Shown here one piece after another: positions 1 through 35,102 of a stretch of 35,102 nucleotides of DNA (the first letter of the stretch is position 1; the number at the start of each line of letters is the position of its first letter). The notes below the pieces were generated by a model. That model saw only the letters and a program-made list of their open reading frames with translations, made no database searches and had not been told where the DNA came from. Origin of the DNA: a virus (Duplodnaviria; Caudoviricetes); IMG/VR virus record IMGVR_UViG_3300031628_000015, positions 1-35,102 of that record; one strand, given 5' to 3'. The position numbers and the translations under genes are program-made.

Positions 1-63
1 CTATGGAAACAATTTAATGAAACAATGCCTGTTTCTATAGAATTTAATATAAACTTTAATTAA
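1..63 (+). CDS. 3' end of an upstream hypothetical phage gene (partial)
   Basis: Frame 1 reads LWKQFNETMPVSIEFNINFN* with TAA at 61-63; open from the window edge and co-oriented with the downstream operon. Confidence 0.6.
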   Translation, partial: LWKQFNETMPVSIEFNINFN

Positions 64-72
64 TGAAATCAA

Positions 73-636
73 ATGCAATCACCTTTCAGCTTTATCGTAG
101 AACCTTTAAAAGGAAAACGATACGATAACACAAGAACACATGGCGATGTAGAACTAATTGTAAGTACTTCACAGGAAGACCACAAATTTTCAAACCGTTA
201 TGCTGTTGTAAAACATTTACCTTTAAATTATTGTGGTCCTATAAAAATAGGAGATACTCTTTTAGTTCATCATAATGTTTTTAAAATATATTATGACATG
301 AAAGGCGTTGAAAAAAGTGGTAAAAGTTATTTTAAAGACAATTTATTTTTTATAGAAAACGACCAATTTTTTTTATACAAGACTAATAATGAATGGCATG
401 CTCATGATAAATATTGTTTTGTAGAACCTATATTGAGTAAAGAATATTATATAGATAAGATAGTTAAATACGAACCATTAGTTGGTGTTGTTAGATATCC
501 AAATAAAGAATTAATTTATCATGGAATAAAAGCCGGAGATGAAGTTGTTTTTAAACCCGAAAGTGAATATGAATTTACTGTTGATGGAGTTTTAATGTAT
601 CGTATTATGTCACAATTCATAACAGTTAAATTATGA
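73..636 (+). CDS. GroES-like co-chaperonin with two tandem Cpn10-like domains
   Basis: Two repeats of the GroES pattern: FIVEP...AVV...IKIGDTLLV and CFVEP...GVV...IKAGDEVVFKPESEYEFTVDG..MYRI; located at the head of the capsid module. Confidence 0.7.
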   Translation: MQSPFSFIVEPLKGKRYDNTRTHGDVELIVSTSQEDHKFSNRYAVVKHLPLNYCGPIKIGDTLLVHHNVFKIYYDMKGVEKSGKSYFKDNLFFIENDQFFLYKTNNEWHAHDKYCFVEPILSKEYYIDKIVKYEPLVGVVRYPNKELIYHGIKAGDEVVFKPESEYEFTVDGVLMYRIMSQFITVKL

Positions 637-911
637 ATAGCAACGAAGTAAAATTAAAAATTATCGATGCAGCAAAAAAAGCTGTAGAAGAATTAATTAA
701 TGTTGCAAAAGAAAAAATTGTTACAGGAACTGAAGATGATGTGTCAGCTGATAGATTAAAAAATGCAGCTGCAACAAAAAAACTTGCTATATTTGATGCG
801 TTTGAAATATTAGCTAGAATAGAACAAGAACAAGAAGTTATAAATATTGAGAGTAAAGGTCTAACTAAAACTAACACCAATCAAGGTTTTGCAGAAAGAA
901 GGTCTAAGTAA
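633..911 (+). CDS. small helical protein, putative terminase small subunit
   Basis: 92 aa, helical-looking, ATGA overlap with the upstream gene, immediately upstream of TerL. Function inferred from position only. Confidence 0.45.
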   Translation: MNSNEVKLKIIDAAKKAVEELINVAKEKIVTGTEDDVSADRLKNAAATKKLAIFDAFEILARIEQEQEVINIESKGLTKTNTNQGFAERRSK

Positions 912-3132
912 ACTATATACAGAATTATATGATGTAATTCCAAAATCTGTTCTTACTAATAAAAACAAAAGAAAGAGTTGGGAGTATGGATTTGACGAAA
1001 AATATGGAATCGTTGTTATATCAACTAATGGAACTATAGGTAAGATTATTCAAATGAATGGTGTAGATATTGCACTTCCTAAACAGCCTGAATTTATAAA
1101 TAAAAGAAAGGAAAAGACAAGCGAACAGTATTGGGAAAGACATGAATATCCTAAAGTTTTAAAAAGAATTCCTTCTATATTTCAATGGAACAATCAAAAC
1201 TCAGTTTTTAAAAATCAATGGATTGATTATATTGAAAAGGAATTTGATTTTAGAGAAGAAGGTTTTTGGTTTTATAATAAAGGTAAACCAACATATATTA
1301 CAGGTTCTCATTATGTGTATTTACAATGGACTAAAATAGATATAGGTTTTCCTGATTATAGAGAGGCAAACAGGTTGTTTTTTATTTATTGGGAAGCATG
1401 CAAAGCTGATAAAAGAAGTTTTGGATTATGTTATTTAAAAATAAGACGTTCAGGGTTTTCTTTTATGGGTTCATCTGAATGTATAAATACAGGAACATTA
1501 GCTAAGGATGCTAGAGTAGGTATTTTATCTAAAACAGGTTCTGATGCAAAAAAAATGTTTACAGATAAAGTTGTTCCTATTGGGAATAATTTACCTTTCT
1601 TTTTTAAACCTATTCAAGATGGAATGGATAAGCCAAAAACTGAATTAGCATTTAGAATTCCTGCATCTAAAATTACAAAAAAAAATATGTATCTAGTTGA
1701 AAGCGAAGAGCTTGATGGATTAGATACTACAATAGATTGGAAAAATACTGATGATAATTCCTATGATGGTGAAAAACTTTTATTATTAGTTCACGATGAA
1801 AGTGGAAAATGGTTAAAGCCTAATAATATTTTAAATAATTGGAGAGTTACAAAAACTTGTTTAAGATTAGGTAGTAAAATAATTGGCAAATGTATGATGG
1901 GTTCAACATCTAATGCATTAAGTAAAGGTGGAGATAATTTTAAAAATTTATTTGAAGACTCTGACCCTACAAAAAGAAATGCCAACGGTCAAACTAAAAG
2001 TGGTTTATATAATTTGTTTATTCCTATGGAATGGAATATGGAAGGGTTTATTGACAGATACGGTATGCCTGTTTTACATTCTCCTTCAACTCCTGTGTTA
2101 GGCATTGATAATCAGAAGATTAGAGTCGGTGCTATAGAGTATTGGCAGAACGAAGTTGATTCTTTAAAAAATGATGCTGATGCTCTTAATGAATACTACA
2201 GACAATTTCCTAGAACAGAATCACATGCATTTAGAGATGAAAGTAAACAGTCTTTGTTTAATTTAACTAAGATATATCAACAGATTGATTATAATGATTC
2301 TTTAATAATAGAACATCATACAACAAGAGGAAGTTTTTATTGGAAAGACGGTATTAAAGATACAGAAGTAATATTTAGACCTGACAAGAAAGGAAGATTT
2401 AATGTAGGATGGACTCCTAAAAAAGAAATGCAAAATAGATTTTATTTAAAAAATGGAATTAAATATCCTGCTAATGAACACATAGGTTCTTTTGGTTGTG
2501 ATTCATATGATATATCCGGAGTTGTTGGTGGAGGTGGTTCTAACGGAGCTTTGCATGGAATGACTAAATTTAATATGGACGAAGCACCTAGTAATGAATT
2601 TTTTTTAGAATATGTAGCTAGACCACAAACAGCTGAAATATTTTTTGAAGAAGTTTTGATGGCTTGTGTGTTTTATGGCATGCCTATATTGTGTGAAAAC
2701 AATAAGCCAAGATTATTGTATCACTTTAAAAATAGAGGATATAGAGGGTTTAGTATGAATAGACCTGATAAAGTATTTAATAAATTATCAAAAACTGAAA
2801 GAGAACTAGGAGGTATTCCAAACTCTAGTGAAGATGTAAAACAATCACATGCATCAGCTGTAGAATCATACATAGAAAAACATGTAGGATTGGATTTAGA
2901 TGAGTCCTTTAGAGAGCTAGATGATATGGGCTCTATGTACTTTACAAGAACATTAGAAGATTGGGCAAAATTTGATATATCTAACAGAACAAAGTTTGAT
3001 GCTACGATTAGTTCAGGGTTAGCTATAATGGCAAATCAAAAACACTTATATTTACCAATCAAAAAAGAGTCAAAAATAAGCATTAACTTTGCAAGATACA
3101 CGAACACAGGAACTATTAGCGAAATATTGTAA
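889..3132 (+). CDS. terL: terminase large subunit (start codon uncertain; TTG at 889)
   Basis: Walker A-like LKIRRSGFS, Walker B LLVHDESGK, motif C MMGSTSN, RNase H-like nuclease FGCDSYD and KFDATISSG; about 750 aa as in crAss-like TerL; directly upstream of the portal. Confidence 0.92.
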   Translation: MQKEGLSKLYTELYDVIPKSVLTNKNKRKSWEYGFDEKYGIVVISTNGTIGKIIQMNGVDIALPKQPEFINKRKEKTSEQYWERHEYPKVLKRIPSIFQWNNQNSVFKNQWIDYIEKEFDFREEGFWFYNKGKPTYITGSHYVYLQWTKIDIGFPDYREANRLFFIYWEACKADKRSFGLCYLKIRRSGFSFMGSSECINTGTLAKDARVGILSKTGSDAKKMFTDKVVPIGNNLPFFFKPIQDGMDKPKTELAFRIPASKITKKNMYLVESEELDGLDTTIDWKNTDDNSYDGEKLLLLVHDESGKWLKPNNILNNWRVTKTCLRLGSKIIGKCMMGSTSNALSKGGDNFKNLFEDSDPTKRNANGQTKSGLYNLFIPMEWNMEGFIDRYGMPVLHSPSTPVLGIDNQKIRVGAIEYWQNEVDSLKNDADALNEYYRQFPRTESHAFRDESKQSLFNLTKIYQQIDYNDSLIIEHHTTRGSFYWKDGIKDTEVIFRPDKKGRFNVGWTPKKEMQNRFYLKNGIKYPANEHIGSFGCDSYDISGVVGGGGSNGALHGMTKFNMDEAPSNEFFLEYVARPQTAEIFFEEVLMACVFYGMPILCENNKPRLLYHFKNRGYRGFSMNRPDKVFNKLSKTERELGGIPNSSEDVKQSHASAVESYIEKHVGLDLDESFRELDDMGSMYFTRTLEDWAKFDISNRTKFDATISSGLAIMANQKHLYLPIKKESKISINFARYTNTGTISEIL
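3084..3091 (+). promoter_or_regulatory. Bacteroidota sigma70-type -7 box (TAACTTTG) inside the 3' end of terL, upstream of the portal
   Basis: Exact match to TAnnTTTG (TAACTTTGCA), ending 41 nt before the portal ATG. Confidence 0.55.
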
Positions 3133-5568
3133 ATGAAAGAAATTAATATAGATATCACTTCCGCAGGATTCCCTAGTCAATTTGTTACAGATGCCGAAAA
3201 AGAAACAGAAACATTTGGGTTACAAATAGGACAGGCTATTCAATACGAGTGGTTTAGAAAAGACGGAGTTGGTTGTAGATATTATAGTCAATGGCAAATG
3301 TTCAACCGATTAAGACTTTATGCAAGAGGTGAACAGTCAATAGGAAAATATAAAAACGAATTAGCAATTGATGGAGATTTAAGTTATCTAAACTTAGATT
3401 GGTCTATTGTTCCAATTATACCAAAGTTTGTAGACATAGTTGTTAATGGAATGTCTGACAGATTATTTAAAGTACAGGCGTATGCGCAAGATGCAATGTC
3501 TCAACAAAAAAGAAGCAAATATCAAGATGTAGTGGAAGGTCAAATGGCTGCAAAAGATATATTACAAGATATACAAAAAGATTTTAATGTAGACCCGTTT
3601 ATAGTTAATGCAGATAGTTTGCCAACTACAGATGAAGAGTTGTCATTATATATGAATTTAAATTATAAGCCTGCTATTGAAATAGCTGAAGAAGAGGCTA
3701 TTAATACTTTGTTTCAAGATAATCATTACGAAGATATTAGAAAACAAATTGATTATGATATTACTGTTTTAGGTATTGGAGTTGCAAAACATGAATTTTT
3801 ATTAGGTTCAGGTGTTGAGATTTCATATGTAGACCCTGCAAACGTAGTTTATAGTTATACAGAAGATAAGCATTTTAAAGATTGTTTTTATTGGGGCGAA
3901 ATTAAAACAGTTCCAATAACAGAATTGATAAAAATACAGCCAACATTAACTGTAGAAGATTTAGAAGAAATAAGTAAATACAGTCAAAGTTGGTATGATT
4001 ATTTTAATACTGCACAATATTTTCAAAATAGTATTTTTTATAGAGATACAGCAACACTTATGTATTTTAATTATAAAACTACTAAAGAATTTGTATATAA
4101 AAAGAAAAAATATGATGGTGGAGGAAGTAAGGTAATTGAAAAAGATGACCAATTTAATCCTCCTGAAGATGTAATGGAAGAAGGTAATTTTGAAAAAGTT
4201 AGCAAACGTATTGATGTATGGTATGAAGGTGTAATGGTAATGGGTACTAATTTTATCTTAAAATGGAAGTTATCAGAAAACATGGTACGTCCCAAATCCG
4301 CTTCACAACATGCTATACCTAATTATGTAGCTGTAGCTCCAAGAATGTATAAAGGTTCTATAGAATCTTTAACTAGAAGAATGATACCATTTGCAGATTT
4401 AATTCAAATTACACATTTAAAACTCCAACAAGTAATAGCTAAAGTTGTTCCTGATGGAGTCTTTATTGATGCTGATGGTTTGAATGAAGTAGATTTAGGT
4501 ACGGGAGCAGCATATAATCCTGAAGATGCTTTACGTTTATATTTTCAAACAGGTAGTGTTGTTGGTAGAAGTTATACTCAAGACGGAGAGTTTAATCAAG
4601 CAAGAGTTCCTATACAACAATTAACATCTAGTAGTGGTGCAAGTAAAACACAAATGTTAATTACTAATTATAATCATTATATGGATATGATTAGAACTGT
4701 TACAGGTTTAAATGAAGCTAGAGATGGCTCTACTCCTGACCCTAACGCTTTAGTTGGTGTACAGAAATTAGCAGCTTTAAATTCTAACACAGCAACTAGA
4801 CATATTTTAGATGCAAGTTTATATGTATATAGAACTTTAGCAGAAGCTTTATCTTATAGGGTTGCAGATGTTTTAGAGTATTCGGATTTCAAAGATGAGT
4901 TTATAAATCAAATAGGCAAGTTTAATGTTTCTATTTTAAATGATATACAAGACTTATATATATATGACTTTGGAATATTTATTGAAGTAGCACCTGATGA
5001 AGAACAAAGACAATTGTTAGAGCAAAATATTAATATGGCTTTATCTAAAGGAGATATAAACCTTGAAGATGCTATTGATATTAGACAATTAAAAAATCTA
5101 AAATTAGCTAATCAATTATTAAAATTAAAAAGAAGACGAAAGCAAGAAGAAGACGATAAAAAAGAAGCTATGAAGCAAGCTATGGCTGCAGCTCAAAATT
5201 TAAAGTCTCAACAAATGGCAGGTCAAATTTCTCAACAAAAAATTCAAATGGAAGCTCAAGCGAAAATGCAATATCGTCAAGCTGATGTTGCTTTTGAAAT
5301 TGAAAAATTAAAAGTTGAAGCTGAATTAAAAGCAGGTTTAATGGATAAAGAATTTGAAATGAACATGCAACTTAGAAATGTAGATGCAGAATTAATGCAA
5401 ACTAGAGAAAAAGAAAGAGAAACATCTAAGTCAGCAAGAATAAGCCAACAAAATACTCAACAATCAAATCTTATAAATCAAAAGAAAAATAATTTACCAC
5501 CTCAATCATTTGAGTCTAATGAAGATAGCTTAGATGGTTTTGATATGGCAGAATTTGACCCTAGATAA
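3133..5568 (+). CDS. portal protein
   Basis: 811 aa following TerL; IIPKFVDIVVNG motif, TGLNEARDG/GVQKLA stem region, long Q/E/K-rich coiled-coil C-terminus typical of podoviral portals. Confidence 0.88.
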   Translation: MKEINIDITSAGFPSQFVTDAEKETETFGLQIGQAIQYEWFRKDGVGCRYYSQWQMFNRLRLYARGEQSIGKYKNELAIDGDLSYLNLDWSIVPIIPKFVDIVVNGMSDRLFKVQAYAQDAMSQQKRSKYQDVVEGQMAAKDILQDIQKDFNVDPFIVNADSLPTTDEELSLYMNLNYKPAIEIAEEEAINTLFQDNHYEDIRKQIDYDITVLGIGVAKHEFLLGSGVEISYVDPANVVYSYTEDKHFKDCFYWGEIKTVPITELIKIQPTLTVEDLEEISKYSQSWYDYFNTAQYFQNSIFYRDTATLMYFNYKTTKEFVYKKKKYDGGGSKVIEKDDQFNPPEDVMEEGNFEKVSKRIDVWYEGVMVMGTNFILKWKLSENMVRPKSASQHAIPNYVAVAPRMYKGSIESLTRRMIPFADLIQITHLKLQQVIAKVVPDGVFIDADGLNEVDLGTGAAYNPEDALRLYFQTGSVVGRSYTQDGEFNQARVPIQQLTSSSGASKTQMLITNYNHYMDMIRTVTGLNEARDGSTPDPNALVGVQKLAALNSNTATRHILDASLYVYRTLAEALSYRVADVLEYSDFKDEFINQIGKFNVSILNDIQDLYIYDFGIFIEVAPDEEQRQLLEQNINMALSKGDINLEDAIDIRQLKNLKLANQLLKLKRRRKQEEDDKKEAMKQAMAAAQNLKSQQMAGQISQQKIQMEAQAKMQYRQADVAFEIEKLKVEAELKAGLMDKEFEMNMQLRNVDAELMQTREKERETSKSARISQQNTQQSNLINQKKNNLPPQSFESNEDSLDGFDMAEFDPR

Positions 5569-5597
5569 ACGGGTTAAATTTTTTCTAATATATTATG

Positions 5598-5605
5598 TAA
5601 CTTTG
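5598..5605 (+). promoter_or_regulatory. Bacteroidota -7 promoter box (TAACTTTG) for scaffold and capsid genes
   Basis: Exact TAnnTTTG in the intergenic gap, ending 21 nt before ATG 5627. Confidence 0.7.
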
Positions 5606-5626
5606 TATAAATTAAAATAAAATCAA

Positions 5627-6727
5627 ATGAATAAAATGAATCTAGAGAACATTAAGGTAAGAGAAGTAAGTGGACCTGAAAAAGGTACAGCTGAAATAGA
5701 ACAAGAATTATTAGATACTCACAAATTAAAAGAAGAACAAGGTGAGACAGCAGAAGTAGTTCTTGAAGAAAAAAATACCGAACTTAAAGAAGAATTAACT
5801 GATGAGTCAGTTTTAAATTTTTTAGGTAAAAGATATAATAAAGAAATTAATTCATTTGATGAGTTAATGCAAGAAAAAGAAGTAACACCTGACTTACCGG
5901 AAGATGTTACAGCTTTTTTAAAGTTTAAAAAAGATACAGGCAGAGGTATAGCAGATTATGTTTCTTTAAATAGAGATTTTGAAGCTATGCAGCCTGATAA
6001 TTTGTTAGCAGAGTATTTTTTAGCTACTGATGAAGCTATTGATTCTGAAGATGTAGATGCGTTATTAGACGATTATACATATGATGAAGATGTAGATGAT
6101 GAAAAAGCTATAAAGAAGAAAAAGTTAGCAAAGAAAAGAGCAGTTGTAAAAGCAAGAAATTATTTTACACAGCAGAAAGAACAATATAAACAACCTCTTG
6201 AGTCAAGAACGGTTGAAAATTCTGAAGCTAGTAAATATAAAGAAGAGCAGGAGCAAAGGTTGAAGAGTGCAAAGAGTAATGAGGAAGTGACTAAGAAAAA
6301 ACAAGATTGGTTTAGACAAAAAACTAATGAAGTTTTTTCTAACGAGTTCAAAGGTTTTGAGTTTGAGTTAGGCGATAAAAAAATTACCTATAGTCCCGGT
6401 GATGCATCAGAGTTAAAAAGTAAACAATCTAATGTTTTAAATTTCATAAATAAATATATGAATCAAGAAACAGGAATGATTGATGATGCCAAAGGTTACC
6501 ACAGAGCTTTATCACTTGCAATGAATCCCGAAAAGTATGCTAAGTTCTTTTATGAGCAAGGCAAATCTGAAGGTGTAGATGGATTAGTTCGTAAGACAAA
6601 AAATGTCAATATGAATGTCCGTAGAACACCTGAAGTTTCAACTCAAAAGGGAGGCATGAAAGTTAGAGCTTTAAATTCGGATTCAGGTTCGGGTTTAAGG
6701 ATTAAAAGTACAAGAAAAATAAATTAG
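5627..6727 (+). CDS. putative capsid scaffolding/assembly protein
   Basis: Acidic, charged, helical 366-aa protein between portal and major capsid protein; basic C-terminal tail. Alternative start at 5636. Confidence 0.65.
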   Translation: MNKMNLENIKVREVSGPEKGTAEIEQELLDTHKLKEEQGETAEVVLEEKNTELKEELTDESVLNFLGKRYNKEINSFDELMQEKEVTPDLPEDVTAFLKFKKDTGRGIADYVSLNRDFEAMQPDNLLAEYFLATDEAIDSEDVDALLDDYTYDEDVDDEKAIKKKKLAKKRAVVKARNYFTQQKEQYKQPLESRTVENSEASKYKEEQEQRLKSAKSNEEVTKKKQDWFRQKTNEVFSNEFKGFEFELGDKKITYSPGDASELKSKQSNVLNFINKYMNQETGMIDDAKGYHRALSLAMNPEKYAKFFYEQGKSEGVDGLVRKTKNVNMNVRRTPEVSTQKGGMKVRALNSDSGSGLRIKSTRKIN

Positions 6728-6754
6728 TTTAACAAAAATTAAAAATTAAAAATT

Positions 6755-8209
6755 ATGGCAGTATTAGCAAACCCAACGTTTCAGTTGCAGCCAAGTGCTC
6801 AACAGGTGGCGTTGTCATCAAATTACATTAGCAATACTCAATTTAACTATTTGAATCAGTATCTACCGGATACTTTTGAAAAAGAGTTTGAGAGATATGG
6901 TAATAGAACAGTATCATCATTCTTAAGAATGGTTGGTGCAGAAATGCCTTCAAATTCTGACCTTATAAAATGGGCAGAACAAGGAAGACTTCACATTAAA
7001 TATACAGCGTGTGTATTAGGTGGAGCAGCAGCAGGAAATCCTAATGAAACTTTTACAGTTCCTGTAGCTCAAATTGACCCGGCAAGACAACCATCAGGTT
7101 CAGTAGCTCCCGCAGGAGCAGCAGGACAGATTGGTTTCAGAAAAGGTCAAACAGTTATGGTATCAGATGATACTGCAGCTTCTACATTAACTAACAAAGG
7201 TATTATTACTGCAGTTACAGCTGATAGTTTTACAGTTAGTTTTTACGAAGCAGCAGGACTTGCAGCTTATGCAGGAACAGTATCTGTATTTATTTATGGT
7301 TCTGAATTCAAAAAAGGTGTTACAGGAATGGAAGGCGGATTAATTTCTTCTGATTTCATTTTTGAAAATTCTCCAATTATCTTAAAAGATAAGTACCAAG
7401 TATCAGGTTCTGATATGGCACAAATTGGATGGATTGAAATTACTACTGAAGACGGAGCATCAGGATACATGTGGTACATGAAGTCTGAGCATGAAACAAG
7501 ACTACGTTTTGATGATTACTTAGAAACTTCTATGGTAGAAGCAGTTCCGGCTGAAGCAGGTTCAGGTGTGGCAACACAAGCTGTTTATGCTGATGCAGGT
7601 AACAAAGGTTCTGAAGGTGTATTCTACGTTGTAGGAAACAGAGGGAATATTTGGGGTGCAGGAAATCCTGTTGATTTAGCAGGTTTTGATAGCATTATCT
7701 CAAGATTAGATAAGCAAGGTTCTATTGAAGAAAACGTAATATTCGTTAATAGAAACTTCTCATTTGATATAGATGATATGTTAGCAGCTCAAAATTCTTA
7801 CGGTGCAGGTGGTTCGTCTTACGGATTATTTGACAACGATGAAGAAATGGCGTTAAATTTAGGATTCACAGGATTTAGAAGAGGTTATGACTTTTACAAA
7901 TCAGAGTGGAAATATCTAAATGACCCAACAATGAGAGGTGGATTAGTAGGTGGTTCAATCAATGGACTTTTAGTTCCTGCAGGTTCAACTACTGTTTATG
8001 ACCAAATACTTGGTAAAAACGCTAAGAGACCTTTCTTACATGTTAGATACAGAGCTTCTGAAACTGAAGATAGACGTTACAAGTCTTGGATTACAGGTTC
8101 AGCAGGTGGAGCACAAAATCAAGAGTTAGATGCTATGACAGTCAACTACCTTTCTGAAAGATGTGTTTGTACTTTAGGTGCTAACAATTTCTTCTTATTT
8201 CAAGCATAA
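6755..8209 (+). CDS. major capsid protein (HK97-type, crAss-like size)
   Basis: 484 aa, Gly/Ala-rich, IKWAEQGRLH motif, follows the scaffold gene and is followed by a strong terminator. Confidence 0.88.
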   Translation: MAVLANPTFQLQPSAQQVALSSNYISNTQFNYLNQYLPDTFEKEFERYGNRTVSSFLRMVGAEMPSNSDLIKWAEQGRLHIKYTACVLGGAAAGNPNETFTVPVAQIDPARQPSGSVAPAGAAGQIGFRKGQTVMVSDDTAASTLTNKGIITAVTADSFTVSFYEAAGLAAYAGTVSVFIYGSEFKKGVTGMEGGLISSDFIFENSPIILKDKYQVSGSDMAQIGWIEITTEDGASGYMWYMKSEHETRLRFDDYLETSMVEAVPAEAGSGVATQAVYADAGNKGSEGVFYVVGNRGNIWGAGNPVDLAGFDSIISRLDKQGSIEENVIFVNRNFSFDIDDMLAAQNSYGAGGSSYGLFDNDEEMALNLGFTGFRRGYDFYKSEWKYLNDPTMRGGLVGGSINGLLVPAGSTTVYDQILGKNAKRPFLHVRYRASETEDRRYKSWITGSAGGAQNQELDAMTVNYLSERCVCTLGANNFFLFQA

Positions 8210-8223
8210 GTAGAACAATTATT

Positions 8224-8253
8224 AAGGGGAGATTAATTTCTCCCCTTTTTTTT
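8224..8253 (+). terminator. Rho-independent terminator after the capsid gene
   Basis: Stem AAGGGGAGA (8224-8232) / TCTCCCCTT (8239-8247), loop TTAATT, followed by a T-run to 8253. Confidence 0.9.
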
Positions 8254-8276
8254 AACTTTAATTAAATTATAATCAA

Positions 8277-9023
8277 ATGAATAAAAGCAACAAATTCGTA
8301 GACCAAGTCTACAGACTAGCGGGAGATAAAACTCCCTTATCATACATGTTGGCTTCCCAACATAGTAAAAGATTTCCCTTAATGCATTTTGATGAAGAAC
8401 AAGGTATTAATAGACCTCTTCGTTATGCTAAAAATCAAAAATCTCCATTTATAGATGAACAAGATGGGAATGTGGTTTTAGACCCTATTATTTTTGAAGA
8501 TGGGATGTTAGCAGTACCAAGAACAAATCAAGTGTTACAATTATTTTTAAATATGCATCCGGGTTTCGGAGTGCAGTTTGAAGTAATAAATCAAGCAAAA
8601 GATGCGCAAGAAGATGTGGATATAATGAATTCAGAAGTGGATGCATTAATTTTAGCAAGACAAATGTCTTTATCTCAATTAGAAATGATTGGTAGAGTAT
8701 TGTTTGGAGATATAAGTAAAATCTCAACATCTGAATTAAAAAGAGATATGCTTGTGTTTGCAAGAAAATACCCTGCAGATTTATTAAACATGACTAATGA
8801 CCCAATGTTAATATTGCAGTCAAAAGTTCAATTGTTTGTAGATAATAAATTGTTGATATTTAAAAACAATAAAAGGGATGTACATTTTAATACTACTTCT
8901 AATAAAAAAAGAATGCTTACAATACCATTTGGTGAAGACCCATTATTTATAATGGCATCATATCTTCAATCAGACGAGGGTATAGAAGCTTTAAAACTTT
9001 TAGAAAAACGATTAGAAAACTAA
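8277..9023 (+). CDS. virion-module protein of unknown function
   Basis: 248-aa ORF with an A-rich start context, between the capsid gene and the ring/adaptor genes. Confidence 0.7.
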   Translation: MNKSNKFVDQVYRLAGDKTPLSYMLASQHSKRFPLMHFDEEQGINRPLRYAKNQKSPFIDEQDGNVVLDPIIFEDGMLAVPRTNQVLQLFLNMHPGFGVQFEVINQAKDAQEDVDIMNSEVDALILARQMSLSQLEMIGRVLFGDISKISTSELKRDMLVFARKYPADLLNMTNDPMLILQSKVQLFVDNKLLIFKNNKRDVHFNTTSNKKRMLTIPFGEDPLFIMASYLQSDEGIEALKLLEKRLEN

Positions 9024-9033
9024 TTAATATAAG

Positions 9034-9065
9034 AAGAGGCTAATAATTAAGCCTCTTTTTTTTTT
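9034..9065 (+). terminator. Rho-independent terminator
   Basis: Stem AAGAGGCT (9034-9041) / AGCCTCTT (9050-9057), with a T10 run at 9056-9065. Confidence 0.88.
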
Positions 9066-9068
9066 GAT

Positions 9069-9076
9069 TATCTTTG
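9069..9076 (+). promoter_or_regulatory. Bacteroidota -7 promoter box (TATCTTTG) for the tail genes
   Basis: Exact TAnnTTTG directly after the terminator, ending 15 nt before ATG 9092. Confidence 0.7.
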
Positions 9077-9091
9077 TAAAAAAGATTACAA

Positions 9092-9832
9092 ATGATTCAA
9101 CAAGTATATGAGGCTGTTTTAGCTATCTTAAATAAGAATAATTACGGATACTTAACACCTACTGATTTTAACTTATATGCACAACAAGCTCAGTTAGATT
9201 TATTTGAGGATGTGTTCTATCAATATAACAATCAGGTAAATAAAGAAAATGCAAGAGCTCAAGGAACAGGATATGCTGACATAAAAAAAGGTTTAGTAGA
9301 AGTTATTGATATGTTTTCGGTAACAGCTGCATTGACTAATATAGGTGGTATTAATACCTATCAACTTCCTTCAGTAGTAACAACGGGTTCAGATTTTTAT
9401 TTTATAAATAAAGTTTTAGCATTTAAAGCTGATGGTGTTACTTTTACGGGTGAGGCTGAAAGAGCTAGTCACAGTAAAATAACTTTGTTGAACAATTCTT
9501 TATACACAGCACCAACAATTACATACCCTGCGTACACTACCGAATCATCTACATTAACTATTTTTCCATCATCTATAAACGCAGCAAATCAATTACAAGC
9601 TCAATACATAAGATATCCCGCTACTCCTATATGGACATATGTATCATTAGGAGCTGCACAACAACCGCAATTTAGTATAACTCCAAGTTATCAAGATTTT
9701 GAGCTTCCATTAGATTACTTTCAAGATTTAGTAAATAAAATTTTACAATTTGCAGGAATGGAAATTAGAGAAACTGAAGTTGTTCAATACGCTTTAGGAC
9801 AAGAACAAATTGAAAACCAAGACGAACAATAA
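9092..9832 (+). CDS. putative tail tubular/ring (head-tail adaptor) protein
   Basis: 246 aa; N-terminal LNKNNYGYLTP.DFNLYAQQAQLD helix and C-terminal YIRYP...DFELP...LVNKIL pattern recalled from crAss/P22-gp4-like ring proteins; synteny. Confidence 0.65.
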   Translation: MIQQVYEAVLAILNKNNYGYLTPTDFNLYAQQAQLDLFEDVFYQYNNQVNKENARAQGTGYADIKKGLVEVIDMFSVTAALTNIGGINTYQLPSVVTTGSDFYFINKVLAFKADGVTFTGEAERASHSKITLLNNSLYTAPTITYPAYTTESSTLTIFPSSINAANQLQAQYIRYPATPIWTYVSLGAAQQPQFSITPSYQDFELPLDYFQDLVNKILQFAGMEIRETEVVQYALGQEQIENQDEQ

Positions 9833-10755
9833 TGGCATATATATCAGAATATAAATATTGGACAAACGATAATACAACTCCACAGGATGCTAATTGGGGT
9901 TCGTATCAGTATGTAAGTTTAGCTGATATCGTGACTAACTTTTTATTAATGTATGATGGAAATCATTCTTTAGTAAATAACGAAGAAAGATACAAAATAT
10001 TATTTCATGCAAAACGAGCTGTAATGGAATTAAATTATGATGCATTTAAAGAAATAAAAGCATTAGAACTACAAGTTGGAGACCAACTAAGATTTACCTT
10101 ACCCGCTGATTATGTGAGTTGGGTGAGAATATCATTATCTATAAATGGTGTTTTAAGACCATTGCAAGAAAACATACAAATTAATAGTGCATCAGCTTAT
10201 CTGCAAGATAATAATGCAAACATATTGTTTGACCAAAATGGCAATATTTTAAAACCTGAAAATTCAGAGTTTACAAAAGAAAGATTAGCTAGCACACAAA
10301 GAACAATGTATATACAACAAAACTCACCTTTTAATGGGCGAATGGGTTATAATATAAATGGTGCATGGGCTTTTGATATGAGTATAGGTGCATCTTGGGG
10401 ATTAAACACAGAAACAGCTAATTCCAATCCTACATTTCGTATAGATAAAAAAGCAGGTGTAATTAATTTTAGTTCTGCTATGAATAATCAGTTGTGTATT
10501 TTAGAATATATTACTGATGGTATGGAAAATGGAGATGACAGTTTAGTTACAGTTAATAAAATGTTTGAAGATTATGTTTATGCATACATACAATATGCAA
10601 TATTAAATAGTAAATTAGGCGTTCAAGAATATATTGTTAATAGAGCTAAGAAAAACAAAAGTGCTTTATTAAGAAATGCTAAAATTAGATTAAGTAATAT
10701 TCATCCGGGTCGTCTTATACAAAATATGAGAGGTCAAGATAAATGGATAAAGTAA
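9832..10755 (+). CDS. putative second ring/adaptor structural protein
   Basis: 307 aa; TLPADYVSWVRIS and LEYITDG adaptor-like motifs; 1-nt stop/start overlap with the previous gene. Confidence 0.6.
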   Translation: MAYISEYKYWTNDNTTPQDANWGSYQYVSLADIVTNFLLMYDGNHSLVNNEERYKILFHAKRAVMELNYDAFKEIKALELQVGDQLRFTLPADYVSWVRISLSINGVLRPLQENIQINSASAYLQDNNANILFDQNGNILKPENSEFTKERLASTQRTMYIQQNSPFNGRMGYNINGAWAFDMSIGASWGLNTETANSNPTFRIDKKAGVINFSSAMNNQLCILEYITDGMENGDDSLVTVNKMFEDYVYAYIQYAILNSKLGVQEYIVNRAKKNKSALLRNAKIRLSNIHPGRLIQNMRGQDKWIK

Positions 10756-10758
10756 TAT

Positions 10759-13700
10759 ATGGCTACTACTCAAAGAAATTTTATACAAGGTAAAATGAAT
10801 AAAAGCGTTGATGAACGCTTAATTCCTAATGGACAATATATAGATGCGTTAAATGTAAGGCTAGGCTCAACAGAGGCATCAGAAATAGGTTCAGTAGAAA
10901 ACTCAAAAGGAAATACTCAAATAACTACACTTTCATTCAATGGAACAGCTTTAAGTGCATCGGCAAGATGTATTGGAGCTTTTGAAGATGGTGCAGAAGA
11001 AACTATTTACTTTTTTGTACATGACCCTGCTTATACTGTAGGGACAACAGGAAAACTTGATATGATAGTTTCTTTTGATGTACAATCTAATACAACAACA
11101 TACCATTTAATATCTTTAAAAGAAGGTGCATCAGGAGTAAACACTACTTTAAATTTTAATCCTGCTAATTTAATTACAGGGATTAATAAAGTAGAAAATT
11201 TAATATTTTTTACAGACAATATAAATCCTCCAAGATTTTTTAACGTAACTAGAAATTATGAAAACCCGTTTAACTTAATAGATGTATTTACAGCTGAATC
11301 AATATTGGTTATAAAAAAACCACCTATTGCTAGTCCACCTATAACATTAATACAAAGTCAAGCTAGTAATAATTATTTAGAAAACAAGTTTTTATGTTTT
11401 GCTTACAGATATGAATATTCTGATGACGATTTTTCGGCAACATCTCAATGGTCTAAACCTGCTTTTTTGCCTAAAGGTTTTTTATTAAACGGTGATATCT
11501 TAAATGACGGTATGTTAAACAATAGAAATACTGTAAACGTATCTTTTAACACAGGTAGTTCTTTAGTAAAATCTATAGAAGTATTATTTAAAGAATCAGG
11601 TGGTACATTAATAAATGTTATAGATAAATTTGTAAAAATACAAGAAGGATATAATGATAATGAAGAGGTAAGTATAGTATTTGATTCAAATCAAATATTT
11701 ACTATATTACCTGTAGACCAATTAGGACGTTTATATGATAATGTTCCTTTGTTAGCAAAAGCACAAACTTTAATTGGTAATCGTTTAATTTACGGAAATT
11801 ATTATGAAGGATATGATTTAGTTGATGTAAATAAAGAGGTTTGTAATTTTACTTACACACCTACATTAGTCAGTCAATCAATTGGTGTTTCTGACGTAAC
11901 GCCAACACTTTCAGATGGTGATTATACTATTAGTGGAAGTTCAGTAACTATTGCACAAACTGTTGCATCAATAGATTTATCAAATTTATTATTAAAAGTA
12001 GGAGCTCAGTTTACACTAGATTTTACATTTAATCATGATAGTTTTACCGGTGGTACAGCTCCGGGTTCAACTGTAAATAATGTAGACATGAGTTTTGTTT
12101 TTACATTAGCAACAAACTATACTAGTGTAAACAACATGATTAACTCAGTTGAATTTCAAGCTTTAATTGGAGCTGTGGGAGTAAATCAAGCTATAGCAAA
12201 CGCTTGTACATTGGGCACTACATGGACAGACATATGGAACTGTGATATGCCTAATACATTAGATACATTATTTGCATATACCTCCGGAATTAATACAGGC
12301 AATCCATATCCGGGAGTTGGTGCTATACAAAGTACTGTTGTTGGTAATGTTGTTTCTTTTCAATTTCCTGCTATGGTTTGGGTTGATAATATAGCAACAC
12401 CAACTAATACTGTATTTGAGTTTTTTACTATAGCCATAGCATCTGCTACATGGCAAGATATTAGTGAAACAGAAAGTTTACATAGTGATAGAGATTATTC
12501 TCTTGGTATTGTTTATATGGATGAATTTAATCGTTCATCTACAGCTATATTAGCTCCTAATTCTACAGTTCATGTTTCTTGTGGATTATCTGATACAAAA
12601 AACACTATTACAGCAAATATACCTGTGGACATGAAACCTCCTTTTTGGGCAAAAAGATATAAATTTGTTTTAAAACCATCAGCAGGAAGTTATGAAACTA
12701 TTTATTGTAATCAGTTTTTTAATGACCCTGCTTCAGTTGCTTCATATTTTTTATTAGAAGGAGAGAATGCTCAAAAAGTTTCTGAAGGAACAAGACTTTC
12801 AGTTAAATCAGATACAAGTGGTCCTTTATTAAGATGTGCAACTACTGTTGTATTAGAGAAAAAAGCTCAAGCAGAAGATTTTATTGAATTACCCAATGTA
12901 TTAACTATTCCTGCAGGTGTTTATGTAAAAATGAATACAAATGATTTTAATGCTGTTGTAGACCCTAAATCGTCTTTTAGTAGAAAGAGAAGTGATTTTA
13001 CTGACAACTCAGGCACAAGTTCTTTTGTAACGGTGTCATTTGCTGAAAAATTATATCAAGCTAGTCCATCTACAAATATAGATATTCCTGCAGGCTCAAA
13101 AGTTAGATTTGAGTTTGAGTTTAAAAGAAGAGGTACGGGAGATGGTAATAATAATTGTAATAGACGTATATATAAATTAGAAATTAATGTAGTATCTAAT
13201 GCGGCTTATACAGATATTATAAATTTTTGGGTTGGTGAAAATATTGCTCAATATTTAAATGATGGTTCATGGACAGGTGGTTCTACATCTGCAGCAAATC
13301 CTCCTAATAATACTTATTTAGCTACTGTAGCAACACCTACGTTCGCTGTATCAGAGTTAGGTCCTACAAGAGCTCAGGCTCAAATGAGTGGGTTTAATGC
13401 AGGTGATTTAGATAATAATAAATGGCGTTTTGTAATTAACCAAACAAATGGTGAAATATTTTTAGCTTGTACAGGTACAATATCTTGTTCAGGTGTAGGT
13501 CAAAGAGATAAGAGAAGGTCTACAGCAACTGTAGAATATACAATATTCAGAACTGACGATACAATGATATTTGAAACTGAACCACAACCTGCTATACAAG
13601 ATGTGTGGTATGAAGGAGACCAAAGTTATCCTATTATACCTTCAACAGGGTTACATGGTGGTGGAACAAATGCGCAAATATTAGCAGGTAATAGAACTCA

Positions 13701-15255
13701 AACTACAACTGTTTCAGCTATTATAAAAACTACGCTGTTTAATTGTTATGCTTTTGGTAATGGAGCAGAAAGTATACAAATAAGAGATTCTATTCAAGGT
13801 CCGGAAGTTTTTATTGGTAATAGAGTTATAACTGTAGCAGAACAAGACTATAGAGAAGCACATAGATTTTCTGATTTAACTTTTAGTGGGCGTTATAGTG
13901 ATGAAGCTAATGTTAATAGATTAAATGAATTTAATTTTAGTACACAAAACTTTAAAAATTTAGAAGACTCATTTGGTCCTGTACAAAAATTATTTGGTCG
14001 TAAGACTGATATACTTGTGTTACAAGAAGATAAAATTTCATATGTTTTAGCGGGCAAGAATTTAATTTCTGATGCTGCAGGGGGTGGTGCTATAACTACT
14101 AATCCGCAAGTTTTAGGAACTCAAATTGCAAGAGAAGAAGTTTATGGTATTAGTAATAATCCTGAAAGTTTTGTGTGTTATGGTTATGACAAATATTTTA
14201 CTGATTCTAAAAGAGGTGCTGTGTTACAACTTAAAGGAACAAGTGCTCAAAATGAAAAACTAACTGTTATTTCAGAAAGCGGAATGAGAGGTTGGTTTAG
14301 AGATTTGTTTATTGATTCTTTTTCTACACAAAAACTAGGTGGTTATGACCCTTACATGAATGAATATGTTTTAGGAAGCAATTGTATAAAGTTACCTGCA
14401 GAGGCTCAAACAGAGAAATGTGGCATAACTACTCAATATGATTTACTAGAACCGGCTGAACCTCAATCATTTACTGTAGAATTAGGAGAACAAGTAGGTA
14501 TTGTAACACTTGCATGGTTAGCTCCTATATTAGGTGGAGGCACAACATTTACAATAGATGCTGTTTATAACGGAACTACATTTACATCAGGTCCAATAAC
14601 TAGTTCATCTTCATTAACATTTGACAAAAATAGTTTAACTGTTACAACTGCTTTTATAACTGTGTCAGCACAAGGTGGAAATGTCGGTGGTTTATCTTTA
14701 ACAGTTAGTTGTCCTGCTGCGCCAATTATAAAAGTAAGAACTATTGTAGTTACTAGCTCTGCAAATGCAAATGCATTAATAACAAGATATTATGGATATT
14801 CACAAGGCTCTTATAGTGGACCTTTAATTTCACAACAAATACCATTTGTATCAGGAAGTTTTGTTCCATTAGTTTCTAGTTATATTGAAACAACAGGAGG
14901 ACAAGGAACAGCTTCTATTCCTGTTAATGGTTCTATAGTACAACTAGGAACAGTACTAAAACCAAATGACGATTATGTATTTAATGTAGCTCAAGATAAA
15001 TTTGGATTTTTAAGAAGTGATACAAATTATCAAAATAATCCTGCAAGTATAAATGCATTATTTGATGAAATTCAATCAGTAAGTCAATTTTTAACAACTG
15101 ATGTAACGTTAGCACCACAAAAATATTTTAGTACTTTTACAATGCCAAATGATACAACTGAATATTTATATTTAGTATATGATTTGAGAACAGCTACGCA
15201 ACTACAAATGTGTTATTCATCTACAGATGCATCTGATGCATGTTGTGGATGTTAA
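10759..15255 (+). CDS. tail nozzle/stabilisation protein (P22 gp10-like / crAss muzzle-like), N-terminal major part plus appended beta-rich domains
   Basis: N-terminus GKMNKSVDERLIP.GQY.DALNVR...GSVEN; FFTDN.NPPR; AKAQ..IGNRLIYGNY; YGISNNPESF...YFTD.KRGAVL; GGYDPY..EYVL; 1498 aa, beta-rich. Confidence 0.75.
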   Translation: MATTQRNFIQGKMNKSVDERLIPNGQYIDALNVRLGSTEASEIGSVENSKGNTQITTLSFNGTALSASARCIGAFEDGAEETIYFFVHDPAYTVGTTGKLDMIVSFDVQSNTTTYHLISLKEGASGVNTTLNFNPANLITGINKVENLIFFTDNINPPRFFNVTRNYENPFNLIDVFTAESILVIKKPPIASPPITLIQSQASNNYLENKFLCFAYRYEYSDDDFSATSQWSKPAFLPKGFLLNGDILNDGMLNNRNTVNVSFNTGSSLVKSIEVLFKESGGTLINVIDKFVKIQEGYNDNEEVSIVFDSNQIFTILPVDQLGRLYDNVPLLAKAQTLIGNRLIYGNYYEGYDLVDVNKEVCNFTYTPTLVSQSIGVSDVTPTLSDGDYTISGSSVTIAQTVASIDLSNLLLKVGAQFTLDFTFNHDSFTGGTAPGSTVNNVDMSFVFTLATNYTSVNNMINSVEFQALIGAVGVNQAIANACTLGTTWTDIWNCDMPNTLDTLFAYTSGINTGNPYPGVGAIQSTVVGNVVSFQFPAMVWVDNIATPTNTVFEFFTIAIASATWQDISETESLHSDRDYSLGIVYMDEFNRSSTAILAPNSTVHVSCGLSDTKNTITANIPVDMKPPFWAKRYKFVLKPSAGSYETIYCNQFFNDPASVASYFLLEGENAQKVSEGTRLSVKSDTSGPLLRCATTVVLEKKAQAEDFIELPNVLTIPAGVYVKMNTNDFNAVVDPKSSFSRKRSDFTDNSGTSSFVTVSFAEKLYQASPSTNIDIPAGSKVRFEFEFKRRGTGDGNNNCNRRIYKLEINVVSNAAYTDIINFWVGENIAQYLNDGSWTGGSTSAANPPNNTYLATVATPTFAVSELGPTRAQAQMSGFNAGDLDNNKWRFVINQTNGEIFLACTGTISCSGVGQRDKRRSTATVEYTIFRTDDTMIFETEPQPAIQDVWYEGDQSYPIIPSTGLHGGGTNAQILAGNRTQTTTVSAIIKTTLFNCYAFGNGAESIQIRDSIQGPEVFIGNRVITVAEQDYREAHRFSDLTFSGRYSDEANVNRLNEFNFSTQNFKNLEDSFGPVQKLFGRKTDILVLQEDKISYVLAGKNLISDAAGGGAITTNPQVLGTQIAREEVYGISNNPESFVCYGYDKYFTDSKRGAVLQLKGTSAQNEKLTVISESGMRGWFRDLFIDSFSTQKLGGYDPYMNEYVLGSNCIKLPAEAQTEKCGITTQYDLLEPAEPQSFTVELGEQVGIVTLAWLAPILGGGTTFTIDAVYNGTTFTSGPITSSSSLTFDKNSLTVTTAFITVSAQGGNVGGLSLTVSCPAAPIIKVRTIVVTSSANANALITRYYGYSQGSYSGPLISQQIPFVSGSFVPLVSSYIETTGGQGTASIPVNGSIVQLGTVLKPNDDYVFNVAQDKFGFLRSDTNYQNNPASINALFDEIQSVSQFLTTDVTLAPQKYFSTFTMPNDTTEYLYLVYDLRTATQLQMCYSSTDASDACCGC

Positions 15256-15265
15256 AATTTAAATT

Positions 15266-16237
15266 ATGGGTATAACAGTAAATTATTATTTAGACGGAAC
15301 AACTTTTGCAAATGCAACTAAAATATATACAGATGCAGGTTTGACAAATCTAGCTCCTAATGGATTTTATTCTGTTGGAGGAAAATATCGTCAACAAACA
15401 GGAGGTATTTTAGCATCAGAAAACATATGTCCTGCATGTAATGAAGGATGTGCTTCAAGTCCAACTTCAACAGGAGAAGGAAGTTTCTTTTTTAATAGTT
15501 TACCGGCAGGCATATATAGTATAAAAATAAATACAGGTACAGCTGTAGGATTAATAAGACCATATATCGCACAATTAAACAATGAAGTAATTGGTATTCA
15601 GGTTCTTCACAATGGTGTACTATATAATGATTGGGTTAATGATGGCGGATATCAATCTCCGGGAGGTAATAATCCTTGTTGGATAGGTGACGGTTCAGGA
15701 ACTCCTACTCCTCCTGCAGCAGGTACTTCTTTTACAAATCAACCTGTATATACATGGGATGGAACTCAATGGGTTCAGGGCGGTAATGCGGGATATAGTG
15801 TAAATAACCCTACAAACTATTCTGCTGCAACTACTTTTAATTCTTGGTGTGGTAATGTGTCAAAAACAGTAAACAATATAAACCAACAAGATGTAGATAT
15901 AACAGTTTTTATACCACCGGGTACGCCTTTAGCTAGTTTTAATCTTGTTATACAATGTCCTTTTTTACTACCTGCAATATCTTTCAATTCAACAGTACAG
16001 GCAAATCCTGTTGATGCTTGTAATTTATCAACTACACCTAACTCATTCTTTTTTGGTGGTGGTGCTAGTGTTTCTACAACAACCGTATCTATTAATGGGT
16101 TTGCTTATACAAATCAATTTGCATCAAGTGGTACATTAGCAGCGGGATATTATAAAATAAATGACGGAACAACTAATCAAACTATGCAAGTTGATGTTAA
16201 CGGGGTTGTAATAGCACTTGGAACATGTCCACCTTAA
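15266..16237 (+). CDS. Cys/Gly/Thr-rich tail decoration or receptor-binding protein
   Basis: 323 aa, very low charge, rich in G/T/N/P with many Cys; lies inside the nozzle locus. Confidence 0.55.
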   Translation: MGITVNYYLDGTTFANATKIYTDAGLTNLAPNGFYSVGGKYRQQTGGILASENICPACNEGCASSPTSTGEGSFFFNSLPAGIYSIKINTGTAVGLIRPYIAQLNNEVIGIQVLHNGVLYNDWVNDGGYQSPGGNNPCWIGDGSGTPTPPAAGTSFTNQPVYTWDGTQWVQGGNAGYSVNNPTNYSAATTFNSWCGNVSKTVNNINQQDVDITVFIPPGTPLASFNLVIQCPFLLPAISFNSTVQANPVDACNLSTTPNSFFFGGGASVSTTTVSINGFAYTNQFASSGTLAAGYYKINDGTTNQTMQVDVNGVVIALGTCPP

Positions 16238-16247
16238 AAAATAAATT

Positions 16248-17081
16248 ATGAGTTGTATAAATTACACATTAAGTTATAGTGAAGGAGTTCAAGGATTTCC
16301 TTCTTTTTATTCTTATCATCCTGATTTTATGATTGGTATGAATAATTATTTTTATTCTTTTAACAAAGGAAATTTATGGAGACATAATACTAATGAGAGA
16401 AGAAATTCATATTATGGAATAGATTATAATTCTCAAATTACAAGTGTTTTTAATGAGTCTCCGTTAGAAAATTTTGTGTTTAAAACAATTAGTTTAGAAT
16501 CAGATGATGCATGGTCAGTAGATTTCTTTAGTGATATTCAATTAACAGGATTTATTAATGCCTCATCTTTTATAAAAAAAGAAGGCGCATGGTTTGCTTA
16601 CTTACGAAATGAAGGAGCTACAGAAGGGGTGGGAACTCCAATAGACAGCGGTCAGTATCCTTTACGTTCTATATTAGGTATAACTAATAGTACAGCAAGA
16701 GGTGGTAGTACCGCTAATCCTATTGTTCAGTTTAATATAGGAATAAATAGTGATTTAGATTCTTACATTAATCCTCAAATTAATATTAATGATTTTTTAT
16801 ATCATAGTAATTTAACAGCCACACCACCTGAATTAACTTATGCAGGAAAAATTGAATCTATTAATTATTCACCTATTAATGGTGTTGTTAGTATAACAAT
16901 AGATGCTACAGGAGCTGCTGTAATACCTGCGGGTACTTTGTACTTTGCAGCTGTAAAAAATCAAATTGCAGAGTCATATGGTATATTAGGGCACTATGGA
17001 AGATTTAAATTAACAAACTCCTCTATCTTAGCCACAGAATTATTTGCTGTTGAGTCTGATGTCATGAAAAGTTATCCTTAA
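16248..17081 (+). CDS. nozzle/stabilisation protein C-terminal portion encoded as a separate gene
   Basis: TLSYSEGVQGFPSFYSY.PD.MIGMNN.FYSF.KGNLW.H...FN..P...VFKTISLES...KKEG.WF...ELFAV.S: motifs I recall as the C-terminal part of crAss-like stabilisation proteins. Confidence 0.6.
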   Translation: MSCINYTLSYSEGVQGFPSFYSYHPDFMIGMNNYFYSFNKGNLWRHNTNERRNSYYGIDYNSQITSVFNESPLENFVFKTISLESDDAWSVDFFSDIQLTGFINASSFIKKEGAWFAYLRNEGATEGVGTPIDSGQYPLRSILGITNSTARGGSTANPIVQFNIGINSDLDSYINPQININDFLYHSNLTATPPELTYAGKIESINYSPINGVVSITIDATGAAVIPAGTLYFAAVKNQIAESYGILGHYGRFKLTNSSILATELFAVESDVMKSYP

Positions 17082-17087
17082 AATTAG

Positions 17088-17095
17088 TATCTTTG
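17088..17095 (+). promoter_or_regulatory. Bacteroidota -7 promoter box (TATCTTTG) for the ejection-protein operon
   Basis: Exact TAnnTTTG in a 20-nt intergenic gap, ending 6 nt before ATG 17102. Confidence 0.65.
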
Positions 17096-17101
17096 CTTTA
17101 A

Positions 17102-17512
17102 ATGAAATTTAATGTAAGGGTACTTAAAAAAAACGACTATGATGATATTTTAGTTGGATGGTGGAAAGATTGGGGTTGGACTCCTCCTATTAAAGATTTT
17201 TTACCTTTAGACGGGGTAGGTGGTATTATGGTAGAGTGGGATGATATACCTGTTTGTGCAGGTTTTATTATTCAAACTAATAGTAAAGTAGCATGGATAG
17301 AATGGATTGTATCTAATAAAAATTTTAAAGAAAAGCTTCATAGAAAAGATGCTTTAAACTTATTAGTACAAACATTAACTGATGTAGCTAAAAAAACAGG
17401 TAGTACATATGCGTATACAATACTTAAAAGTCCTTCTTTAATAAACATATACAAAAATAATGGTTATTTAGGAACAGAACAAAATATTAATGAGATGATA
17501 AAAAAAATATAA
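17102..17512 (+). CDS. GNAT-fold (acetyltransferase-like) protein, positional analogue of T7 gp13
   Basis: PVCAGFI..TNSKVAWIEWIVSN...ALNLLV..L...AK..G...AY.......LINIYKNNGY beta/alpha pattern; sits between nozzle and ejection genes. Confidence 0.6.
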   Translation: MKFNVRVLKKNDYDDILVGWWKDWGWTPPIKDFLPLDGVGGIMVEWDDIPVCAGFIIQTNSKVAWIEWIVSNKNFKEKLHRKDALNLLVQTLTDVAKKTGSTYAYTILKSPSLINIYKNNGYLGTEQNINEMIKKI

Positions 17513-17513
17513 T

Positions 17514-18407
17514 ATGGCATTAGCAACTACAACAGCTATTTTAGCAGCAGCGTCACTTGCACTATCAGCCGGAACTACTGTGGTTTCAGGTGTACAAGCA
17601 GCGAAGCAAAGAAAAATAATGGAAGGTGCAGAAGGAGAAGCAGAGAAATATATGGAGGATGCAAGAGATAGATTAGATATTAATACATATGAGGAGCTTA
17701 GTATCAATAGAGATATATATGATAAAGAAAGAGATACTCTTGCAGCAGTAGGAGAGTCATATGTTGAATTGACAGCAAATCAAGATAGAGCAGGAGGTAA
17801 TGTACAAAATGTATTTAATGCTGTTCAATCAGGTAATGAAAAAATATCTATGCGAGAAGCTAAAGAAGTAGATAGGTTAAATCTTGAGGTTGCTGATGAA
17901 GAAACTAGATTGCTTGATATTGGAACTCAATTAGACTTAGGTGAAGTTGTGGGTGCTCAACAAAAAGCAGCTGATGCTGAAGCAAAAGCAACAGCTTTTA
18001 AAGGAGATTTTATTGAAGGAGCAATAAATACAGCCATGAAAGGTGTAGAGATTGGTGTGCCTTTATATAAAAAATCACAACAGACTAAAGCATTAAAAGG
18101 AACAGGAGCAGCAGATATCCAAACAAATATTGCAGGTGGTAATATAGGAAAGATGCAGGTTTCAGAAACCGACAAACAAATGATAGCAGGTTTGAAAGGA
18201 ACAGAATTAAATGAATTTTTAAAGACTAAGTTTTCAGGAGCTAATATGCAATATATGTTAGACCCTACTAAAGGAAACTTTAACGCATACTCACCACCTG
18301 CTATGCAAGCAGTTAATAATTCTAACACTTTAAACGCAGGTGCACTTCAAGGACTTGGATTATCTTCAGACAAAATAGAACAAATTTTAGCATTAATCAA
18401 GGGATAA
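17514..18407 (+). CDS. putative DNA ejection (pilot) protein 1
   Basis: Ala-rich hydrophobic N-terminus followed by coiled coil, as in T7 gp14/P22 gp7-like proteins; first of three size-increasing genes. Confidence 0.6.
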   Translation: MALATTTAILAAASLALSAGTTVVSGVQAAKQRKIMEGAEGEAEKYMEDARDRLDINTYEELSINRDIYDKERDTLAAVGESYVELTANQDRAGGNVQNVFNAVQSGNEKISMREAKEVDRLNLEVADEETRLLDIGTQLDLGEVVGAQQKAADAEAKATAFKGDFIEGAINTAMKGVEIGVPLYKKSQQTKALKGTGAADIQTNIAGGNIGKMQVSETDKQMIAGLKGTELNEFLKTKFSGANMQYMLDPTKGNFNAYSPPAMQAVNNSNTLNAGALQGLGLSSDKIEQILALIKG

Positions 18408-18411
18408 TAAT

Positions 18412-20358
18412 ATGGCAACAAATTACGGATATGTAAAAAGAGACCCTGAAGATAGAATTAATTGGGCAAAAGTTGGTACTAGCGTAAGTAATAAACTAAC
18501 AGACGAAATAAACAGAAGAGATACTTTAAAACAAAGTATTAAAGATGAATCAAAAAAGTTTGACGAAGAAATTTTTACTTTACCGGAAACTGATAATGAT
18601 TTATTAAAAACAGAAGCTTTAAATTTTGCAAACATAGTATCGCAGCAAAGATTAAGTCAAGATAGAAGGTTAGCAGATGGAAGTTTAAACCTTAGAGATT
18701 ATACTGTTGAAAGACAAAACTTAGGAAACACACAACAATTAATGTCTCAGTTTACTAAAGAGAAAGTTGTCTTTGACAAAAATTTTGCAGAAAAATGGAA
18801 CAAGGGAGAGTTATCAGCACAAAGTGCTAGTGATAGAGCTCAGAATGAAAAATATTCAGACTTAAACAATTATGGTTTACAGGTAGATGAGTTTGGAAAT
18901 GGTTTTATGGCTAAGAAAGATGGCGCAGGTGGGTTTGACCCTAATGATACATTAGGTCTTAGAAGTATGGTAGTAAATAATTCTAGATTAATTGGAATGC
19001 CTGATGTTAAAAAAATTGTAGATACTACTATAGGTTTTGCTGCTAAAGAATATAAAATAGCTAATGTTGATGGTTTAAAAACTGTTGATGATGCATGGCA
19101 AAATAAAAACTTTCAAAACTCTGTTTCGGATTATATAAATGCACAATTAGTAAATCCTGATGCAACATCAGCTATACTAGGAACATATTTAACAGGATAT
19201 ACATATCAATATTTAGACGGAAAAATAGGAGGTACGGACAATAAAACTACATTAGATGGAAAAGCTGAAGTAATTGATAAGAATGAAATACCATTAAGGA
19301 GAAACAGTAGAGGTGTTTGGGAGTTTGACCAAGAAAGTGAACAAGGGATAATTCTAAAAAAAATAGTTGCAGATAAAATTTTAGAACAAGTCAGAGGTAA
19401 GATGGATAGAACAGAAACAGACTTTACTGATGCTGAAAGAACAAATAGGAACAAGAACTTTAAAGATAATAAATCTGAAAGCGAAAGTATTATTCAAACA
19501 GGTAAAATATTTAATGGTACTGAGCAAGAAATTAAAGATGCATTAGTTTACTTTGAAGGTAAAAATGGAGTTAAATATAATCTATTAAAAACATCAGGAG
19601 CTACGTTGGTAATGCAAGAGCAAGATAGTGAAGGAAATATAAGAGAGTTTACAATAGATAGAAGCAAGGGAATTAGTCCTACTTCATTCTTAACACAAGC
19701 ATCACAACAGTTTGGTAATTTTGATTTAGCATCAGCTAAAACTTCTAAAGCATTTAAAGGTTGGCAGATGACTGATGGTGTTCTATCATCTCCTAGTCTA
19801 GTATCTGATGAAATTTCATTTGGTGGTTCTAACGTTACTCCTAAAGCATTCGATTCTACGTTATCTACGAGAAGTACGCTTGACGGTGAGAACATGGTTA
19901 ATTCTATTGATATTTTTCAAAAAGCATTTAAAGCAGATAGAATTTCGGCAATTGAAAACGAATTTATTGCATTTGGATTTAATAATAGTGATGTAGAATT
20001 AATTGATGATATTACCGGTGTATATGTTGATTATATAAAGATTGACATTCCCGGTTCTACTTCTATGCCATTATTAGTGAAACAAAATATTCCATATGCG
20101 CAAATGGTTAAGCTTATTGAGAAAATAGAAAATAATAAAAAGTTAGGTAAAAAACCTTTGACTCAAAATCAAGTTAATAAAATGATTTCATTAAACAATG
20201 TTACTAAGACTACTTATGGAAAAGCTTTAGGTTATGATGCAGCCGACCAACTAGAGCAGCAATGGAACGGTGGTGATGGAGTTCCTAGTTCCGGAGACGA
20301 AAGTTCTGACGGGAGTAGTTCAGGTATAAACGGAAGTAATTATAACATTAAGAAATAA
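18412..20358 (+). CDS. putative DNA ejection/internal virion protein 2
   Basis: 648 aa helical protein between the pilot protein and the giant protein; synteny only. Confidence 0.5.
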   Translation: MATNYGYVKRDPEDRINWAKVGTSVSNKLTDEINRRDTLKQSIKDESKKFDEEIFTLPETDNDLLKTEALNFANIVSQQRLSQDRRLADGSLNLRDYTVERQNLGNTQQLMSQFTKEKVVFDKNFAEKWNKGELSAQSASDRAQNEKYSDLNNYGLQVDEFGNGFMAKKDGAGGFDPNDTLGLRSMVVNNSRLIGMPDVKKIVDTTIGFAAKEYKIANVDGLKTVDDAWQNKNFQNSVSDYINAQLVNPDATSAILGTYLTGYTYQYLDGKIGGTDNKTTLDGKAEVIDKNEIPLRRNSRGVWEFDQESEQGIILKKIVADKILEQVRGKMDRTETDFTDAERTNRNKNFKDNKSESESIIQTGKIFNGTEQEIKDALVYFEGKNGVKYNLLKTSGATLVMQEQDSEGNIREFTIDRSKGISPTSFLTQASQQFGNFDLASAKTSKAFKGWQMTDGVLSSPSLVSDEISFGGSNVTPKAFDSTLSTRSTLDGENMVNSIDIFQKAFKADRISAIENEFIAFGFNNSDVELIDDITGVYVDYIKIDIPGSTSMPLLVKQNIPYAQMVKLIEKIENNKKLGKKPLTQNQVNKMISLNNVTKTTYGKALGYDAADQLEQQWNGGDGVPSSGDESSDGSSSGINGSNYNIKK

Positions 20359-20361
20359 GCA

Positions 20362-23300
20362 ATGGCTAACGAACAAGCATTACAAGATTTATATAAAGAA
20401 TTTGTTAAAACGGGATATAGAGGTTCTAAAGATGAATTTAAAGGACTGATGAGTTCTAACATAGATGCTTTTAAAGATGGTTATAAATCTTTTACATCTA
20501 CAGGTTATAATGGTGATGAAACTGATTTTGCTGAGTTATTAGGCGTAACAGTTCCTGAAAAAAAAAAAGAAATTTTACAAGAAAATGGCGATGGAGTTTT
20601 GGAAGGTGGTCCATTACAATTGGAAGAACCTCCTACTACAGATAACCCTCCGCCCGCTACATTTAATTTTGGTGAAACAAACGTAGACAATTCACAAGCA
20701 CCTCAATCAAAAGACCCAAATGCTCCAAATTATGTAGAGGAATTTAAAGGGTTTCAAAACGATGATGTATCAAAACCAAATTATTATGATTCAGTTATAG
20801 GTGCAGGAGATTTACCTCCAAAAGATACTAGACTAGACGGTTATCAAGACCCTGTAAAAGCAATGGGAATGTACCCTGCCGGAGACGGAGTAAGTGCAGA
20901 GTCTGTTACTATTCAAATAGATAAAGCAAGAAGAGAAAGCGCAGCTGATAGAGCTTACACAGCTAAACTTATACAAGAAGAAATAGCTGCAGAATATCCT
21001 AATCAAGCAGAAACTGTTCAAGAGAGAAATACTCAAATGACTGATTTTCTCGAACAAAAAAAGATAGAATCAGATGATGATAAAAAAACATTTTTTAATA
21101 CGGAAGAAAGATTAGATGTTAATAATAGAAAATATATTTTTTCCCAAGAAGAAAGAAAACCTTTTAAAGATAAAGCATTACTTGAACAAGAATTAAATAT
21201 TGTTACTTCAGATTTAATTAATGATGATAACAACAAAGCTACAATTTCTACATTAACAGACCAATTTAGTAAATATGGATTTGTTTTTACAAAAGCTTAC
21301 GGTTCTATGGTGGCTCGTACTTCAGACGGTAATGCAGAAATTACTATAGATATAGACCCTTTGTTTGGCGTTGGTGCTGATGACGAAGTAGCTGATTTAA
21401 AAAACTTTTTAATGCTTAATTCTAGCGAAATAGTTGATTCTGATAAAAACATGGATTTTATTGGTAATTCATTAAAAGCTCAAAACATGAGAAGTGGAAG
21501 ACGTGTCAATAAAAATGGTACTGTATCTTCTCATTTAATGGGAACATTTGAAGAAGACGGTAAATTTTTAGTTGCTCCTACTTTATTTCCTGTAGACGAT
21601 GAAAATCAAGCTAGTTATGCAAATAATTGGATAGAGTTAAAAGGTAAGAAGGCTTTAGATTTAGCTAAAGAAAGAAATGAAGTATTTACTTTTGATACCC
21701 AAGAAGAGGCTAATGCATTTGCAGACGGTTCATGGAAAGGTGTAAACACAATAGATGTTGAGGCTCAACAATTTTATAAAGAAAGAGGATTAGATTATCA
21801 ACAAATTTCACAATCATTTAATATTTATCAAGAAACTAGAGATAGGATTGATTTTATTGAAGACCTTTTAGATGGAGAATTACAGAGAGATGAGTTTGGT
21901 GATTTCAAAGATTCAACAATGGGTGATGATGTTAATCGTATTAAAGATTTGTCTTTAAAAAGACAAGCACAATATGGGGATTTATATGTCAATGGAGAGT
22001 TAAGAGATGATATACAAGAAGAGTTAGCTAGATTAAAAACACAAGAAACTGCATTATTTGGGACTGCTTTTAACAATAAAGTAAAAGATACAAGAAATGA
22101 ATTTGATTTATACTTAAGAAAAAAAGAACAAGCAAAAGTATCGGAAGCAGTATTTATTAACGATACAGTTAAAAAAGAGCAAAGTGTAATAGATGAACAA
22201 GCTTTAATAAGGTATGGTGAAAAACCAATGAATTTAGCTAAAGCCATAAATGAGAACACAACAAGACAAGAATTTGTTGAAATGCAACAATTACAAACTC
22301 AAACTTTAAATTTAAATTTTGAAAGAAAAAATGCAGCGATGATTTATGAAAACTCACAGCTGTATTTAAATCGCATGGAGAATAAAAAAATTCAAAACGA
22401 TTTTGTAGATAATTTTGAGGGTTTTACGGAAGAGTTTGCAAATGGTTTACAACAAGGTCATGCTGCTAATTCTATATTACAATACGCTATGGGTGTTGAT
22501 TTAATTGGGGGTGGTGATGATGATGATGTTATGGATATAGCATTACATATTGTTGATGCAATGAATAACAAAACAGGCAATCAAAGTAAAACTATGCTCA
22601 ATTGGGAGGATTCACAAGGCTTTAGAGAATCTTGGGATGTTGTTGCTAGTGACCCTCTTGAATGGAGTACTCAATTAGCAAGTAAAAGTATTGCAATGAT
22701 GTTACCATATGGAGCTCAATTAATTCCTATGTCAGGAGTTATTGGCGCAGGAACAGGTGCGGGTTACGGAGCTTTGGGTGCTAATCCTCTAACTATAGCA
22801 ATAGGTGCTAAAGTAGGTTTAGGTTATGGTTTAAGGGTTGGTTTTGCTGCTACAACATACGCAATGGAATATACCAATTCTATTCTTGAGGCTATTACTG
22901 AAACGGGTTATGATATATATAATCCTGACGAAGTAGCTTTAGCTTTACAAGACCAAAAAGTTTGGGATGTAGGTGGAGCAAGAGGTCATGCAAGAGGAAT
23001 ACCAATTGCTATAATTGATTATTTTACTGCAGGTTTAGCAGGTAGATTATTTATGCCTGCAAAATTTGCAATAACATCAAAAGGTGTGTTAAAAACAGCA
23101 GGTTTAATAACAGCTGAGAGATTAGTTCTTGACCCAATAGGTGAAGGTGTAGGTGAGACACTTGCACAAGAAAACGAAATCTTATTTGGAACAGGAAGAA
23201 ATGAACTTGACTTTAAAGAAATTGCTGCAGAAATGGGTGGTGCATTTGGAAATCAAGGAAGTAATGCTGTTATTAATATGACATTACTTAATAGTAATAA

Positions 23301-26300
23301 AAGAAGAAATAAATTATTAGCTGACTTTACAGACCCTGCTTTTTTAGCAACTTATACAGATGCAACTCCTGAACAAATATTAAATTTTGTAAATAAAAAC
23401 GTTAAATTAGGGAAAATAGATGCATCTAAAGGAAAAGCTATAACAGATAATTTAGGTATTTTAAAATCTGCTACAGATTTGTTAGGAGAAAATGCTGACC
23501 CTGCAGTTGTTGCTAGAGCTATGAGGTTAATAGAAGCTCAAAATAATCTTGGTTCAACTATAAATAGGCGTGAGGTATTTAAAAGTAATATTAAAAGTAT
23601 TAATGCAGAGCTTAGTGAACTAATTTTAACAGGTAAGCTATCTGATAAGTTTGATGAAAATACAAAAACTATAGAAGGTATTCAAGGACCAACAGGAACA
23701 AAGGTTGATAATATAAAATTAGACCCATTAAACGAAAGTAAGTTTGATGTAAAGTCTTTTAATCAATTTAAAATTGGAACAAGCACTTATGAAACTCCTG
23801 AAGATTTTCTGAAAGCAGTTGACAAAATGTCAAAAGAAAAATTAATAAAAAGCAATCCTGCATTTACAATTAAGGACAACGATGCTTTAGCAACTGCGCT
23901 AAACGATTACGTTGTAAAGAAAATGTTAGGAATAGAACAAGAATCATTTAAACTTGAAGATTATGCCAATCAAAAGCAAAGCTCAATTAAGATACCTAGC
24001 GAAGTTCAAACCAAAACTCCTGAAGAAGTGGCAGAAGGAGTACCCGGTGGACCTAAAAAAGTTACCCAACAAAGTGAAACGCAAATAGAAGCAGATAGAA
24101 AAGCTGAAATAGATGATTACTTTACAACTGATGAAACTGACGGAAAAGTTAGTGACCCAATCTTTATAAGTTTAAGAGAGCAAATTTTGTCAGATACATT
24201 CATGACTCAAACTGAAAAAGGAAAAGCACAAAAATTCTTAGTAGCTTTAGGTAAAACAGATAAAAGCCATCAACAAAAAGTTGATGCGTTAAATAAAAGA
24301 TACGGAGAGAGCAGAAGAAGACCTTTTGTATTTGTTGAGACAGAAATAGACAAAATCAACGCAAAATATGATGCTATGCTTGAGTCTACTGAATCAACTA
24401 CAGAAGAAGTAACTACAGAAGAATTAGCTTCTCAAGAGAAAGAATATTTAGCAAAATTAAAAAAAGATAGAAAGAAAAAAGGTAGTAAGGTTACAGTTGT
24501 AGATGATAATAGTTTTAAAACTGAAATTTTTAAAAAAGGTAAGTTTGTATCAAAAAAGAATATTGATGATATAAAAGTTGGTGATGTTATAATGAATAAA
24601 CAAGGCACTTCTTTTACAGTAACTGAAATTATAGAAGACTCTACGGTTGTAGGAGGTAAAATATTTAAGTCTAGCCAAGCCCTAATGAATCAAGAGCTGA
24701 TGATGTCACAAGGACTTTATTTGACAGAAAAGACATCTGAAACAATAACAGAAAAGAAGTCTACAGAATCAACTACAGAAGAAGTTAGTGCTGAAAGTAA
24801 AGAGATTTTCGACCAACAAGTAAAAGAAATGGAAGAAGGTTTGGATGATAAAGTTGATTTTAGATTAAAAGATGAAAACAAAGTTGAACCTGATAGAGAT
24901 GAGATAGAGGCGATTACACAAAGAATAAATCTTTTAGAAAGCGACAATGTAAATACTAAAATTGAGACTGAAGAAAGTAATGTTAAGTTAGATGTACAAG
25001 AGTTAAACAATAGAACAGATACAGACTTACAAGTAACTTCTATAGAACTTATTGATGGTATACCTGCAGCGTTTACAATATCTGACCAACTTACTACAGG
25101 TAATGTGGTTAATCCAAACACAGGTACAACTATTGATAATTTAAAAGGGTCAATAGGTTTTAATGGTACTACAGGAAATGAACAAGCAGCTTGGGCAGGA
25201 ACGACAAAAGCCAAAGCAGAAAATATGTTGCAAAATGCTGAATTTATTTATCAAGCTAACAAACCAAAAATAGATGAGTTTTGGGCTAACAATCCTGAGT
25301 ACAATGGATTAGTTCCTGTTAATGTTGTTAAGATGGCTGAAAGCGGAATTATTTCTAATGAAGCTATGTTTAGAGTGTTAGCTGATAATTTAACAAAGAT
25401 ACCTGAAGAAAACAAAGTAAAGGCTTTGGAAGCTTTGAAGACAGAAATTATAAGCCGAAGAGATAAAGCGAATAAAAAGAAACCTTTTAATGATATAATT
25501 TCATTGTTAGAAGGAAAAGATATTCAATCTATAGATGATGTAGTTGCTCCTAAATTTGTAAAAAAATTAGGACTTGGAGCTAGAGTTAATCTTATGAATA
25601 TTATAGGATACGGAACACCTAATAAACCCGGACAAACTAAAAAAGCAGGTGCTGTTTCTGAACTTTCATCTGTTACTACAGCATTGCTAGAAAACCAAGA
25701 TGAAAGTGCTAGAGAGTTACTTAACATTGCAAGTATTGCTGAAATAATTACTGACAAACAAATGAAAGATGTTCCTGAAGGAAGTATCGTTGCTATAGTT
25801 GGTGTAGATGTTTTAAATCCGGGAGTAGTAGAAACAACACATCCAAATTATAAATATGGTGTAAGAGGAAAATCTATGGGTGTCCTTACAAACCCTGTGT
25901 CTATGGAGAAAGCTTATCCTATAGCATATAAAAAAGCAATGGGTAGTTTAGTTGAAAAAGAATCACAAGGTAAAAAAGTTACAGGTAAACAATTAAGAAC
26001 TAATCAAACAGGATTAGGAATTGGTATACCATCTAAAGATTATATTGGAGCTAAAGCAGGTTCTCAAAGTAATATAAATAAGTTAAACAACTTTTTAAAT
26101 ATATCTTTTCCCGGAACAACAATTTATACTGATTCAGAAACATTTAAAATTGTAATGAATTCTGAGGGTGTTATGCAATACTCAAAAGGAAATCAAACCG
26201 TATACGGTGTTACAGTAAATGGAGATATATATATAAACCCTGATGTTCACAATAGTGAAAGTGAACTGTTTAACACTTCTATTCATGAGATGGGACATGT

Positions 26301-29300
26301 TTGGACTGACTATATACAAACAACAAAGAAAGGTAAATTATTATATGAAAGAGGTTCTGTTTTGGTTAAGAAAACTAAAACATATAAAGACCAATTAAAA
26401 AAGTTTGATGGAAATCAGAAGAAAGCTGTAGATGAAGCTATGGCTATTTTAATTGGAAACAAAGGCGAAACTATTGCTAACGCATCATTACAAGCTAAAT
26501 TTAAAGAATGGTTGTTAGGGATGTGGAAGTTAATCATGGATGAGTTTAAAATGTCTAAAGATTATAGTGAGGCAGAAATTCAAGATATAACTTTAGATGA
26601 GTTTATTGGAAGTGCATTGGCTGATATTTTTAGCGGCAAAGAAATAGAATTATCTAACATACAACAAAAGCAATTAAAAAATCCTGAAGCAGCATTTAAG
26701 CAAGGATTAACAGCCGAACAAATGGTTATTAGAGGTAGAGAAATGGCTATGCCTGATGATGTTGTTGCGGCTGTATTAAGAAAAAGACTAAAATTAAATG
26801 AGGAACAAATTTTAGCATTAATGGAAACAGCTATACCAACAGCTTTTACAAATGCTAAAGGTGGTATTAATGTGGGTGAGCAGATTTTTAATCAAGTAGA
26901 AGAGTTAAGATTAAAAAGATTAAAAACACTTCCTGAAGCCAATAGAAAAGTATTAGTTTCCGAAGATGGTGGTAAAACGTTTAAAAATGAAAAGCTTAAA
27001 GCGGAGGCTTTAAAATATAGAAAAGAAGAAAGAGCAGCTAGAAAAAAAGATTTAGAAGACAACAAGTTGTTTAAAGAACAACCTCTTGTAAATCAAAAAC
27101 AAATGATAGCTGAGTATGATGCTATGTTAGGCACTAAGGCAAATCAAGCTGTTCAACAAGAAATAGATGTTATATTAGCTGAGTTAAAAGGTCGTAAAGA
27201 CTCAACAAAAGTTTCAAAAGATATAAGAAAAAGATTGTCAAATTATATTAGAAAAGCTTTAACAACTGTTAGCAAAGTAAATAAAACAGAACTAAAAAGT
27301 ATATTAAAAACTATTGCTGAAGTTGATGATGTGAATTTTGTTGCTGAGGTATTGAGGGTTCAAGAAATAGTTAATGAGATAAAAGTAAAAGACAAACAAA
27401 CTTTTTTACAAACTATTAAAGATTACGTTAAGAAAAAAACAAAGATTAAACGTAGTAATAAAAAACCTAAATCAGGTAGTTTAGAGTATAGAGGTCAAGA
27501 GTATTTTAAAGTTTTAAATAAAGCTTTAAATTTAAGCAGAGAAGCTTTCATACAGAAAAAAGTAGAGTTGGCAGCTCTTGAAGTAGAGATAGAAGAAGCT
27601 CTAACTAGAGAAGCTAATTTAAAAGAAGGCAAGTCTTTAAACAAAGCTGATTCTATACTTTTGGCTGAAGCAGAAATCTATGCTCGTTATGATAATTTAG
27701 AAACGAAATCCATAGAAGAACTTAATGATATATTTAAAGGAATAAAACAAGAAGCTAAACAGTCTAGGCAAGAACTATTAAAAAGAAGATTGAAGAGAAA
27801 AGAGAGAGCTGCAAAAATAAAAGCTGAAGCAGACGAATCTATAGAAACAAATTATCCATTTTTGTATGGAGAAAAAGGTTTAAAAACTGATAGAGAAGTA
27901 GAAGATAGTAGAAAATCTAATATACAACAGTTTATAGATAAAGGTTTTTTAAAGTTTATGAAGGATTTTGCAGATGGTATTTTTAGTCCTTTTATTAAAA
28001 CTGAAAGCGGAACAAATAATTTGGGTGTAATGCTTTCTAGATATTTCGATAGTATTATTTCTAATACTCAAACTTTATTTAACATATTAGATGGTAGAAA
28101 AAACGAATTCTTTACTAAATACTTTCAGAAACCTTTAAGTAAAGCTAACTTTAAAAGAGAAGAAGGTGTTAGAGACGTTAACAGATATGTAAATAAACTT
28201 GCCGAAAGAGCAGGTTTTAAAAACAAGGGTAATCTAGATGTAAACAAGGCTTATCAAAACTTTAAACTTGCATTACTTAAAAAGAATCCAATGATTCTTT
28301 CAGGTATTGATGTTACGGAAAACAATCCTGATGGAACATTTAACAATCCTACTAATGACCAATTGGTTTATATATATGCTATAGCTAAAAATCCTGAAGT
28401 TCGTGCTAGACTAATACAGCAAGGATTTACAGAGGAAAAATTTAAAGCTATAGAAGAACATTTAGGTAATGATGTGATAGGTTTTGCAGATATAGTAGTA
28501 GACTATTTAACTAATGACAGTTATGATTCTATTAATGAAGTCTATGTAAGAAACAATGACGTAAATTTAGATAAGATAGAAAACTATTTTCCTTTATCTA
28601 CTAAGCTAGACCCAACATCTGAAGAGAAATCTATAGGATTTCAATCTGATGTGTTTAGTACATTTACTGCAGAGTCTCCAAGCTCATTAAAAATGAGAAG
28701 CAGAAATTCTATAATAAATCCTGCTACATCTTTTACTGATATGCTAGACTCACACATAGAATCTACAGAGAGATATAAAGCTTATGCAGATTTAGTCCCT
28801 GAATTAAATAGAATATTAAAAATACCATCTGTAAAACTTTTGTTAAAAGAATCGGGATTAACATCATTAAATAATGAAATGTTAAATTTTGCAATTAACG
28901 GGAGAGATAATTTTGAAACAAATTCGTTAGACTCTAAGTTAGTTAACACAATTCAAGGTGCGTTTGTTAGTTATGTTTTAGGTTTAAAAGTATGGCAAAT
29001 TCCTAAACAAGCATCTTCGTTTATTGAAGCGTTTAAAAAGTTTAGATACAAAGGAAATTTAACTTATCAAGCAGTTGATAAGGCTACTTTAGGTATACCT
29101 GCGACAGCTGTTGATGCAATTATGTTTCTTGGTCGTTATACTCAAACGTTAGCTTTAACACTTGCAGGAATGGAAGGTGGAATTAAAACAGCTAAAAAAA
29201 TATCGGCAGGATTTGAACAAAGAATGCTAGAGGCTTTGTCAGGTAAAAACCTTGTAGAACTAGAGACAGGAAATAAATCAGGAAAAGGATTAGGAGCAGC

Positions 29301-30294
29301 TGTAGGTAAATTTTTAAATCCGGATGGTACAATTACAATTGCCGGAAAAACATATACTACAGCAGAATTAAAAGGTTATGTTAAATCTTTTATTGGAGCA
29401 GGAACATCTATTGGAGATGTTATGGGTGTTATGGGTTACATGGCTAATTATAATCAAGACATTGCAAATGGAATGACAGAGACAGAGGCTGCATTAGAAT
29501 TTGTAGAATACAATCTTACTCAGCAATCTCGTAGAGATATGGATAAAGGTGGTCTACAAAGAAGAGCAGGTCTGTTAAGATTGCTTACAATGTTTGGTAG
29601 TACAATGTTTTTACAGATGAATAACACAGCTGTTAATATGAGAAACATTATGCGTAGCATTAGAAACGGTAAGATGCCATCTAAAACAGATATCAGAGGG
29701 TTTATAATATCAGGAGCTGTAGCAAACATGGCATTCCAAGCTACTGCTAACATGTTAATGCTTACTAAGGGTGATGAGGATGAGAAATTAGAAGCTATTA
29801 AAACTATTAAAAGACAAATGACAGGATTTACTCAGCTTACTAGAGTTCCAATATTAGGAGCAGCAGCTGAATCAGGTATAAATTATATGATGGGTGAAAA
29901 AGGAAATTCAGGTTATTCTGAATCAGGAGCTGTAGAACCTTTATTAAGAATAGTAAAAGAGTCTGTTAAAGGTTTAAATGAAGAAGATTACATTGCAGCT
30001 ATACGTCCTTTCCTAGAATTAAGAATGGGATTCCAATTTGACCCTGTAGAAGGAACAGCAAGAATGTTAACAGGAGAAGGTGAGATTGATAAAAATTTGT
30101 ACGACATTCTAAACGTTCCTAAAACTCAACGTCCCGGTGGCGGAAGAACCAAAAAGAGTTCTTTACCTCCTATGTGGATGATTGAAACATTAAACAATCC
30201 TGTTTTGTTAGAAAAAGTAAAAGAATTAAATAGGAAAAAAAGAGAAGTGAATAAAACGAAAAATGATTTGAAGAAAAAGTTAAGAAATAAATAA
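20362..30294 (+). CDS. giant internal virion/ejection polyvalent protein with a zincin-like metallopeptidase domain
   Basis: 3310 aa; Gly-zipper hydrophobic segment at about aa 787-835; GDIYINP...SIHEMGHVW (26284-26298) with downstream DEAMA; helical, partly hydrophobic C-terminal region. Confidence 0.75.
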   Translation: MANEQALQDLYKEFVKTGYRGSKDEFKGLMSSNIDAFKDGYKSFTSTGYNGDETDFAELLGVTVPEKKKEILQENGDGVLEGGPLQLEEPPTTDNPPPATFNFGETNVDNSQAPQSKDPNAPNYVEEFKGFQNDDVSKPNYYDSVIGAGDLPPKDTRLDGYQDPVKAMGMYPAGDGVSAESVTIQIDKARRESAADRAYTAKLIQEEIAAEYPNQAETVQERNTQMTDFLEQKKIESDDDKKTFFNTEERLDVNNRKYIFSQEERKPFKDKALLEQELNIVTSDLINDDNNKATISTLTDQFSKYGFVFTKAYGSMVARTSDGNAEITIDIDPLFGVGADDEVADLKNFLMLNSSEIVDSDKNMDFIGNSLKAQNMRSGRRVNKNGTVSSHLMGTFEEDGKFLVAPTLFPVDDENQASYANNWIELKGKKALDLAKERNEVFTFDTQEEANAFADGSWKGVNTIDVEAQQFYKERGLDYQQISQSFNIYQETRDRIDFIEDLLDGELQRDEFGDFKDSTMGDDVNRIKDLSLKRQAQYGDLYVNGELRDDIQEELARLKTQETALFGTAFNNKVKDTRNEFDLYLRKKEQAKVSEAVFINDTVKKEQSVIDEQALIRYGEKPMNLAKAINENTTRQEFVEMQQLQTQTLNLNFERKNAAMIYENSQLYLNRMENKKIQNDFVDNFEGFTEEFANGLQQGHAANSILQYAMGVDLIGGGDDDDVMDIALHIVDAMNNKTGNQSKTMLNWEDSQGFRESWDVVASDPLEWSTQLASKSIAMMLPYGAQLIPMSGVIGAGTGAGYGALGANPLTIAIGAKVGLGYGLRVGFAATTYAMEYTNSILEAITETGYDIYNPDEVALALQDQKVWDVGGARGHARGIPIAIIDYFTAGLAGRLFMPAKFAITSKGVLKTAGLITAERLVLDPIGEGVGETLAQENEILFGTGRNELDFKEIAAEMGGAFGNQGSNAVINMTLLNSNKRRNKLLADFTDPAFLATYTDATPEQILNFVNKNVKLGKIDASKGKAITDNLGILKSATDLLGENADPAVVARAMRLIEAQNNLGSTINRREVFKSNIKSINAELSELILTGKLSDKFDENTKTIEGIQGPTGTKVDNIKLDPLNESKFDVKSFNQFKIGTSTYETPEDFLKAVDKMSKEKLIKSNPAFTIKDNDALATALNDYVVKKMLGIEQESFKLEDYANQKQSSIKIPSEVQTKTPEEVAEGVPGGPKKVTQQSETQIEADRKAEIDDYFTTDETDGKVSDPIFISLREQILSDTFMTQTEKGKAQKFLVALGKTDKSHQQKVDALNKRYGESRRRPFVFVETEIDKINAKYDAMLESTESTTEEVTTEELASQEKEYLAKLKKDRKKKGSKVTVVDDNSFKTEIFKKGKFVSKKNIDDIKVGDVIMNKQGTSFTVTEIIEDSTVVGGKIFKSSQALMNQELMMSQGLYLTEKTSETITEKKSTESTTEEVSAESKEIFDQQVKEMEEGLDDKVDFRLKDENKVEPDRDEIEAITQRINLLESDNVNTKIETEESNVKLDVQELNNRTDTDLQVTSIELIDGIPAAFTISDQLTTGNVVNPNTGTTIDNLKGSIGFNGTTGNEQAAWAGTTKAKAENMLQNAEFIYQANKPKIDEFWANNPEYNGLVPVNVVKMAESGIISNEAMFRVLADNLTKIPEENKVKALEALKTEIISRRDKANKKKPFNDIISLLEGKDIQSIDDVVAPKFVKKLGLGARVNLMNIIGYGTPNKPGQTKKAGAVSELSSVTTALLENQDESARELLNIASIAEIITDKQMKDVPEGSIVAIVGVDVLNPGVVETTHPNYKYGVRGKSMGVLTNPVSMEKAYPIAYKKAMGSLVEKESQGKKVTGKQLRTNQTGLGIGIPSKDYIGAKAGSQSNINKLNNFLNISFPGTTIYTDSETFKIVMNSEGVMQYSKGNQTVYGVTVNGDIYINPDVHNSESELFNTSIHEMGHVWTDYIQTTKKGKLLYERGSVLVKKTKTYKDQLKKFDGNQKKAVDEAMAILIGNKGETIANASLQAKFKEWLLGMWKLIMDEFKMSKDYSEAEIQDITLDEFIGSALADIFSGKEIELSNIQQKQLKNPEAAFKQGLTAEQMVIRGREMAMPDDVVAAVLRKRLKLNEEQILALMETAIPTAFTNAKGGINVGEQIFNQVEELRLKRLKTLPEANRKVLVSEDGGKTFKNEKLKAEALKYRKEERAARKKDLEDNKLFKEQPLVNQKQMIAEYDAMLGTKANQAVQQEIDVILAELKGRKDSTKVSKDIRKRLSNYIRKALTTVSKVNKTELKSILKTIAEVDDVNFVAEVLRVQEIVNEIKVKDKQTFLQTIKDYVKKKTKIKRSNKKPKSGSLEYRGQEYFKVLNKALNLSREAFIQKKVELAALEVEIEEALTREANLKEGKSLNKADSILLAEAEIYARYDNLETKSIEELNDIFKGIKQEAKQSRQELLKRRLKRKERAAKIKAEADESIETNYPFLYGEKGLKTDREVEDSRKSNIQQFIDKGFLKFMKDFADGIFSPFIKTESGTNNLGVMLSRYFDSIISNTQTLFNILDGRKNEFFTKYFQKPLSKANFKREEGVRDVNRYVNKLAERAGFKNKGNLDVNKAYQNFKLALLKKNPMILSGIDVTENNPDGTFNNPTNDQLVYIYAIAKNPEVRARLIQQGFTEEKFKAIEEHLGNDVIGFADIVVDYLTNDSYDSINEVYVRNNDVNLDKIENYFPLSTKLDPTSEEKSIGFQSDVFSTFTAESPSSLKMRSRNSIINPATSFTDMLDSHIESTERYKAYADLVPELNRILKIPSVKLLLKESGLTSLNNEMLNFAINGRDNFETNSLDSKLVNTIQGAFVSYVLGLKVWQIPKQASSFIEAFKKFRYKGNLTYQAVDKATLGIPATAVDAIMFLGRYTQTLALTLAGMEGGIKTAKKISAGFEQRMLEALSGKNLVELETGNKSGKGLGAAVGKFLNPDGTITIAGKTYTTAELKGYVKSFIGAGTSIGDVMGVMGYMANYNQDIANGMTETEAALEFVEYNLTQQSRRDMDKGGLQRRAGLLRLLTMFGSTMFLQMNNTAVNMRNIMRSIRNGKMPSKTDIRGFIISGAVANMAFQATANMLMLTKGDEDEKLEAIKTIKRQMTGFTQLTRVPILGAAAESGINYMMGEKGNSGYSESGAVEPLLRIVKESVKGLNEEDYIAAIRPFLELRMGFQFDPVEGTARMLTGEGEIDKNLYDILNVPKTQRPGGGRTKKSSLPPMWMIETLNNPVLLEKVKELNRKKREVNKTKNDLKKKLRNK
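23963..24088 (+). CDS. nested +1-frame small basic protein (41 aa) inside the giant gene
   Basis: MPIKSKAQLRYLAKFKPKLLKKWQKEYPVDLKKLPNKVKRK*; start context TTTAAACTTGAAGATT-ATG; resembles small phage proteins of the MPFKSxAQRR..W..E.P..KLP.KV type. Confidence 0.6.
   Translation: MPIKSKAQLRYLAKFKPKLLKKWQKEYPVDLKKLPNKVKRK
24383..24785 (+). repeat. 28-bp direct repeat pair (24383-24410 and 24758-24785), 375 nt apart
   Basis: AGTCTAC[T/A]GAATCAACTACAGAAGAAGT, 27/28 identical; both encode STESTTEEV. Confidence 0.9.
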
Positions 30295-30708
30295 TTAATA
30301 CTTAACACTTTTAAATGGAGATGAGTTTTTTTCAAGATAAATCATTAGTTCTTCATCATTGTATGAGCCGGGTCGAGGCTTTCTTCCTCCCCATTGGATA
30401 GCTCCTTTAATGTTTTTTACTTTACAATATATAATACCATCTAAACATGCCCATATCATAACAGGGTTTAATCTTTTGTCAGCTAATTTTACTAATTTTC
30501 TTGCCGCTACAGGTAATGGAAAACAATCTTTCATAGCTCTGAGTCTTCCTTTAACTTCAGCGTAAGCTATATGATTACCATCTGAATCATAAACTTTATA
30601 GTCTATATCGTTAGGGTCAAGTTTTTTAGAGCTACCGTTAAATAGTTCTGTGAATTTATTTATGGCTGTGCGTTCTCTATGTAGGTCTTTTTCGTTTTCA
30701 AACCTCAT
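30295..30708 (-). CDS. putative PD-(D/E)xK-fold nuclease
   Basis: N-terminal helix Glu, IDYKV...IAYAEVKGR catalytic-like motif; 137 aa. Confidence 0.55.
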   Translation of the reverse strand: MRFENEKDLHRERTAINKFTELFNGSSKKLDPNDIDYKVYDSDGNHIAYAEVKGRLRAMKDCFPLPVAARKLVKLADKRLNPVMIWACLDGIIYCKVKNIKGAIQWGGRKPRPGSYNDEELMIYLEKNSSPFKSVKY

Positions 30709-30859
30709 CTATATCAGATTTAGTGTATATATATACACTATCAACATCACATTCTTTATTAGTACAAGTATAGTTCCCTACTATTGCTCCTGATTCTTCA
30801 TCATCATAGTCATGTTCACCTCCCCATAATAATCTTTTTTCACATTTTGGACATATCAT
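30698..30859 (-). CDS. small Zn-ribbon protein (53 aa; absent from the ORF track)
   Basis: MICPKCEKRLLWGGEHDYDDEESGAIVGNYTCTNKECDVDSVYIYTKSDIDEV*; CxxC and Cx4C; ATGA-coupled to the upstream phosphoesterase and fills the gap exactly. Confidence 0.8.
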   Translation of the reverse strand: MICPKCEKRLLWGGEHDYDDEESGAIVGNYTCTNKECDVDSVYIYTKSDIDEV

Positions 30860-31605
30860 AGTTTCATCATTAAGTTAATAGCTGTGTTACCACCAAGTAC
30901 CACACCGCATGATATGGCTTGTTTTTTAAAATTTTTCGCATAAGCTGCTGCAAAAGTTGTGCTGTCCACACCGCATCCAACCTGCATAGCAAATGTTCGG
31001 CTTCTTTTTCCAACGAACCACATAACGTATGCACTCGTATGTGTGTGACCGCAAACACTTGACATCATATTTTGCTGCGCTTTTCTAGATGCTTGACCTC
31101 CTTCGCCATGCTCATAAAGTACATTGTCATAGACAATAGATTCACACCAATTCCATTCAGGCGTACCCAAAACCTCGTTATAAGACTTAATCCATTCAGA
31201 AGGTATGCCTCCTGTCATTGCCTTCCTACTAGCCATTCTATCGTGGTTTCCGATTAAAACATCTGCTATAGGAAAAGCTTTATACCATTCTTTTAACATA
31301 TCAATAGCTAACCTCAGCTCTGTGCCGGCTGAATAACCATTCGGGTCTGCCTCATGATAAGAAAAAGCGTGATTATCCAAAATGTCTCCTATGTAAATTA
31401 CTTGATTACAATTCCAATTGCTATAAGCCTCTTTACAAAAATCTAAATAACCCGGTAATGTAAACGGAAGATGTAAATCTCCAATGACAAGAATTCTTCT
31501 TTCTTCTTTATTTAAATTTTCGTATGATAATCTTTTGTTACCACTTAATCGTGGTCTAATCTCATCTATATTGTATTTATCTCCTGATGGTTGATTAAAT
31601 TTCAT
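30856..31605 (-). CDS. calcineurin-like metallophosphoesterase
   Basis: All five motifs present: GDLH, GDILD, GNHD, EHG, GHTH. Confidence 0.9.
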   Translation of the reverse strand: MKFNQPSGDKYNIDEIRPRLSGNKRLSYENLNKEERRILVIGDLHLPFTLPGYLDFCKEAYSNWNCNQVIYIGDILDNHAFSYHEADPNGYSAGTELRLAIDMLKEWYKAFPIADVLIGNHDRMASRKAMTGGIPSEWIKSYNEVLGTPEWNWCESIVYDNVLYEHGEGGQASRKAQQNMMSSVCGHTHTSAYVMWFVGKRSRTFAMQVGCGVDSTTFAAAYAKNFKKQAISCGVVLGGNTAINLMMKL

Positions 31606-31780
31606 CTTCTATGTTTTCTAAGATAGAACGCAATCTTTTAATGTTAGCAACAACTTCAGTTTTTAAACTAATATTGTCTCTGTCCATTAACATTTCATAA
31701 ATGGTATTGTTGGAGTCATGAATTTCGTTCATCGTAAAATTGATGTGTTTAATTCTTTCTTTTTCTACTCCATTATCCAT
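31595..31780 (-). CDS. small hypothetical helical protein
   Basis: 61 aa, overlaps both neighbours in the tightly packed minus-strand operon. Confidence 0.65.
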   Translation of the reverse strand: MDNGVEKERIKHINFTMNEIHDSNNTIYEMLMDRDNISLKTEVVANIKRLRSILENIEDEI

Positions 31781-32312
31781 GTGTTAATCCATTGTAGATT
31801 GTATTTAGTCTTCTTGCAACCTCCTTTTCACTTCCTTGTTTGGTTCTAGAACGAATCAAACTGAATAGTTGAAAGAACCTTTTGTCCTCTTTGTTAAAGT
31901 CTTTAATTAAGTTTTTTAAAGCCTCTACTTCCAAAGATAATAATTTATTTTTATCTTCCAAAGACTCAATTCTATTTTTAAGTTCATTTGGAGCTAAATC
32001 TTCTATACTTGGGTCTACATCTTTATATAATTCAACACATCTATCATACATATCTTTAAGGTCTTTTTCATGCTCTAATATAAAATCAATTTGCTTTAGA
32101 TAATGCATTATAGATGCATGGCTTTCTAGATTAAGAAAGAACGCAATTTGTTTGTAAGAACAATTGTCATCTCTTAATATTTTAGAGAATATCATACGAG
32201 CATTTACCAAATGTCTTTGTCTTCCTCTTGACGTTACATCAATGTTAAAAACTCTGTCAATAACTTTTTTAAGAAGTTTCGCTTTTGTAAATTCTTTGTA
32301 ATATAGGTTCAT
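31773..32312 (-). CDS. DnaA C-terminal (domain IV)-like HTH protein with coiled coil
   Basis: SRGRQRHLVNARMIFSKILR...SYKQIA..LN..SHASIMHY parallels DnaA-IV (R.R.I..ARQIAMYL...SL..IG..F..RDHTTV.HA); leucine-zipper-like LKNRIESLEDKNKLLSLEVEALK. Confidence 0.7.
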   Translation of the reverse strand: MNLYYKEFTKAKLLKKVIDRVFNIDVTSRGRQRHLVNARMIFSKILRDDNCSYKQIAFFLNLESHASIMHYLKQIDFILEHEKDLKDMYDRCVELYKDVDPSIEDLAPNELKNRIESLEDKNKLLSLEVEALKNLIKDFNKEDKRFFQLFSLIRSRTKQGSEKEVARRLNTIYNGLTHG

Positions 32313-32652
32313 TGGATTTGAGTATTTGTTTGTCTAACATATAATCTAGGTAAGCATCACTATCAATTTCGTTTATTTCTATAAATATAGGAAATTCATT
32401 AGTTTCGTGTATGAATTCTACTTCAAAAAAGAATGGTATTTTGAGCTTTAATACTCCTCCTAAAATTTGAGTATAGTCATCCATCATTGGTAGTGAATTT
32501 ACATTCTGTTCTAACAATATAGCAATTGGTATGCTATGTATAGATGGCATCTCTTCTAATTGTTGAAGAAGCGTTTCCTCTAACTCGTAATGAAAATATT
32601 TATCTTCAAATATTCTATCAATCTCCTCTATAAACCTCTGTGATGCATCCAT
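32269..32652 (-). CDS. acidic hypothetical protein
   Basis: 127-aa ORF overlapping both neighbours in the operon. Confidence 0.65.
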   Translation of the reverse strand: MDASQRFIEEIDRIFEDKYFHYELEETLLQQLEEMPSIHSIPIAILLEQNVNSLPMMDDYTQILGGVLKLKIPFFFEVEFIHETNEFPIFIEINEIDSDAYLDYMLDKQILKSNEPILQRIYKSETS

Positions 32653-32860
32653 GTTCTTCTAATTCTTTAAGTCTGTATTTTTGTAATGTAGACAAAACTC
32701 CTTTAGGTGTTTTAACTTCGCTAAATATAACCATACTATTTGGCGGTATTGCTATTAAATCAGGTATTCCGTTTTTATTTGTTTTTGTTAATTTTAAAAC
32801 GTAATAACCTTTTGATTCTAATTGTTTTATTCTTTTGTTTTGAATCTGTTGTTCTGTCAT
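32618..32860 (-). CDS. VRR-NUC family nuclease (possible resolvase)
   Basis: MTEQQIQ...GIPDL...FSEVKTPKG.LS.LQ motif. Confidence 0.85.
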   Translation of the reverse strand: MTEQQIQNKRIKQLESKGYYVLKLTKTNKNGIPDLIAIPPNSMVIFSEVKTPKGVLSTLQKYRLKELEEHGCITEVYRGD

Positions 32861-33039
32861 CCGTTTTTTCTGTAGTCTTCTAAGAATCCAATGAACACAA
32901 TTATGTTCATGCTTATAGAGGATATTAATTCTATGAAGTCATGGTAGTTATGAATTGAAAGGTGTATGTGACCTACTATCCAAAATGGAATGGCTAAGTT
33001 TTCGCTTATCCAAATTACTAAAAAACTTATAAACTTCAT
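32857..33039 (-). CDS. small two-transmembrane protein
   Basis: 60 aa with two hydrophobic segments and a His-rich loop (GHIHLSIHNYH); ATGA-coupled to the VRR-NUC gene. Confidence 0.6.
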   Translation of the reverse strand: MKFISFLVIWISENLAIPFWIVGHIHLSIHNYHDFIELISSISMNIIVFIGFLEDYRKNG

Positions 33040-33040
33040 A

Positions 33041-34270
33041 CTACAAATCTAAGAAATCTCTTTTGAAGTGTTTTAAAGTATAATCTTTCTTTTTAGTTAC
33101 AGCTTTATATATTTTGTTTTCTATTCCTTTCTCTGCAAAAATCCAATATACTTTGTTTTTTAATCTTTCCTTAGTAGTCATTCTGTCTCTAGACTGCCAA
33201 TAGGAGGTGGCAGAAAAATCAATGTTATAGTAAACTAAAGCATCGGCTTCCTTTAGACTAATACCTTCCCTCCCACTAACAATCTGAAGAGCTATACTTT
33301 TGTCTGTCTCTTTGAAGACGCTTAGTTCAGTTGAAATGGTCTCCCCATAAACCTCCTTAATGGCATTTAATTCTTCCTTAAACTTATAAAAGATAGCAAT
33401 CTTTTTGTTAAGAAACTTTTCTTTTATGTATTCAGCTTTAGACAAATCAAGAACCATTGAGTTTCCGCTTTCAAACTTCACAGTTCCTGAATAAATTTGA
33501 TGGAGCTTTGACATAAGCTTTACCGGTGTATCACCCATAATTACTTCTGTCTTTCCTTCAATTACTAATTGTTTTTGTAATCGTTTTGCTAAAGAATAAG
33601 TTTCTTCTTTCATGCGAACATACAAAATATCTTCGGTTGTTTCCACTTTAAACCCTGCATTTTTTTGTGTAAAGTTGATTGTGTATGGTCTCATTTTAGT
33701 GAGTATACTTTCGCTTCCATCAGAATAATCTCTAATATTCAATCCATTGATAGGTCTTACTTTAACATTTACATAGTCATCACAAAATCTATAAAAGTTT
33801 TTGTACCTGCCGAAAGGATTTGTTGGTATGCCATAAATCTGATGATACATCTGACTAAAAGATTCAGGAGTAGGAGTTCCTGATAATAAAATAATGTAAG
33901 GATTGCATCCTTGAATTAATAGTTTAACTTGTTTAGCTCTCTTGCTTGGTTTTGGAAAAGCTCCCATTGAATGAGCTTCGTCACATACAATGACATCCCA
34001 TTTTATTGTAGGTATTTTATGTAAGCTTTCATAGTTAATAGTTGTTAAATCATAACTAGGTTTCAGAAGATGAAAGTCATCTTCTATACTTGAGATTGCT
34101 TTTTTCTTGGTAATAAACAAAACACTTTTGGCTTTTACTTCCTCAGCTATTCCTAAACTTGTAAGAGTTTTACCTGTCCTAACCTCCATAGCAAGGTAAA
34201 CAAAACCCCTCGTTAGAAGGGTTTTCTTACCAAGTTCTATTATGGTTTTTTGATATGGTCTAAGCTTCAT
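33041..34270 (-). CDS. superfamily 2 (SNF2-like) DNA helicase
   Basis: Q motif LRPYQ, Walker A EVRTGKT, DEAH, SGTP, GREGISL, QSRDR. Confidence 0.9.
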   Translation of the reverse strand: MKLRPYQKTIIELGKKTLLTRGFVYLAMEVRTGKTLTSLGIAEEVKAKSVLFITKKKAISSIEDDFHLLKPSYDLTTINYESLHKIPTIKWDVIVCDEAHSMGAFPKPSKRAKQVKLLIQGCNPYIILLSGTPTPESFSQMYHQIYGIPTNPFGRYKNFYRFCDDYVNVKVRPINGLNIRDYSDGSESILTKMRPYTINFTQKNAGFKVETTEDILYVRMKEETYSLAKRLQKQLVIEGKTEVIMGDTPVKLMSKLHQIYSGTVKFESGNSMVLDLSKAEYIKEKFLNKKIAIFYKFKEELNAIKEVYGETISTELSVFKETDKSIALQIVSGREGISLKEADALVYYNIDFSATSYWQSRDRMTTKERLKNKVYWIFAEKGIENKIYKAVTKKKDYTLKHFKRDFLDL

Positions 34271-34524
34271 ATTTTTCTAAATTTATTTTTGTCCCAATTT
34301 CTTAATACTTCATTAATTTTATGACATTTTTCGTAATGCTCAATTTCAACAAAATAATCTAACATGTTTATTAAAGTTTTTTTATTGATAGGGTCGTGAT
34401 AGTCATGTACAAACCAACCTTTATCTACTCCAATTAAATCATCTCCAAGATGTTCTTCTATGATAATGTTGTAAGAATTTATCATGGCGTAATACACCAT
34501 ATCATCATCTGAAGTCTTGCTCAT
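34267..34524 (-). CDS. hypothetical protein with UVR-like helical hairpin
   Basis: C-terminal YFVEIEHYEKCHKINEVL resembles the UvrB/C motif (E.YE.AA.IRD). Confidence 0.55.
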   Translation of the reverse strand: MSKTSDDDMVYYAMINSYNIIIEEHLGDDLIGVDKGWFVHDYHDPINKKTLINMLDYFVEIEHYEKCHKINEVLRNWDKNKFRKI

Positions 34525-35102
34525 TATATTTCTAATTTAGAGTTGTATTCAATATCATGTTTGTTTCTAAATCTTATCCACTTGCCTTGTGCATCTCTGC
34601 CTTCTTCAGGTAAAACACCTTCTTTAAACATTCCGTAAGCTGAAAGCCATTTGTAAAATCTAGTTCTTGATATAGTCATTTTAGCTTTTGGTCCATAGTC
34701 AGGATTTTCTTCTATAAAATTAAAGTAAAGGTCTTGTTTCCAAAGCTTTATGCCTCTTTTTAGTAAATCATTAGGCTGATGTCCTGTGATTAGTCCACAC
34801 CATTCAATAAAGTCATGAGAAGTTTCGGCAGATAGCTGTCTTACTTTTAGATTAACAAATACTGATTGTATTAGTCCTTTGTCAAGATAAAGCTGTAAAC
34901 ATTGTATCATATAGTTATCAAATTCACACCACATTTCGTCATCCCAATCACCAAACATAAGTTTATCAAATTCATCATAAGGAGTAAAAGCTTTGTTATA
35001 GTACTGATGAAGCTCTAGCTCCCACTTTCTACGAGCAAAAGAATTACCTGCGCCCTTAATAGCGTAATTAGTTGTAATAGCTATTTTTGGTGATTTAGTA
35101 AA
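34524..35102 (-). CDS. primase-helicase (SF3/D5-like), C-terminal part; gene starts beyond the window
   Basis: The frame stays open upstream of the track's Met to the window edge: FTKSPKIAITTNYAIKGAGNSFARRKWELE, showing motif C (ITTN) and the arginine finger (SFARR). Confidence 0.75.
   Translation of the reverse strand, partial: FTKSPKIAITTNYAIKGAGNSFARRKWELELHQYYNKAFTPYDEFDKLMFGDWDDEMWCEFDNYMIQCLQLYLDKGLIQSVFVNLKVRQLSAETSHDFIEWCGLITGHQPNDLLKRGIKLWKQDLYFNFIEENPDYGPKAKMTISRTRFYKWLSAYGMFKEGVLPEEGRDAQGKWIRFRNKHDIEYNSKLEI

Follow-up and report, generated by a model that had tools for sequence, protein, structure and literature searches.

The window, by which we mean the whole stretch of DNA analyzed (35,102 nt), is a 35-kb record that comes from a marine phage of podovirus type. 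From left to right it carries genes for terminase and portal, a scaffold-like gene whose 366-aa product is acidic, the capsid and tail genes, and finally a gene for a 3310-aa protein. The closest cultured relatives by capsid, whose hosts are Flavobacteriia, are Maribacter phage Panino (51%), Elemovirus (46%) and the Pervagoviridae (39%). Two DNA runs from other studies contain the stretch letter for letter on single contigs, and either is a possible source of the window. Wholly inside the 3310-aa gene, and in its +1 frame, lies a short ORF that a first-pass annotation had proposed as a hidden gene (Table 1). The coordinates and translation given there are exact, with 15 Lys or Arg residues against 2 Asp or Glu, and the window sequence agrees with its account of the bases upstream, of a disordered-looking linker in the host frame, and of an ATT-ATG ending common to the starts at 6755, 15266 and 16248.

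Table 1. Features of the nested gene, its host and their surroundings (window positions).
Feature	Position	Strand	Basis or remark
Nested +1-frame gene, 41-aa basic microprotein, predicted helix hairpin	23963..24088	+	Homology, conservation in relatives, selection test, structure model
Translation initiation region, Bacteroidia type, A at -3, -6, -11, -12, -13; host-frame reading F-K-L-E-D	23947..23962	+	
Host linker coding in both frames (codons 1201-1243); its acidic/polar sequence is the peptide's "shadow"	23962..24090	+	
Host gene at the end of the structural block, encoding the giant 3310-aa protein; likely a polyvalent protein of internal/ejection type	20362..30294	+	
HEMGH in the host protein, a HEXXH motif of the zincin-like MPTase type	26284..26298	+	Invariant in A2; motif described in the available portion of PMC5512222
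38-nt direct repeats (87%) bracketing part of an insertion of about 215 aa	24383..24795	+	
Scaffold-like acidic gene between portal and capsid; alternative host in other relatives, empty here	5627..6727	+	

Pfam and PHROG searches with the 3310-aa host protein gave no match. Its counterpart in Elemovirus is annotated as a structural protein, and this annotation, together with gene position and the HEXXH motif, indicates that the host is likely an internal or ejection protein; the gene between portal and capsid is termed scaffold-like, a putative assignment, for its position and acidity. Directly after the nested gene, the host carries an insertion of about 215 aa without counterpart in close relatives, which looks like a module insertion with duplication of its flanks. 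Elsewhere in the window, the N- and C-terminal parts of the crAss muzzle profile match the genes at 10759-15255 and 16248-17081, split by the gene at 15266-16237, and at two other loci (L225, L226) one protein matches both parts. Immediately 5' of the start codon of scaffold-like genes of the L001-L079 class, a TATAATAT/TATATTAT element was found in 20 of 20 read and is a possible late promoter or operator. At L220 (G002), positions 6650-7540, a structural gene homologue lies in four pieces, with a capsid match in two, owing to assembly frameshifts or another cause.

The length of the nested ORF was rejected as evidence for a gene because it is at chance level: synonymously recoded versions of the host gene contain a mean of 1.9 ATG-started +1-frame ORFs of at least 41 codons, and the real host gene holds another +1 ORF, at 26243, that is longer than the nested one. 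Support beyond chance comes from homology, conservation in relatives, frame-specific selection and start context. In Flavobacterium, A at -3, -6, -12 and -13 promotes initiation, according to the available portion of Baez et al. (2019, PMC6847099). All five adenines (-3, -6, -11, -12 and -13) are present at the window start, which is the case for 2 of the 147 +1-frame ATGs of the host gene. Across 28 dereplicated nested copies (the set used for start context, entropy and charge), A is found at -13 in 28, at -12 in 25, at -6 in 20 and at -3 in 14, and TAAA occurs in the start region of 23 of the 28, against 12.5% of 3177 control +1-frame ATGs. GC-rich phages have an SD-like GGAG before the nested copy in place of the adenines. 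An in-frame TTG at 23954 would give an alternative start (44 aa), yet every one of the 44 nested copies, window included, starts with ATG. A candidate internal promoter was rejected, as TAnnTTTG lies upstream of 5 of 27 nested copies versus 70 of 326 control windows. In two RNA runs, contigs came close to the ORF but did not extend across it. With no promoter signal of its own, the gene is likely translated from the late polycistronic structural mRNA, by independent initiation at its adenine-rich start.

Peptide queries returned nothing in word-based homologue searches or in tblastn of GenBank phages, and neither Pfam nor NCBIfam holds a family for the peptide. phmmer (HMMER), searching among 1.84e9 representatives, gave 17 matches at E ≤ 1e-3, across which M1, P2, S5, W23, L34 and P35 are invariant. 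Stand-alone homologues of the motif type named in the first-pass annotation do exist, both in annotated phages and at free loci: FlowerPower gp48, 023Pt_psg01, P-RSP2 (unannotated) and Barnyard gp9 are free genes, and the free, annotated homologues come from Streptomyces, marine and mycobacterial phages. Two GenBank records carry an unannotated free homologue, Gordonia phage Suzy (L345:3501) and P-RSP2 (L315:5001). Nested copies share 98% identity with two proteins in the library (P0018, P0020), so that library matches alone are no proof of free genes; gene callers thus sometimes report nested copies, and the description of the gene as invisible to them was overstated. DUF3008 (PF11450) was tried and rejected as a family, with a Pfam match in 0 of 34 family members and an Atlas assignment (0.85) as the sole lead. 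PHROG 1375, which includes Patience gp10 and Barnyard gp9, is matched by 15 of the 34 family members (best E 2e-6); the query peptide itself has no match to it at E ≤ 0.01, hhalign to Patience gp10 gives 75% and E 2.4e-5, and a Barnyard gp9 query matched 486 actinophage records. By these comparisons PHROG 1375 would be a remote relative of the query, and the query not a member. We found no description of the nested gene in print; the small-phage-gene survey and the text and supplements of the Elemovirus paper could list the family, and the available portions of PMC8776804 and PMC11965321 do not mention it.

Single-protein queries from the host region found no relatives in IMG/VR; scans with giant-protein alignments yielded 95 host-selected loci, of which one (L142) is identical to the window. 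An intact, ATG-started +1 copy is nested at 43 of these loci, 9 have a free copy 2-12 nt past the stop of the giant gene (spacing measured for seven of the nine), and 43 have no match, many because the site lies outside the locus. Within the window's own clade the gene is nested at every locus. At 14 of 73 giant-gene loci the site and the 3' end of the gene are covered and the copy is absent; in the giant genes of 18 loci without a match, no Met-Pro remnant was found in the +1 frame, and no nested copy was found in phi38:1 or in 49 kb of Panino. The cultured Elemovirus elemoF, which infects Flavobacterium BAL314, carries an unannotated copy in its 3694-aa gp18 (NC_055853.1, 52379-52507), and MW202828 has one as well. 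Stops in the +1 frame or a missing ATG in close relatives had been named as what would speak against the gene; the frame is open and the ATG present in 44 of 44 nested copies.

Selection acts mainly on the peptide frame. Nucleotide entropy at host codon positions 1/2/3 is 1.04/0.88/0.66 in the 28 copies, the reverse of a normal gene, and both expectations set out with the original claim are borne out: the +1 frame is more conserved than the 0 frame (amino acid identity 0.56 versus 0.40), and synonymous variation is suppressed in the host frame (8 of 110 changed codons versus 377 of 1003 upstream). In 12 non-overlapping pairs of relatives, drawn from HMM-positive copies, substitutions at host positions 1/2/3 number 82/39/33 in the overlap versus 476/373/771 upstream (p 8e-12; independence of sites is assumed in the p-values, and the upstream control is usable in all but two pairs). 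Synonymous and non-synonymous changes in the same pairs are 49/48 in the peptide frame and 8/102 in the host frame; for the window compared with its nearest relative they are 7/5 and 0/12, respectively. Scaffold-nested copies, at codons not fixed by the search pattern, show the same reversal (27/19/16 versus 296/195/593, p 1e-4). Peptide identity tracks host identity (Mantel rho 0.31, 2 of 2000 permutations), which fits, and no more than fits, vertical descent. Collectively, the homology, conservation and frame-specific selection leave us highly confident that the nested ORF is a real gene under purifying selection in its own frame.

Several of these loci have features of their own. At L122 the host ORF stops 74 nt past the nested gene and in the near-identical L208 it reads on, likely an assembly error. 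L228:7605 and L176:9556 are truncated duplicates of the 5' end of the nested gene that include its start context and precede the full copy by 396 and 468 nt, and the gene may be a recombination anchor for linker modules.

The small gene is not tied to the giant gene: its single copy may sit there, within the scaffold-like gene, or on its own. A DNA pattern for the peptide matched an estimated 920 IMG/VR stretches, of which 120 were fetched and 80 had full flanks; 22 of these 80 loci have the copy nested in giant genes, 22 in scaffold-like genes and 36 elsewhere, mostly free. The nesting site in scaffold-like genes, which are homologues of the gene at 5627-6727, lies after about residue 36-57. 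No copy is present in the window's own scaffold-like gene or in any of 65 from the closest capsid relatives. One record selected by its giant gene (G030) has its copy in the scaffold-like gene, and a 200-aa piece of the window's giant protein found no match in the giant proteins of five scaffold-nested records. In three sets of whole records, a single match was found in 37 of 44, in 15 of 34 (one of them weak) and in 5 of 5, and no record had two; 3 of 13 near-complete records have no copy, and a 137-kb phage with a fused form still has one. At L062/L222:7793 the upstream gene enters the small gene in its -1 frame and ends about 30 codons into it, a partial-overlap intermediate. Four GC-rich loci have SD-led copies nested in genes for giant proteins that bear DarB-like or LPD23 domains; no homologue of the window capsid was found in the GC-rich nested records (25-75% complete), and nesting in these phages is probably a separate event.

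In a tree of the host protein (68 rows, built by a quick method with the search unfinished and midpoint root, and with Elemovirus below the coverage cut), nested copies are widely spread and the eight rows with a free copy after the gene form one clade adjoining nested rows. Subject to rooting, the pattern suggests that the ancestral copy was nested, that it escaped once, and that some losses or relocations took place. What is conserved in the host linker is only a shadow of the peptide, and the linker is missing wherever the gene is missing. Since the free gene occurs in many phage groups and the linker is only such a shadow, insertion of a pre-existing gene into an acidic linker is favored, which supports the proposal that a small gene became embedded in the large one rather than being derived from it; the small gene looks older than the host linker.

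The charges of the two frames are complementary, with the nested peptides at net +9 to +16 (28 copies) and the host segments at a median of -9. The -1 frame of the small gene would read as an acidic E/Q/G-rich string even where there is no host, and free copies do read acidic in that frame, which is open in 14 of 35. Insertion into an acidic scaffold or ejection linker could thus be tolerated in exactly that frame, and the small gene would have to remain out of frame because its free Met-Pro N-terminus is kept. Taken together with the function discussed below, these data could describe a mobile, frame-complementary passenger that entered structural genes at least three times (the scaffold-like gene, the giant gene of Bacteroidia phages, and the giant ejection genes of GC-rich, SD-using phages), left at least once, and encodes a packaged DNA-binding head microprotein. 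Under this passenger reading, the initiation signals brought along match each host, and the giant-protein motif D/N-A-[IV]-Q-[EK]-Q-S is the coding shadow of the small gene. We consider the combined account about evenly balanced between right and wrong.

The peptide, which has no Cys or hydrophobic signal, is modeled as a two-helix hairpin (helices 6-15 and 17-26, pLDDT 85.7). Comparison with solved folds gave a best Z of 2.5, Foldseek gave no match, a PDB sequence search gave SOX2 at E>2 and nothing usable, and the matches in BFVD are only to uncharacterised small phage proteins at E>0.07. In the predicted fold, the Met-Pro start would be followed by a Ser5-x-x-Gln8 helix cap and a turn at Pro17, with Trp23 and Leu34-Pro35 packing a small core beneath a surface that would be variable yet always basic, within the charge range given above. 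A conserved fold with conserved charge at shifting positions points to a sequence-independent nucleic-acid binder, for which DNA would be the simplest target because that target must be common to phages with very different capsids. The product may therefore be a basic two-helix microprotein that binds DNA, irrespective of sequence, during head assembly or packaging.

The gene lies between portal and capsid in Patience, Penelope2018, Suzy and the scaffold-nested relatives. In the Patience study (PMC4324244, Table 1 and S1), gp10 counts as a virion protein on the strength of 1 spectrum from particles, with 30-33 for its neighbors gp11, gp12 and gp111; infected cells gave 4 and 2 spectra for gp10. 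Trypsin would under-detect gp10, and cutting the small nested protein with trypsin would leave a single peptide of 6 or more residues. The recurrence of this location in actinophages and in scaffold-nested relatives, together with the weak signal from Patience particles, argues for a role in the head module. Given a real gene, a DNA-binding head-module role seems to us somewhat better than an even prospect; a late DNA-binding head-module microprotein, taken overall, has roughly equal chances of being correct, and as an explanation of the whole, a translated single-copy nested gene whose product is a predicted DNA-binding head microprotein comes out marginally above the midpoint.

The peptide is carried as a module by 1169 longer proteins, N-terminal in 118 of the best 120, a bias that the search words and profile themselves favor. 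The cargo includes MuF, NUDIX, lysozyme, SAM lyase, peptidase and other domains. After the module, K-x-A occurs in 58 of 116 tails versus 26 when shuffled, and [KV]E[AS] in 25 versus 9 (P0028-P0147); these motifs may resemble prohead-protease sites. In P0074 an endonuclease VII domain is flanked by a copy of the first seven residues on one side and the full module on the other, in the manner of a homing-endonuclease-like insertion.

The same evidence bears on other functions. The product may be a head accessory that binds protein and not DNA, such as an inner capsid protein, a portal or scaffold ligand, or a modulator of protease or chaperonin. Its head-module position, the invariant Met-Pro, Trp23 and Pro, the fusion to MuF, and an unassigned small helix at the 3-fold axes of Patience (in the available portion of PMC11965321) are all consistent with such a role, but the family is found in siphovirus- and podovirus-type phages whose capsid proteins have no mutual match, which makes a shared protein partner hard to name, and it is the charge of the surface that is conserved and not its sequence; we consider this reading unlikely. 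Less probable again is an action in the infected cell (take-over, anti-defence, nucleoid or ribosome/RNA binding, or lysis timing), with the late position reflecting timing only. More Patience gp10 spectra come from infected cells than from particles, FlowerPower gp48 adjoins a holin, and absence among relatives is patchy. Against this, the portal-capsid location recurs, and in the available Patience data gp10 shows no increase between 30 and 150 min, resembling, at tiny counts, virion proteins carried in with the particle, while late non-virion proteins do rise (gp21 from 2 to 214, gp32 from 6 to 186).

A role of the module as a capsid-targeting tag that carries cargo into the head, in the manner of the leader of T4 internal proteins, is improbable: although its N-terminal position on many longer proteins, its diverse enzymatic cargo and the K-x-A that follows would suit a tag, there is one copy per record, even in the 137-kb phage, nested copies are cargo-free, and hitch-hiking of cargo on a packaged single-copy protein would explain the fusions equally well. 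An untranslated relic, or a chance shadow of the acidic linker in which E-rich codons read as K in the +1 frame, is largely refuted and very improbable; chance-level length and the tendency of acidic frames to yield basic +1 frames would allow it, but synonymous change is suppressed in the host frame and dominant in the peptide frame, also between the window and its nearest relative, and the copies remain open even though 9.7% of upstream +1 codons are stops. Ribosomal frameshifting into the +1 frame, which would truncate the giant protein and add a basic tail to it, has a negligible chance of being correct, since although the window's +1 frame is open for 27 nt upstream of the ATG, that ATG is kept in all nested copies, initiation adenines or an SD are properly spaced, free homologues begin with Met-Pro, and two unrelated host genes are involved.

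Embedded overlapping genes are a known kind; what would be new here is the switching of hosts and a small gene that appears to be the older frame. Well-supported nested genes in dsDNA phages are, to our knowledge, few. With nested copies in two kinds of host, partly overlapping copies and free copies, the birth and resolution of overlaps could be traced on a tree. A capsid motif of the phage group matched some 13,000 stretches; combined with the estimated 920 stretches with the peptide pattern, about half of the 80 examined being nested, this indicates a probable virion component missed at scale. If the preferred reading of a DNA-binding head microprotein is true, the parts lists for a highly abundant group of marine phages lack a packaged DNA-binding component.

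Among known systems, the lambda Rz/Rz1 spanins occur in embedded, overlapped and separated architectures, with Rz1 a lipoprotein kept beside its partner Rz. Similarly, the small gene here lies in the +1 frame of a larger one, and nested, partly overlapping (L062) and free states are all seen; unlike Rz1, it switches between host genes and lacks both a Cys and a signal peptide. An Rz1-type outer-membrane spanin was accordingly ruled out, there being no Cys and no hydrophobic signal, and the host being a 3310-aa protein. The J protein of phiX174, a small basic viral core protein of about 40 aa that is specific to ssDNA phages and not nested, has a similar length, strongly basic character and role at DNA or the inner capsid, as proposed here; no sequence or fold match was found to J or to other small basic viral core proteins. 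In the T4 internal proteins, the capsid targeting sequence is a short N-terminal module on diverse cargo, as is the module here, which differs in being single copy per genome and usually cargo-free. PHROG 1375 (Patience gp10, Barnyard gp9) shares the basic motif F-K-S-K-x-Q-W...W...L-P and the head-module position, but its members are free genes that have an N-terminal extension and do not begin with Met-Pro. The phage polyvalent proteins (Iyer et al., 2017, PMC5512222) resemble the host genes, being giant and with HEXXH, and with LPD23 or DarB-like domains in other lineages; they do not resemble the nested gene, and no nested gene is described in the available portion of that study. The closest precedent for the arrangement itself is in Patience, where genes 91 and 20 wholly contain same-strand, out-of-frame ORFs translated from their own starts (PMC4324244, available portions). 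Those ORFs have no database relatives and their conservation is ambiguous, whereas the nested gene described here belongs to a widespread family under clear selection.
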